The notes: generated by a model from the letters alone, not told the origin. A stretch of DNA of 64,000 nt from Chitinophagaceae bacterium (GCA_016719815.1 JADJYK010000007.1:54399-118398); one strand, 5' to 3'; shown: positions 1 to 64,000, counted from the stretch's first letter. A program made the numbers and translations.

Positions 1-2
1 AA

Positions 3-704
3 GCCTGTTATGCGTCCTCGCTCTACGCCAATCAGATAGCCAAGAAGTATAACACAAGGCTGCACATTCTGCATATCAGCACAGAAAAAGAATTGCAGCT
101 GTTTACCAATATGCTTCCGCTGAAAGAGAAAAGAATAACAGCGGAAGTATGTGTGCATCACCTGCACTTTACAGCCGATGATTATACCCTGCTGGGCAAC
201 AGGATAAAGTGTAATCCTGCTATAAAGGCAGCAGCTAACAAAGAAGCCTTATGGACTGCATTGCTTGATAACCGTCTTGATGTAATTGCCACTGACCATG
301 CACCACATACATTGGATGAAAAGAATGAACCGTATGAAAAAGCACATGCAGGATTGCCATTAGTTCAGCATTCGCTGTCGTTAATGCTGTACTATCACAA
401 ACAAGGGAGAATAAGCCTGGAAAAAATTGCCGAAAAAATGAGCCATGCAGCAGCAGACTGTTTCCAGGTAAAAGAGAGGGGTTATATCAGGGAAGGTTAT
501 CATGCTGATTTAGTTATTGCCGACCTGGAAACCCCGGAAAGAGTGAAAAAGGATAAAATATTATATAAATGCGGCTGGAGTCCGCTTGAGGGTTTTGAGT
601 TTCCGGCATCCATCACCCACACTTTCGTAAACGGGCATCTCGTTTATGGAAATGACCGTTGGGATGAATCTAATAAGGGTCAGCGACTGTTATTTGATCG
701 GTAA
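3..704 (+). CDS. pyrC: Dihydroorotase, 5' part outside the window
   Basis: Frame is open from base 3 (ACYASSLYANQIAKKYNTRLHILHIST...). Amidohydrolase motifs EVCVHHL, KCNPAIK, IATDHAPH and KCGWSP are typical of multifunctional-type dihydroorotases. Confidence 0.9.
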   Translation, partial: ACYASSLYANQIAKKYNTRLHILHISTEKELQLFTNMLPLKEKRITAEVCVHHLHFTADDYTLLGNRIKCNPAIKAAANKEALWTALLDNRLDVIATDHAPHTLDEKNEPYEKAHAGLPLVQHSLSLMLYYHKQGRISLEKIAEKMSHAAADCFQVKERGYIREGYHADLVIADLETPERVKKDKILYKCGWSPLEGFEFPASITHTFVNGHLVYGNDRWDESNKGQRLLFDR

Positions 705-705
705 A

Positions 706-772
706 GCCCCCACCCCTAAAGGGGGAAAAGGGAGTAAGAATAAACAAAATTTCCCCTTTGGGGGATAGGGGT
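706..772. repeat. Imperfect inverted repeat, REP/REPIN-like intergenic element
   Basis: Left arm gcccccacccctaaagggggaaa (706-728) and right arm tttcccctttgggggataggggt (750-772) are near reverse complements around a 21-nt A-rich spacer. Each arm has its own CCCC-N-GGGG mini-palindrome. Confidence 0.65.
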
Positions 773-2089
773 ATGCAAATAGACAATACATCATTTTCCG
801 ACATTTCCATCTTCCACCACGAAGAAGAGTTTTCAATTTTTCATAAGCTGAACTTTACAAAAACAGTTGGCGGCAGAGAATGGCTGCGAAAGTTTTTCAG
901 TGAGCCGCACAATGACCTCAAAAAGATTGTAGGCACTCAAAAAGTAATCCGCACTTTTATGGAGCACATCAGCCAGTGGCCTACTGATATCAGCAATGGT
1001 ACTGTACTGGTGATGGATAAATTTCTGGATTATTCTCTTGACACTATCAGCGAAAATCCGGCCTCACTGAATAACCTTACTTATCGCTGGCTGCATTTTG
1101 AAGATTACTCAATGCTAAAATACTCTGTTCCCCATTTTGCAGATTTTTACAGGGGCGTACGAAAAATTGTTGAATTGCTTGACGGCCTTGATTTGCCGCC
1201 AGCCATTCAATTGTATGTTGACAGAATAACGGGTATTCTCCGTGAACAGCCCTTACAAAAGCTGTCAGAAACGCAGCATGAGCAGCGGTTTTCACCACGG
1301 CAAAATTTGTACTTTGGATATCATTTGCGGGGTCGTTATAAAACAAACACACTTGAGCTAATTGATATATTCAGCCGTTTTGATGCCTGGTACTCTATGG
1401 CTGTGGCTGTAAAAACATATAAGCTCAGTTTCCCTGAATTTACGGAACAACAAACACCGATGGTGAATGCGAAAGGGCTGTATCATATTCTGCTTCCTAA
1501 GCCAGTAGCGTATGATATGTACATGAGCCCGGAGCATAATTTTCTTTTTCTAACCGGCGCAAATATGGCCGGAAAAAGCACATTGATTAAGGCATTGGGA
1601 TCAGCCGTTTTTCTTGCTCATACAGGCATGGGAGTACCGGCTGAACATATGCGGCTTACTTTGTTTGACGGTTTAATCAGCAATATTAATGTAGTGGATA
1701 ATATTGCGCGGGGCGAAAGTTATTTCTTTAATGAAGTACAGCGAATAAAAAACACAATAGAAAAAATAAACGACGGTAAAAAATGGCTGGTACTGATAGA
1801 TGAATTATTTAAGGGAACCAATGTACAGGATGCGATGAAATGTTCGCTGGCAGTTATTAAAGGATTAATAAAGATTAAAAACTCATTGTTTGTACTTTCC
1901 ACTCACCTGTATGAGATAGGTGAAGAACTGAAAAACTATTCCAATATCAGCTTCCGGTATTTTGAAACTGATGTTACAGATGAGCAGCTTAAATTCAGCT
2001 ACCAGTTAAAAGAAGGCGTTAGTAATGACCGTATTGGTTATGTTATCCTGAAGAGAGAAAAAGTGGTGGAAATGCTGGATAAACTTTAG
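773..2089 (+). CDS. MutS-related ATPase (domain V, short MutS homologue)
   Basis: Walker A GANMAGKST, Walker B LIDELFKGT and STH motif. I see no N-terminal mismatch-recognition domain. ATG at 773 is preferred because the upstream GTG/TTG-type start lies inside the repeat. Confidence 0.85.
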   Translation: MQIDNTSFSDISIFHHEEEFSIFHKLNFTKTVGGREWLRKFFSEPHNDLKKIVGTQKVIRTFMEHISQWPTDISNGTVLVMDKFLDYSLDTISENPASLNNLTYRWLHFEDYSMLKYSVPHFADFYRGVRKIVELLDGLDLPPAIQLYVDRITGILREQPLQKLSETQHEQRFSPRQNLYFGYHLRGRYKTNTLELIDIFSRFDAWYSMAVAVKTYKLSFPEFTEQQTPMVNAKGLYHILLPKPVAYDMYMSPEHNFLFLTGANMAGKSTLIKALGSAVFLAHTGMGVPAEHMRLTLFDGLISNINVVDNIARGESYFFNEVQRIKNTIEKINDGKKWLVLIDELFKGTNVQDAMKCSLAVIKGLIKIKNSLFVLSTHLYEIGEELKNYSNISFRYFETDVTDEQLKFSYQLKEGVSNDRIGYVILKREKVVEMLDKL

Positions 2090-2147
2090 AAACACAATTT
2101 GCAGGATTAACAATGTTTGGCAGAGAAGATTCCTTATTTTGTAGCAC

Positions 2148-3760
2148 ATGAAAAGATATTTTATTCCCTTTCCAGCCATATTTTTTTCCATCAGCATATT
2201 GGCCCAAAGCAAGGTTGATATCTTACATTATAAATATGAAATTGAATTAAATGATAACAATGATACAATTCATGGAAAGTCCGAAATTAAATTCTCTGTG
2301 CCTACAGTTTTCAAATCAATTGATTTTGATCTTTCGGGAAAACCAGAGACTGGCAAGGGGATGCAAATAATGCGTATTACTTATCCTGATGCCTGGCCTG
2401 TTGATGCCAGCTATGACGGAAAGAATTTCCAGCATAAAAATGATAAGATTACAATAAACACGGAAAGAATTTCACTTAAAAAAGACACAAGTTCAATTAT
2501 AATAGAATATAAAGGTATCCCATCTGATGGTCTTATCATTTCCAAAAACAAGTTTGGCAACAGAACTTTTTTTGCCGACAACTGGCCCAACCGTGCCCAC
2601 CACTGGATCCCTTGTGTGGATGACCCGGCCGACAAAGCCACAGTTGAATTTATTGTAACAGCACCCGATCATTACCAGGTAATTTCAAATGGCGTAATGA
2701 TTGAAGAAACTAATTTACCCGATCACAGAAAAATTACACACTGGAAAGAAAATACCCCTCTGCCTACCAAAGTAATGGTGATTGGAGCCGCAGATTTTGC
2801 GGTAAATAATATTGGAGAAGTGAACTGTACTCCGGTAAGCACCTGGGTATTTCCCGAAAATAAGGCAGAAGGGTTTTATGATTATGCACCGGCAAAAGAC
2901 ATACTGGCCTGCTATATACCTTATATCGGCACCTATGCTTATAAAAAATTAGCCAATGTTCCATCCAAGACAATTTATGGTGGCATGGAAAATGCAAGCG
3001 CCATATTTTATCATGAAAATTCTGTTACCGGTAACAGGGATGAAGTCTCTTTACTTGCTCATGAGATAGCTCATCAATGGTTTGGCAATCATGTGACCGA
3101 AAAAAGTTTTGCTCATATATGGCTAAGTGAAGGCTTTGCAACTTATCTCACTCACCTCTATTTTGAAGCCACAAAAGGAACCAATTATTTCATTAATGGA
3201 TTACAAAACGACAGGGAACAAGTAATTGCATTCACCAAGTCGGCAAGCTGGCCAGTGGTTGACAGTACTGATAATCTAAAAGCCTGATTAATACCAATAG
3301 CTATCAGAAAGGCAGCTGGGTACTGCATATGTTACGAAAAGAAGCGGGAGATTCACTCTTTCATGCCATTATTCAGCAATTCTATAAAGAGTATGGCGGA
3401 AAAAATGCAGATACTGATGATTTCAAAAGGGTGTCAGAGGATATTTCAGGAAAAAACCTCAGTCAATTTTTCAAGCAATGGCTGTATGCTGAAGAAAATC
3501 CCCGGCTAAAAATCAGTTGGAAATACAAAGTTGCTGACAATACGATTCGGCTTACTGTAAAACAACTACAGCAATCAACCTTTGCATTTCCGCTTGAAAT
3601 TTTCGTCCAATTTACCAATGGTGTATCTTCACTTCAGCGAATAACCATAAACCAAAAAGTTGAAACTTTCGCTTTACCTGCAGCGGAAAGACCCCTGAAT
3701 ATTATCGCTGACCCAAATGCCTGCCTGCTTTTCGAAGGGAATATTACAGAAGAAAAGTGA
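2148..3760 (+). CDS. M1-family zinc aminopeptidase, split by one frameshift near 3278-3281
   Basis: Signal peptide, GGMEN, and HEIAHQW...WLSEG zinc motifs. Adding one A to the A4 run gives continuous LKSLINTNSYQKGSWVLHMLR, joining ORF 2148-3287 to ORF 3329-3760. Confidence 0.88.
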
Positions 3761-3798
3761 AATTTCACCTGAAACATATATATTAGTAAAAAAATATT

Positions 3799-4644
3799 AT
3801 GGCATCGTCGGGCTCATCATCTTCGTCCGGAGGAAATTTAATGAAAACAATTATTGGCGGAGTATTAACTACTGTGCTTGGGGCCGCGGCAATTTATTTT
3901 CTTGGCTTCCACGATTCGGGAAAAACTGAAAAGAAGAAAAGAAAAGAAGCAACGGTGACTGCCTGGAATTCTTTGCTACAGTATGAAAAATTATTTCAGC
4001 AAACCACCGACAAGATGATTTGTATGGACGAAACAGAAGATGAAGCAAAGACAATAACTGATGATATGGAGCAGCTGATTAACGATATGGGCAATATTAA
4101 AAAGGAAGAGAATATTGATAACCGGATGGTGACATTGGTTGACAGGAGAATTGAATCCTACAAAAAAAGAAAAAACTATATCGCTGAATACTATGACGAA
4201 ATAATCGAATTAAGCGGTACAGCTGCACCACAAGAAGAAATGAACAGCAAGGCGACTGCCATACAGAAAAGGCTTTCCACCCGTGTAAAAGAACTTGAAA
4301 GGAAAGACGGTGAATACATAAAAGAAATTTCGCAAACGCTGGAAAAAACATACAATGTAACACTCAGCGTTCCTGAGTTTAATACTGAAGTAAATAAAGA
4401 AAACGTTGCAGGGGATTGGAAAATCAACAAAGCTACACAATTGACACTGGCCAAAGATGGCAGCTTTAGCTGGCTGGCTGATGAAAAAAAGCTGACCGGC
4501 AACTGGGATTTACAAGACAAAATTATTCAGCTTATTTTCAGTGATGGAGAAAAACTATCTTACAACATAAAAAGCCTGAACACTTTGGTAATCCGGCTTG
4601 AAAATACAGGTGACGGCAGTTTTGCTTTTGGCTGCCGCAACTGA
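3799..4644 (+). CDS. Hypothetical membrane-anchored protein (N-terminal TM helix, helical middle, lipocalin-like C-terminal beta domain)
   Basis: 281-aa ORF with hydrophobic IIGGVLTTVLGAAAIYFLGF, a charged helical region, then a GDWK...GSFSW...GNWDL beta pattern. Confidence 0.7.
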   Translation: MASSGSSSSSGGNLMKTIIGGVLTTVLGAAAIYFLGFHDSGKTEKKKRKEATVTAWNSLLQYEKLFQQTTDKMICMDETEDEAKTITDDMEQLINDMGNIKKEENIDNRMVTLVDRRIESYKKRKNYIAEYYDEIIELSGTAAPQEEMNSKATAIQKRLSTRVKELERKDGEYIKEISQTLEKTYNVTLSVPEFNTEVNKENVAGDWKINKATQLTLAKDGSFSWLADEKKLTGNWDLQDKIIQLIFSDGEKLSYNIKSLNTLVIRLENTGDGSFAFGCRN

Positions 4645-4693
4645 TATTATCAAAAAAATATGTTACAAATATTGCCTACATTATACCTTAACT

Positions 4694-6240
4694 ATGCTAA
4701 TTAAAACATATGGAAGTGCGGTACATGGCGTGGAAGCCATGACCATAACCATCGAAGTAAACTGGCTTACTACCGGAAAAGACCCTATGATAGTAGGTCT
4801 GCCTGATAACGCAGTAAAAGAAAGCCTGCAACGAATTGAAAGCACTTTCAAGTCAAACGGTTACAATGTTCCCCGTACCAAAGTAGTGGTAAACCTTGCT
4901 CCTGCTGACATCAAGAAAAGTGGTACTGCTTTTGACCTTCCTATTGCACTTGGCATATTAGGCGCATCAGAACAAATACAGAACAGTGAGGCCATGGCCA
5001 ATTATGTGATAATGGGAGAACTGAGCCTCGACGGAGAAATCCGGTCAATTAAAGGAGCCTTGCCCATTGCCATACAGGCACGGAAAGAAGGTTTCAGGGG
5101 TTTGATCGTACCAAAAGCCAATGCAAAAGAGGCGGGCATGGTTAACAGCCTCCATGTCTATGGCATCAACCATATAAACGATGTGATAGATTTCTTTGAG
5201 AAAGATGAAACGGGACTGGAACAGGTGATTGTAAATACAAGAGAAGAATTTTCAACTCACAATATGATTTTGAAATTGATTTTGCCGATGTAAAAGGACA
5301 GGAAAATATTAAGAGAGCCCTGGAGATAGCTGCGGCTGGCGGACATAATGCAATACTTATTGGCCCTCCTGGCGCAGGAAAGACCATGTTGGCTAAACGT
5401 TTACCAACAATTCTGCCACCACTCACTTTGCAGGAAGCATTAGAAACAACAAAGATTCATTCGGTTGCCGGTAAATTGCCTGAAAATTCGACACTTGTTT
5501 CGAAACGGCCCTTTCGCTCCCCACACCATACAATTTCAGATGTGGCATTAGTGGGAGGAGGAGGGATACCACAACCCGGAGAAATATCGCTGGCGCATAA
5601 TGGCGTTCTGTTTCTGGATGAACTGCCAGAATTCAAGAGAACAGTTTTGGAAGTAATGCGACAACCGATGGAAGAGAGAAGGGTTACTATTTCAAGAGCA
5701 AAAGTGGCGGTTGATTTTCCAGCTTCCTTTATGCTGATGGCAAGTATGAACCCTTGTCCCTGCGGCTATTATAACCATCCGGAAAGAGAGTGTACCTGCC
5801 CACCCGGCACAGTTCAGAAATATCTCAACAAAATATCGGGGCCATTGCTTGACAGAATTGACCTGCATGTAGAAGTAACGCCTGTTGCTTTTAATGAGCT
5901 TTCCTCAATCAAGCCGGCAGAATATTCCGAGAACATCCGGACAAGGGTAATTGCTGCAAGAGAAATGCAGGCCGAACGATATAAAAACAATACCGGGATA
6001 TATTGCAATGCACAAATGAGCAGTAAAATGCTAAAGGAGATTTGTATAATCAATACGGTTGGAGCCAACCTCCTAAAGGCAGCAATGGAAAAACTGAATC
6101 TATCTGCGCGGGCATACGACCGCATTCTTAAAGTATCGAGAACAATTGCCGATCTGGCTCAAAGTGCAGAGATAAAACCCGAACATCTGGCTGAGGCAAT
6201 TCAGTACAGAAGTCTTGACCGGGAAGGCTGGGCAGGATAA
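4694..6240 (+). CDS. comM: ComM/YifB-family Mg-chelatase-like AAA+ ATPase, one frameshift near 5249-5252
   Basis: VGLPDNAVKES, NLAPADIKKSGTAFDLPIALG, GPPGAGKTMLAKRL, GEISLAHNGVLFLDELPEF, NPCPCG, ISGPLLDRID. One extra T in the T4 run restores EEFFNSQYDFEIDFADVKGQ. Confidence 0.92.
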
Positions 6241-6249
6241 ACAATTATT

Positions 6250-6915
6250 TTAGTTAAGCAAATTATTTGCATAGGCAAACTTCACCAATCCAGCAGTGTT
6301 TCTGACCTTTAATTTGTTCATAAGATTTTGCCGGTGTGTATCAACGGTGCGTTTACTTATCTTAAGTTTTGAAGCAATTTCATCATTAGTAAATTCATTG
6401 GCAATGTATTTGAGAATCTCAAGTTCCCTGATAGAAATACCTAATTGTCTACACCTGGTTTTCGTGTCAATTGAGTTAATTTCAGAAAAAGAAATGGTAT
6501 TATCCTCATTAAAACCTGAAGAAAAATAGGTACCTCCATCAATAACCGTGGAAATTGCATCTATCAAATCATCTGTACTGATGGTTTTAAGCAGAAACCC
6601 TTTTGCGCCACATTTGACTACATTTTGAAACATTGCACTGTTACTATCACCGGAAAGTATAAGAATTTTTGAGTCAGGCTTATACATCAGAATCCTCCTG
6701 GAAGCCTCATCTCCGTTGAATACAGGCATCCTGTAGTCCATCAGGATAATATCAAAATTTTTTCTCAGGGCAAGAGATACAGCTTCCCCGCCATCACCAG
6801 CTTCCGTTATAAAAAAATTAATCTTATTATGCTGCAAAGACAGCATGAGACGAATGCCGTCCCTGATCATTTTATGATCATCAACAATGAGAATATTTAC
6901 GTCATTCAACATCAT
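6250..6915 (-). CDS. NarL/LuxR-family response regulator (orphan)
   Basis: Receiver motifs IVDDH and LMDYRMP, C-terminal LuxR HTH (ISIRELEILK...ISKRTVDTHRQNLMNKL). Confidence 0.92.
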   Translation of the reverse strand: MMLNDVNILIVDDHKMIRDGIRLMLSLQHNKINFFITEAGDGGEAVSLALRKNFDIILMDYRMPVFNGDEASRRILMYKPDSKILILSGDSNSAMFQNVVKCGAKGFLLKTISTDDLIDAISTVIDGGTYFSSGFNEDNTISFSEINSIDTKTRCRQLGISIRELEILKYIANEFTNDEIASKLKISKRTVDTHRQNLMNKLKVRNTAGLVKFAYANNLLN

Positions 6916-7193
6916 GGCTTGTAGTTGGTTTTATTGAAGATCAAAACACTTTATAAAAAAATCTGTAATTGATATCCCCTTTCTTTAACTGCTTTTTGCC
7001 ACCAGGCAATAACCAAATAACCCGCTACTAAAAGGCAATAACCAATACAGATACTTTAAATTATACATACCCTGATGTATAATTCCGTTTCGAAATCCTA
7101 TGAATACTAATTTAATACATATTTTTTATAAAGCAATTTCTCACAAAGAATAATTTCCATTTTGTAAAAAAAGAGAGAAACTACGCATTTTCC

Positions 7194-7209
7194 ATTGATT
7201 TAAATCAAT
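7194..7209. promoter_or_regulatory. FNR/CRP-type binding site
   Basis: Perfect 16-bp palindrome ATTGATTTAAATCAAT containing the canonical TTGAT-N4-ATCAA. Confidence 0.6.
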
Positions 7210-7558
7210 CAGAATTCTAGTTTCTGCCAAAGAATAATGAGCTCTTGCTAATACAAGTACAAACTGTTCAATTACAAATCTATACTTATATCATTTTTTA
7301 CGACTTTGAAATTAAATAAATCCTATTTAGTATCTGCTGCTGATTTCTAATCCTGCCTTATAAACAGTACTACTATCATAAACGAATTACATCACATAAT
7401 TGCGATGAGAGAAAGTAACGGTTACATAAAACTCCTTATAATCACCTTCCGGGTAATACGAAATGGCTTACAGATAATAGCAGTATCAAATTTCTTTCGT
7501 CAACCCGGATTATCACATTTTTAAATACATTTTTATCACTTTGCTATCTTTATGTTAT

Positions 7559-8323
7559 ATGAAAGAATTCTATGAATACCTCAACAGGTATTATGACAAA
7601 ATATATGTATTGAGTGTACAGACTGCCACAGACCGCAGGCAATTGTTTGCATCGCATTTTGAAGGACTTGAGTACGATTTTTTTTTCGGTGCAGATAAAA
7701 AAAATTTCTCCGTTAAGGAAGCAGAATCAAGTGGTGCATACAATGAAAAAAAGGCCGTTCGTCACCACCGTTACAACAAGAATATGAAACATGGTGAAAT
7801 TGCCTGTTCGTGGAGCCACCGGATGATATACGAAGACATGCTGGCTCATAATTATCAACGCATACTCATTTTTGAAGATGATGCTGTGCCAAACCCTGAA
7901 AGGGTAAAGCAAATGCCAGAAATTTTAAAAGAAATTCCGGATAATTGTGAGCTGCTGATGTGGGGCTGGGATAAAAACGGCAAACCGCCCACAGGTTCAA
8001 CATTAAAAAAACTATTCTATCACATACAGCATAGTTTAGGCTTGCTGAAATGGAACCATACTGTTATAAATCATCTTTATGCAACTCGTTTTTCAAAGCA
8101 TCTGAAGAAAGCCGGCTTTCATGATTATACCTATGCATACGCCATTAGCAAAAGCGGAGCCGAAAAACTGATCCGGATGCAAACACCTATTCAATATATA
8201 GCCGATAATCTTTTGGCTCATGCCGCTACCACAGCGGTGGTAAACAGTCTTATTGCATATCCTGCAGTTTTTCTGCATGACAGTTTGCCTGACGGAACGC
8301 ACAGAGATTCGTATATTCGGTAA
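7559..8323 (+). CDS. Glycosyltransferase family 25 (LPS/LOS biosynthesis)
   Basis: IYVLS...DRR, GEIACSWSH and LIFEDDA motifs. ATG at 7559. Confidence 0.88.
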   Translation: MKEFYEYLNRYYDKIYVLSVQTATDRRQLFASHFEGLEYDFFFGADKKNFSVKEAESSGAYNEKKAVRHHRYNKNMKHGEIACSWSHRMIYEDMLAHNYQRILIFEDDAVPNPERVKQMPEILKEIPDNCELLMWGWDKNGKPPTGSTLKKLFYHIQHSLGLLKWNHTVINHLYATRFSKHLKKAGFHDYTYAYAISKSGAEKLIRMQTPIQYIADNLLAHAATTAVVNSLIAYPAVFLHDSLPDGTHRDSYIR

Positions 8324-8406
8324 TCGGCAGTCAAATCAGGCATCCTGTCAGAAAGTTGTTTTATTGCCCGGTTTTTGTACTATTGCCACATCAAACACGA
8401 ACCGGA

Positions 8407-10188
8407 ATGAAGATACTCCTGAATTACCTTAAACCTTATAAGTGGCTGGTAGCATTCGTTTTGCTTTTGGCTGCTATTAATATCAGTTTTTCATTAATTG
8501 ACCCATACATTTTTGGTAAACTAATCGATCTCGGTTATAAGTATCATAGTAACCCAGGCCCCTACAACCCTTTTTGGTGGAATTTTGCCACGCCATTACT
8601 TACCCTGCTTGGTGCTTCAATTGGAGTGGCAATGGTAAGCCGGATAGCAAAAGCTTTCCAAGACTATTTTCAGAACAAGGTTACACAAAAATTCGGGGCG
8701 GCTGTTTTTACAGACGGATTAAAACATGCCATGGGACTACCCTATCATGATTTTGAAGATCAGCGAAGCGGAGAAACATTAGGTATTTTACAAAAAGTAA
8801 GAATAGATACAGAGAAATTCATAGCCTCATTTATCAACGTACTTTTTCCGGTAATAATCGGGATCCTGTTTGTTGCAATTTTTGCATATACTATTCACCC
8901 AATGCTGCCTTTAATATATTTTGGCGGCATATTTCTGCTTATCATTATCTCTAACCTGCTCAGCAAAAAAATAAAAACTGTTCAAAAGAAAATCGTTTCT
9001 GAAACAACAGCCCTTGCAGGTGCCACAACCGAATCGCTCCGAAATATTGAATTGGTAAAAAGCCTTGGACTAACATCACAGGAAATAGAGCGGCTAAACA
9101 AAAACACTTATAAAATCCTCGGTCTGGAGTTAAAAAAAGTAAAACGTCTTAGGAGTATCAGTTTTATACAAGGTACTTTTGTAAATACATTACGGCAGGT
9201 TATTCTCTTTATGCTGATGTGGATGATTTTCAAAGATAAAATGCTGCCCTGGGAACTTGCCACTATGCAGATTTACTCTTTCTTTGTATTTGGTCCATTG
9301 CAGGAAATTGGCAATATCATTCTCACTTACCGAGAAGCACAGGCATCATTGGAAAACTTTGGCACCCTGATGTACAAAGCACCTGAGCCAAAACCTGAAA
9401 ACCCCGGACACCTTGGAGATATTAAAAGCCTTGAGTTTGATCATGTGGCTTTTAGGCATCAAACTGCCAGTCAAAATGCCCTTAATGATATCAGTTTCAA
9501 AGTAAACACCGGAGAAACAATTGCATTCGTTGGTCCGTCTGGTTCGGGCAAAACAACGCTGATGAAATTACTTGTCGGACTATACCGCCCGCAGCAAGGT
9601 AAAATACTTTATAACGGAATCGATGAAAATAGTATTGACTTTGATGACCTTCGTAACCAGATAGGTTTTGTAACACAGGATACCCAACTTTTCTCAGGCA
9701 CCATTAAAGAAAATCTTTTGTTTGTTAATCCGGCTGCAACCGATGCCGAACTTGATGATGTATTGCTGAAAGCCGCCTGCCAAAATTTATTATCCCGTGC
9801 AGAAAAAGGACTGGATACCATGATTGGAGAAGGAGGACTTAAGCTTTCCGGGGGAGAAAAGCAACGACTGTCAATAGCCAGGGCATTGCTGCGCAAACCC
9901 AAACTACTACTATTTGATGAGGCCACTTCTGCACTTGATTCTATTACTGAGGAAGAGATAACAGACACCATTCGTTTCATTTCAAAAGAAGGAAAACAAA
10001 TCACCATACTGATTGCCCACCGTTTATCAACCATCATGCATGCCGACAATATTTATGTACTGGAAGGTGGCGATGTGGTAGAAACCGGAAACCACGAAAA
10101 GCTACTGGCAGAAAAAGGATTATATTATGCCATGTGGCGTCAGCAGATTGGTGAACGTAAATTCAGAATCCTGACAACACAATCATAA
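8407..10188 (+). CDS. ABC exporter, fused permease and ATP-binding protein
   Basis: N-terminal TM domain, Walker A GPSGSGKT, Q-loop VTQD, signature LSGGEKQR, Walker B LLLFDEATSALD, IAHRLST. Confidence 0.95.
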   Translation: MKILLNYLKPYKWLVAFVLLLAAINISFSLIDPYIFGKLIDLGYKYHSNPGPYNPFWWNFATPLLTLLGASIGVAMVSRIAKAFQDYFQNKVTQKFGAAVFTDGLKHAMGLPYHDFEDQRSGETLGILQKVRIDTEKFIASFINVLFPVIIGILFVAIFAYTIHPMLPLIYFGGIFLLIIISNLLSKKIKTVQKKIVSETTALAGATTESLRNIELVKSLGLTSQEIERLNKNTYKILGLELKKVKRLRSISFIQGTFVNTLRQVILFMLMWMIFKDKMLPWELATMQIYSFFVFGPLQEIGNIILTYREAQASLENFGTLMYKAPEPKPENPGHLGDIKSLEFDHVAFRHQTASQNALNDISFKVNTGETIAFVGPSGSGKTTLMKLLVGLYRPQQGKILYNGIDENSIDFDDLRNQIGFVTQDTQLFSGTIKENLLFVNPAATDAELDDVLLKAACQNLLSRAEKGLDTMIGEGGLKLSGGEKQRLSIARALLRKPKLLLFDEATSALDSITEEEITDTIRFISKEGKQITILIAHRLSTIMHADNIYVLEGGDVVETGNHEKLLAEKGLYYAMWRQQIGERKFRILTTQS

Positions 10189-10502
10189 TGGGACTGCTTG
10201 CTTTTTTTGGATTTGGAAAGAACAAACTAATAGAAGCTCTCGCAAAAGGAGCTGTAGTTGTAGATGTAAGAACCGCCAACGAGTTTGACAGAGGAAAAGT
10301 GCCCGATTCAGTTAATGTTCCGCTCGAACGCATAGCTGCCAATACTGAACGGATAAAAAACTATAAGCGTCCGGTTGTTTGCGTTTGTACCTCCGGCAGC
10401 AGAAGCGGGCAGGCGGTAAAGTTGCTGAAATCTGCCGGAATTAAAGAGGTGTACAATGGCGGCAATTGGATAAATTTGCTTGAACTGCTCCGTAATCTTT
10501 AG
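10188..10502 (+). CDS. Rhodanese-like domain protein
   Basis: VVDVRTANEF and active-site loop CTSGSRS. Start overlaps the ABC stop codon (TAATG). Confidence 0.88.
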   Translation: MGLLAFFGFGKNKLIEALAKGAVVVDVRTANEFDRGKVPDSVNVPLERIAANTERIKNYKRPVVCVCTSGSRSGQAVKLLKSAGIKEVYNGGNWINLLELLRNL

Positions 10503-10509
10503 GATATCA

Positions 10510-10956
10510 CTACTTCTTTTCTTCTTTACCAGCAAGAATATCATTGATGATATTTGACTGCTCCAGTTCTTCAATATCACTCAACTCCAGTTCAATGGCA
10601 TGAGTGCTCTGCATAATTTCCGCCAGAGAAATTAATAAAGATGAGAGCAGGCTCAGCAAGCTAAAAGCAAAAACATACTTGGCTGCTTCATCCATCTCCG
10701 CATAAATAAGGTACATACTAATTACACAGCAAACAAAACTAAGCACCCCAAGCCCTTGCATGTAACGTATCAGGTTTATCCGGCGACGAAGGCTTTTTAT
10801 TTGTATCAGCAGCGTTCTTTCTTTGTGACCATTAATATACTCATCATGCAAATGCCTTACCAGGTTTGCCAATGCCAAAAAACGGTTAGTGTATGCTAAA
10901 AGCAACAAGCTGATGGCCGGGAAAAGCAGCGCAGGAGTGTTAAAGCTTATTTCCAT
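10510..10956 (-). CDS. DUF2721-family membrane protein
   Basis: PALLFPAISLLLLAYTNRF motif and several hydrophobic helices. Confidence 0.8.
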   Translation of the reverse strand: MEISFNTPALLFPAISLLLLAYTNRFLALANLVRHLHDEYINGHKERTLLIQIKSLRRRINLIRYMQGLGVLSFVCCVISMYLIYAEMDEAAKYVFAFSLLSLLSSLLISLAEIMQSTHAIELELSDIEELEQSNIINDILAGKEEKK

Positions 10957-10985
10957 CCCCGCAAGGTAATAAATAAATAAAACTG

Positions 10986-13394
10986 TTACTTCATCCTGAA
11001 CTCCAGAGGTATGTTCAACTTTAGCGAAAAATTCCGACCTGGATTAAAAACACCTGCTCTGTTCGTTAGCAGGTTTGTGGCAGTGTATTTTAACCTGCTC
11101 AGATGACTTTGCCATGCATTATCTGTAATGTTCAATACTGCAAAGTGAACACTAAACATTGTTTTCCTTTTACTATTTAATACATCAGCACCGAGTCCTG
11201 CATTCAGCAAGATATAAGCCGGCGTTGCCGTCTCAGTATCAAAGCCGGAGAAATAATTATTTTGCCTGAAAGTATTATCAGCAGTAAGTTTTAGATACAG
11301 TTGCTTAATTCTTTTTCCTGCTTTTTTAAAATCGCCCCGCAGTTCGCCAATCCACCTGGGGGCAGGGATCATCGGAAGATTATCACTGTCTGTGATGTTG
11401 CCATCAATTTTTTTGTCAAAGCTGCCACGAACAAAAGAAAAGCTGTTTTCAAAATGCAGCCAGTCTAGTGGATGAGGGTGAAAATCCAAAAAAATTTCCA
11501 GCCCATATAATTTAGCGCTGTTCTGGTTAAACTGAAAAGCAGTTATCGCTTCTCCATCTACATTCACCAGCGAGTCACCGCCAAAAGCAGATTCCAGTTT
11601 GCGATAGAAAATAAAATCGTTAATCCTGTTGTAAAAAGCTGAAATGGCAATATTCAGGTGATCGTAATTAATATCCATACCTCCATCAAACTGCAAACTT
11701 GTCTCTGATTTCAAATCAAGAGTACCATACTCATACCTGCTGGTTCCTTCATGTGTACCATTACTGGATAATTCGGCCAATGATGGTGCTCTGAAACCAC
11801 GGGCAATATTTGCCTTGAGAATCAAAGCATCAGCCGCTTCATAACTTATTCCAATGCTGCCGGAGAAGTTTGAAAAAGACTTTCTGAATGCAGAAAATTT
11901 AATATTCCCGCCTTCCTGAAATTCCTTTCCCTTAACAGCTCTGTTATCAAACCGGATACCACCGCTGAGTGTAGCTTTCTTAAAATAACGGTGCGTATAT
12001 ACAAATAGCCCAGCATCAAATAAGTTATACTCCGGAATCAGCGTTTCCTGGCCTTTATTCTTATTTGCCTGGGTCATTCCATTAACACCAATAGTAGTAT
12101 GCCATTCCTTTGTTTCAGGTAAATGCCACTGAAGATTATAATTAATCGTTCTCAAATCGAAAAACAATTCCTCTTCAGATGGATCTTCGGCATTACCAAA
12201 CTCTTTACGAATATTTGATTGATAACCCATATTCAGTTTCAGCCTGCTTTTCCGAATAACAAAGTTGTTGTCTGAAACAAGCTTTGTGTGCTGAACCCTC
12301 TGCTTTGGTGTAAATATTTTCCTTTCACTTAAATCTTCATCTGTTGCTATTCTTTCCAAAGGTGTACCGGCAAAAAGGATGAACTTACCGGTTGCATCTT
12401 CACGGTCGCCTTCTACCATTCCCAGTTTCTGGTTAAAACGGCTGAGTATTAAGTGTGAATAGCCCCAGCTTTTGTTAATTCCAACATAGCCTCCAAAATT
12501 TTTCTCATTGAACCTGGAGTTCAATACACGGCCATCATATTTATTCTTATAATCACCGGCTGACTTAAAAGTGCCATAAGCACTCCAGTTAAAACCATTC
12601 TCATTCCCAGCTATGCCTGCATTCGTTGCAAACATTCCGCCATTAGTTTGATAGCTTGTCAATAAGTTCCCTTTTATCAATCCCTGTGCCACCGGCACAT
12701 TTGTAATAAAGTTTACCACTCCGGCCAGCGCATCACTGCCGTACATTAAAGAGGCAGGGCCTTTCAGGATTTCCACTTTTGATACGCTTAACTCGTCTAT
12801 TTCAATTCCATGTTCATCGCCCCATTGTTGTCCTTCCTGGCGAACGCCATCGTTGACCGTTACAACCCTGTTGTATCCGAGTCCCCTGATTATTGGTTTA
12901 GAAACTGATTGTCCAGATGATATTTGTGATACACCCGGCACTTTGCTCAATGCATCAATGAGGTTAGCAGACGGTGATTGCAGCATTACGTTCTTCTTAA
13001 TCACAGAAAGCGGAACCGGATTTTTTTTCATATTCAAAGGCCCAGAAACACCCGTTACAATCACCTCCTGATTTTCAATGATAATATGAGAAAGAGAAAA
13101 GTCCTTTTTCAAACTGGCAGCTATTTCTATATGCTCCACCAGTGTACCGTAACCTGTGTATGAAATTTCAATAACATGGTGACCAGCCGATATACCCGTC
13201 AGCTTGTAATTACCCTGCTCGTCGGCCACAGCCATGTTCTTATCGTCGGTACAGTAAATAGTAGCTCCCGGCAGAGGCTCTCCCGTTTTACTATCCATAA
13301 TTATTCCATGGAGACTATACCCTTGCTGTCCCGTTACTATCAAAGGAAAAAGTATAAAAAAACAAAGAATTATTGATTTAACAATTTGTAACAT
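10986..13394 (-). CDS. TonB-dependent receptor with carboxypeptidase-regulatory-like N-domain, probably metal uptake
   Basis: Signal peptide after ATG at 13394, GEPLPGA N-domain, plug motif KPIIRGLGYNRV, EILKGPASLMYGSDALAGVVN, His motifs GDEHGIEID and NGTHEGT, C-terminal PGRNFSLKLNIP. Confidence 0.92.
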   Translation of the reverse strand: MLQIVKSIILCFFILFPLIVTGQQGYSLHGIIMDSKTGEPLPGATIYCTDDKNMAVADEQGNYKLTGISAGHHVIEISYTGYGTLVEHIEIAASLKKDFSLSHIIIENQEVIVTGVSGPLNMKKNPVPLSVIKKNVMLQSPSANLIDALSKVPGVSQISSGQSVSKPIIRGLGYNRVVTVNDGVRQEGQQWGDEHGIEIDELSVSKVEILKGPASLMYGSDALAGVVNFITNVPVAQGLIKGNLLTSYQTNGGMFATNAGIAGNENGFNWSAYGTFKSAGDYKNKYDGRVLNSRFNEKNFGGYVGINKSWGYSHLILSRFNQKLGMVEGDREDATGKFILFAGTPLERIATDEDLSERKIFTPKQRVQHTKLVSDNNFVIRKSRLKLNMGYQSNIRKEFGNAEDPSEEELFFDLRTINYNLQWHLPETKEWHTTIGVNGMTQANKNKGQETLIPEYNLFDAGLFVYTHRYFKKATLSGGIRFDNRAVKGKEFQEGGNIKFSAFRKSFSNFSGSIGISYEAADALILKANIARGFRAPSLAELSSNGTHEGTSRYEYGTLDLKSETSLQFDGGMDINYDHLNIAISAFYNRINDFIFYRKLESAFGGDSLVNVDGEAITAFQFNQNSAKLYGLEIFLDFHPHPLDWLHFENSFSFVRGSFDKKIDGNITDSDNLPMIPAPRWIGELRGDFKKAGKRIKQLYLKLTADNTFRQNNYFSGFDTETATPAYILLNAGLGADVLNSKRKTMFSVHFAVLNITDNAWQSHLSRLKYTATNLLTNRAGVFNPGRNFSLKLNIPLEFRMK

Positions 13395-13426
13395 CGTTGC
13401 AAATATAAATGCAACAATGTTACAAA
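13385..13426 (-). promoter_or_regulatory. -7 promoter box (TATATTTG, 13400-13407) flanked by two TGCAAC-N3-GTTGCA-like operator palindromes
   Basis: TGTAACatcGTTGCA (13387-13401) and TGCAACaatGTTACA (13410-13424). Together they form a 16/17 inverted repeat around an 8-nt spacer, and the first overlaps the start codon. Confidence 0.7.
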
Positions 13427-13591
13427 CAAAATTTTTCACTGGTGCAAACAATAAAAAATACTCACCGCACAGATACCAAAGCCGGCGCTTACGCAGTAAA
13501 TATCCCTGAAAAGCAGTCTTTCCATCATTATTAAACCAGGAAAGGTTTTGACTGTCTGAACATTAGTTTATATTAGCAAAACCCAACTGAA

Positions 13592-14173
13592 ATGTCTATG
13601 CTTCTAACAAGTCGTCTTCTCGTTTTTAGTTTCGCACTAACGATATTTTTTTCCTGCAGTAAAAATGATGAGCCTGCACCTGACCCTTGTAACGGGGTAA
13701 GCTATGATGTACAGTATTTTAAGACGGAGGCAGTTGGCAATTTGAACAACGGAAGTATCAGTATCAATTATCCGGTTGGTGACACCATTTCTTATCAATT
13801 GAACAGCGGCAGTTTTCAAACATCACCCAACTTTACCAATCTTTCTCCGGGCAATTATGTAGTTACCGTTAAAAATCAAAAAGGCTGTACCGATACTGCA
13901 CAAATATCTATTCTGAATTACGGACCAAAATATGCAGTAGTAAAACAATTGATTACCGGCTATTGCGGCCCCTGCCATTTAAACGGCGGTAACAGCGGAG
14001 GAAAAAATTTTGATACAGATGCCAGTATTATTTCCAGTTGGGACAGGATTAAAGCAAGGGCGGTTGATGGAACCCCATCCTTTATGCCGCAGGCCCCAAA
14101 CAGTCCCTTGTCGACTGTTGATAAACAAAAAATTACGGACTGGGTTAATGCAGGTCACCGGCAGAGTGATTGA
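13592..14173 (+). CDS. Lipoprotein with Ig/SprB-like domain and C-terminal monoheme c-type cytochrome domain
   Basis: Lipobox FFSC followed by SKNDE. NLSPGNYVVTVKNQKGC is a SprB-like beta pattern. CGPCH (CxxCH) at 13964-13978 with a distal MP as candidate Met ligand. Confidence 0.8.
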   Translation: MSMLLTSRLLVFSFALTIFFSCSKNDEPAPDPCNGVSYDVQYFKTEAVGNLNNGSISINYPVGDTISYQLNSGSFQTSPNFTNLSPGNYVVTVKNQKGCTDTAQISILNYGPKYAVVKQLITGYCGPCHLNGGNSGGKNFDTDASIISSWDRIKARAVDGTPSFMPQAPNSPLSTVDKQKITDWVNAGHRQSD

Positions 14174-14198
14174 GTATTTATGAGCAGAGAACACTTCT

Positions 14199-15794
14199 TT
14201 ATCTCACCTTCAGCATAGCCCTTACATGTTGTGCCACGCCATTTTGATAGCGGGCATAATATACACCTGTTGGCAGCGTTTCAGCATTAAATTCAATTAT
14301 GTAAGTTCCGGCAGTATGTTCTTTATCAACCAGGGTTTTTATTACTCTGCCCAGGGTATCCATAATTTGTATAAACACATGGCCACCTTCAGTTTTATAC
14401 TTGACAGTGGTTTTATTGGTAAACGGATTCTCGTAATTAGTAATCCATAAATCGCCAGATGAAGAAGGTGGCGGTGTAACACCTGAACAAACTCCTGCTT
14501 TTATCAGTGGCAAACTTTGCAGTTGCGCATTAATATTGGGAGGAAACAGCGATTCCACAATTGTTTTATCGAGGCAGAACCATTTTTCAAGTAACGTTGA
14601 ATAAATGCTTCTGAAATCATACTGCATCGGTACATTATCATTAACAGTTGGCGCAGCCGGTATTGTAGGGTTTACACCCAGCATACCAACGTCCACTGAC
14701 GATCCAAACAGGAACATAGGCGCAGCCGCACCATGGTCTGTACCCACACTTGAGTTTGATTTAATACGGCGGCCAAATTCACTGTATGTCATTCCTACTA
14801 CCCGGTTTTCGACATTCAAGAATTTCAAATCATCCTGAAAGGCTTTAATAGCATCAGAAACCCGTTGCAACAAAGTAGCATGTGTACCCGTTGTAGTATC
14901 GCTTGAATTTGCTTGCACTGAATGGTTATCAAAGCCGCCAAAACTTACCATATAAACTCTTGTCTTCAATCCGCCGGCAATCAGTCTTGCCACAATTTTT
15001 AAATGGTCGGCCAGCGAGTTACTTGCAGGATAAGTAACCTGTTGTGTCACGGAATTAGCAGCATTACGAATTACAGATGAGAATTTCTGAGTTTGCTGAT
15101 TTACCTGGCGAATGAATTTTAATTCTTTTCCAGCCGGTGTATTAGGCACCGGGTCGGTTGTGCCGTTTATTAAGTTATAGAAGTTAGTGGCACTCGTAAT
15201 ACTCATTCCCATATTTACAGATGGGCCCTGCGTAGTAAGTGTGGTAGTAGAACCTATCTGTATTGCCAGCGGGTCGGGCATGTCTGCGTTGGGATAACCA
15301 GTCGGGAAGTTAGGATATTCATAATTCAAGTATCGGCCTGCCCATCCGCTATATACTTCCTGGTTACTATTTGAGGCACTCATCCATATATCGGTTGCCC
15401 GGAAGTGAGAAAAATTGGGTTGCGGATAACCGACAGCCTGTATCAGCTTTGCCTTCCCTTCGGTAAACAATGTTTGCAGTCCTGTCATTGAAGGGTGCAA
15501 GCCTGTTCCCGATACTCCGGTAATCCCCAGAACCCTGTTTTCAGGAATGGCTATATTGGTTCTGGCATTATAATATTTCGAATAGTCTGCAATCGGTATA
15601 ACCATGTTCAATCCATCGTTACCACCAGACAACTGTACTATCACCAGCACATGGTCAGTTAAGGTGGTTCCCCGCATCAGTGCCTGTACCAGTGGCGAAC
15701 TGATGCTCATAGCTTTTACAGAGTACCCGCTTATCACTTCGGGCAGTATTACTGCCGCAGGAATTGCATTAAGTAAAAAATCTTTTCTGTTCAT
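14199..15794 (-). CDS. DUF1501-family protein with C-terminal T9SS type-A-like sorting domain
   Basis: MNRKDFL N-terminus, QLSGGNDGLN, SHF, GFDNH, SEFGRR, GTDHG motifs. The tail NYENPF...IMDTLGRVIKTL...LPTGVYYARY...LKVR resembles a T9SS CTD. Confidence 0.88.
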   Translation of the reverse strand: MNRKDFLLNAIPAAVILPEVISGYSVKAMSISSPLVQALMRGTTLTDHVLVIVQLSGGNDGLNMVIPIADYSKYYNARTNIAIPENRVLGITGVSGTGLHPSMTGLQTLFTEGKAKLIQAVGYPQPNFSHFRATDIWMSASNSNQEVYSGWAGRYLNYEYPNFPTGYPNADMPDPLAIQIGSTTTLTTQGPSVNMGMSITSATNFYNLINGTTDPVPNTPAGKELKFIRQVNQQTQKFSSVIRNAANSVTQQVTYPASNSLADHLKIVARLIAGGLKTRVYMVSFGGFDNHSVQANSSDTTTGTHATLLQRVSDAIKAFQDDLKFLNVENRVVGMTYSEFGRRIKSNSSVGTDHGAAAPMFLFGSSVDVGMLGVNPTIPAAPTVNDNVPMQYDFRSIYSTLLEKWFCLDKTIVESLFPPNINAQLQSLPLIKAGVCSGVTPPPSSSGDLWITNYENPFTNKTTVKYKTEGGHVFIQIMDTLGRVIKTLVDKEHTAGTYIIEFNAETLPTGVYYARYQNGVAQHVRAMLKVR

Positions 15795-15823
15795 ATTTCT
15801 CAATTAAAAATGATACAACGGTT

Positions 15824-17500
15824 TTAAGACAACTGGTATTCTGATAAATTAAAGAAGTACTGGAACAGCGATTTTAACCTGGTATTTACTGTATTGAAAT
15901 TGGGAGTAGTGGGATTAGATATGTAGGCAGACCATGCATTCGTCCAGTAATAATCCCATTGCTGCCCGGTGAGCAGTATCTGCGTTTTCATCTGTGCCTT
16001 CGATTGTACTGTCAAATCATTCCGGAAAAATATCCTTAGACACTCATCAATAAGATCATTTGGATTGGCCGGGTTAGTTAGTGTTTGTGCAAATGTCACA
16101 CAATTGAACTGTACCCTGAATCCATTGCGGCTGTATCCGCTGTTAATCATCGTATCGGTAAACTGGTTACGCTTTGGTAGCGAATCGGAGTTTATCCATA
16201 TTTCATGAAACGACGGCTCCTGGTAATAAGCAGGCATTCCGGATACGTTTGGCGGGTCATGCAGATTTTGACCCATATTCACCATCCATGAGTAGAATGT
16301 ATTCCACAAACCATAATTTGTATCATATTCAGCCTCGGGCCTGAACTGTATGTTCATCTCCCTGAGCGAACCAATAACATGATCAGCAGGCGTTTTGATA
16401 TAACATCCCCGGTTAAGTACATCATAAAAATGTTCGCTTTTGAACAAAGCTGTAAGTACGGGTTTTATCTCATAATTATTTGCCCTGAAAATATCAGCAA
16501 GCGGTGCAATTACATTCAACTCCGTGGCCGCATCAATACTATAATACACAAACCAGCGATAGAATTTCCGTATGATAAACTTGGCCACTTCCTGTTGTGT
16601 AAAAATCATGTTGAGAAGATCAGCCAGCTCTAAGTCGCCGGCAGTAGCCCCTGTACGACCGGTAATTAATGTATTATTAAAGAAGGAAGAAAACTGCTTA
16701 TTTGTTGTAGTATGTCTGTTTATATTAAATACCGCTGTGTAAGTTGCACCGTCAATTTGCCAGCCTGTTAACACTTTTGCTGCTTCTTTTACATCATTTT
16801 CTGTGTACTGGGAATCGGTACCTTTACCGAGCGTAAACAGCTCCATCAGCTCCCTTGCATAGTTTTCGTCGGGAGCATTTTTGTTATTCAGGTATCCATT
16901 CAGATAGCGCAGCATTGATATATCCTTCGTTATATCCCTGATCAGGTTCTTAAAATTTCCCAATGCATACTGACGAATCAGCATATGCTGCTTATAAGCC
17001 CAGTTACCATAACCTACTTCTGCCGTTTCGTTGCCAAAATGATCGATCCAAAACATAATTAATTTCTCACGGATACTTCTGTCCTGATTTATCAGTATCC
17101 CTGTCCACCATTTTTTATAGGATGACCTGCGCTGTGATTGTACTGTACCATCGCTGTTAATATCATTAATCCATGTAGTGCCCTGGGTAATGTTCCCATC
17201 GGCATTTACACCCGGAGTGGTGGAGGTTGCATATTCTTTTACCGGCGGATTGGGATCTGGTGCTGTGGGTGTCAGCAGTTCATCTACCGCCTGGCTCATG
17301 GTTCTTGTTCTGAAATAATCAATGTCTGGCTTTTTAGCGCCAAACATGATTCGCTTCAGGAGATGCGTCACCTCTTGTTCAGTCCAGGCACCTGTATAAG
17401 TGGCAATGCCTGATGTAGTACGATATGGTTTACCGGAAATATTATCTTCGTTATCCGCTGGCTTTTTTTTCCGAGCAGTAAGAAATTCTCTTCTGTCCAT
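15824..17500 (-). CDS. DUF1800-family protein
   Basis: HLLKRIMFG, REKLIMFWIDHF, MLRYLNG, DENYARELMELFTLG, PPNVSGMPAY, YQLS end. Directly upstream of DUF1501, the usual pairing. Confidence 0.9.
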   Translation of the reverse strand: MDRREFLTARKKKPADNEDNISGKPYRTTSGIATYTGAWTEQEVTHLLKRIMFGAKKPDIDYFRTRTMSQAVDELLTPTAPDPNPPVKEYATSTTPGVNADGNITQGTTWINDINSDGTVQSQRRSSYKKWWTGILINQDRSIREKLIMFWIDHFGNETAEVGYGNWAYKQHMLIRQYALGNFKNLIRDITKDISMLRYLNGYLNNKNAPDENYARELMELFTLGKGTDSQYTENDVKEAAKVLTGWQIDGATYTAVFNINRHTTTNKQFSSFFNNTLITGRTGATAGDLELADLLNMIFTQQEVAKFIIRKFYRWFVYYSIDAATELNVIAPLADIFRANNYEIKPVLTALFKSEHFYDVLNRGCYIKTPADHVIGSLREMNIQFRPEAEYDTNYGLWNTFYSWMVNMGQNLHDPPNVSGMPAYYQEPSFHEIWINSDSLPKRNQFTDTMINSGYSRNGFRVQFNCVTFAQTLTNPANPNDLIDECLRIFFRNDLTVQSKAQMKTQILLTGQQWDYYWTNAWSAYISNPTTPNFNTVNTRLKSLFQYFFNLSEYQLS

Positions 17501-17626
17501 AAGCTGATTTTATTCCTGCAACATTGAAAAAGCTTGCAGGCAGGTTTTTGTCAATTTGCTATGACATTAAATATACTATTTCGTTTAAAGATTTTTAACA
17601 AAATTTAAGCCGGATGGGGGAAAATG

Positions 17627-17657
17627 AAAAATAAAGGGCAGTTTTTCAACTGCCCTT
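17627..17657 (-). terminator. Intrinsic terminator of the thiolase gene
   Basis: 10-bp stem aagggcagtt/aactgccctt with 4-nt loop, followed on the minus strand by a T-rich tract. Confidence 0.75.
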
Positions 17658-17677
17658 CGTAGTTATCCGAATCTGTA

Positions 17678-18853
17678 TCAGAGATTTTCGATTATACCCG
17701 CTATCCCCTGACCTCCTCCGACACAGGCTGTTATCATGCCGTATTTCTTGTTCAGCCGTTTCAAATCATGCAGGTTTTGGATAGTTAGTTTGCAACCGGT
17801 GCAGCCCAATGGATGGCCAAGGGCGATGGCACCGCCGTTAATATTTACTTTCTCAGGGGCAAGTCCTGCTTCACGAATCACCGCTATGGATTGAGAAGCA
17901 AAAGCCTCATTCAGTTCAATCAAATCAATATCTGCAAGGTTAAGTCCTGTTTGTTTTAATACTTTTGGAATTGCAGCCACTGGGCCAATGCCCATAATGC
18001 GGGGATGAACAACCGCCACAGCACTGCTTACAAACCGGCCGATAGGCTTAAGCCCCAGTTCATTCATCATCTTTTCACCCATTACAATTACAAAAGCAGC
18101 GCCGTCAGATGTTTGTGAAGAGTTTCCTGCTGTAACCATACCGCCCTGTGCGAATGCTGGTTTCAGTTTCGACAATGCTTCTATTGAGGTATCAGCTCTT
18201 GGGCCTTCATCAGTATCAACAACATAATTTCTTTTTTGCTTTTTGCCTTTTACATCCAAATAAACTTCTTCCACGTTAATGGGAAGTATTCCGGGCTTAA
18301 AGTAACCATTTTGTATAGCCGCTATTGCTTTCTGATGAGAATGATAAGAAAACTCATCCTGTGCCTCACGGCTGATGTTATACTCTTTTGCGACTGCCTC
18401 TGCCGTAAGTCCCATTCCGAGGTAATAATCAGGATCGTCTTTTGCAATATTAAAGGAAGGAACTGTTTTCCAGCCGGCAGTTGGCACAAGGCTCATACTT
18501 TCCGTTCCGCCAGCAATGATACAATCGGCCATGCCTGTTCTTATTTTGGCAGTAGCTATAGCGATGGATTCTAACCCGCTGGCACAATACCTGTTGATGG
18601 TGATGCCCGGCACTTCAATACCCAGAGCTTTAGCAGAAATTAATCTGCCAAACTGCAGGCCCTGTTCGGCTTCGGGAACTGCGTTTCCCACAATCACATC
18701 ATCAACCTCACTTGCATTCAACTGTGGTACCGTTGCCATTAATCCTTTAATTACTTCTACGGCCAAATCATCAGGACGATAAAAGCGAAACCCTCCTCGT
18801 TTGGCTTTTGTGACTGCGGTTCTGAATCCGGCAATGATATAGGCGTCCTGCAT
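17678..18853 (-). CDS. fadA: Acetyl-CoA C-acyltransferase (3-ketoacyl-CoA thiolase)
   Basis: NRYCASG (catalytic Cys), [15 protein letters not shown] and CVGGGQG motifs. Confidence 0.93.
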
Positions 18854-18962
18854 TATTTTTTTTTTTTAAAGATTAGGCGAAAAGGTAGTTGTTTATGCAA
18901 CTTTCTAAATCAAAAAATAAAACAATCAGACTACAATCCAAAAACACAGAAAAAAGTTCGGC

Positions 18963-18970
18963 TATCTTTG
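18963..18970 (+). promoter_or_regulatory. Bacteroidota -7 promoter box for pyrD
   Basis: TATCTTTG matches TAnnTTTG and ends 6 nt before the ATG at 18977. Confidence 0.6.
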
Positions 18971-18976
18971 TTCATT

Positions 18977-20033
18977 ATGTATAAAATTCTAAGAAACTGC
19001 CTGTTTCTTTTTCCGCCAGAACCGGTTCACGGTTTTTCTATGGGTGCTCTACGATTATTATGCAGTATCGGCTTAACCAGAAAACTGGTAAGAAAACTAT
19101 TTACTCCCAAAACGCAAGCCGGGTATTCTTTGTACAATATCAATTTTCCGAATAAAGTTGGGCTTGCTGCCGGTTTTGATAAAAATGCAGAGTACCTGCG
19201 GGAACTGGAATGTCTTGGTTTTGGTTTTGTTGAAATCGGAACTGTTACTCCGCTGCCGCAGCCCGGAAACGATAAGCCCAGAGTTTTCCGATTGATAAAA
19301 GACAGGGCTCTGATTAACCGGATGGGATTTAATAATAAGGGAGTGAAAATTGTTGCTGAAAAATTGAAAGACTGGAAAGCAAAATACGAACTTAAAAAAG
19401 CGAGATACGATAAACCCCGGATGATTATTGGTGGTAACATTGGTAAAAACAAAGTCACACCAAACGAAGAGGCCTGGAAGGATTATGAAATTTGCTTCAG
19501 GGAGCTCCACCCATATGTTGATTATTTTGTAGTAAATGTAAGCAGCCCCAACACTCCGGGATTAAGAGAATTGCAGGAAAAAGATTCGCTGCGGAAAATT
19601 TTGTCGCACCTGCAAACAATAAATGCAGCTCAAACATACCCCAAGCCTTTGTTACTGAAAATTGCACCCGATTTGACCATTGAACAGACAAATGATGTTA
19701 TTGATTTAGCGTTGGAAATAAAACTAGACGGGCTTGTTGCAACTAACACAACCATAAGCCGTGAAGGGTTGAATCCGGATTCCGAAACCAAAAGCCGGGA
19801 AACCGGAGGTCTGAGTGGCAAACCTCTTCAACAAAAAGTACGGCAACTATAAAATACATAGCTGAGAGAACAAAAGGAAAAATTCCAATTATGGCAAGCG
19901 GCGGTATTTTTAACGGAGAAGATGCAGCTGAGAAACTGAATGCCGGTGCCTCTCTTGTACAAGTATGGACCGATTCATATATGAAGGTCCTGCTATAGCC
20001 AAAAAGATATGTAACACATTGAACAAACAATAA
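18977..20033 (+). CDS. pyrD: Quinone-dependent dihydroorotate dehydrogenase, two frameshifts (about 19833-19837 and 19972)
   Basis: GLAAGFDKNA, EIGTVTP, NRMGFNN, NVSSPNTPGLR, LKIAPD, TNTT, GGLSGKPL. After repair: ASGGIFNGEDA...LVQVWTGFIYEGP, stop at 20031-20033. Confidence 0.93.
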
Positions 20034-20056
20034 TCAACATTCAATTATTATAACAG

Positions 20057-20854
20057 ATGGAATATCTTTTTACCACCGATAGTTTGATAAGCTTTGTTAT
20101 TCTCGTAATCCTTGAAGTTGTTTTAGGCATCGACAATGTCATTTTTGTATCCTTGTCACTCAACCGGCTGAAAACTGAAAAAGAACAACGCAGAGCCCGT
20201 CGTATGTGGATGGTTACAGGTATCATTACAAGAAGTTTATTGTTGCTTGCACTTAGCTGGCTGCTTTCACAAAAAGGGAAACATATCTTTTCCATTTGGG
20301 GCAAAGGCTTTGACCTTGCCAGTATCATCATGCTTGCCGGCGGTTTGTTCCTGATCTATAAATCGGTAATGGAAATACATCACAAACTTGAAGGCGAAGA
20401 TCCGAATGTTGAACTCAAGAAAAAAGATGGACTTTCCTTTCCGAAGGCTATTCTACAAATAATGCTGATTGATGCTGTGTTTTCATTTGACAGTGTAATC
20501 ACTGCTGGCGGAACAGCAAAACATATTGAGATAATGATTGCAGCCGTTGTTATAGCCATGATCGTTATGTTCCTATTCAGCCCTTCAATTTCAGCATTCA
20601 TTCATAAACATCCTACACTAAAGATGCTGGCCCTCTCTTTCCTGGTAATGATCGGACTTGGTCTTGTTATTGAAGGATGGGACAGCGAAGCTGCACATCA
20701 GCTTCACCTGAAGAATTATATCTATTTCGGTATGGCATTCTCCTTTGCAGTAGAAATGCTGAACATGACAATGATAAGCCGTGCAAAGAAAAGAAAAACA
20801 CATTTGGTTGAACTAAATGAACCGGTACTGGACAAAAGCGAAACAAAAGGTTAG
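20057..20854 (+). CDS. TerC-family membrane protein
   Basis: LEVVLGIDNV, DAVFSFDSVITAGG and KNYIYFGMAFS motifs. Confidence 0.9.
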   Translation: MEYLFTTDSLISFVILVILEVVLGIDNVIFVSLSLNRLKTEKEQRRARRMWMVTGIITRSLLLLALSWLLSQKGKHIFSIWGKGFDLASIIMLAGGLFLIYKSVMEIHHKLEGEDPNVELKKKDGLSFPKAILQIMLIDAVFSFDSVITAGGTAKHIEIMIAAVVIAMIVMFLFSPSISAFIHKHPTLKMLALSFLVMIGLGLVIEGWDSEAAHQLHLKNYIYFGMAFSFAVEMLNMTMISRAKKRKTHLVELNEPVLDKSETKG

Positions 20855-20987
20855 GAGAAAGACCAGTAAAATTGGGTTTAGACAGATTCAGTAATCACTT
20901 CAAAATAGTCACAGAATGCCTTCTGTCGCTTTCAGGTATTTACCCTTAAAGAATTCTCTTTTAACGTATTCTTTCGAAAATTTTCTT

Positions 20988-21710
20988 TCACTGCCCCCCG
21001 TCATGCAGCATCATTCTGTTTTGCTCGGCATAAAAAAGAACAGATCCCTTCTGTTTTGTAACAGGATCTATCAAAAACAATGTTTTACCTTCTGTATACC
21101 ATTCACCCATATCGGCTTTTGCCGACCCATTTCCTTCGATAGAAACATTTCCGCTTCCCCCTCCACTTCTTCCAGTCCATGATAAAACCGTACCATCGGT
21201 TTTGAATTCCATAAAATAATCGGTAGCAAAAGAGGCATAATTATCACCGCTCCCGCTACTTAATACTTCCGTATGCCTCCACAGACCTATCAATCTCGCA
21301 TCTTTGGCTCCGGCAGTCTTTGTTGATTTAATTGTGGCTGGCCTTGTTATGCTGGCATTACGCTCCCGGTTCATCACCAATTCAACCTCCTGATCATTCA
21401 ACTCAGGGAACTTGATGAAGAAATGCAATTCATTTCCACGTAAAACACTTCTATAATTATAGGTGATGCTCATCTCTACATCAAATACTGTTCCCTCACT
21501 TGCTGAATCTTTTACTGTGCCATCGATGTTAGCCTGTTTACCATTCATGAAAACTTTACCCTTTAGTTTATTATTCAGCACTACAAATTCAGCTGACGAA
21601 GATAACCCCGGCTGTTCACCCGAAAAGCGGCCATTGTATTTTTGTGCAGAAGCGTCCTTCAGAAAAATCATGACAAACAAAACCGTAGCCAGCAATGATT
21701 TCATATACAT
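20988..21710 (-). CDS. Hypothetical secreted protein, C-terminus possibly altered by a frameshift in the G6 run near 20993-20998
   Basis: Sec signal MKSLLATVLFVMIFLKDASAQ. Two beta-rich domains, the second lipocalin-like (LIGLWRHTE...MEFKTDGT...GEWY). Confidence 0.7.
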   Translation of the reverse strand: MYMKSLLATVLFVMIFLKDASAQKYNGRFSGEQPGLSSSAEFVVLNNKLKGKVFMNGKQANIDGTVKDSASEGTVFDVEMSITYNYRSVLRGNELHFFIKFPELNDQEVELVMNRERNASITRPATIKSTKTAGAKDARLIGLWRHTEVLSSGSGDNYASFATDYFMEFKTDGTVLSWTGRSGGGSGNVSIEGNGSAKADMGEWYTEGKTLFLIDPVTKQKGSVLFYAEQNRMMLHDGGQ

Positions 21711-21758
21711 ATTCCTTTTTTTAAAAATAAAACGCAGTACAACACAACTTTTTTAAAA

Positions 21759-23282
21759 TTATTTATTCCCCGGTACGGCAGGATACAAATACGGATACGT
21801 ATCCTGGAATCCCGGCAACAGTCCCTTCTGCTCTATTGTCATATTCTCAAATGCTTTCTTCACATAATATTGTGGATTATGCTGACCAAAATCAAATAAC
21901 GGATAATCATGTGATTCTTTCGGGTATTTGAGACTTTGTCCTTTGATACCTGTCCTTAACAAGGATGCCCACCCGGCGGGATCAAAAGCACCTACATCTC
22001 CATTTAACTTGTCAATCTTCGCCCGGGAATAATCATTGTACTCAAAAGGATTGGCTGTCATAGGAAAATATCTCTCCCCGCAATTATAATCATCATCAGC
22101 GCCTACTGCGTTGAGCCAGTGACGATGGCCTGGTATTTTATACGTTGAGAAGTAAATGGCAGGTGACCATATCTTCGTAACAAAATCTACTCCATGTTCA
22201 AACCGCTGTATTTTACCGCTCCCCAAAAGTGAAGTACACCTGTTTACAAAAACCTGATCGCCGATAACACGGGGTGCAGCATAGGAATAAACCTCCGCCA
22301 CCTTGTAACCCGAACCAGCCAGGTAAGGTGCACTGATTATTGCCATAGCGCCTCCCAGGCTATGCCCCGCTATGAATATTTTTTTATTCTTGCTTTTTGC
22401 TTCAAAAACATCCAGCGTAGTCATTAATTTATTTCGGATTACTTTAAAACTATTCCAAAACCCGGCATGCATTTTGGCTGAAGCCAAAGGCCCATCGCCA
22501 CTCACCGGTACAAAGTAGGCATCTGTTCCAATCCATTCCCAGGAATCATCCTTATATACATTATCAGTGCCTCTCCACGCAACTATAATGTATTCTTCAG
22601 TGGAGATAACCATTAATTCCGGATCAAACCCCGGTATTCTTATTTCTCCTCCTATATTGACAAAATCCGTTCGTTTATTCAAAAACTTAAACTTAGGTAT
22701 TGATCTTTCAAATGCAATTGAGTCTTGTATAAATTTCTGTTCCGGAGACATTATTGCGATATTGTTGTCTATTATTACCCTCGCCTTCCCCGATAAATCA
22801 GCCTTATCATTCAGCATTTGATTGTTCTTAAGATTAGAATTATTGACCACCCCGGGTTTATTCCTGTTTTCTACGGATGCCATTTGCAGGTTTTTATCAA
22901 TTTTTAAAGGCCGAACCGGTTTGCTGTTCACATCATAGAACCAGTGACTGAAGCGTTTTTTAAAATCACACTCAAAAGAATTATTACTGCTTTTGTTCAG
23001 TTGACTGGAACTAAAATCAGGAGCGGGAAAGCCTGAAGGGTTGCGCAGCTTACGCAATTCAAAATCCAGCCGCTCTGTGTACATCAACTGACTGATCTTA
23101 GCCAGCAGGTAATTATTAACGGCATGAACACCGGGTTGCTGATTACTGGAAAAATATTGGAAACAGTTCATCTCTTTTGCCGGAATGGTATACCCTTTTG
23201 CTGATTCATCGCAAACTGACTGAGAAGTTCCGGTCAAGGCTGCCAGCAACAGACCAAAGAACAACAATAAATGACTACGCAT
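21759..23282 (-). CDS. Secreted class-3 lipase family protein
   Basis: Signal peptide, IIVAWRGT, MHAGFW, nucleophile elbow GHSLGG, candidate Asp (GVDFV) and His (GQHNP). Confidence 0.88.
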   Translation of the reverse strand: MRSHLLLFFGLLLAALTGTSQSVCDESAKGYTIPAKEMNCFQYFSSNQQPGVHAVNNYLLAKISQLMYTERLDFELRKLRNPSGFPAPDFSSSQLNKSSNNSFECDFKKRFSHWFYDVNSKPVRPLKIDKNLQMASVENRNKPGVVNNSNLKNNQMLNDKADLSGKARVIIDNNIAIMSPEQKFIQDSIAFERSIPKFKFLNKRTDFVNIGGEIRIPGFDPELMVISTEEYIIVAWRGTDNVYKDDSWEWIGTDAYFVPVSGDGPLASAKMHAGFWNSFKVIRNKLMTTLDVFEAKSKNKKIFIAGHSLGGAMAIISAPYLAGSGYKVAEVYSYAAPRVIGDQVFVNRCTSLLGSGKIQRFEHGVDFVTKIWSPAIYFSTYKIPGHRHWLNAVGADDDYNCGERYFPMTANPFEYNDYSRAKIDKLNGDVGAFDPAGWASLLRTGIKGQSLKYPKESHDYPLFDFGQHNPQYYVKKAFENMTIEQKGLLPGFQDTYPYLYPAVPGNK

Positions 23283-23367
23283 GAAGTATTAATTTTATAG
23301 GGGTAAAGTTCAATAACAAGCCTGTTTTTATATATCCCTGAATCTGGTGAATTGTATTTCTGGAAAA

Positions 23368-23383
23368 TACCTGAATGCAGGTA
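23368..23383. promoter_or_regulatory. Palindromic operator candidate TACCTG-N4-CAGGTA
   Basis: Perfect 6-bp inverted repeat in the 140-bp divergent gap between the lipase and the kinase. A degenerate copy TCCCTG-aatc-TGGTGA starts 33 bp earlier, at 23335. Confidence 0.5.
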
Positions 23384-23422
23384 GTTGAGTTAAACTATTA
23401 AATTGTACTTTGAAAAAAAATC

Positions 23423-25431
23423 ATGCGCACAATACTGCTACTATTTCTGGGCTTCGTTTCTCTTGTTGCAGGAAGTCTTTATACAGCTGCTCAAACCATG
23501 AGTAAGGAAAAAATGGATAGCCTGCTTTCTATTATACAAAGAGTTAAACATGACAGCAATACCGTAAAAACTTACACTGAAATTCAACGATATTATTTCA
23601 ACAACGGACAATATGACTCCGCCCGCAAGTATGTATTATTATCCATCCCGGTGGCCAGGAAACTAAATGACAAAAAAAGATTAAGCAGGATATTATACAA
23701 TGCGGGTATTATCTATACAAACCTTACCCGGTATGACAGTGCCCGTTTATATCTTGACGAAGGAGTAGCACTAGTAACAGAAACCGGGGATACTGCAGTG
23801 CTGGTACACACCATCTTTGCCAACGCATTGCTGTCCACCTATCAATCTGATTATTCCGGCGCAGTGGAACAGCTGATGAAGGCAGTCCATATCATTGAAA
23901 GTTCTGGTAACCCGGGGATACGTATTTTACTTCCACAGTCATATGGCAAAATCGGTAACAATCTTATAGCCGAGAACCAATATGAAAAAGGGCTTGAATA
24001 CGCAAAAAAAGCATTATTGATAAAGAATTATCCGGATGAAGACAGATACAAAGTATTGCTTTACCTGGATATATCTGATGCCTATATCAAACTCAAGAAA
24101 ATCAGCGAAGCGAAGCAATACCTTGATTCAGCCAGTCAGTTCAATTCTAAAATAAATAACATCCTTAACAGTCTTGTGCTAAGTTCTGAGGGTCACTATT
24201 ATGATGTAACCGGGGATTACCCGGCTTCTTTGAGAGCATATGCTAGAGCGTATAAATTAGCAGACAGTTTAAATAGCGAATACCTGAAAGCTGAAATGGG
24301 TGATAATGTGGCCCGTACATACCTGAATCTAGGCGAATTTGTAACCGCCGAAAAATATGCCCTGGAAAGCAATGCCATTGCTATAAAACTCAATCAATAC
24401 AAAGTGGCCGCCAATACTTATAGTACGCTTAAGGAAATAGCTGTAAAGAAAATTGATTTTAAAAAAGCATACCAATATGCCGAATTGAATAAGTCATACA
24501 CAGATAGTGCCTCGAATATTGAAACAAAGAAAAATATTCTTAATCTGGAGGCGAGGTACCATCAGGAAAAAAATAAAAAGGAAATAGCTTCGCTGCAACT
24601 CTCCAATGCGGAAAAGGAACTGGCAGTAGTAAAACGTAACTGGTTGTTGCTGATCGGCGGTGCCAGCTCAACAATCCTCGTATTATTATTAGGGTTTCTA
24701 TACAGGAACAGCCGTCAAAAACATATCATTGCTGAAAAAGATAATATCCTGCAGGTGGAACAGATAAAATTTTTAGAACGACAGCAACAGCTAGTATCAC
24801 TGCAATCGATGATCAACGGGCAGGAAACTGAGAGAAGCCGTATCGCCAAAGACTTACACGATGGTCTGGGTGGCCTGTTCTCCACTATTAAAATGCATTT
24901 CAGTACGCTGCAGCATGAAAGAAATGAATTACAAAAGGATCCGCTGTTTACCAAAAGTTATGAAATGGTTAATACTGCCTCAGAAGAAGTACGGCGTATT
25001 GCCCATAATATGATGCCGGAAGTTCTGATCAGGATTGGCCTTGTGCAGGCCATACAGGAATTATGCAATAGCATCAGTGCCGGTAAATTGCTGAATGTAT
25101 CAATGCAGTCTTATGGCATGGACCAACGTCTCAATTCTTCGACCGAGGTAATGCTGTTCCGGATTATGCAGGAACTGATAAATAACATAATAAAACATGC
25201 AAAGGCCTCAGAAGCTATTATTCAGTTCAACAGGGAAAACAACAGGTTAATTGTCACCGTTGAAGATAACGGGCTTGGTTTTAATATGGCCGAAAATGAA
25301 GACAAAAAAACTGCAGGACTTCAATCAGTAGAAAGCCGTGTTCATTACCTGAATGGAAAATTATCTATTGATTCACAAAAGAAATTGGCACAACAATTAT
25401 GATGGATTTTTTAATCCATGAAGAAAGCTAA
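23423..25431 (+). CDS. Tetratricopeptide-repeat sensor histidine kinase (HisKA_3/HATPase_c), frameshift near 25377-25380
   Basis: Signal or TM segment, helical TPR-like periplasmic region, second TM, H-box ERSRIAKDLHDGLGG, ELINNIIKHA, VEDNGLGF. One extra A restores DSQKEIGTTIMMDFLIHEES-stop. Confidence 0.9.
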
Positions 25432-25464
25432 TAAAACAAAAGGTTTTGTATTTTTATTTAGCTA

Positions 25465-26093
25465 ATGATTTCAATAATAGTTATAGACGATCATCCGCTG
25501 GTAGGAAACGGAATTACCTTAATGGTAAAGATGTAACCTATTTACAAATTTCAGCCATTTGTAAAAATGGTAAAGAAGGGCTTGATTATCTGAAAAACAA
25601 CGACCCGGATGTGATACTTTTAGATATCAGCCTGCCGGATATTGACGGGCTTGAACTTTGTTCACTTATACGAAAAAAATAAACAGGTAAAAATTATAGG
25701 CCTTACATCTACCAATGAGGCTGGAATCATATCACAATTACTGGCAAATGGAGGAAATGGATACTTGCTCAAAAATATGGAAAGAGATGAATTACTACAT
25801 GCGATAGATGAAGTAATGAACAACAGGATTTTTTGAGCCAGGCTGCAAATCAAAAAATATTAGAGCAGTTTCAGTCTGTTCGTGATGCCGTGAAAAGTAC
25901 TCCTGTTCTTTCACGCCGTGAAAATGAGATTCTAAAACTTTTGCAAGATGGATTAACCGGCCCGCAAATTGCTGAAAAATTATTTTTGAGTCCATATACA
26001 ATAGAAACACACCGAAAGAACCTGATGCAGAAACTAAATGCAAATACCACGCAACAGTTACTCAATATCGCTCAAAAAAACAGATTACTTTAA
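25465..26093 (+). CDS. NarL/LuxR-family response regulator, three frameshifts (about 25528, 25673-25679, 25829-25834)
   Basis: Read by hand: MISIIVIDDHPLVGNGI..., VILLDISLPDIDG, LTSTNE, GYLLKN, then HTH LSRRENEIL...LSPYTIETHRKNLMQKL. Confidence 0.88.
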
Positions 26094-26794
26094 AGGGCGT
26101 TCATCATTAATGTTGCCGCTACTACACCTGCTGTTTCAGTACGCAATCTTGTTTCGCCCAAACTTACAGGCTGAAACGCATTTTGCAATGCCAATTCAAT
26201 TTCTTTAGAAGAAAAATCGCCTTCGGGGCCGATGAAGATAGTTGAAGGGTTGTAGGATGGAAAGGTTGAAAGGTTTTTTTTATCCTTTGCTTCGGCACAA
26301 AATGCTATAAACTTTTGTTTTGCTGATGATGCTGATATCGCTTTGGCAAATTCAACCGGTTCGTACAACTTTGGCAACCAGCACTGCTGGCTTTGCAGCA
26401 TGGCGCTGATGCAGATAGCATTCATACGGTCGTGGCGAAATTTTTCTTTCACAGTACGGTCGCAAATAAGCGGAATAATCTCTCTCAGACCAATTTCTGT
26501 TGCTTTTTCCAAAAACCACTCGAAGCGACTGGAGTTTTTTAAAAGGGAAATAGCTATAGAGACGTTCCTTGTTAAGGGTTGCTGGTTACTGGTTGTTAAG
26601 ACTCTGACAGTACATGTTTTCTTACCGGTTTCAACGATTTCACAAATGAGCAGGTGTCCTTTACCATCGGTGAGGTTCAGTTTTTCACTATTTTTCATAC
26701 GTAGTACCTGTAGGACATGACGGCTGGTTTCTTCGTCAAGTGCTAACAACTGCTCTCCATAATAATTGCTGATATAGAAAAAGGGAAATGCCAT
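26090..26794 (-). CDS. rsmE: 16S rRNA m3U1498 methyltransferase
   Basis: HVLQVLRM, EKATEIG, SAMLQSQQ, IFIGPEGDFS, SLGETRLRTETA. Confidence 0.93.
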   Translation of the reverse strand: MAFPFFYISNYYGEQLLALDEETSRHVLQVLRMKNSEKLNLTDGKGHLLICEIVETGKKTCTVRVLTTSNQQPLTRNVSIAISLLKNSSRFEWFLEKATEIGLREIIPLICDRTVKEKFRHDRMNAICISAMLQSQQCWLPKLYEPVEFAKAISASSAKQKFIAFCAEAKDKKNLSTFPSYNPSTIFIGPEGDFSSKEIELALQNAFQPVSLGETRLRTETAGVVAATLMMNAL

Positions 26795-26851
26795 TGAAAA
26801 GAAGATGTCCCCGAGGCTTTCGGGGTACGACTTAAACAAAATTAGTTTTTA

Positions 26852-28422
26852 TCAGAATGGGGTTTCATCATCATCTTTCAAATCGTTCATTTTACTTCCC
26901 GTTTGTATAAATACTTTTGCGCCACCATCATCATCCAGATCGCTAACTGGTTTCCAATTACCGGAAAGACCACCTGGCGTACCGAATGAGCTTCCATCGT
27001 CTTCTGTAAATTTCTGTATGTGCAACAATGCCCTTAGCTTAATTGTTTCCAAAGTACCGTTCCTGTGCTTGGCAATACGAACATGGGTTTCACCACGGTT
27101 GCTTTCTCCCATTTCATTTTGAGTTATATCATAATACTCCGGCCTGTACAGGAACATTACCATGTCGGCATCCTGTTCTATAGCCCCGGATTCACGAAGG
27201 TCACTCAGTTGCGGCATTTTGTTTCCATCCTTGCCGGCACTTCTTGTTTCCACCGCCCGGCTTAACTGTGAAAGTGCAATGATGGGAATGTTGAGTTCTT
27301 TAGCCAGTCCTTTCAGGTTACGGGAGATGTTACTGATTTCCTGCTCCCGGTTGCTATTACGGTTTTCCCCTGTACCACTCATCAACTGCAGATAGTCAAT
27401 AATTACCATCCCAATGTTGTGCTTATTTTTAACCGGCGGCATTTAGCCCGCAACTCAAAGATATTAAGAGCAGGTGTATCATCAATAAACAAAGGTGCTT
27501 GCGCCAAACGCTGAATTCCCCTTGCGTACAGTTGTTTCATTTCATGTTCTTCGAGTTTACCTCGTGCGATTTTCTCCAGCCAGATCTCACTTTCTGCTGC
27601 AAGAATACGCTGTACCAATTGGCCTGCACTCATTTCAAGTGAGAATAAAGCAACAGGTGTAGGCTTAGCTGAATTCATCACAGCATTGCGTGCCAGATTT
27701 AATGCAAAAGCGGTTTTACCTACAGCCGGCCTTGCAGCAAGAATGATAAGATCGGTATTCTGCCAGCCATATGTAACCCTGTCAAGAGAGGGAAAGCCAC
27801 TAGGCACACCAGTTACATCTTCGTTTTTATGACGCAGATCTTCTATACGCTGAATAGCTTTCACAAGCACAGAGTCAATGGTATCAAAGTTTTTGCGCAG
27901 GTGATTATTAGTGATCTCAAAAAGTTTGCTTTCGGCATCATCAAGCAGATCAAACACATCGGTCGAATCTTCGTAAGCATCCCCAATAATCTCACCGCTG
28001 ATGCGGATTAATTCCCGCTGAATGAACTTTTGCAGAATGATTCTTGAATGAGCTTCAATATTCGCTGCTGATACTACGGCATTTGTGAGTTTGGTGACAT
28101 AATAGGCACCTCCGACCATTTCGAGTTCTTCCCTGAAGCGTAGTTCTTCCGCAACCGTTAAAATGTCTATAGGCTGGCTTTTATTGGAAAGCCCCTGCAT
28201 CGCCCTGTATATGCGTTGATGTGCATCCACATAAAAGCACTCAGGTTTTAATATTTCAACCACTGTATCAAATGCATCTTTTTCCAGCATGATGGCACCC
28301 AGTACTGCCTCTTCCAGATCTTTAGCCTGTGGCGGCACTTTGCCGTATACCATTGTGCCCAAATCAAGCGTTGACTTTCTTTTTTGCTTGCTGCGGTCTT
28401 TGTTGAGGTTCGTCAGTTCCAT
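26852..28422 (-). CDS. dnaB: Replicative DNA helicase, frameshift at 27426-27430
   Basis: [66 protein letters not shown]. One extra A gives RLKNKHNIG. Confidence 0.96.
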
Positions 28423-28637
28423 ATTCAGTTACAGAGATAAAGTTGTTTTCATTGATTTTTACCAATGACTTAAGGCGCAACTCCGGTTTATAATTTGAAA
28501 TCGTAACAGTGGTGGCTGCATACGAAGTGGGAATCTTTCCGTTCAGTCAGAAAGCGAAAATAAAGGCGCATGATGAATGAAAAGCTTAGAGCTATATATT
28601 TTTCTTTCTGCACTTTTTCTTCACCTCAAAAACGGGG

Positions 28638-28646
28638 TTATCCACA
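28638..28646 (+). promoter_or_regulatory. DnaA box
   Basis: Perfect TTATCCACA in the intergenic region upstream of dnaB. Confidence 0.55.
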
Positions 28647-28849
28647 ACGGGTATTGCCGGCAACCAGTATTCAATTTACCATAAAAACGAAGTAAAAACC
28701 CTATGTGTGTCAAAAAAAGTTTTAAAAACACCTGATTTTAGTCATGTTACACAATAATTAATTAAAGCAGTAGTTAGATTTGAGTTAGTTCTTTTTTACC
28801 CATACCAGCTGCAACCGTACCTATTTATTATATTTTAAAATTCATCATA

Positions 28850-29359
28850 ATGGAAACTAAGAAAAACAGCAGCATTGCCCGCCCGGTACTAAGCCAGGCA
28901 TTAAATAACACAACCCTATGGATAGGCCATTTCAGGCCTCATGCACAGGATAATCTTGCGGGACAAACATTTATCTGCCCTTCAGACGGTTTAGTGGACA
29001 ACATCCAGGTTTTTGCTTCTGCTGTAACACATCCGGGTGAGGTGTCACTTACCCTACATGAGTTTGACACTGATTCAAAAACATGGGGCAGGGCTATTGG
29101 CAGCAGCCAACGCATGGTGGAACAAAATGACGGCACTCATTGGCTTCGTTTTGAGCTGGATCCAGTGTCTTTGCAAAAAGATACCACTTATGGTTTCCGG
29201 CTACAAACAGAGGATGGCATTATCGGCATTGGTGAAGCCGCTTCAGTAAACCGTCACCCATTTACATTTGGCCATGCCTGGAACGGCCATAGTGATAACG
29301 ATAAAGGTGAATATTTCCGTTACTTCAGCCTTGCTTTTAAGGTGGAGTTGTGTGCATAA
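28850..29359 (+). CDS. Hypothetical protein (169 aa, beta-rich)
   Basis: Clean ORF with a TAGATTTG -7 box at 28775-28782 and a downstream hairpin. I do not recognise the family. Confidence 0.72.
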   Translation: METKKNSSIARPVLSQALNNTTLWIGHFRPHAQDNLAGQTFICPSDGLVDNIQVFASAVTHPGEVSLTLHEFDTDSKTWGRAIGSSQRMVEQNDGTHWLRFELDPVSLQKDTTYGFRLQTEDGIIGIGEAASVNRHPFTFGHAWNGHSDNDKGEYFRYFSLAFKVELCA

Positions 29360-29388
29360 AAACTGTAATCCCATTATACTATTAAACT

Positions 29389-29429
29389 TGTCTTTCGGGT
29401 TAATTCAAATCCGGAAGGCAGGTTTTTTT
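29389..29429 (+). terminator. Probable intrinsic terminator
   Basis: tgtctttcggg/tccggaaggca stem (with GU pairs) followed by a T7 run, between convergent genes. Confidence 0.55.
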
Positions 29430-29518
29430 AATGGTTAAAGAAAATTTATTGCCTTATTAAGTCGGCAAGTTAATCATATAAATACCAAAAGTGGGTGTTT
29501 AAAACAGGCAGGGTCAGA

Positions 29519-31194
29519 TCAATTCATCACCATTTCACTGGCATTTTCAATAGCGGCAGCGGTTGGTTTCTCACCACTCAGCATTTTGGCAATAGCAGTT
29601 ATCCTTTCCTCTGTGTTAAGCTGACGGATATTTGTTTTAACAGCGTTGTCAACTATTTCTTTGTATACAAAATAATGTGCATTGGCTTTACCTGCAATCT
29701 GTGGCTGATGTGTTATGCAGATAATCTGCCTTTTTGCAGCCAGGTCTTTCATAATCATCCCTACCTGTCTTGCTGCTTCGCCGGAAATACCAGTATCAAT
29801 TTCATCAAAAATTAGTGTGGGCAGGTCAACCGACTGGGCTACCAATGATTTTACACAAAGCATCAAACGGCTCAGTTCACCACCACTGGCTACTTTGCCT
29901 ACAGGCATATATTGTCCGCTCTTACCTGTTTCGCCGGCAGGCAGATTTGCATCGAAGAGAAAATCAATATCGTCTGCGCCGTTGCTCTTCATTTCGGCAG
30001 GCTTAATGTCCACTTTCAGTTTTGCATTGGGCATTCCTACCTGTTCCAGTAGTTTATTTACCTTTTCCTCCAGCGGTTTTATCTGTTTGTAACAGGCATC
30101 GCTAATTTTCTCAGCCATTTGTTTTGATCGTAGCATTAACTGACCGGCTTGTTTTTCTTTTTGCTCAATTGCTTCATCAATATTTAATACGGCTTTCAGC
30201 TTTTCTTCCAACTGATTTTTATAATAGCTAATTCTGCAGTTGTATGAACTCCATGCTTTTTTTGCAGCCTATATCCCAAAGAAAGCCTTTCATTCAATTG
30301 TTCTATCCGCTCCGGGTCATAATTAATATGGCTGCTAATGCGATCCACATCATTTGCAATATCCTGAAGCTCTATCTGTGCTGATTGCAGCCGTTCAATA
30401 AGTACCGGCAAATCAAAATGATAAGATGAGTATACATTTAACTGGTTTAATAACATTTTCAATTGCTGAACCACCGGAGTTTCACTTTCTTTCAGCTCAA
30501 AGTATGCCTTATTTAATGCTGCTTTTATTCCTTCGGAATTGTTAAGCAGTTTCAGTTCTGTATCAATATCTTCCAGTTCGTTTTCTTTGAAGGCCGCTTC
30601 CTCAAGTTCGTTATACTGGAACCGGTTGTAATCAGCTTCTTTATCAAACTGTTGCTTTTGCTCTTTTAATAAAACGATTTCTTTTTTAACTTGCTGCCAC
30701 TGGTAAAAGGTTTGGCGGTATTGATCTACTTCTATGGCAATGCCTGCCAGTGCATCAATTACCTGCCGCTGAAAGTTTGTTTCGCCGAGTTCCAGTGCGT
30801 CAAACTGCTGATGAAGATCAACCAGTAAGCGGCTGAGTTCATTTAATTGCCAAAGTGTTACAGGTGTGTCATTGATAAAAGCCCTCGATTTACCACTTGT
30901 ATTTATCTCCCGGCGAACCACCAGTTCATCCTGTATATCAAAATCATTGGTTGTTAAGAAATGAAGAATCTCTTTTTTCCCTTTAATATCAAAGCTACCC
31001 TCTACTATGCTTTTCTTTTCCTTGTTAACCAGTGCAGCAGAATCAGCCCTGTCGCCAAGTATAAGGCCAAGTGCTCCCATGATGATTGATTTACCAGCAC
31101 CCGTTTCGCCGGTAATGATGTTTAACTTCCCGGAGAAGCTTATTTCCAGTTCGTCAATTATAGCATAGTTCTGTATGTAAAGGCGGGAGAGCAT
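29519..31194 (-). CDS. recN: DNA repair protein RecN, frameshift at 30216-30220
   Basis: ITGETGAGKS, SRAFIN, ASGGELSRLML, IFDEIDTGISG, ITHQPQIA. One extra A gives AIIKNQLEEKLK. Confidence 0.95.
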
Positions 31195-31324
31195 TTGAAT
31201 GGCAAATTAAGTTATTGCAGCAGATTTACACGGATGTAATACAGATTTTTTAAGCTCCCACCACCTGTATTTATTGAAACCAATTGGCGAGAGAGCTAAC
31301 TTCCAAAGCTACTCCCTGAAACAA

Positions 31325-31352
31325 AGTAGCCGTTGCAATGGCAACGGCTACT
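31325..31352. terminator. Intrinsic terminator hairpin downstream of the zinc-ribbon gene
   Basis: Perfect 12-bp stem agtagccgttgc/gcaacggctact, 4-nt loop, T-rich flanks on both strands. Confidence 0.7.
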
Positions 31353-31372
31353 CTTATTTATTAAAAAACTAC

Positions 31373-32126
31373 TTATTTCAATTCTACAGATGAATGCAAA
31401 GAATCGTCTACAAGGATTCGTCCGCAATTTTCGCAAATCATGATTTTTTTATGCTGCTTAATTTCGCTCTGCTTTTGAGGAGGTATTGCATTAAAACAAC
31501 CACCACAGGCATCTCTTTCCACCGGCACTACAGCAAGACCATTTCGGTAATTGGTACGGATTTTTTCATAACTGGCCAACAGACGCGGCTCCACTTGCGT
31601 CCTTGCTTCTGCTGCCATTACCTGAAAATGTTTCTCCTCTTTTTCGTTGGCAACAATAATTTTTTCCAGTTCAGATTTTTTATTTTGGAGTACTCCGTCT
31701 TTAACAGCTATATTTTTTGGCCTTGTCAAGCAGAACCACTTTCTCCGCAATTTCCTCGTTGGCATCTTTTATGTGCTTTTCCGCCAGTTTTATTTCGAGT
31801 TGTTGCATTTCCATCTCTTTATTGATGGCTTCAAACTCACGGTTATTTTTTACATTGTCACTTTGCTTTTCGTATTTTTTAGTCAATGCTTCAGCTTCTT
31901 TGATCGCTTCCTTACGCTGTTCAATGAACTCGTTAACACCATTTATCTCTTCTTCGATACGGGTTTGACGGGCATGTAGTCCCTGAATTTCGTCTTCCAG
32001 ATCTGCCACTTCCATCGGAAGTTCTCCTTTAAGGATATGCAGTTCGTCCAGTTTGCTTTCAATCTTCTGAAGATTTACAAGTGAACTCAGTTTTTCTTCT
32101 ACAGAGAATTCTTTAATGTGTGCCAT
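31373..32126 (-). CDS. Coiled-coil plus C4 zinc-ribbon protein (DUF164/HP0958-like), frameshift at 31713-31718
   Basis: LQKIESKLDELHILKGELP long coiled coil, then CGGCF...CENCGRIL. Sits downstream of Nif3 as commonly seen. Confidence 0.88.
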
Positions 32127-32167
32127 ATACGGGTTTAAAGTTTCGGGTGCTATATTACTATGTCACC

Positions 32168-33262
32168 CTAAAAATAATGAACCGGGTTGGTATTTACCCC
32201 TGTTTTAAGGACGGCAAAGGTAGGGAATTTTTGCTCTAAAACCTCCTTCAAAAGGTCAATGGTAAACTGCTCACTTTCGTAGTGGCCTATGTCGGCAATC
32301 ATCATTCTTCCGTCAGTGTCAAAAAACTCATGATACTTCATATCTGCAGTTACAAAAACATCTGCACCAGCCTCTAAGGCTTTGTAAATCAAAAAACTAC
32401 CTGCTCCGCCACACAGAGCCACTTTTTTTACAGACCTATGCAGCATTGTAGTATGCCGTACAACCGGAACCTTAAAAACCCGCTTCAATAAGGTCAGAAA
32501 TTCATCAGCCAGCATTGGTTCGGGCAATTCTCCCACAATCCCCGCCCCTGTACCGGGATGGTTATTGGCCAGCGTAATAATATCGTATGCCACTTCTTCA
32601 TAAGGATGGGCAGCTTTCATTGCTTCCACTACCTTGTTTTGCAGAAAAGCCGGAAAGACTATTTCCACTCTTGTTTCGGCTTCGGAATGCTTTTGACCCC
32701 GATTTCCAACATATGGGTTGGTTTTAACCCCTGCCTTAAATGTTCCTTTCCCGTCTGTATTAAAGCTGCACTCACTATAGTTTCCAATTTGGCCGGCTCC
32801 TGCCTCGAAAATTGCAAACCTTACCTCTTCTGCCCTGTTTGAAGGCACAAAAGTGTAAAGTTTCTTCAGGGTGTTTTCCTTTTCTGCAAGTATGGTTTGT
32901 TTCTGGAGATTCAGCAGAGAGGCAATTTTTCCATTAACTCCAGCCATCACATTATCAAGATTTGTATGTATGGCGTAAATGGCCACATCATTCTTTATGG
33001 CAGTAATTATTATACGTTCCACATAGTTTTTACCATTTATTTTTTTCAGGCTGCCGAAAATGATGGGATGGTGTGCAACAATAAGATTGCATTTTTTTTC
33101 AACTGCCTCATTTACCACATCTTCGGTAACATCGAGTGTGCAGATAATTCCTGTGCAATCCCACGCAGCGTTCCCGGTAAGCAAACCAGCATTATCATAA
33201 TGCTCCTGCAAGGATGGATCCGCAATACCTTCCAAAACGGATATGATTTTCTTTATTATCAT
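32168..33262 (-). CDS. Nif3/YbgI-like dinuclear metal centre hexameric protein (long form with PII-like insert)
   Basis: YDNAGLL, HHPIIF, HTNLD, HPYEEVAYD, IGHYESE motifs. Confidence 0.93.
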   Translation of the reverse strand: MIIKKIISVLEGIADPSLQEHYDNAGLLTGNAAWDCTGIICTLDVTEDVVNEAVEKKCNLIVAHHPIIFGSLKKINGKNYVERIIITAIKNDVAIYAIHTNLDNVMAGVNGKIASLLNLQKQTILAEKENTLKKLYTFVPSNRAEEVRFAIFEAGAGQIGNYSECSFNTDGKGTFKAGVKTNPYVGNRGQKHSEAETRVEIVFPAFLQNKVVEAMKAAHPYEEVAYDIITLANNHPGTGAGIVGELPEPMLADEFLTLLKRVFKVPVVRHTTMLHRSVKKVALCGGAGSFLIYKALEAGADVFVTADMKYHEFFDTDGRMMIADIGHYESEQFTIDLLKEVLEQKFPTFAVLKTGVNTNPVHYF

Positions 33263-33373
33263 AAGCTTTGTTATTCTGATTTACGGACTAAAGATACTAT
33301 TGATTTACAGCTCTTTTTACAATTTAAAAACAATAAACAACCGTTAAAAAAAGGATTTAAGTAATTTACATGT

Positions 33374-34354
33374 ATGGAAAATTCAGTCAAAAAGAAAAAG
33401 GTTTTACTTAACGAAATAAGAAAGGTTCTTGGTAAAAATGAAAAGACATCTCTTACCAGTTTCCAACTGGCAAAAGGCTATTGGATACTAAGAAGAAGAT
33501 TTTTCAATGAAGTAAAATCGGCCATATTGATTGCACTTGGTATTCTTTCAGCCGGCTTTGGGTTAAAAGGATTCTTAATCCCCAACGGTCTGATAGATGG
33601 CGGGGCAATGGGTATCTCACTGTTAACCAGCTTTAAAACAAAGATTCCTCTTTCAGTGCTAATCATAATGATTAACCTGCCATTCTTTTTTATTGCCTGG
33701 CACCAGATTGGAAAGTGGTTTACGATAAAAAGCCTGATTGCAATTATTTTACTTGCCATTGTAGTGGAATCTTTTCCATACCAGCATATTACGGAGGACA
33801 AATTGCTTATTGCCGTCTTTGGAGGGTTCTTTCTTGGTGCCGGCATAGGATTGTGTATAAGAGGTGGTGGCGTAATTGATGGAACAGAGGTACTGGCGAT
33901 TTTTCTTAGCAAGAGAAACAGCCTGAGTGTTGGAGATTTCATAATGTTCTTCAACATCATCATCTTCAGCGTTGCAGCCTACCTGATTAATATTGAAACA
34001 GCCCTGTATTCCATACTTATTTATTTTTCTGCATCGAAAACTGTTGATTTCATCCTGGAAGGCATTGAGGAATTTACCGGTGTTACGATCATTTCTCCTC
34101 ATTGTGAAGAGATAGCCACATTCATTAAAGAAAAAATGGGCCGTGGACTTACAGTATATTCTGGAAAGAGAGGATCTGGCAAAAGAGGTGAATCTCATTC
34201 GGACTCAGAAATCATTTTTACCGTGGTCACCAGGCTTGAGATAAACCGGCTGACCACTGAAGTGGAACGAATAGATCCAAATGCATTTATTGTAATGCAA
34301 AGTATAAAAGATACAAAAGGCGGCATGGTCAAGAAACGGCCGCTGAAAGAATGA
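33374..34354 (+). CDS. YitT-family membrane protein
   Basis: GLIDGGAMGIS, INLPFF, GGVIDGTE and C-terminal IDPNAF (DUF2179-like). Confidence 0.88.
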   Translation: MENSVKKKKVLLNEIRKVLGKNEKTSLTSFQLAKGYWILRRRFFNEVKSAILIALGILSAGFGLKGFLIPNGLIDGGAMGISLLTSFKTKIPLSVLIIMINLPFFFIAWHQIGKWFTIKSLIAIILLAIVVESFPYQHITEDKLLIAVFGGFFLGAGIGLCIRGGGVIDGTEVLAIFLSKRNSLSVGDFIMFFNIIIFSVAAYLINIETALYSILIYFSASKTVDFILEGIEEFTGVTIISPHCEEIATFIKEKMGRGLTVYSGKRGSGKRGESHSDSEIIFTVVTRLEINRLTTEVERIDPNAFIVMQSIKDTKGGMVKKRPLKE

Positions 34355-34453
34355 TCAAATCTTTACCAGTTATATTAAAAACTTTTGTACCTTTTCAGTC
34401 CTTACACCTGTGAAAGTCTGCTATCTTGCCAGACCAGAACAAAAAAGCTTGCC

Positions 34454-35077
34454 ATGCTGAAAAGAAAAATGGGTCGTTATCTGCTTACTTTACTTGTTGT
34501 TACGGGACTTGCCGGAACTATTAATCATTATGTCGTTTCGAGAGATGAGAGGAAATATGCCATAGGTCTTATGAAAGAAACGCATAAAGATTTTCTAAAA
34601 CTGGTTAAGGGACTTACCCCATCACAATATAATTACAAGTCAGCAGCAGACAAGTGGTCGGTAAAGGAATGTGTTTACAACATAGCATCAGCCGAAAAAG
34701 GTTTGTGGGCTTATTTTGAAAGTTCGATGAAGGTGGCTGCCAACCCTGAAAAAAGGGCAGAAATAAAAGTAACAGATGATGCCTTTGTGGCTATGATAAA
34801 AGACCGGAGCAAAAAAGCAGATGCCCCGGAAACCATGCGACCTGAGAAAACCGGTTATCAATCCATCAAAGAAGCTCTTTCAGATTTAAAAAAGAACCGC
34901 ATGGAGCATATCAAATATATGAAGAGCACTACTGAAGACCTGCGAAATCATGTAGTACAGGCCCCAATGGGTTGGATTGACTGCTACCAGCTATATCTTA
35001 TGATAGCTGCCCACAGCAACCGCCATGCACAACAAATAGAAGAAATAATTAAACATCCGGGATTCCCGGCAAAATAG
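34454..35077 (+). CDS. DinB-family protein, probably secreted
   Basis: Hydrophobic N-terminus, KWSVKEC, LRNHV, AAHSNRH. ATG at 34454. Confidence 0.85.
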   Translation: MLKRKMGRYLLTLLVVTGLAGTINHYVVSRDERKYAIGLMKETHKDFLKLVKGLTPSQYNYKSAADKWSVKECVYNIASAEKGLWAYFESSMKVAANPEKRAEIKVTDDAFVAMIKDRSKKADAPETMRPEKTGYQSIKEALSDLKKNRMEHIKYMKSTTEDLRNHVVQAPMGWIDCYQLYLMIAAHSNRHAQQIEEIIKHPGFPAK

Positions 35078-35101
35078 TTTTTCGACGGTTGAAAAACCCG
35101 C

Positions 35102-35139
35102 AAGCCCTCCCGTTCCCGTAAGAACCTGAGGGCTTTTTT
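35102..35139. terminator. Terminator between convergent genes
   Basis: aagccctc...gagggctt stem with inner gttc/gaac pairing and a T run. Confidence 0.6.
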
Positions 35140-37573
35140 ATTGTGCAATAGTTTTCTCCAGCCAAATCATTTTACCGGAAGTGGTCATTCCTTCCACCAC
35201 CACTTTGAAACTTTTTGTCCGATCGTTATTATAAAAACTTAAAGGAATGCGGGGATTGATACTGTTGACAAATATTGATGGCCGCCAGTCAATAGTTATC
35301 CTGTTATCTGGTTTATCACCAGGTTTAATTTCTTTATAGTCGGGCGCATAGAATTCCTTAATAACTGAATAGCCATTGTAATTCTGCAGGTTTGATAACG
35401 ATTTAACCTTTCTCCTGTCCTCTCCCTTTTTTGTATAAATAGCCAAGGCGCCACCAGCACCACCACCGCTGGCAGCAGCAAAACTGCTAAACACTTTTAT
35501 TAAGGCAATTTCGGAAGCCGTTAATGTAGCAATCACATTGGCATCCGTTTCAATCTCATCCAAATAAAGTGTCATTGGCTGGCTGCCCATCGAACTTACA
35601 GATGGCATTTGCCGGTAATAAACCCTGTACTTATCTGTATCGAGCCGCGGATCCAAAGCTGGTTGGCCAGACGAATAAACAGGATCCACAACCTGAATAC
35701 CAGGGACTCTTGATTTTAAGTACTCAAAAATATTTTCCTGTACCATTGCCTCATCCGTATTTACAAGGTCTATCACTCTTTGTGCAAAGGCTGTTCCGCT
35801 GAACATTCCTGTAGTGTAATTATCATCTAACTGTTCTACTGCTGTTTTTTTCTTTGCTTTCACTGTTACTCCCTCCAGCATTATTCCATTTGCCTTCATA
35901 ATAGCATCAAAGTCCATCTGCCATTTTTTCCCATTTGCGATATCCATTATCATCAAGGCAGGCATAATATCGCCGGGAGGTAATAGAAATGTCCTGTTCA
36001 ATGAATCACCATCCATCAATACATCGATGTACTGACTTTTCTTGCCCCGTACATCAATAAACAAAAGCCTGCACCGGCCAAAGAAAAGCAACGAATCTGC
36101 TGAAAACCGTCCTTCTTTATCGGTACTCAATAAGGATGCACTTCTTTCTTTACTGCCTGCAAGACCTGTTATCATCAACAATACCTGTTTGTCAGCAAAA
36201 GGTTTTTTGGTCCCTTTCAGAAAAATACGGCCAGATAATGTTATAAACGATTTATCAAAAGTAATTTCAGTTTTTTGTGCTGCTATTTCTGTCCACCGGA
36301 ATCTCCTCCAGCCATTGGTCATCATTAGCAAATCCATACCGATTTCTGCAGAATCTGTAGCCGCTGTAAAATACCAAGATGGATTATGCACATACCCTTT
36401 AATATCCGAAGTTAATAGCAAACTTGTATAGATGTTTTCCTCCCTGCTGGTGCTGTGCAGGTAATCTGCATCTGTAACAGAAATGGCAATGTTGCCCTGT
36501 ACTGTATCGTTCAACAAAATACTGAACCTGTTTTTTGCCCCTGGCAAAAAATCAAGAGTATCAGTTTGCAGCATAGCGGGCAAAATGTATTCACCGTTGC
36601 TTACAAAACACAACCTTTCCGCAAGAGGCATGCCTTTGTTGTTAAAAAAAGTCACCTGTAGTATTCCCGAATTGAGATTTTTTGTATTAATAGTTCCTTG
36701 AATTGCTGCGCTGGAAACTCCAAACTGCTTACTGAAAACTACATGGTGCTGCATTTGTCCCACCATGTATGCCACAACAAACGCAGGATCGCTTGTTTGC
36801 TGCTGTAGTTCAAAAAAATATCCATCCGGCTGTTGAAGCAATGACAGGACGATACCCTTTTCCATTATATCAGGCAAAGCGTACAAAGAGTCCACCCCGT
36901 TTACCTGAGCATAATAATTTTCTCCTTTTTCGGGTTTTAGATCAAACATACCCATCCCATCATGATAACTGTTAAAGCTATTTAGCTCAATGCCTTTACT
37001 GTTTTTTATTTTTCCGGAAATATTAACCGGCAAGCCGTACTCATTGATTGCCTTGAATGCTACAGTAGCGTTCAGATTACTTACCAAATTTCCACCCTCC
37101 GGGAAAAACTGAAGTTGAATTGAAGGAGTTGGGATAGATGTTGCTTTTTGTGACCCCATTTTACCATATACAAATATTTTTTTTCTGTACACAAAATCAG
37201 GGCTGTGGTTCATCATAGTGGCAGTAAATGCACGAATGGTGTAGTAGCCGGATACTAACGACTCTGGCAGTTCTACCTGGCCAGTGGCGCAACCAATAAA
37301 AACAGGAAATACCTTTTTCTCTTCGATTTCATTTTGATCATTCAGTAATTCGATATATAAGCTGGTGCTGATGGTATCGGGTTGCCAGTCGGAAACAAGA
37401 TATGCCTGGAAAAAAGCTGTTTCACCGGCAACATAATTTTCTCTGTCAAAACACAGATACACCTTTTCAATTGGCGATACAGACACCCATTTTTCCATTA
37501 GTTCTTCGGGCTTTTGACCATAGCTTTTGAGCGATAGTAAAGAGACAAAAAGAATAAGCAGTTTTTTATGCAT
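35138..37573 (-). CDS. Secreted MG2/carboxypeptidase-like/plug-domain protein without a beta-barrel
   Basis: Signal peptide at ATG 37573, EKVYLCFDRENYVAGETAFF, FFPEGGNLV, LLLTSDIKGYV, DLLMMTNGWRRF, plug-like IALIKVF...GGALAIYTKKG. Confidence 0.78.
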   Translation of the reverse strand: MHKKLLILFVSLLSLKSYGQKPEELMEKWVSVSPIEKVYLCFDRENYVAGETAFFQAYLVSDWQPDTISTSLYIELLNDQNEIEEKKVFPVFIGCATGQVELPESLVSGYYTIRAFTATMMNHSPDFVYRKKIFVYGKMGSQKATSIPTPSIQLQFFPEGGNLVSNLNATVAFKAINEYGLPVNISGKIKNSKGIELNSFNSYHDGMGMFDLKPEKGENYYAQVNGVDSLYALPDIMEKGIVLSLLQQPDGYFFELQQQTSDPAFVVAYMVGQMQHHVVFSKQFGVSSAAIQGTINTKNLNSGILQVTFFNNKGMPLAERLCFVSNGEYILPAMLQTDTLDFLPGAKNRFSILLNDTVQGNIAISVTDADYLHSTSREENIYTSLLLTSDIKGYVHNPSWYFTAATDSAEIGMDLLMMTNGWRRFRWTEIAAQKTEITFDKSFITLSGRIFLKGTKKPFADKQVLLMITGLAGSKERSASLLSTDKEGRFSADSLLFFGRCRLLFIDVRGKKSQYIDVLMDGDSLNRTFLLPPGDIMPALMIMDIANGKKWQMDFDAIMKANGIMLEGVTVKAKKKTAVEQLDDNYTTGMFSGTAFAQRVIDLVNTDEAMVQENIFEYLKSRVPGIQVVDPVYSSGQPALDPRLDTDKYRVYYRQMPSVSSMGSQPMTLYLDEIETDANVIATLTASEIALIKVFSSFAAASGGGAGGALAIYTKKGEDRRKVKSLSNLQNYNGYSVIKEFYAPDYKEIKPGDKPDNRITIDWRPSIFVNSINPRIPLSFYNNDRTKSFKVVVEGMTTSGKMIWLEKTIAQ

Positions 37574-37708
37574 ATAACTTGTTGAATGGTGTGAAATTAA
37601 TTCTATATCAACTATATGCAAAAGAAAGACTGTTAATAATAATAAATTTCCGGTATGCAAATACGATCGGACTATGTGCTTTGTAACTTTTTTCAGATAT
37701 TTGAAATA

Positions 37709-37920
37709 ATGAAAAAGATTATTGTCATATTAGTACTGGCTTTTACCACTTCAGGCTGCAAAAAAACAATTGAGAAAATTCAACATATTTTAATTCTCCG
37801 CCATACCCGCTTGATCTGATAAATGGAAACTGGCAAATAACCCGAAACAGTTGGACTTATGTGGAAGCAGCACAAACAAATGGCAACACCACCAAGCAAA
37901 TGAGGCTTGATAAGCTTTAA
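37709..37920 (+). pseudogene. Lipoprotein gene fragment: N-terminal signal and C-terminal end joined out of frame
   Basis: MKKIIVILVLAFTTSGC-KKTIEKIQ in one frame. STYFNSPPYPLDLINGNWQITRNSWTYVEAAQTNGNTTKQMRLDKL-stop starts at 37780 in another frame. Confidence 0.6.
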
Positions 37921-38095
37921 TCTCTGCTTTACTTTTTTAAACATCTGTATCAATATCAGGTCATAATTATAAGAACTGTGCAATTTTTTGAAAAAGAACA
38001 GGAAAAGGTCAACTATTCTTAGTAAATTAGGAAACAGGAACAGTTTTTGTATAACACAGAAATCTTTGAGTTAATTCCAAAAACCAACTTACAAA

Positions 38096-41000
38096 TTGAA
38101 AGCACCTGCTTACAATATCCTCACAAGACAAGTAATATTCTACATTGCGATTATTACTATGGGGTAATGCCTGCAAGAGCTCAGGCTCCTGCAGCCAATT
38201 TTGTTGGAGAGCCCCAGGCTAATTGTTCACCGGTTATTGTAAATTTCTTCGATTTATCAACAGGCAATCCCACTTCCTGGTATTGGGACTTTGGAAACGG
38301 CAACAGCTCTACGCTTCAAAACCCGATTGCCACCTATTTTTCTCCCGGCACTTATACTGTTTCATTAACTGCAACAAACGCCGCGGGAAGTAATACAATT
38401 ATTAAAACGCAATACATTACAGTATATGAAGCTCCTGTGCCAGATTTTTCAGCCAATGTGCGAAGTGGCTGCTTTCCATTAAGGGTTCAATACAGTGATA
38501 TTTCAACTGCGGGTGCCGGCAGCAATAATGTGTCGTGGTATTGGGATTTTGGGAATGGCGTCACTTCAACACTTCAGAATCCACTTGCCATTTACAATAC
38601 AGCGGGAACATTTACAGTAACCCTGCGAATTACAAACGATAAGGGTTGTTCTAAAATAATTACCCGGCCAAATTACATTACTGTAACTCCCGGTGTTGAT
38701 GCAGCCTTTACTAATACGCAAGCAACTGTATGCAGTGCCCCTGCCACTATTAATTTTACCGATAATTCCACTGGCCCACCAACACTTACCTATCTTTGGG
38801 ATTTTGGTGACGGAAACACTTCCACATTACAAAACCCAACTCACACCTATACAGCGAACGGAACTTTTGCAGCAAAGCTTGTAACATTAAGTTCTGCAGG
38901 ATGCCAGGATACGGCTTTGAGCCAGCCAATTATCATCGGCGGTATTGTTACAAATTTCAATGCCCCTGCAGAAGCCTGCATTAATGAACCGGTAGCTTTT
39001 ACCAATACTTCCATACCAATTCCGGTAAGTACTATCTGGAGCTTTGGTGATGGCGGTACAGCTAATACCTTAAATGCATCTCATACTTACAACACAACAG
39101 GTGTTTATACGATAAGGATGTTTAATACCTATTCAAATTGTATTGATTCATCGATCAGATCTATAACCATCAATCCAAGGCCTGTTGCTGATTTTACAGC
39201 CCCTGTAACCACACGCTGCGAACCTGACCTTACCGTTAATTTTCAGGATATTTCAACCGGCGGTGCTATTGGCTGGCATTGGGATTTTGGCGACGGAGGC
39301 ACATCTAATACACAAAACCCATCACACACCTATACAGGCTATGGGGCATTTAACGTAACTCTTATTGTTACAAACAGCTTTGGCTGCACAGATACACTGG
39401 TTCGAAATAATTATATCAGAATTCAAAGGGCTTCGATCAGCATTCCCCAACTGCCCGCAAGAGGCTGCATTCCACACACCATTAATTTTGCACCGGTTAT
39501 TACATCATTAGACATTGTTACCTCTTACCAGTGGGATTTTGGTGATGGCGGCACTTCTGCTTTACCGAATCCGGTATATACGTATATCACTCAGGGTACT
39601 TATACCGTACGGCTGATAATAACAACCAGCAGCGGATGCACGGATACGCTGCTTTTGCCACAGGCTGTAAGAGTTGGAACAAAACCAGTCGCCGACTTTT
39701 CTGCAGTTCCTATACCGGTTTGCGGAAGACAACCAGTTTACTTTACTGATTTATCAGTGCCTGCAGATGAATGGTACTGGGCATTTGGAGATGGCAGCAG
39801 TTCTGCTCTTCAAAATCCCACTCATTCTTATAATGATACCGGATACTTCAATGTTACATTGATTGCCACCAACAATGGCTGTCCTGATACGATAATAAAA
39901 AACAACTACACAAGGGTGTTGCCACCAATTGCCCGTTTTACAGTTACTCCTGATTGCAGTAACCGGTTACAATTTACTTTTACCAATACTTCAATTGTAA
40001 ACCCATTACTTTTACCGCTCACCTGGGAATGGGATTTTGGCGACGGTTCGCCCGTTTCAACTGCTCAGCATCCAGTGCATCTTTATTCAGCCCTTGGTGT
40101 ATACAACGTGAGGCTTATAGTTACTAATGGCTCTTGCGCCGACACAACATTTGGAACGGTAAGGGCGGTAAATGAAAATCCCGACTTCAACGCAGACAGA
40201 ATTGTTGCCTGCAAAACGGCTTTAATCAATTTTACGACTACTAACATTAATCCGGCAAATATTTCAACTTATTTCTGGGATTTTGGAAACGGACAAACTA
40301 TAACCGGAGGTTCTGTAAATGCCGCCAGCAACTATATCAATTCAGGAGCATATACAGTTCAGTTAATTACCACAGATATAAATGGATGCAGAGACACAAT
40401 CATCAAAACAAACTATATCCGCATAAACGGGCCTGTGGCCGGTTTCAATCCGGTTAATGCAGCAGGATGTTCCGGGCTAACCACTACTTTTACTGATTTA
40501 TCAACAACAGATGGTGTAAATGCATTAACAAACTGGCAATGGAATTTTGGCGATGGGAATGTTCAGTCATATGCTGCACCACCTTTTCAGCATACTTATT
40601 CTGTTGTTGGTACATTTTCTGTGCAATTAATTGTAACAGATGCTGCCGGATGTAAGGATAGTATTACACTCCAGAATGCTATTGTAACAACCGACCCGGC
40701 ACCCAATTTCGTAACTGCAGATACCCTTACCTGTCCCGGGGCTACCGTAACCTTTACAAATACTTCTACCCCTTCAGGTCTCACAAGTTATTGGGAATTT
40801 GGTGATGGCGGTAGCTCAACAATTTATTCGCCCACACACAGCTACACCAGCACAGGCACATATATAGTTAAGCTGATAGTTACAGATATATACGGCTGTG
40901 CCGACTCGTTGATCCGGGATCTTTATATTAATGTGGATCTTCCTGGTGCTGCTTTTGCCGTAAACGATTCAATAAGTTCCTGCTTACCTTTTGAGGTACA

Positions 41001-42474
41001 GTTTACAAACACCTCAACCTATTATAATGCCAGTTTCTGGGTTTTTGGTGATGGAGGCACATCCTCTGCCACAAATCCTGTACACTATTATTCCACTCCC
41101 GGCACTTACACTGTAAAATTAATTGTTGCAAGCCCGGGAGGATGCCTGGACTCTGTTACACATAACATCTATGTTTATGACACTGCTGGCACAAGGGTAG
41201 ACTACCAGCCATTTACAGGTTGTAAACCTTTATCAGTTACGCTAAATACATTTACTACAGGTCCGATGAACAGCTATTTCTGGGATTTTGGAGATGGCTT
41301 TACAATTGATACCACATCACCAAACGTTACACATATTTATGCATCTCCGGGCAATTATTTACCAAAAGTAATATTGAAAGATCCTGCAGGTTGTATCATT
41401 CCACTTCAGGGAATTGATACTGTGATCGTATCTGGAGCATTAGCAAAATTCGGATATAACGATTCAGTTTTCTGCGACAGAGGTCTGGTTAACTTTACTG
41501 ATTCAACTATTTTCAACGATCCTGTAGTTTCTTATAACTGGACATTTGGAGACGGAGGTACATCTGCCATCCAAAACCCATCTTACTTTTATGCCAATCC
41601 AGGGCTGTATACCGTACGACTGATTGTGCAAACATTACGTGGGTGCAGTGATACTCTTGTTAAACCAACCCTGATAAGGGTAGTACAGCGTCCACTTATT
41701 GATATCGGCGGAGATTCAGTTGTGTGTGTGTTTGGTCGTATTACCCATTCAGGAATTTTTATTCAGCCTGACACTTCCATTGTTACATGGCAATGGAATT
41801 TTCCAAACGGAGTGACATCTTTAGTGCAAAATCCACCAGCACAAGCTTATAATACGGTAGGATCGTTCACTATCACAACTTATGCAACCAACAGTACTGG
41901 CTGTGCTGATACTACCACACAAAGAGTTTATGTTAACCCGCTAGCAACAGTAACAATACCAGCACAAATGACAATTACAAATGGTTTCCCAGAAACCATA
42001 CCTGCAACGTATACACCAAACACTATTAACTGGATATGGTCTCCTTCGGCAGGCTTAAGTTGTATAACCTGCCCAATGCCTGAAGCCGGACCAAAAATAA
42101 ATACTAATTACCAGGTTTACTTTACCGATGTAAATGGCTGTGCTAACAGAGGCTCAATCATGGTATATGTTTTATGTAAAAATGCAAATCTCTTTATGCC
42201 AAATACATTTTCACCAAATGGTGATGGAAGCAACGATGTATTTTATCCAAGAGGCAGAGGCCTGGAAAGAGTAAAAATGCTCCGCATATTTAACCGCTGG
42301 GGCGAAGTGGTGTTTGAGAAAGCTAATTTCCCTGTTAATGATATTAGCTCAGGCTGGAATGGAACTTATACTGGACAAAAACCAAAAGCAGATGTATATG
42401 TTTACCAGGTGGATGTTTTTTGCGAAAATGGAGAAACAATAAGACTTGATGGAAACATAGCATTGATATTATAA
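38096..42474 (+). CDS. PKD-repeat surface protein with gliding-motility (T9SS type-B) C-terminal domain, frameshift in the signal peptide at 38161-38164
   Basis: I count 15 W-x-F-G-D/N-G-type PKD motifs. C-terminal PNTFSPNGDGSND...IFNRWGEVVF...WNGTY...DVYVY. TTG at 38096 gives a plausible signal peptide if one G is added. Confidence 0.9.
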
Positions 42475-42477
42475 ACG

Positions 42478-43485
42478 TTGAAACAAAAAAATAAAATATT
42501 ATCCTTCCTGTTACTACTGAACATTACTGTTCAGGATACATCTGCGCAGGATGTGCATTTTTCGCAATTTTTCGAAACCCCATTGTGGAGAAATCCCTCG
42601 CTTGCAGGAATATTCAACGGTGATATCCGGGTGCAGGCTGTTTACCGTGATCAATGGAATAGTGTTACAAACGCTTACCGCACCGGTTCTGTGAATGCTG
42701 AATTAAAAATGCCAATCGGCAAAATGGATGATTTTATTACAACTGGCATACAGATATTGCATGACAGAGCCGGTACTATCGGATTTACATCCTCACACCT
42801 GCTGCCTGCTGTTAATTACCATAAATCACTGAGTACAGAAAAGAACCGCTATCTCTCACTTGGCTTTATGGGCGGTATTGTGCAACGCCGGCTTGATATT
42901 TCCAAAGTAACAACAAACAGCCAGTACGATAACGGAGGACTGGGAGAAACATTTGCCAATACACAATATAGCTATCTGGATGGAAGCGTTGGAATGAGTT
43001 ACAATTCGGGTATTGGCATTAATCAAAATAATAATTTCTTTTTGGGAGCGGCTTATCATCATTTTAACCGGCCCAAAAGTTCATTTTACAGAAATGCAAA
43101 TATTGAACTGCATCCGAAATGGGTGTTTTCCGGAGGTATTCGCTTTTCTGTATCAGACTATGCCTATCTTACTTTTCAGGCGGATCACTCTATGCAGGGA
43201 GGTTTTACGGAAACAGTTGCAGGAGGCATGTATGGGCTCAAATTAGGAGGTGACCCCGATGATGCACTTTACACACTGCATGCAGGTGGTTTTCTACGAT
43301 GGAATGATGCTTTGATTCCCGTTCTGAAAATTGATTACAATCCTTTTTCTCTCTCTTTTAGTTATGATGTAAATATTTCGAAACTGAAGCAATCAAGCTA
43401 TGGCAGGGGTGGATTTGAAATATCAGTGTCCTATACAGGCTTCAGAAAAAAGACTGCTGATTACCTTCTATGTCCCAAATTCTGA
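42478..43485 (+). CDS. PorP/SprF-family T9SS membrane protein
   Basis: QDVHFSQF...NPSLAG, YRDQW, SYDVNIS, GGFEIS. Immediately follows a type-B CTD protein. Confidence 0.92.
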   Translation: MKQKNKILSFLLLLNITVQDTSAQDVHFSQFFETPLWRNPSLAGIFNGDIRVQAVYRDQWNSVTNAYRTGSVNAELKMPIGKMDDFITTGIQILHDRAGTIGFTSSHLLPAVNYHKSLSTEKNRYLSLGFMGGIVQRRLDISKVTTNSQYDNGGLGETFANTQYSYLDGSVGMSYNSGIGINQNNNFFLGAAYHHFNRPKSSFYRNANIELHPKWVFSGGIRFSVSDYAYLTFQADHSMQGGFTETVAGGMYGLKLGGDPDDALYTLHAGGFLRWNDALIPVLKIDYNPFSLSFSYDVNISKLKQSSYGRGGFEISVSYTGFRKKTADYLLCPKF

Positions 43486-43522
43486 TAAACCGGCACTGAA
43501 CCCGGTTTACCAGTAATATCCT

Positions 43523-44221
43523 TTACCCTTTTGTTTCATATAATCCTTTCCATGCAAAGGCAGCCAGCACACCACCAGCAACAGGAGCAACAATAAACAG
43601 CCATAGCTGTGCCAGTGCTTTTCCTTGTGCAAATATGGCAGGACCAAAGCTACGGGCAGGATTAACAGAAGTTCCGGTTATTGGTATAGCAACAAGATGA
43701 ATCAATACCAGCGTTAAACCAATAGCCAGACCAGCCATAGTTCCGTTTCCCCATTTAGACGTAACAGCAAAAATTACAAACAGGAAAAGAAATGTAAGAA
43801 CAGCTTCCGCAATAAACGCAGAAGTCATATTATATCCACCGAGGTAACCTTCTCCCCAACCATTAGCGCCTAATGCCCATTCGCCCATTTCAAAACCCGG
43901 CATACCTTTTTGAATCAAATACAAAACACCTGAAGCCAATGTAGCCCCGATAAACTGGCCAATGATGTAGTTCATTGCTTCAGCTATTTTTATCTTTCCT
44001 GCCACCAGCATTGCAACAGTAATAGCAGGGTTAATATGGCAGCCGGTTATGCCGCCAATAGCATATGCCATGACCACAACAGCAAGGCCAAATGCAAAGG
44101 AAATACCCAGTAAACCGATACCCGAAGGTCCAGTAGTTGCAATGCCAGATACAACGGCTGCTCCACAACCGAATAACACTAATGAAAACGTCCCGATTAA
44201 TTCAGCTAGTAGTTTTTTCAT
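43523..44221 (-). CDS. aqpZ: Aquaporin Z (MIP family)
   Basis: Two NPA motifs (HINPAIT, SVNPARS), AELIGTF, LWLFIVAP. Confidence 0.92.
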   Translation of the reverse strand: MKKLLAELIGTFSLVLFGCGAAVVSGIATTGPSGIGLLGISFAFGLAVVVMAYAIGGITGCHINPAITVAMLVAGKIKIAEAMNYIIGQFIGATLASGVLYLIQKGMPGFEMGEWALGANGWGEGYLGGYNMTSAFIAEAVLTFLFLFVIFAVTSKWGNGTMAGLAIGLTLVLIHLVAIPITGTSVNPARSFGPAIFAQGKALAQLWLFIVAPVAGGVLAAFAWKGLYETKG

Positions 44222-44348
44222 AATAAAGTTGGTTTTGTGCTCCGTGGCTTCACGGAACAATGAAAAAATTTGTTGGCAAAAATGAACGCCTTGGGGCTAT
44301 ATTTGTTTCTTTGAAGTTATATAAAGTTAAAACAAAAAATATTGAATT

Positions 44349-44819
44349 ATGAAAACTGAACCCGGACAGCAAGCTCCAGATTTTTCTCTGTACGACAATG
44401 AAAAAAACAAAGTGACCCTTTCAGAGCAGAAAGGGCATAATGTGCTGTTGCTTTTCTTTCCCCAGGCATTTACCAGCGTCTGTACCAAAGAACTTTGTGG
44501 CATAAGAGACAATATTGCTGCCTACAACAATACCAATGCAAAAGTTTTTGGTATTTCAGTTGACTCCGTTTTTACACTCAATAAGTTCCGGGAAGAGCAA
44601 CAGTACAATTTTCCGCTGCTGAGCGACTTCAACAAGGAGGTTTCCTCTCTTTACGGTACCATATACAACGACTGGATTCTAGACATGAAAGGAGTTTCCA
44701 AGAGATCGGCCTTCCTCATTGACAAAGAGGGTATAATAAGGTATGCTGAAGTACTTGAAAATGCCGGAGAGGTTCCCGATTTTGCCAAAATCAAGGAAGT
44801 ATTAGCTGCTCTGGACTAA
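44349..44819 (+). CDS. Peroxiredoxin (AhpE/BCP-like redoxin)
   Basis: APDFSL, FFPQAFTSVCTKELC, LLSDF, RSAFLID. Confidence 0.9.
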   Translation: MKTEPGQQAPDFSLYDNEKNKVTLSEQKGHNVLLLFFPQAFTSVCTKELCGIRDNIAAYNNTNAKVFGISVDSVFTLNKFREEQQYNFPLLSDFNKEVSSLYGTIYNDWILDMKGVSKRSAFLIDKEGIIRYAEVLENAGEVPDFAKIKEVLAALD

Positions 44820-44954
44820 TAGATTGTTAAAAATATTAAAGAAAATATGCTGCATTTCATTGATTTACAGCATGTTTATTTTACGAAGTGGTTTTACCTT
44901 GGTAAATAAAAAAATTCGGCCTATTTTTAGGATAATAAAAGTAAATTTGTTTCG

Positions 44955-45302
44955 TTGAGACGCTTTTTGACGATATTATCCTTTATCCTGTTGACTGCCA
45001 CAGCATCTTTTAGTCAATCAGGGAGAGTTTCTTCAGGCGGCGACCCTGCTGACCGGATAGTAAGGTTATATCCTAACCCAGCATCAACCTACATCACCTT
45101 TGATTTACAAAATACAACTCTCAAAGGGCTTTCATTGAAAATCTTCAACGGTGTTTTGGGAAAGAAGATGTTTGACGCAAACAATATCAGTAACAAGACA
45201 ACCATTACTCTGAACGATTACACAAGGGGGATTTACATCTATCAACTTGTTGACGCTTCCGGAAAAATCATTGAATCCGGAAAATTCCAGGTATCACACT
45301 AA
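44955..45302 (+). CDS. Small secreted protein consisting essentially of a T9SS type-A C-terminal domain
   Basis: TTG start 5 nt after a TAAATTTG box (44942-44949), signal peptide, LYPNPA...IFN...G...GIYIYQL...GKFQV. Confidence 0.8.
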   Translation: MRRFLTILSFILLTATASFSQSGRVSSGGDPADRIVRLYPNPASTYITFDLQNTTLKGLSLKIFNGVLGKKMFDANNISNKTTITLNDYTRGIYIYQLVDASGKIIESGKFQVSH

Positions 45303-45322
45303 CCGCTTTTTTTATCGATTTT

Positions 45323-46495
45323 TTAAAGTACCTGAACTATCAGGAATTTGAGGTATTCCGTATTCTCCATGCCACGAATAATAGGATGATCGGCGGCTTG
45401 CTTTTGAAAAGTCACCTGTCTTAATTTGCGCCGGGCATCTTTTGCCGCCATGTCAATAATCTGCAAAAACAAATCAGGGTTAACAAGATTGGTGCAGGAA
45501 GAAGTAACCAGAAATCCACCCGGCTTAACCAGTTTCATTCCCCTAAGATTAATCTCCTTATAACCCGTAATAGCTTTTTGAATCGTTTCCCGGCTCTTTG
45601 TAAACGCCGGCGGGTCGAGCATTACCACATCGTATTGTTTTCCCTCTTTGCCCCATTGCTTCAGCACATCGAATGCATTGGCCACTTCAAAATGGCAATT
45701 ATCCTGTACTCCGTTCAATTCGGCATTTCGCCTTGCCTGCAAAACGGCATTCTCCGAAATATCAAGACCTAAAACTGATTTTGCACCATAGCAAGCTGCA
45801 TGTACTTCAAAGGTACCGGTATAGGTAAAGGCTCCTAATACCTCTGCATCCTTTACAATATGCTGAATTGCCCTGCGGTTATCTTGCTGGTCTAGAAAGT
45901 AGCCGGTCTTCTGTCCGTTCTCAATATCAACATGAAATTTCAGGCCATTTTCTTTAATAACAATTTCTGTATCAAACGGAGCTGATAAGAAACCTTTCAG
46001 TTGAGGAAGCCCTTCCAGTTCCCTTACAGGAACATCGTTTCGCTCATAAATACCTTTGGGTGAAAAGATTTTATTCAGCGCATTTACAATAGCTGGTTTC
46101 CACACATCAATACCAAGGGCCAGTGTTTGTATAACAAAATAGTCATTGAACTTGTCAATTATCAGTTGCGGCAAAGAATCGGCCTCGCCAAACACAAGAC
46201 GGCAGTTTTCTGTATAACCTATCTTCTTTCTGTAGCTCCAGCACTCATTAATTTTATCAAAAAAATACTGCTCATTTATTTCGTCAGCCCTGTTTCTTGT
46301 CAGCAACCGAACCAATATTTGTGATTTGGGGTTGATATAACCTTTGCCAACAAACCTTTTATCATGAGTAAACACTTCCACAATGTCGCCTCCCGTTGCT
46401 TCGCCGTCAATCTTCTCCACTTCATTATTGAAAATCCATGGATGCCCGTTAACCACCCGGGGAGAAATCTTTCTTTTTAAAAAAACCGTTGCCAT
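45323..46495 (-). CDS. RlmI-like PUA-domain SAM-dependent rRNA methyltransferase
   Basis: GHPWIF, GEADSLPQLIID, GQKTGYFLDQ, FTYTGTF, DVVMLDPPAF. Confidence 0.88.
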   Translation of the reverse strand: MATVFLKRKISPRVVNGHPWIFNNEVEKIDGEATGGDIVEVFTHDKRFVGKGYINPKSQILVRLLTRNRADEINEQYFFDKINECWSYRKKIGYTENCRLVFGEADSLPQLIIDKFNDYFVIQTLALGIDVWKPAIVNALNKIFSPKGIYERNDVPVRELEGLPQLKGFLSAPFDTEIVIKENGLKFHVDIENGQKTGYFLDQQDNRRAIQHIVKDAEVLGAFTYTGTFEVHAACYGAKSVLGLDISENAVLQARRNAELNGVQDNCHFEVANAFDVLKQWGKEGKQYDVVMLDPPAFTKSRETIQKAITGYKEINLRGMKLVKPGGFLVTSSCTNLVNPDLFLQIIDMAAKDARRKLRQVTFQKQAADHPIIRGMENTEYLKFLIVQVL

Positions 46496-46569
46496 AGGGT
46501 GCAAGGTACTGCAAACCAATAAAATGATACCGGTCTGAAATAATACAGTCAATTTGTCCCAAAAAGGCA

Positions 46570-46600
46570 GTTGGCAGTATTCTTGCCAACCTTACATTTG
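46570..46600. promoter_or_regulatory. GTTGGCA-N7-TGCCAAC palindrome (sigma54-like GG-N10-GC on both strands) plus TACATTTG -7 box
   Basis: Palindrome at 46570-46590 and -7 box at 46593-46600, in the divergent gap before grpE. Confidence 0.6.
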
Positions 46601-46618
46601 CAATCAATTTTTGAAAAA

Positions 46619-47182
46619 ATGGCAGAAAAAGAGACAAACGGGCAAGAAATGCAGAATGGGCAAACAGAAATGAACATCAACGCCGATGAAAACCTGAGCG
46701 GCAGCACAGGACTTGATGAACCAATTGGTGAAGATTCAGCAACCGAAAAGCTTAAAAGTGAACTGGAAGAGGCAAAAGATAAACATTTGCGCCTGGCGGC
46801 GGAATTTGACAATTTCAAGCGCCGGAATGCCAAAGAACGGATAGAGTTAATTCAAACTGCCGGAAAAGATGTGATTACCGACCTGCTTGATGTACTCGAT
46901 GATATTGACAGGGCACAAAAGCAATTGGAAAGCAGTAATGATGATGCACACAAGGAAGGCGTATTGCTGGTGTTTAATAAATTTAGAACGCTGTTACAGT
47001 CGAAAGGATTAAAGACCATGGAAACAGTGAACCAGGAATTTAACCCTGACCTGCACGAAGTCATTACAGAGATTCCCGCACCAACGAAAGATTTAAAAGG
47101 AAAGGTGATGGATGAAGTAATGAAAGGTTATTATCTGAACGATAAAATCATTCGCCACGCAAAAGTGGTAGTTGGTAAATAA
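46619..47182 (+). CDS. grpE: Nucleotide exchange factor GrpE
   Basis: LRLAAEFDNFKRR, FNPDLHEVI, KGYYLNDKIIRHAKVVV. Confidence 0.95.
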   Translation: MAEKETNGQEMQNGQTEMNINADENLSGSTGLDEPIGEDSATEKLKSELEEAKDKHLRLAAEFDNFKRRNAKERIELIQTAGKDVITDLLDVLDDIDRAQKQLESSNDDAHKEGVLLVFNKFRTLLQSKGLKTMETVNQEFNPDLHEVITEIPAPTKDLKGKVMDEVMKGYYLNDKIIRHAKVVVGK

Positions 47183-47259
47183 GCTGCACATCACAAGCCG
47201 TAAGCTGCAAACCGGTTTGTGAAATTTAATTATTGCTTGCAGCTTATAGCTAACAGCTT
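47181..47259. repeat. AAGCTG-rich inverted repeat between grpE and dnaJ
   Basis: taagctgcaa (47201-47210) pairs with ttgcagctta (47237-47246). Degenerate aagctg/cagctt copies flank both arms. Confidence 0.5.
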
Positions 47260-47264
47260 AAGCA

Positions 47265-48425
47265 ATGTCAAAAAGAGATTATTACGAAATACTGGGGGTA
47301 AGTAAAGGTGCATCTGCCGATGAAATTAAGAAAGCATACCGGAAGGTAGCCATGCAATATCACCCCGACAGAAACCCCGGAGACAAAGCAGCAGAAGAAA
47401 AATTTAAGGAAGCCGCCGAAGCATACGAAATACTGAGCGATGCAGATAAAAAGGCCCAGTACGACCGCTATGGTCATGCTGGTGTAAGTGGTGCGGGCCG
47501 TGGCGGATTTAGTGGAGGCGGCATGAATATGGAGGATATCTTCAGCCAGTTTGGAGATATTTTTGGCGATGATATTTTCGGCAATTTTTTTGGAGGCGGA
47601 CAGCGCAGTCGTGGCGGGCAAAGAACAAGAGGTGTTAGGGGCAGCAATCTGCGGGTGAAGCTTAAACTTACTTACGAGGAAATTGCAAAAGGCGTTACTA
47701 AGAACATAAAGGTTAAAAAATACGTTGGCTGTACCACTTGTGGCGGCAGCGGGGCGAAAGATAAAGGTAGTATGCAAACCTGCGGCACCTGCGGCGGCAG
47801 CGGACAGGTAAGAAGAGTGCAGAATACTTTTCTCGGGCAAATGCAAACCGTAACCACCTGCCCCACCTGCAATGGCGAAGGCACAACGGTGACGGCAAAA
47901 TGTACCAGTTGTAAAGGCGATGGCAGGGTGTATGGCGAAGAAACAGTAAGCATTGATATACCTGCCGGTGTGCAGGAAGGTATGCAGATGAATATAAGCG
48001 GCAGAGGCAACGCAGGGGAAAGAGGCGGCATGCCCGGCGACCTGATTGTGCTGATAGAAGAAGAAGCACATAAGGAACTGCACCGTGAAGGACTGAATGT
48101 TGCTTACGAACTGCACTTATCATTTACCGATGCTGTGTTTGGCACACAGGTAGAAGTGCCCACGATTGACGGAAGAGCAAAAATTAAAATACCCGCCGGC
48201 ACCCAAAGCGGAAAAATCTTCAGGCTGAAGGGTAAAGGATTTCCGGCGGTGAACGCTTATGAAAAAGGAGACCAGCTTATACAGGTAAGTGTGTGGACTC
48301 CGCAACACCTGAGTGCTGATGAAAAGGCTTTGCTCGAAAAACTGAGCAATTCGCCCAATTTTAAACCTCACCCGGATAAGAACGACAAAGGATTCTTTGA
48401 TAAGATCAAGGAAATGTTTTCTTAA
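47265..48425 (+). CDS. dnaJ: Chaperone DnaJ
   Basis: J-domain with HPD, G/F-rich linker, four CxxCxGxG repeats. Confidence 0.97.
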
Positions 48426-48517
48426 GCAACCGATTTACGGGTATTTCTTAATTATATACTACCGTTTACAACTCCCGTCCGCTCCGAATGGGCAGTCATA
48501 ATTAAAAAGGTTACGGC

Positions 48518-50326
48518 TTAATAATAATAGCCGCCGGTCTTTTTTCTTTTAATCTTACTGTACAGGTTCTTTGCCTGCATAAGCAGGTTCATAAATTCCT
48601 TTTGAACCAGTTCGTCTGTTGAGCAGGCTTGCAGCGCAAGGGCAACAACATCATCCCAGCCGGTGTCTTTCATAAAGGCTGAACCCCGCAGCAATCCGCC
48701 AAACATGGCAACAGCAGCAGAGAACTTATTACACTTTCCCATTTCTCCAAACTCTGTAAAATGAAAATTACTTGTAAAGGTTCTAGATAATTGCTGTGGG
48801 GTACCCGGCTTCTGGTATTTAAGTTTTACCTCCGCCAGTCTGCCGCCGGTATAGTTATCTTTTATGGCTCCCTTGTTTATTTCGGTAGGTACAATCTCGA
48901 ACATAGCAATCATTGAATGGCCGGAACCGATTTCTCCGCCTTCGATTACGGAGAGTGAATCCCGCAGGGCACCTACTTTATTATCAAAACCAATGAGCCT
49001 GTACTCTTTTACATACTCGGGGTTGAACTCCACATCCATATACACATTATCTGCCACGGCGTACAGCATTTGGGTAAACTCTTTGAGCAATACTTTTTCT
49101 GCTTCCTTATGATTATCGAGGTAAGCAAAATTTCCATTTCCCTTTTCGGCCAGCAGGTGAATTTTTGAATCTTTGTAGTTTCCCATTCCCACTCCAAGGC
49201 AGGTAAGATACACTCCTGATTCCTTTTGCGTTGTTATCAGTTCATTCAATTCATCTTCGGTTTTCAACCCAACATTAAAGTCACCGTCGGTTGCGAGTAT
49301 TACCCTGTTATTTCCTCCTTTTATTAAATGCAGCCTTGCGAGGCGATATGCTAATCTTATTCCGGCCTCACCCGGTGTGTTGCCGCCGGGAGTTAGCTCA
49401 TCAATGGCTTTTAGTATTTTCCCTTTTTCAGCTCCGCTTGTTGAGTTGAGCATCACACCCGTCATACCGCCGTATACCACAATGGCAACAGTGTCTTTAT
49501 CTCTAAGGTTATTTACCAGCAACCGAAATGCAGATTGAAGCAGTGGCAGCCGGTTAGGCATATCCATTGAACCAGATACATCTATTAAAAAAACAAGGTT
49601 GCTGGAAGGCAAAGAGTCGAGGTTGAGCTTCTGTGAGGAAATGTTTATATGCAGCAGTTGATTATCCCTATTCCAGGGACAGGAGGAAAGGGTGGTTTTT
49701 ACAGAGAACAAGTCTTCGCCGGGAGGCTGTCTGTAATCGAGATTGAAATAATTTATCATCTCTTCAATGCGAACTGCATCCGGCGGCACTATTGCCCTCA
49801 GGGAAATAAATCTTCTTATGTTGCTGTAAGATGCCCGGTCAATGTTGAGCGATAACCCTGTTACCGGCGTTTTTTTAGCTGCTACAAAATGGTTTTCCAA
49901 AAGGCTGGCATAGGTTTCATCTCCGGTGTACCAATTCTTTTGCTCTTCTTTTTCCAGGTTCAGGGTAACCGAGGCCAGCTTGTCTCTTTTTGAATTTGTA
50001 ACAGAGGCCGGAAGCCGTTTCATCTTCGCACTTACATAATTGTCGGCATTTACAGGTATCTTTTCTGTTCTGTAACCATCTAATGAGAAACTGAATGTAT
50101 CGGTTTGAAAATGCGACAATATCCCAAAAGTTCCAGATGCACCACTGCGAAAAACATATCCGGTTCTGTGTTGCAGGATGCTTACGTTCTGCAGAATATT
50201 ACCGGCTTCATCTTTCACCTCGCCTCTTACATAATACTGTTGGGCAGCGACAGATAAATTCATCAAAATAAGGGCAGCAATATGCAGAACAACTTTCAAG
50301 CGTTCCAATTTGGCAATAAAATACAA
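48518..50326 (-). CDS. YfbK-like von Willebrand factor A protein with N-terminal carboxypeptidase-like domain
   Basis: IDRASYSNIRR, VRIEEMINYF, MIDAS DVSGSM, ILATDGDFNVG, YRLIGFDN, GEIGSGH. Confidence 0.88.
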   Translation of the reverse strand: MYFIAKLERLKVVLHIAALILMNLSVAAQQYYVRGEVKDEAGNILQNVSILQHRTGYVFRSGASGTFGILSHFQTDTFSFSLDGYRTEKIPVNADNYVSAKMKRLPASVTNSKRDKLASVTLNLEKEEQKNWYTGDETYASLLENHFVAAKKTPVTGLSLNIDRASYSNIRRFISLRAIVPPDAVRIEEMINYFNLDYRQPPGEDLFSVKTTLSSCPWNRDNQLLHINISSQKLNLDSLPSSNLVFLIDVSGSMDMPNRLPLLQSAFRLLVNNLRDKDTVAIVVYGGMTGVMLNSTSGAEKGKILKAIDELTPGGNTPGEAGIRLAYRLARLHLIKGGNNRVILATDGDFNVGLKTEDELNELITTQKESGVYLTCLGVGMGNYKDSKIHLLAEKGNGNFAYLDNHKEAEKVLLKEFTQMLYAVADNVYMDVEFNPEYVKEYRLIGFDNKVGALRDSLSVIEGGEIGSGHSMIAMFEIVPTEINKGAIKDNYTGGRLAEVKLKYQKPGTPQQLSRTFTSNFHFTEFGEMGKCNKFSAAVAMFGGLLRGSAFMKDTGWDDVVALALQACSTDELVQKEFMNLLMQAKNLYSKIKRKKTGGYYY

Positions 50327-50350
50327 AAAAAAATGTACCTATAGCAATCG

Positions 50351-50884
50351 TTATACTAATTGGTAAATCTCTTTCAGGTTTCTTCCAAGACCATCGTAAT
50401 CAAGTCCATAACCTACTACAAATTTGTTCGGAATCACAAATCCAATATAATCAAGCTGCAAGGGATACTCAGTTGCCTCGGATTTGTGAAGGAGTGTGGC
50501 AATCTTTAAGGATTTTGGTTGCTGATGCATCAGCTTGGGCAAGAATGAATAAAGTGTTTTTCCTGTATCCACAATATCCTCCACAATAATAACCTCCTTA
50601 CCAAATAAGTCATCATCCATGCCAATTGAGGTAACTACATTCCCGGAAGATTTCATCCCTTTATAAGAGGCAAGTTTGATAAATGATAGTTCAGCCTCGA
50701 TTGTAATGTGTTTAAACAGATCTGAAGCAAACATGAATGACCCGTTCAGAATGGCAATAAACAAAGGCTTCTTTCCTGAATAGTCTGTATTAATTTTTGC
50801 GGCGAGTTCTTTAATCCTTTTTTGAATAGTTGCCTCATCGAGGTAAGTTTCAAACGACTTGTCTTTTACAGTTACTACAGACAT
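50351..50884 (-). CDS. hpt: Hypoxanthine phosphoribosyltransferase
   Basis: LNGSFMF, IVEDIVDTGKT, FVVGYGLDY. Confidence 0.95.
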   Translation of the reverse strand: MSVVTVKDKSFETYLDEATIQKRIKELAAKINTDYSGKKPLFIAILNGSFMFASDLFKHITIEAELSFIKLASYKGMKSSGNVVTSIGMDDDLFGKEVIIVEDIVDTGKTLYSFLPKLMHQQPKSLKIATLLHKSEATEYPLQLDYIGFVIPNKFVVGYGLDYDGLGRNLKEIYQLV

Positions 50885-50894
50885 AAAATATTTT

Positions 50895-51950
50895 TTATCC
50901 GGTTCGGTATAAGTTAAAAAAGAGAGTGATCATTTTTAAAGCCAGCTTAAGTGTGCTTGTTGCCTTTTTCTTTAAACTTAACCTCACCCCAACAGCCGGC
51001 ATATCACCCGGGTTAAGCCAGTTTAATTCCTGCAAACTCTCCAGTCGTATTGCCTCTTGTTGAGCAATATCATGCAATGTTTCGCCTGGCAGTACAATAT
51101 GATAGTCTTCATTTCCGGTCTTTCTCTTACGTTGCAGGTATACTAACTGATCAGACAGTGCAAACTCGGCCTGACTTATTTCGTTAAATTCAAAAATTTT
51201 TGACAAATCAATCTTGTACTCACTGGCAATGGCAAAATAAGAAGTACCTTTTTTAGCAAAGATTACTTTGGTATCGTTTACATAAAATATTCCTTCCGGA
51301 TACTTCAATGAAGGCTTCCCGGCATTTGTCTTTTCTTCAACTGGAACATCAGTAACAACTTCCTGTGGTGTTTCTTCAGCAGGCTTTGTTGTTTCCTTTT
51401 GCCCTGTTAACAGCGGGTCATCTTCTCCGTTGTCGCCCAAAGCAATTAATGTATATTCCTGCAAGCTATAATCTTCAATGAGTTTGATAAGCACCTGCGG
51501 ATACCGGGGGTTGGTTGCATAGCCTGCTTTCTTTAGGCCGTTTGCCCAACCTGCATAGTCCGTTGGGTCTAACTCAAAGAGAAAAGCATATCGTTGCCCT
51601 GTTTTTAAAAAATCTGAATGGTCTTTGTATGATTCAATAACGGCGGAATACTTTCTGAAACATTCACCTCTTGCGTCATCATCATGGTACACTTTTTCGC
51701 CAGTCCAGCTTGTTTTACATTTTATCCCAAAATGATTATTTGAACGCTGAGCCAGGTCGCTATTTCCTGCGCCCGACTCATGAATACCCTGCGCAAGTGT
51801 AATAGCAGCAGGCACGCCGGTTCGTATCATCTCCTCAATTGCCAAATCCTTATATCTGTTAATATAGCTTTTCACCTGCTCCGATTGTTGCGAAGCCGCT
51901 AAGAGTGGTGTAAATAAGAATCCAAATAAAATGGTACGAAGTTTTTGCAT
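50895..51950 (-). CDS. GH73 glucosaminidase with LysM domains (peptidoglycan hydrolase)
   Basis: Signal peptide at ATG 51950, AQGIHESG, NNHFGIKC, GYATNPRY, two LysM-like repeats. Confidence 0.9.
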   Translation of the reverse strand: MQKLRTILFGFLFTPLLAASQQSEQVKSYINRYKDLAIEEMIRTGVPAAITLAQGIHESGAGNSDLAQRSNNHFGIKCKTSWTGEKVYHDDDARGECFRKYSAVIESYKDHSDFLKTGQRYAFLFELDPTDYAGWANGLKKAGYATNPRYPQVLIKLIEDYSLQEYTLIALGDNGEDDPLLTGQKETTKPAEETPQEVVTDVPVEEKTNAGKPSLKYPEGIFYVNDTKVIFAKKGTSYFAIASEYKIDLSKIFEFNEISQAEFALSDQLVYLQRKRKTGNEDYHIVLPGETLHDIAQQEAIRLESLQELNWLNPGDMPAVGVRLSLKKKATSTLKLALKMITLFFNLYRTG

Positions 51951-51957
51951 TCTGTCT

Positions 51958-52596
51958 TTATAATTTACGTAACAGGTATAAGCCGTCACGAATTGTTAAT
52001 ACTACTTTTTCTATGTCGTTTCTTTCCCGGATAAAATCATTAAACGCTTTTATACCTTTTGCACTTTTTCCGCTTACATTTTTCTGCAACACTTGTCCGT
52101 GAAAGAAAATATTATCTGCTAAAATAAAGCCGTTTTCCCTTACCCGGGGAAAAACAAGGTTAAAATAGTCAATATAAGCCGGTTTGTCCGCGTCAATAAA
52201 AACAAGGTCCCAGGTTTCCTCCAGTGTTGGGATAATATCCAACGCATTTCCGATATGGGAAATTATACGGGACGCAAATACAGAACGTTCGAAATATGCT
52301 CTTGCCCTGTCGGCATCAGGTTCCCGCAATTCAATGGTGTGTAACTGACCATCATCAGAAAGTCCTTTCGCAAGGCATAAAGCGCTGTAACCGGTAAAAG
52401 TGCCAATCTCCAAAATACGGCGGGGCTGAATCATGCAGCTAATCATCTCAAGCAGTTTGCCCTGCAGGTGACCGCTAAGCATTATTGCTTCTTTGTGTTG
52501 TTGCAGGGTAAAGTCGCTTACTTCTTTAATCAATTCGTCTTCAGAAGAGGTGTGCCTTTCTGCAAATACCTGTATTAATGGATTAGTAATCTCCAC
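51958..52596 (-). CDS. O-methyltransferase (caffeoyl-CoA OMT-like)
   Basis: LEIGTFTGYSAL, DLVFIDADK, ADNIFF, IRDGL. Confidence 0.9.
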   Translation of the reverse strand: MEITNPLIQVFAERHTSSEDELIKEVSDFTLQQHKEAIMLSGHLQGKLLEMISCMIQPRRILEIGTFTGYSALCLAKGLSDDGQLHTIELREPDADRARAYFERSVFASRIISHIGNALDIIPTLEETWDLVFIDADKPAYIDYFNLVFPRVRENGFILADNIFFHGQVLQKNVSGKSAKGIKAFNDFIRERNDIEKVVLTIRDGLYLLRKL

Positions 52597-52624
52597 CGCT
52601 TTTATTTGAGTAAAGATAATCCAA

Positions 52625-54155
52625 TTATACTGCCTTCAGGCTTGCGACTGAGGGGTTTGGCTTTGATATGAACCAAAGGCCGGCGAAAGTAAGCAGGCCG
52701 TTAATCAAAATCAATTCATTCCCGATTTTATATCCGTTAAAAATGCTTTTTGAAATGCCATTTAGCCCAAGACTTTCAATGCCAAGTTTGGCTTCATAAT
52801 AAGCCGGGTTACTCAGGATATCAATTCCCAGTACAAGTAAAGGTGCAACCACACACACAGTCCAGATCATTTTCTCGTTTAGAATTCGCTTAGTTAATAT
52901 TCCAAATCCAAACAATCCAAGCAACGGACCATAGGTAACCCCTGCAAACTTCATGATAAACTCTATTATTGATTTGTCATTAATTGCTCTATACATCATC
53001 ACCATAAGGAAGAATACAAAAGCAAAAGTAAAATGCACCGTAAGCCTTGTACGTTTCTTTTCTTTTTCTGTTCCTTCCTTTTTATTCAACCCCAGTATAT
53101 CAATACAAAAGCAAGAAGTAAGAGATGTGATTGCCCCGTCCACACTTGGGAAAAGCGCTGAAATGATTGCGATAATAAAAATTATACCGATAGTTCCGCT
53201 AAATACTTTACCAAGCGCAACTGTTGGGAACAAATCATCTGCCGGCACACTTATTCCATTTGAACCAGCATACAAATAAAGCAAGCCGCCTAATACAAGA
53301 AAAAGAAAATTAACCACCATTAAGATAGCCGTAAATGTCATCATGTTCTTTTGAGACCCTCTGAGAGTTTTTACACTGATATTTTTTTGCATCATTTCCT
53401 GGTCGAGTCCTGTCATTGCAATAGCTATAAACATTCCACCCAATATCTGCTTCCAGAAATAAGAACCGGCTTTTATATCCCAGTTAAAGACCTGCGAATA
53501 GCCCTTATCAGACATAAGGCTTAAGGCACCACCAAAATCGGTACCTAGTGATTTTACAATTACGATGATACATACCACTAATCCTACCAACATTCCTGTT
53601 GTTTGTAATGTATCGGTATAAATTATTGTTTTAACACCACCCTCAAAAGTGTAAAGCAATATCAGCACCAGTATCACAAGAGTTGTAACTACAAAATGTA
53701 TTCCCAGTTCATTAAAAATGAAAGTCTGCAAAACGCTTATCACCAAATAGAGCCTGGCCGTAGCTCCAACAGTACGGGAAAGAATAAAGAAAAAGGCGCC
53801 AGCTTTATGCGCATTGATACCAAACCTTTTTTCAAGATAAGTGTAAATGCTTGTGAGATTCATCTTATAATATAGCGGCAACAGTACAAATGCAATAACT
53901 ATATATCCTAACAAAAAACCAAGAACTAACTGATAGTAAAAAAAAGCTGCTGGCTCCAACTGTTCCCGGCACACTTACAAACGTAACACCAGAAAGTGAT
54001 GTACCTATCATCCCAAAAGCTACCAGCATCCAGTTACTATTGCGGTTGCCAATAAAGAATGATTCATTATCTGAGTTGCGGGATGTGTACCATGCCACAC
54101 CCAATAACAATGCAAAGTATCCTAAGACGAAAGTGAAGAGCAGCGCAGGAGTCAT
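52625..54155 (-). CDS. Sodium:solute symporter, frameshift at the A8 run 53938-53945
   Basis: FFIGNR, GTSLSGVTFVSVPG, IYTDTLQ, GLDQEMMQKN. ORFs 53865-54155 and 52625-53974 join at this run. Confidence 0.9.
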
Positions 54156-54256
54156 AAAATAAATTTCAGTTAATGAATGTTTATCATTCGGTAAAATGAG
54201 AAAATGAATTTTGAAGATAGAAAAAAATCATTTCCCTTTGCTGCAAGTTATACATT

Positions 54257-54793
54257 ATGGCAATACAATCACTTGCAGTTTTTTGCGGCTCGAAACATGG
54301 AACTACTGGATTGTTTACCGAACATGCTATTGAACTTGGAAAAATTATTGCCGAAAAGAACATCAGGCTGATATATGGCGGTGGCAGTGCAGGTATTATG
54401 GGTTCTATTGCAGACAGCGTAATGCTTCACGGAGGGAAGGTTACCGGCTATATTCCACAATTATTACTCGAATGGGAAGTACAGCACAGAGGCATTACTG
54501 AATTAATTATCTGTGATGACATGCACGAAAGAAAAAAGAAAATCTACAGCGTAAGTGATGCGGCCATTGTGTTACCAGGTGGTTTTGGAACTTTAGATGA
54601 ACTGTTTGAAATTATTACCTGGAATCAGCTTACCATCCACGACAAAGAAATTTATATTCTTAATTCTGGCGGGTTTTACAACCATCTAATTTCTCATATT
54701 AAACAAATGAAAGAAGAACAGTTCTTATATGAAACAGCAGAAAAAAGGATTACCATAATTGATAACCCTTCTTCATTATTACAATATTTATAG
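54257..54793 (+). CDS. LOG family (TIGR00730) nucleotide phosphoribohydrolase
   Basis: VFCGS, YGGG, MHERKK, LPGGFGTLDELFE. Confidence 0.92.
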   Translation: MAIQSLAVFCGSKHGTTGLFTEHAIELGKIIAEKNIRLIYGGGSAGIMGSIADSVMLHGGKVTGYIPQLLLEWEVQHRGITELIICDDMHERKKKIYSVSDAAIVLPGGFGTLDELFEIITWNQLTIHDKEIYILNSGGFYNHLISHIKQMKEEQFLYETAEKRITIIDNPSSLLQYL

Positions 54794-54795
54794 GA

Positions 54796-55410
54796 TTAGC
54801 GTCTCCTCCCACCACCTTGAAACAATGGTATTTGCAGTCCGCCCCTTATTATTGGAATTGAACGTCCGTAGCCGTCAGTATAGGGAGAGTTTTTATTCCC
54901 TGACACATCAAATAATACTGACAGATAATAAAAGGGTTGACCACCGGCCCCTTCTCTGCCAGAAGTATATCCACCCCCAACAAGAAAACTACCTGCATCA
55001 CCTTTTGCAGTCTCAGTGTAAGTGCTGCCCCCTTGTACATACTTTAGCTTAAAAAAATTTTGCTCAAGCTGTGCCTGCGCAAAAAGAAAACGTACCGGAT
55101 AGAGTTTCGCAAATACGCCACCACCATAAACATGCTGCCTGAGTTTATCGTTAAATACTCCATTATAATCCCGGTAAGATGTGTAATTATAATTTATTAC
55201 AACACCCGCATCTGCCCAGTTTGTAAGGCTGTAACCAAGAACCGGACTTGCTCCAACAAGGAATGTACTGTTGTAAAAGGCAAGGGATACACTTCCTCCT
55301 GTAAACAGGTTTTCCTTCCTAAACCCGCCTTTCTTTTCTTCATCTTCATTTTGTGCAATGGAGGCATAAGAAAGGTTAACAACTGCCATTAACAATAATA
55401 TCTTCTTCAT
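54796..55410 (-). CDS. Hypothetical outer-membrane beta-barrel-like protein
   Basis: Signal peptide and alternating aromatic/glycine beta-strand pattern (FTGGSVSL, GASPVLGY, GGGVFAKLYP). Confidence 0.7.
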   Translation of the reverse strand: MKKILLLMAVVNLSYASIAQNEDEEKKGGFRKENLFTGGSVSLAFYNSTFLVGASPVLGYSLTNWADAGVVINYNYTSYRDYNGVFNDKLRQHVYGGGVFAKLYPVRFLFAQAQLEQNFFKLKYVQGGSTYTETAKGDAGSFLVGGGYTSGREGAGGQPFYYLSVLFDVSGNKNSPYTDGYGRSIPIIRGGLQIPLFQGGGRRR

Positions 55411-55518
55411 ATTTTGTGTTTTATCAAATTTTTCCTGCTTAATCCAGTTGACAGGAATCTATTAGTATTTTTTGAGACGATAGCAACTATAGTTTGGCTG
55501 CAAGTAGCAACCCAGCAG

Positions 55519-57570
55519 TTAATAATTCATCAATTTTTTCAACGCCTGTACCACTTTTACAGGATTAGGTAACATGGCATGTTCAAGATGCACATTCATA
55601 GGCACAGCAGGAAGGTTTAATGCACCAAGTACTTCAACCGGTGCATCGAGATACCGGAAACATTCCCTTGAAATTCGGCCAGCCAGTGCTTCGGCAAAAG
55701 AATTATTTTGCTGTTCTTCCGTTAGCACTAAACACCTGCCATGTTTTTTTACTCTTTCAAAAATCAGTTCTTCATCAAGGGGAAATAATGTTCGTAAATC
55801 CACTATCTCAACTTTGCCATGCATTTGTCTTGCCGCGGCTTTTGCCCAATACACACCCATACCATACGTTATGACCACACAACTTTCTCCTTCTCTTATT
55901 GCTTTCGGTTCAGCCTCTGTAACAATATTTGCATTTCCAAAAGGAAGTACATAATCAGAACCTGGCTCCAAAGTTTTAGCATCTTCAGTTCCCGGCACCT
56001 TACTCCAATATAATCCTTTATGTTCCAGCATTACAACCGGGTTGGGGTCATAGTACGCTGCTTTCATCAATCCTTTCATATCTGCAGCATTCGACGGATA
56101 AGCTATTTTAATGCCTTTTATAGAAAGAAGCGTTGTTTCAATACTTCCACTATGATAAGGCCCGCCACCACCGTATGCACCGGTTGGCACTCTTAATATC
56201 ATTGATACCGGAAACTTACCACAAGTAAGATAACAACTTTTAGAAACTTCAGAAGCCAGCTGGTTCAACGCCGGATAGATATAATCGGCAAATTGTACCT
56301 CTACAATCGGCTTCAGTCCTACAGCACTCATTCCGACAGCAGAACCAACAATATAGGCTTCCTGAATTGCAGTATTAAACACCCTATTCTCGCCAAACCT
56401 GTCAGCCAATGTTGCTGCTTCACGGAAAACTCCTCCCAACCTTTTTCCAACATCCTGGCCATAAAGCACTGCTTCAGGGTGCTGCTCCATAATCTCCCGT
56501 ATGGCGAAAAGTGCCGCATCCACCATTAATATTTTCCCTGCCCCAGCAGGCACTCTCTCTCCTTTTTCTTGGGTTACGGCTGTTGGGGCAAATATATGTT
56601 CCCCTACTGTCAAAACATCAGGTTCGGGAGAGGCAACAGTCTTTGCAAATTCAGCCGCAATAAATTCAAAGGCTAACTTTTCAATCTGTATCAGTGTATC
56701 TTCCGGAACTCCTCTTTCAGAAAGTTTAACCCGCAATTTAGGAACAGGGTCATGCTCACAGTGCCTGTTCCAGTCATCTTCTGGCCTGTAAAATTCCTTT
56801 CTGACACCACTTGTATGATGCCCTAATAAAGGTACCCTGGCATGTACTAATACGGGTTTTTTTTGCTTTCTCACAAAATCAAATACTTCACTCATGGTAG
56901 TAAATGATGCTTCAAAATCACTTCCATCTACCTGTACTCTGTGCAATCCTTTAAATCCTGCTGCATATTCGAAAGCATTCATTGTTCTTGCCTCATCTGC
57001 TGTCACACTTATTCCCCAGTCATTATCCTGCACCAGGAAAATTATTGGCAATTGTTTTAAAGCTGCAAACTGGAATGCCTCGCTAACTTCCCCTTCGGTT
57101 ATACTTGCGTCGCCTAAAGAACACAGAACCACGGATTCGGCCAGCCGGTTTCCGGTTTTTTCATTTAGCCAATAGCTGACTCCCTGGGCCACTCCTGTGG
57201 CAGGTATAGCCTGCATTCCTGTGGCACTGCTTTGCATTATGATGGTTGGCTTATCACCGCCCTTGTAGTTTGGATGCGAGTAATATTCTCTTCCCCCGGT
57301 AAAAATATCATTTCCTTTTGCCAGCAATTGCAGCATCTGTTCATAAGGGGAAAAGCCAATGGCCATAATCAAACTTTCGTCCCTGTAATAAGGACTAACA
57401 AAATCTGATGACACCAGCTGAAAAGCTGTTGCAATTTGTATTGCCTCATGGCCCCTTGAAGTAGAGTGAACATAACGGCAAATTGAACGATTTGCCTCAT
57501 ATATAAGGGCCATTTCTTTAGCCTGGCACATCAGCTTATATGCACGGAGCAATATTTCGGTATCAATCAT
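55519..57570 (-). CDS. 2-oxoacid dehydrogenase E1, fused alpha/beta subunits (probably branched-chain)
   Basis: RGHEAIQ, TPP motif GDASITEG...QDN, GHHTSG, beta part GQDVG, NTAIQE, EVQFADY, VDLRTL. Confidence 0.9.
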   Translation of the reverse strand: MIDTEILLRAYKLMCQAKEMALIYEANRSICRYVHSTSRGHEAIQIATAFQLVSSDFVSPYYRDESLIMAIGFSPYEQMLQLLAKGNDIFTGGREYYSHPNYKGGDKPTIIMQSSATGMQAIPATGVAQGVSYWLNEKTGNRLAESVVLCSLGDASITEGEVSEAFQFAALKQLPIIFLVQDNDWGISVTADEARTMNAFEYAAGFKGLHRVQVDGSDFEASFTTMSEVFDFVRKQKKPVLVHARVPLLGHHTSGVRKEFYRPEDDWNRHCEHDPVPKLRVKLSERGVPEDTLIQIEKLAFEFIAAEFAKTVASPEPDVLTVGEHIFAPTAVTQEKGERVPAGAGKILMVDAALFAIREIMEQHPEAVLYGQDVGKRLGGVFREAATLADRFGENRVFNTAIQEAYIVGSAVGMSAVGLKPIVEVQFADYIYPALNQLASEVSKSCYLTCGKFPVSMILRVPTGAYGGGGPYHSGSIETTLLSIKGIKIAYPSNAADMKGLMKAAYYDPNPVVMLEHKGLYWSKVPGTEDAKTLEPGSDYVLPFGNANIVTEAEPKAIREGESCVVITYGMGVYWAKAAARQMHGKVEIVDLRTLFPLDEELIFERVKKHGRCLVLTEEQQNNSFAEALAGRISRECFRYLDAPVEVLGALNLPAVPMNVHLEHAMLPNPVKVVQALKKLMNY

Positions 57571-57621
57571 GCAAGCAAATGTTGGATAAGCAAATGTAAG
57601 GCAATCATTCTCGTAAAAATT

Positions 57622-57646
57622 ATGCCACCCGGAAAGATGGTGGCAT
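57622..57646 (-). terminator. Probable intrinsic terminator
   Basis: atgccacc/ggtggcat stem followed on the minus strand by a T run. Confidence 0.55.
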
Positions 57647-57678
57647 TGCTTCAGTTAGTTTTGCTCCTTCATTCAAAA

Positions 57679-58290
57679 TTATTTTACCTCCAGTTCAAAC
57701 ATTTTATCATCTTCGATAAATCCTTCGAGTATATCTCCAACCACCACTTCCCCTACACCAGCCGGAGTTCCAGTGTAAATCAAATCGCCAATATTAATTG
57801 AAAAATAATTTGAGATGTAAGAGACTATCCTGTCAAAGCTATGAAGCATATTCCCTGTATTACCCTGTTGCACAAGTTCCTTATTCTTATACAATCCAAA
57901 ATTTATATCCTTCTTATTTTTTATGTCTGTAACCGGAACCCACTTACCAATTACAGCTGAGTTATCCCAGGCCTTTGCTCTTTCCCAGGGAAGCCCTTTG
58001 GCTTTAAGTTCGTTTTGAATATCCCTTGCGGTAAAGTCGATTCCAACTGTTATCGCATCATAATATTTACCTGCAAATTTTTCCTGAACATATTTCCCGT
58101 TCTTACTTACTCGCAATACAAGTTCACATTCATAATGCAATTCATTAGTAAACTCCGGATAATAGAAAGGGGTATGCGATTGCAGCAATGCGCTTTTCGG
58201 TTTCATGAAAATAACCGGTTCATCAGGAATCTCGTTGCCAAGTTCTGAAGCATGCGCTGCATAGTTACGTCCAACACAAAAAATTTTCAT
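57679..58290 (-). CDS. Fumarylacetoacetate hydrolase family protein
   Basis: IFCVGRNY, FMKP, HYECE, DFTARD, KAWD, TGTPAGVG. Confidence 0.92.
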   Translation of the reverse strand: MKIFCVGRNYAAHASELGNEIPDEPVIFMKPKSALLQSHTPFYYPEFTNELHYECELVLRVSKNGKYVQEKFAGKYYDAITVGIDFTARDIQNELKAKGLPWERAKAWDNSAVIGKWVPVTDIKNKKDINFGLYKNKELVQQGNTGNMLHSFDRIVSYISNYFSINIGDLIYTGTPAGVGEVVVGDILEGFIEDDKMFELEVK

Positions 58291-58458
58291 ACATGGTGTA
58301 TTATAATCAAATACAATGGAAACAGACCTGTCAGTCCATAGTATTCACTGGTTATCAATAAGATTATCAGATTTTAATATCCTGCTGAATTACAATCGCA
58401 GGTAGTAACGGTGAAAAATGAGGGTCGGTCGGCTAAATTAAGCAATGAAACTGATTTC

Positions 58459-59034
58459 TCATAGCTTAACGTCCTGATTATTTATCAAATTCATAGCGAC
58501 CGATATTCCCTGTGCAGCAAAGACCTCAATAATTTCAACAGCTTTTGAAATTTTCTGGGTGACGAGTGGTTCTTCTTCTTTTTTCCATTTTCCAAGTACA
58601 AAATCTGACTGATGCCCCTTAGGATAATCATTACCAATTCCAAACCTTAGTTTTGGATATTCTCTTGTTTGCAACACCTCTTCAATACTTTTCAAACCGT
58701 TATGGCCAGCATCACTGCCTGCAGGCCTCAGCCTTAACTTATTCAACGGCAATGCAAGGTCATCCACAATAACTAAAGTATTATTCAGGCTAATTTTTTC
58801 TTTGTCTAGCCAATATTTAACTGCCTTTCCGCTTAAATTCATATAAGTAGTGGGGCAAATACAAACAAAATATTTTCCTTTCCATTTTATTTCTGCAACA
58901 TAGGCCAGCCTGTCCACCCGGAAAACACCATCATGTTTATGTACAAAAGCATTAACTACATCAAAGCCTATATTATGCCTTGTATGAGCATATTCGTTTC
59001 CAAAATTTCCCAAGCCAACAACCAGGTATTTCAC
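58459..59034 (-). CDS. pth: Peptidyl-tRNA hydrolase
   Basis: VGLGN, TRHNIGF, PTTYMNLSG, GHNGLKSI, LRFGIG. GTG start. Confidence 0.95.
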   Translation of the reverse strand: MKYLVVGLGNFGNEYAHTRHNIGFDVVNAFVHKHDGVFRVDRLAYVAEIKWKGKYFVCICPTTYMNLSGKAVKYWLDKEKISLNNTLVIVDDLALPLNKLRLRPAGSDAGHNGLKSIEEVLQTREYPKLRFGIGNDYPKGHQSDFVLGKWKKEEEPLVTQKISKAVEIIEVFAAQGISVAMNLINNQDVKL

Positions 59035-59073
59035 TAGTACTATTTATTTGTCAAATATCGCTTACTAAATGTA

Positions 59074-59100
59074 AAAACCCGTATCTGTGATACGGGTTTT
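59074..59100. terminator. Intrinsic terminator after rplY
   Basis: Perfect 12-bp stem aaaacccgtatc/gatacgggtttt with 3-nt loop. Confidence 0.75.
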
Positions 59101-59119
59101 ATAATACAAGTTCCGTTAT

Positions 59120-59740
59120 TTATTTTTTTGCAGCAGGTGCAGCAGGTGCAGCGGCAGCGGCGGGTGTAGCAGGTGCAGCAGCTTCCTCCTGCTTCAGTTG
59201 TCTTGTCATAACTACCGATGCGACAGGAATTCGGGGAGGATTCATTACTTCATAGTTTTCCTCCTTAATATCTTCAACCCTGATATTTCCATTCACCTCA
59301 AGGTCATCAATTGCAACTTCAATGCACTCTTTAAGATATTTAGGATACGTCTTTACTTTTAAAGATTTCATTTTTGTAACGAGCTTACCACCATCTTTTA
59401 CTCCTTTTGAAGCACCCACAAACTTGAGTGGAATATTAGCCACAACTTTTTTCCCTTCTACCAGTTCCAGCAGATCGACATGTATCAAAGATTCATCCAC
59501 TTTGTCAAACTGCAAATCCTTGAGAATAGTTCTGTAGGTTTTCCCATCTACAATAACTTCTGCTATCTGAAAACTGGGAGTGTAAACTAATTTCTTGAAC
59601 GCAGTTGCAGGAGCATAAAAATTAATTTCCTGAGCGCCGCCATAAATTACACCAGGCACCAGTTCCTGAGAGCGGAGCTGCCGGGTGGCCGATTTCCCGA
59701 ATCCGGTCCTCAGTTGACCTTCGATTGTAATTGTTTTCAT
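59120..59740 (-). CDS. rplY: 50S ribosomal protein L25/general stress protein Ctc
   Basis: ATRQLR...VPGVIYG, IHVD, Ala/Pro-rich tail. Confidence 0.94.
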   Translation of the reverse strand: MKTITIEGQLRTGFGKSATRQLRSQELVPGVIYGGAQEINFYAPATAFKKLVYTPSFQIAEVIVDGKTYRTILKDLQFDKVDESLIHVDLLELVEGKKVVANIPLKFVGASKGVKDGGKLVTKMKSLKVKTYPKYLKECIEVAIDDLEVNGNIRVEDIKEENYEVMNPPRIPVASVVMTRQLKQEEAAAPATPAAAAAPAAPAAKK

Positions 59741-59787
59741 TTTTGTTCTTATTGTTTAATTATTAAAAAATTGTAGTTACCCGCACT

Positions 59788-60735
59788 CTACCTGTCCTTC
59801 CGCTGCGAATGAATAAAAAGGCTTGTGATGCTCTTATTTTCATACGCATTCCTGATTGCAACCGCAAAAAGTTCTGCTACTGTCAGCACTTTTATTTTTG
59901 AGGTTTCCTTTTTCAGCGGTATTGTATCACACACAATCAGTTCTTCCAATACACTATTCTCAATATTTTCATATGCTTTTCCACTTAAAACCGGGTGTGT
60001 AATCAGTGCTCGTACTGTTCTGGCACCTTTTTCTTTTAAAAGAGCTGCACTTTTTGCCAATGTCCCTCCTGTATCACAGATATCATCTATCAACACAACA
60101 TCCCTGTCGGTCACATCTCCGATGACCACCATACTGGCAATTTCATTTGCCCGCTTTCTGTGTTTATCGCAGATCACCATTTCTGCATTAAAAAAACTGG
60201 CAATTTCCCTGATGCGGTTTGTTGCTCCCACGTCGGGGGCGGCAAAGGTAAGGTTTTCCAATTTTAAATTCTCAATGTAGGGGATAAAAACTGCATGACT
60301 GTCGAGATGGTCAACCGGAATGTCAAAATATCCCTGAATTTGCGGAGCATGCAGGTCCATAGTAATTACCCGATCAGCACCAGCGGCTACTAACATGTTG
60401 GCAATCAGCTTACTTCCAATTGCTACCCTGGGCTTATCTTTTCTGTCCTGGCGAGCATATCCGTAATACGGAATTACAGCAATTACTTTATAGGCCGAAG
60501 CTCTTTTTGCCGCATCTATCATCAACAGCAATTCCAGCAGGTTCTCAACCGGCGAAAATGTACTTTGAAAAAGGAAAACATAATCCCCTCTTACACTTTC
60601 CAGAAAACTTGGTGAAATTTCCCCATCACTAAACCGCTGTGTATTGACTTTACCCAGCCTTGTTCCATATTGTTTACAGATTTGCTCGGCCAGTTCCATA
60701 GAACCGGTTCCTGAAAAAATTTTTGCGGAATGCAT
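59788..60735 (-). CDS. prs: Ribose-phosphate pyrophosphokinase
   Basis: FSDGE, PYYGYARQDRK, DLHAPQIQG, LIDDICDTGGT. Confidence 0.96.
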   Translation of the reverse strand: MHSAKIFSGTGSMELAEQICKQYGTRLGKVNTQRFSDGEISPSFLESVRGDYVFLFQSTFSPVENLLELLLMIDAAKRASAYKVIAVIPYYGYARQDRKDKPRVAIGSKLIANMLVAAGADRVITMDLHAPQIQGYFDIPVDHLDSHAVFIPYIENLKLENLTFAAPDVGATNRIREIASFFNAEMVICDKHRKRANEIASMVVIGDVTDRDVVLIDDICDTGGTLAKSAALLKEKGARTVRALITHPVLSGKAYENIENSVLEELIVCDTIPLKKETSKIKVLTVAELFAVAIRNAYENKSITSLFIHSQRKDR

Positions 60736-60835
60736 GGCAGATGAATGTGTGCGGCGAAGATAACAATTCGCTGCCTCATTCCTGAAAATTGAAGCTTAAA
60801 AATGGCAACCCCTGAAAATGAACCGACTGTTTTGC

Positions 60836-61009
60836 CTATTTACTTTTGATGGTCAATGCGGTGCTGGCATCTCTTTGGCTACTTGCGTTACAGCTATAGA
60901 AAAGGGAAGAGCAAATAAATACAGAGAGAAAAAGAACAATTACATACAGAAATCCAACAAATAAAACCGGGTGAAGTGCTCCCCCCGAAGCAGTTCTGGT
61001 GTTTTTCAT
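60836..61009 (-). CDS. Unannotated 57-aa membrane protein
   Basis: Hand translation MKNTRTASGGALHPVLFVGFLYVIVLFLSVFICSSLFYSCNASSQRDASTALTIKSK. It fills the prs-radC gap and falls below the apparent 60-aa cut-off of the ORF track. Confidence 0.62.
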   Translation of the reverse strand: MKNTRTASGGALHPVLFVGFLYVIVLFLSVFICSSLFYSCNASSQRDASTALTIKSK

Positions 61010-61088
61010 AAGGTGTGATTTTTGTTTACTTTTTTCAATAGTTGCCTATTGAGATTGACGGCATAAAAATATTAGCTATACTTGTTGT

Positions 61089-61781
61089 ATGCAAGAGCAC
61101 AAGTACTCAATAAAACAGTGGGCAAAAGACGACCGTCCACGGGAAAAATTACTACTGAAAGGCGCCGACAGCCTTAGTAATTCTGAACTGCTGGCCATTT
61201 TAATACAAAACGGCAATAAAGAAAAAACAGCCGTTGACCTGGCAAAAGAAGTGCTGAAATCAGGAAAGGATAATCTGCATGAGCTGGGTAAACTTTCGCT
61301 AAAAGACCTAATGAAAATCAAAGGAATTGGTGAAGCTAAAGCCGTTGCTATTATTGCAGCCCTTGAGCTGGGAAGACGACGGCAGGCAGAAGCACCTATT
61401 GACAAAGCCAGGGTATTATCCAGCAATGATATTGCCGTTTTTTTGCAAGCAAGATTGAAAGATAACCGTCATGAAGTTTTTGCAGTAATGTACCTGAACA
61501 GGGCTAATAAAGTAAACCACTTTGAAATAATAAGCAAAGGAGGCATTACAGGTACGGTGGCTGATCCAAGAGTTATTCTCAGAAAAGCACTGGAGTATGA
61601 TGCCGTAAGTATTATTCTCTGTCACAATCATCCCTCAGGAAGTTTGAAACCGAGCCGTGCAGATGAACAACTTACAGTAAAAATTAAAGAAGCTGCCTGT
61701 TTTTTGGATATAACCGTTCTCGACCATGTAATTGTAAGCGAAAATGGGTATTTCAGTTTTGCAGATGAAGGGCTCCTATAA
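61089..61781 (+). CDS. radC: RadC-family JAB-domain protein
   Basis: DDRPREK, LSNSELLAIL, HhH GIGEAKA, HNHPSG...D, LDHVIV. Confidence 0.94.
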   Translation: MQEHKYSIKQWAKDDRPREKLLLKGADSLSNSELLAILIQNGNKEKTAVDLAKEVLKSGKDNLHELGKLSLKDLMKIKGIGEAKAVAIIAALELGRRRQAEAPIDKARVLSSNDIAVFLQARLKDNRHEVFAVMYLNRANKVNHFEIISKGGITGTVADPRVILRKALEYDAVSIILCHNHPSGSLKPSRADEQLTVKIKEAACFLDITVLDHVIVSENGYFSFADEGLL

Positions 61782-61859
61782 CCAAAGAAATCCTCAAAAA
61801 AAAATTCCAAATTCCTATTGCTCAATAAGAATTTGGAATTTTATCTCTGTGATATCAAT

Positions 61860-62174
61860 CTATGCCTGCGCAGTGGGACCACCAAAGTTCATAGGCAGTT
61901 GTATCTCTTCTAGATCTTTTATTGTACCATTTACAGACTCATATTTTTGAATATTCTCGGTAATAGCCTTCATTAACCGCTTGGCATGTTGCGGGGTAAG
62001 AATAATCCGGGACTTAACTTTGCTTTTGGGTGTTCCCGGCATTACATTCACAAAATCCACCACAAACTCTGCATGGGAGTGGGTAATAATGGCGAGATTA
62101 GCATACGTTCCTTCAGCGACTTCTTCTGATATTTCAATGTTTAGCTGGTTTGGGGCAATTTCTTGTTCTGGCAT
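61860..62174 (-). CDS. DUF3467-family protein
   Basis: GTYANLAIITHSHAEFVVDF...KVKSRIILTPQHAKRL. Confidence 0.85.
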   Translation of the reverse strand: MPEQEIAPNQLNIEISEEVAEGTYANLAIITHSHAEFVVDFVNVMPGTPKSKVKSRIILTPQHAKRLMKAITENIQKYESVNGTIKDLEEIQLPMNFGGPTAQA

Positions 62175-62180
62175 TGTTTA

Positions 62181-62948
62181 TTATTGTGCATTTAATAGAA
62201 TCATTCCGGTTTTCATGCATCCTTCAGGATTTACAGCAAAATTGTTTTCGCCTATTAACCCTGTAAGGTCTTTTATCCTCTTAAACTCTTTTATAAAACC
62301 ATTTGCATTTGCCTTGATTTTCTTTAATCCTTTAACTCCGGTTTCGGCATAGTAGTATTCATAATTCAAATCAAACTGGCGAAGTTCCGACTGTAAAATA
62401 TTGCTGGTATTAATTCCCAGTTCTGAACTATATTTTTTATATAAATTGAATTTATCTCCCTTAAAAAGCTCCAGGTAGTAAGCCTTATCCTTTACCCCAA
62501 GCAGAGAACCATAAATAAACTTCATGGGAAACTGAATATCCAATGCGGTATCCCGTTGAATAATAAATGAATCGAGATCTCCTGGTTCTTTCACTAATGG
62601 TGTGCCTGAATTTTGTACTGACAGAAACCCCACTTCCTGGTTATAAGTGTTATAACTCAGTTTAATATTATAAGCTTTTGTGCCGGGAGAAAACATATCG
62701 CCTTTCAACGGTTCTCCAAAAAGAAATGATGAACCAATTACCTTGTAAGGCCCAATTAATTTGTACATGCCATCACCAGTTTGTTCCTGCAGCAATTTGT
62801 TATGCTGCAATGCCGGGTCTGTCCAGCCTCTCATTTCTGAGGTAGGTGATGGGGGTGCAATAGCACCTGCACTGCCCTGGGCATTTATTTGCTGAACAGA
62901 GCCATAAACCGCAAGTACTGCGATTAGACCTGTTTTCAAGTTTTTCAT
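62181..62948 (-). CDS. Hypothetical secreted protein
   Basis: Sec signal. IGSSFLF...YNTYNQE pattern, family not recognised. Confidence 0.7.
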   Translation of the reverse strand: MKNLKTGLIAVLAVYGSVQQINAQGSAGAIAPPSPTSEMRGWTDPALQHNKLLQEQTGDGMYKLIGPYKVIGSSFLFGEPLKGDMFSPGTKAYNIKLSYNTYNQEVGFLSVQNSGTPLVKEPGDLDSFIIQRDTALDIQFPMKFIYGSLLGVKDKAYYLELFKGDKFNLYKKYSSELGINTSNILQSELRQFDLNYEYYYAETGVKGLKKIKANANGFIKEFKRIKDLTGLIGENNFAVNPEGCMKTGMILLNAQ

Positions 62949-63031
62949 TTCTTACTGTTTATATAAAATTACACAAGAAAGCGTTATTGAAAATATAAAT
63001 CTAAAACAAGTTACCGCTGCAACAAACAAAT

Positions 63032-63060
63032 AAAAAACCGGCTAAAATAGCCGGCTTTTT
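63032..63060. terminator. Intrinsic terminator
   Basis: ccggcta/tagccgg stem with A run before and T run after. Confidence 0.7.
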
Positions 63061-63081
63061 ATTTGTAACGTATTCTGATAA

Positions 63082-64000
63082 TTACCTTGGCCCGAGGTAA
63101 GTCATGGTATCAAAGAATTTTCTCAAAACATTTCCATTATATCCAATTTCTGCATAAATAATCTTATTAACAGGGTCATAAGATCCTGAATACACCTGAT
63201 TAGTTACAGTAAAGGCATATGGATACTGATTCCAATCTATAAGAACATTAGTAGAAGGATTAAATATCAGATTAGTCGTAAAACTACCGTAATAGCTGGC
63301 TCCACCTAAAATGGGGTGAGCATAGGTAGCGGCAGCAGGCCAGTACATAGTAACACTGCTCGGTCCAGATGTAATCATATGCACAATTTCATCATACGGG
63401 GCATCATAAGGTACCCTGTTATGGTAACCAACCAAGTTGTATTTGCCATCATACTTATTCTTAATACTAAATTCAATCAGCAAATTCTTCATATTAGAGG
63501 CAATGGTATAATTTCCGGTAACACTTACGATTTTAACACCAACACCATAAGTTGAATTTGGATCAAAAGAAAGCGTACTTGGTACATTAATCGGGATTTC
63601 TACATTCCTTCCGCCCGCCGGAATGGTAACAGTAGTACGGGCAGGGCTACCAGCCAGACCAGGCATTGTAAACAATGAATAATTCATTATTTTAATACTT
63701 GTACCGTTAGCTGTATTATATGATTTCACCATATTAGAATCGAGTTCCAGGGTAATCACAATATCAGAAGGAGCCGGAGTACCAGACTCAAGATTTACAT
63801 ATACCAAGCCGTTTACTGCCTGACTAGAAGCTGATACATCAAGGCCATATGTATTTTTTGCTTTGGCTGCCAGCGGGAAACCTACTCCCGGGGGCTGCGT
63901 ATCAGGATCATTGATCCCGTATTCATTATTGTCAAATCCCTTGTCTTTCAGGCATCCGGTAAGCACAAACATGCTTGCTGCTGCGAAGATCAGGGATGAT
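63082..64000 (-). CDS. DUF1735-type lipoprotein (SusC/D-associated), 5' end outside the window
   Basis: Frame is open to the window edge (SSLIFAAASMFVLTGC lipobox). ITLELDSNMVKSYN...TVTIPAG...KNKYDGKY pattern. Confidence 0.75.
   Translation of the reverse strand, partial: SSLIFAAASMFVLTGCLKDKGFDNNEYGINDPDTQPPGVGFPLAAKAKNTYGLDVSASSQAVNGLVYVNLESGTPAPSDIVITLELDSNMVKSYNTANGTSIKIMNYSLFTMPGLAGSPARTTVTIPAGGRNVEIPINVPSTLSFDPNSTYGVGVKIVSVTGNYTIASNMKNLLIEFSIKNKYDGKYNLVGYHNRVPYDAPYDEIVHMITSGPSSVTMYWPAAATYAHPILGGASYYGSFTTNLIFNPSTNVLIDWNQYPYAFTVTNQVYSGSYDPVNKIIYAEIGYNGNVLRKFFDTMTYLGPR

Follow-up and report, generated by a model that had tools for sequence, protein, structure and literature searches.

The nearest published relatives of the locus described here are of two kinds. 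Genes for DUF1800 (PF08811) and DUF1501 (PF07394) proteins are known as two-gene units, which have been noted next to bacterial chitin synthases and predicted to form an operon (PMC5122149). In Planctomycetes, Verrucomicrobia and Lentisphaerae, DUF1501 also occurs in modules with PSCyt1, PSCyt2 and PSD1, where DUF1501 proteins with a Tat signal adjoin CxxCH proteins and an extracytoplasmic electron-transfer role was proposed by the authors (Kamneva et al. 2012, PMC3542564).

Here, we describe a Chitinophagaceae locus in which a DUF1800-DUF1501 pair abuts a gene for a cytochrome lipoprotein; the window, meaning the whole stretch of DNA that was analysed, is 64,000 nucleotides long. Its promoters also invite comparison with RpoE/AlgU-type envelope-stress ECF sigma regulons, of which E. 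coli sigmaE-RseA is an example. From the domains and folds of the proteins, the distribution of their genes and the promoter motifs presented below, we favor, with a probability of roughly 0.6, the reading that the pair and the cytochrome gene are two units of one predicted RpoE-like envelope-stress regulon, in which the cytochrome is a lineage-specific accessory and not a required third subunit.

Layout of the locus

The features are as follows (coordinates, strand, description).

10986-13394, minus: TonB-dependent receptor gene (haem/ZnuD-like), included as context; likely true start at M20 of the ORF
13531-13559, plus: predicted ECF-type promoter of the cytochrome gene; TTAAAC 13531-13536, 17-nt spacer, GTCTGA 13554-13559
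13592-14173, plus: cytochrome lipoprotein gene; 193-aa ORF
14199-15794, minus: DUF1501 gene; longest ORF 14199-15803, 534 aa; ortholog-type start M4 at 15794
15824-17500, minus: DUF1800 gene; 558-aa ORF, first of a two-gene operon
17561-17589, minus: predicted ECF-type promoter of the DUF1800-DUF1501 operon; TTTAAAC 17589-17583, 17-nt spacer, GTCAT 17565-17561
17633-17658, minus: fadA intrinsic terminator; 11-bp stem, 5 GC pairs, T run

This layout agrees with the preliminary description, which had placed DUF1800 and DUF1501 in tandem with a gap of 20-30 bp (20 bp from the ORF, 29 bp from M4), cut off from fadA by a terminator that indeed sits between fadA and the DUF1800 operon, and converging within 25 bp on the lipoprotein gene (25 bp between the stop codons). 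The receptor gene is divergent from the cytochrome gene, and is downstream of and co-directional with DUF1501; its product scores 206 bits against the TonB-hemin profile and 96.9 bits against ZnuD, both under the cut-offs. Because the cytochrome gene has a predicted promoter of its own and is read from the other strand, the three do not form a single operon in the window, which holds them as two separate transcription units.

The three proteins

The cytochrome lipoprotein begins with a signal peptide and a lipobox Cys22 (13655-13657), continues as an Ig/SprB-like beta domain flanked by Cys33 and Cys99, and ends in a class-I monohaem cytochrome c domain of ~75 residues, in which CGPCH (13964-13978) is followed by Met165-Pro166 (14084-14089; Met165 codon 14084-14086). 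Cys22, GYCGPCH and M165-P166 are invariant among 20 orthologs, in keeping with the original identification of a lipoprotein with a CxxCH motif. Compared with the signal of a Lys plus acidic residues that marks surface-exposed lipoproteins in Bacteroidota, positions +2 to +5 after Cys22 are variable, mostly K/N-K-D/E. Against the Cytochrome_CBB3 profile the whole protein scores 18.9 bits and the domain 21.7, below the cut-off of 27, and a homologous paralog (E 5e-33) passes the Pfam threshold with 28.2 bits. The domain aligns to cytochrome c6 across CxxCH and the Met, and the genome, in which the lipoprotein gene is single-copy, has a CcsA-type haem-attachment gene. Judged by sequence, the lipoprotein thus appears to carry a genuine c-type haem domain. 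Paralogous cytochrome lipoproteins are found in ECF-sigma/YceI/DUF5777 operons, not beside receptors.

DUF1501 is recognized by its Pfam model over residues 53-380 (59 bits against a cut-off of 27), with an alkaline-phosphatase-superfamily core at ~14664-15647 (minus strand). Its C-terminus is a T9SS type-A sorting domain (14202-14429, minus strand), which scores 30 bits against 27 and 25.9 against 23 (PF18962 / TIGR04183; Pfam, NCBIfam) and folds like the mirolase T9SS CTD 8qb1 (TMt 0.71, Foldseek); SprA, part of the T9SS machinery, is encoded in the genome. At the N-terminus there is a Tat-type motif, MNRKDFL (motif codons 15774-15788, minus strand). The start and the RR/RK motif were assigned by comparing orthologs: the window protein has NRKDFL, with RK and not RR, and RRxF with a hydrophobic region occurs in ~32/39 family orthologs and in nearly all of 80 phylum-wide homologs. 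TatC is also encoded. The Tat-type motif suggests that DUF1501 is probably exported in a folded state, and the sorting domain that it probably passes on to the cell surface.

The AlphaFold model of DUF1501 (pLDDT 76.5) matches S1 sulfatases, LtaS, alkaline phosphatase and YejM in Foldseek (E ~1e-5, probability 1.0), which upholds the previously noted likeness to the alkaline-phosphatase/sulfatase superfamily; sequence searches of the PDB returned no match. The motifs GGND, GFDNH, SEFGR and TDHG, put forward as candidate metal ligands, are all present, and across 38 sequences D60, S129-H130, D289/H291, E339 and D353-H354 do not vary. These residues read as a hydrolase or transferase site, not a redox centre. 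DUF1501 would be an alkaline-phosphatase-superfamily metalloenzyme whose invariant Asp, Ser and His suit metal binding and a Ser nucleophile, so that hydrolysis or transfer of a phosphate or sulfate ester is its likeliest reaction.

DUF1800 scores 310.7 bits against a Pfam cut-off of 26.1. Its model is all-alpha (pLDDT 88.8, pTM 0.87) with no PDB match to the fold (best E 1.5), so that DUF1800 is, as modelled, a helical protein with a novel fold. Invariant His and Glu are abundant. When PSCyt and PSD domains were looked for, 3/38 DUF1800 sequences gave only a weak PSD2 hit. A signal peptide was looked for and none was found; N-termini read across the phylum have a conserved MDRRxFL, without a hydrophobic signal region. 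Export of DUF1800 is not evident, and on this point the earlier idea of an exported three-part system is not supported. The protein could leave the cell bound to DUF1501 as a partner, or it could mature DUF1501 in the cytoplasm.

Gene distribution and promoter signature

The conserved pairing of DUF1800 and DUF1501, already suspected, is confirmed: DUF1800 lies directly upstream of DUF1501 in 76/80 Bacteroidota loci of a DUF1501-T9SS survey, and the two are adjacent in 25/25 loci of the clade considered below and in 34/34 outgroup loci. The pairing is ancient and self-sufficient. The proposal of a conserved three-part system fares differently. In the same survey the cytochrome is present in 9/80 loci and absent from 71/80; all nine come from one clade and have a DUF1501 at least 67% identical. 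It occurs at 0/34 outgroup loci of the same family, and no CxxCH ORF was found within 8 kb in 20 outgroup genera. Three of the 71 other loci have some cytochrome-domain ORF within 3 kb, all three different and none adjacent. The cytochrome-linked DUF1501 proteins form a single clade (support 100/100). The cytochrome was gained once, by the ancestor of this Chitinophagaceae clade, through insertion between the DUF operon and a TonB/zinc-uptake island.

Within the clade, the gene-neighbourhood survey again tells against a conserved trio. The cytochrome adjoins DUF1501 in 17/25 loci, which does not exceed the background synteny of unrelated housekeeping neighbours, 18/22 for DUF1800-fadA and 16/18 for fadA-pyrD. 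The cytochrome gene is apart from the DUF pair in three genomes (G006, G013 and G078), in G021 it has been lost with the pair intact, and the genome of the window holds a second DUF1800-DUF1501 pair with no cytochrome near it. An obligate three-part system finds no support in these surveys; rare adjacency in other genomes, which the preliminary description had named as counting against its model, is largely what they show. At the same time, almost every clade genome retains the cytochrome, whose gene has been flipped into the DUF operon twice, independently, giving in three genomes the co-directional order DUF1800, DUF1501, cytochrome, receptor. In G035 both gaps flanking the cytochrome gene are <10 bp, and in G183 it is 32 bp away from DUF1501. 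This retention, together with the two entries into the operon, means that the cytochrome might be more than an accessory in this clade.

Such observations would suit another explanation, which we regard as unlikely: that in this clade only, a cell-surface DUF1800/DUF1501 enzyme has the cytochrome as its dedicated electron partner, the lipoprotein being the split counterpart of cytochrome domains fused to the neighbours of DUF1501 in Planctomycetes/Verrucomicrobia. The modules of DUF1501 with cytochrome motifs in PVC bacteria (PMC3542564) are a precedent for it, both units carry the same ECF-type promoter signature (see below), and a Tat-exported DUF1501 with a signal-less, His/Glu-rich DUF1800 would suit a cofactor-bearing redox partner. 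However, DUF1501 has the fold and residues of a phospho- or sulfo-esterase, the cytochrome is missing from all outgroups and adjoins the pair no more often than chance synteny would give, the pair has come through three separations and one loss intact, and the second pair has the same promoter with no cytochrome nearby. The cytochrome domain also gave no match to PSCyt1 at E up to 10.

The left-hand neighbourhood offers a third possibility. In 20/34 outgroup loci a receptor gene is found downstream of DUF1501, at most 4 kb away; in sister genomes ZnuA/ZnuB genes occupy the position of the window receptor, in an operon divergent from the cytochrome gene. The cytochrome could serve TonB-dependent metal uptake, for example as a surface metal reductase or a haem-related partner of the receptor, and merely abut the DUF operon. 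In two of the three separations (G006 and G013) it remained attached to the left-hand block, which comprises ABC, rhodanese and receptor genes, the G078 cytochrome locus has a membrane-protein gene of that block and no DUF pair, and in G035 and G026 the cytochrome gene is 6-40 bp upstream of a receptor gene. This we hold to be improbable, as the cytochrome persists where the receptor has been lost (G001 and G006), the palindromic operator at 13385-13426 is confined to the receptor promoter, the promoter motif of the cytochrome precedes 0/7 receptor genes, and the paralogous lipoproteins keep other company.

The promoters bring us back to the regulon reading. A common signature, TTAAAC-N17-GTC(T/A)G, precedes both DUF1800 and the cytochrome gene, ending ~60 nt and 32 nt upstream of the respective ATG. 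It is also found before the second, paralogous pair in 17/19 relatives, and the cytochrome -35, spacer length and -10 match this paralogous DUF1800 promoter. The genome further encodes an RpoE-like sigma factor with Sigma70_r2 and r4_2 domains, followed by a gene for a single-pass membrane protein, the candidate anti-sigma factor, for which Pfam gave no match. TTAAAC-N17-(T/G)TCTAA lies upstream of this operon in 23/30 loci, as expected of a self-regulated operon. In silico, the same promoter geometry hence stands before the sigma operon, both DUF1800 operons and the cytochrome gene. From it we predict co-expression of the cytochrome gene and the DUF1800 operon; both units would answer to one conserved RpoE-like ECF sigma factor, and the cytochrome would be an accessory to the same stress response as the DUF operon.

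With a weight matrix built from DUF1800 sites only, the second DUF1800 pair comes 3rd and the site before the cytochrome gene 8th out of 7.5 million positions in the genome. A matrix built from sigma-gene promoters only places the cytochrome site 28th and the window DUF1800 site just 241st genome-wide, the latter because its -10, GTCATA, differs from the TTCTAA of the sigma gene. The motif is upstream of 11/18 cytochrome orthologs and 12/35 DUF1800 orthologs, counts that overstate independence since orthologous sites are phylogenetically related, and 0-1 times each upstream of ABC, rhodanese, TBDR, fadA, pyrD and terC. In the three genomes where the cytochrome gene is co-directional with the pair, it lacks a separate promoter.

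The motif is short and low in information, with as many genome-wide matches as in shuffled sequence, and the DUF1501-receptor junction is a hot spot whose inserts vary from genome to genome (two-component systems, Znu genes and others). Neighbourhood and promoter likeness might then be coincidental, an unrelated cytochrome gene having landed in a variable junction. We give this little credence: the estimated chance of a site scoring at least 16.3 in the 140-nt region concerned is ~2 in 10,000, the site agrees with the paralogous DUF1800 promoter in -35, spacer length and -10, and upstream of seven gene families of the neighbourhood the motif hardly occurs.

Comparison with known systems

Like the units beside chitin synthases (PMC5122149), the window has DUF1800 then DUF1501 in tandem, and a DUF1501 with a putative twin-arginine-type signal. 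It is set apart by the additional T9SS sorting domain of its DUF1501, the predicted ECF-type promoter of the operon and, in one clade, an adjoining cytochrome lipoprotein gene.

The precedent of DUF1501 beside cytochrome proteins in Planctomycetes, mentioned in the preliminary description, is real and extends to their relatives (PMC3542564), and as in those modules a gene for DUF1501 with a putative Tat-type signal adjoins a CxxCH-protein gene in the window. However, DUF1501 is paired in the window with DUF1800 instead of a PSCyt2/PSD1 protein, and its cytochrome neighbour is a separate lipoprotein of small size, encoded on the opposite strand and restricted to one Chitinophagaceae clade. With DUF1800 as operon partner and PSCyt1 unmatched, we rejected identity with the PVC-type DUF1501 and PSCyt module.

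At the level of single proteins, the DUF1501 core fold matches the alkaline-phosphatase superfamily (S1 sulfatases 7oz9 and 6hr5, LtaS 2w5r, E. coli alkaline phosphatase 1alk, YejM/PbgA 6vat), with Asp, Ser and Asp-His at the usual strand ends and helix N-terminus, but it is only 8-12% identical, with a TM-score of ~0.3, and lacks the C/S-x-P-x-R motif of sulfatases. The cytochrome domain resembles cytochrome c6 (4eif) in its ~75 residues and in having CxxCH near its N-terminus, then a distal Met; it differs in being fused to a lipoprotein Ig/SprB-like stalk and in its sub-threshold Pfam score.

The regulon as a whole, read from sequence alone, differs from RpoE/AlgU regulons in an anti-sigma factor without a Pfam match and in having DUF1800-DUF1501 pairs as its top predicted members. 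It shares with them a predicted self-regulated sigma/anti-sigma operon, exported envelope proteins as targets, and a promoter geometry of AAC, ~17-18 nt and TCTGA/TCTAA.

A conserved gene pair and a clade-specific cytochrome

In the Chitinophagaceae MAG from which the window is taken, the DUF1800 and DUF1501 genes lie in tandem, and the gene for a small cytochrome lipoprotein converges on DUF1501.

10986-13451, minus strand: TonB-dependent receptor (ORF call)
13592-14173, plus strand: cytochrome lipoprotein ORF, 193 aa (ORF call)
14199-15803, minus strand: DUF1501 (ORF; 14199-15794 also used; Pfam, 59 bits)
15824-17500, minus strand: DUF1800 (Pfam, 310.7 bits)
17658-17633, minus strand: terminator
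17678-18853, minus strand: fadA thiolase gene

The intergenic gaps (20-29 bp within the pair and 25 bp to the cytochrome gene) and the four DUF1501 motifs agree with the preliminary description, which had gone on to propose that the three proteins form one exported redox system. An obligate three-part machine of this kind is left unsupported by our survey of relatives. DUF1800 lies directly upstream of DUF1501 at 76 of 80 Bacteroidota loci, and the cytochrome is present at 9 of the 80; a cytochrome-domain ORF occurs within 3 kb at only three of the other 71, all three different and none adjacent. The cytochrome and the pair are apart in three related genomes (G006, G013 and G078), and in a fourth (G021) the cytochrome has been lost with the pair intact. 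No CxxCH ORF was found within 8 kb at 20 outgroup loci, where the tandem pair is kept, nor is there a cytochrome near the second DUF1800-DUF1501 pair of the window's own genome. Among isolates, Longitalea luteola and Chitinophagaceae bacterium IBVUCB2 have the pair and lack the cytochrome. Full-length DUF1501 orthologs with a type IX secretion system (T9SS) domain were found in ~40 of the 150 family genera searched, and the cytochrome ortholog in the 8 closest only. Since the pair stands alone across Bacteroidota, a cytochrome lies outside its core mechanism there.

Within the genus, a cytochrome ortholog is present in 28 of 36 genomes, adjoining DUF1501 in 24, 1.5-2.5 kb away in two and elsewhere in two. 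This adjacency belongs to an extended block of synteny (ABC, rhodanese, membrane protein, receptor, cytochrome, DUF1501, DUF1800, fadA, pyrD, terC). Where a locus had 4 kb of flank or more, DUF1501-DUF1800 adjacency was kept in 25/25, cytochrome-DUF1501 in 17/25, DUF1800-fadA in 18/22 and fadA-pyrD in 16/18, so that the cytochrome adjacency carries no signal past inherited gene order. In the DUF1501 tree, every cytochrome-linked copy falls within one clade (support 100/100), which implies a single gain.

At 13385-13426, a 17-nt inverted repeat (TTTGTAACATCGTTGCA / TGCAACAATGTTACAAA) overlies the promoter of the haem/ZnuD-like TonB receptor gene together with its start. It is plausibly a Zur- or Fur-type operator, because sister genomes carry ZnuA/ZnuB genes at this position. 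The palindrome is unique in the window, with no copy before DUF1800 or elsewhere, and an operator common to the receptor and DUF1800 was rejected for this reason. At 20 of 34 outgroup loci (including L041, L047, L052, L053 and L056), a co-directional TonB-dependent receptor gene follows DUF1501 within 4 kb. Two unrelated receptor types occupy this slot, the second after only 46-143 bp. Ties of DUF1800/DUF1501 to TonB-dependent uptake may be more frequent than ties to cytochromes.

An ECF-type promoter signature

Comparison of upstream regions yielded an ECF-type motif, TTAAAC-N17-GTC(T/A)G, with sites before both DUF1800 and the cytochrome gene.

17589-17583 and 17565-17561, minus strand: site before DUF1800 (TTTAAAC, 17 nt, GTCAT)
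13531-13536 and 13554-13559: site before the cytochrome gene (TTAAAC, 17 nt, GTCTGA)

Genome-wide, the motif is short and shows no excess over shuffled sequence (total counts are equal), and the case for it is therefore built on the location and conservation of the hits. It precedes 11 of 18 cytochrome and 12 of 35 DUF1800 genes, and 0-1 each of the ABC, rhodanese, membrane protein, receptor, fadA, pyrD and terC genes. The form TTAAAC-N17-GTCTGA stands before the second DUF1800 pair in 17 of 19 relatives. Scored with a position weight matrix (PWM) built from 15 DUF1800 sites, the promoter of the second pair came 3rd out of 7.5 million positions, and the cytochrome site came 8th. Three cytochrome genes that are co-directional within the DUF operon, an arrangement that originated twice, have no promoter of their own.

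At 23 of 30 loci, TTAAAC-N17-(T/G)TCTAA precedes a conserved single-copy operon encoding an RpoE-like ECF sigma and its anti-sigma. As judged from sequence, the same promoter geometry ahead of its own operon marks this ECF sigma as self-regulated. With a PWM from the sigma sites alone, the ranks were 28 for the cytochrome site, 76 for the paralogous DUF1800 site and only 241 for the DUF1800 site in the window. This sigma was located only through the motif match beside its anti-sigma gene; the motif is absent upstream of the six ECF sigma genes found by tblastn. In the window's own genome, the sigma gene (C5:222287-222839, locus L140, outside the window) is broken into two frames at an A run, probably by an assembly error, as the orthologs have intact frames of 185-199 aa. 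A split into two frames also affects the second DUF1800 gene (L001 1274-2739).

Several further observations concern these upstream regions. A 7-bp inverted repeat (CCTGCAA, 12 nt, TTGCAGG; 17515-17540, minus strand), a possible hairpin or operator, falls in what is predicted to be the 5' leader of DUF1800 mRNA. Other top intergenic matches in the genome, outside the window (C1:192307, C12:89629 and C4:43517), precede genes for a 615-aa secreted PKD-repeat protein, a 310-aa lipoprotein and a 267-aa secreted protein with no Pfam match, which are candidate members of the regulon. In several outgroup genera (L042, L046-L050, L057 and L058), sigma54-like GG-N10-GC elements (TGGCAGCATTTTTGT, GGCGCAATATTTGC) replace the ECF-type motif before the DUF1800 operon, which suggests promoter turnover between two envelope-related sigma factors.

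The three proteins

The call of a cytochrome lipoprotein holds. Twenty orthologs share, without variation, the lipobox Cys, a Cys pair around an Ig/SprB-like domain, GYCGPCH, Met165-Pro166 and a C-terminal DW.NAG. By its own score the window protein falls under the Pfam threshold; a paralog above the threshold is homologous to it (E 5e-33). Searched by sequence and by profile, the PDB gave nothing usable for any of the three proteins; its only hit was a weak match of the cytochrome to cytochrome c6, in which the alignment spans CxxCH and the Met. When the cytochrome domain was scanned against Pfam with an E limit of 10, PSCyt1 was not among the matches. The genome carries a CcsA-type haem-attachment gene.

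Paralogous cytochrome lipoproteins (275-680 aa, at least two Ig-like repeats) are encoded in conserved operons (L028, L029, L031-L034, L036 and L039) in the order ECF sigma, anti-sigma with an OMP beta-barrel, cytochrome lipoprotein, small second cytochrome or membrane protein, YceI and DUF5777. The sigma in these operons was considered as the controller of DUF1800 and rejected, since their own promoter (GGCAACC, 16-17 nt, CG(T/A)AT) is different and absent before DUF1800.

The DUF1501 model (pLDDT 76.5, 38 sequences) matched S1 sulfatases, LtaS, alkaline phosphatase and YejM in Foldseek (E ~1e-5, probability 1.0). Its invariant residues (D60, S129-H130, D289/H291, E339 and D353-H354) would, from the secondary structure of the model, sit at the metal-ligand and nucleophile positions of the alkaline phosphatase superfamily. 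The tail resembles the T9SS C-terminal domain of mirolase, and a T9SS sorting domain is recognized by Pfam (30 bits) and NCBIfam. Orthologs begin with MKRRDFL and a hydrophobic stretch. A predicted Tat-type signal (M-K/N-R-R-x-F plus hydrophobic stretch) and a T9SS C-terminal sorting domain occur together on one DUF1501 protein at all 80 loci retained for the scan (L060-L139), from Chitinophagales, Sphingobacteriales, Cytophagales, Flavobacteriales and Ignavibacteria-labelled MAGs; RK replaces RR in a few members of the window's clade, the window genome among them. TatC and SprA are both found in the genome. The combination is an oddity: T9SS cargo is usually described as Sec-dependent, and a T9SS review makes no mention of cargo with a Tat signal.

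DUF1800 is predicted with confidence as an all-alpha protein (pLDDT 88.8, pTM 0.87) without a fold match in the PDB (best E 1.5). It is a second oddity, combining a confidently predicted fold that lacks any solved relative with an orphan twin-arginine motif. Export of all three proteins is not established, as DUF1800 lacks a signal peptide in all ~110 sequences inspected. Many copies begin with M-D/N/K-R-R-x-F-L followed directly by a charged linker. Possibly a twin-arginine motif that is vestigial or serves in docking, this N-terminus fits hitchhiker export alongside DUF1501.

Two units of a predicted regulon

We propose that the stretch carries two neighbouring units of a single predicted envelope-stress regulon. 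The first would be the ancient, self-sufficient DUF1800-DUF1501 operon, and the second a cytochrome lipoprotein recruited once in the clade, at a variable junction with a TonB/zinc-uptake island, where sister genomes have ZnuA and ZnuB. Their co-regulation is plausible from the promoter sequences. Less likely readings are a partnership limited to the clade, a function of the cytochrome together with the receptor, and coincidence alone. The promoter signature of a single conserved ECF sigma is common to both copies of the pair in this family and to the clade-specific cytochrome lipoprotein, and this supplies a definite regulator that could be manipulated in cultured relatives, together with a stress condition to seek there.

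We consider it improbable, at roughly one chance in eight, that DUF1800/DUF1501 is a Tat-exported, stress-induced extracytoplasmic redox metalloenzyme rather than a plain esterase. DUF1800, rich in His and Glu, of novel fold and without a signal peptide, would then be a cofactor carrier riding on the DUF1501 Tat signal, and this copy would act at the cell surface after T9SS export. Lineages would wire in different small cytochromes. Those of Planctomycetes would be PSCyt proteins, and the one considered here a surface lipoprotein cytochrome brought into the same ECF regulon.

In the full-text literature searched, neither DUF1501 nor DUF1800 has been given a function, and for this widespread exported gene pair without known function the question is narrowed here, not solved. 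The DUF1800-DUF1501 operon (PMC5122149) and modules of DUF1501 with PSCyt (PMC3542564) have been described earlier; compared with these, the separate lipoprotein cytochrome, the ECF promoter link and the Tat plus T9SS architecture are new.
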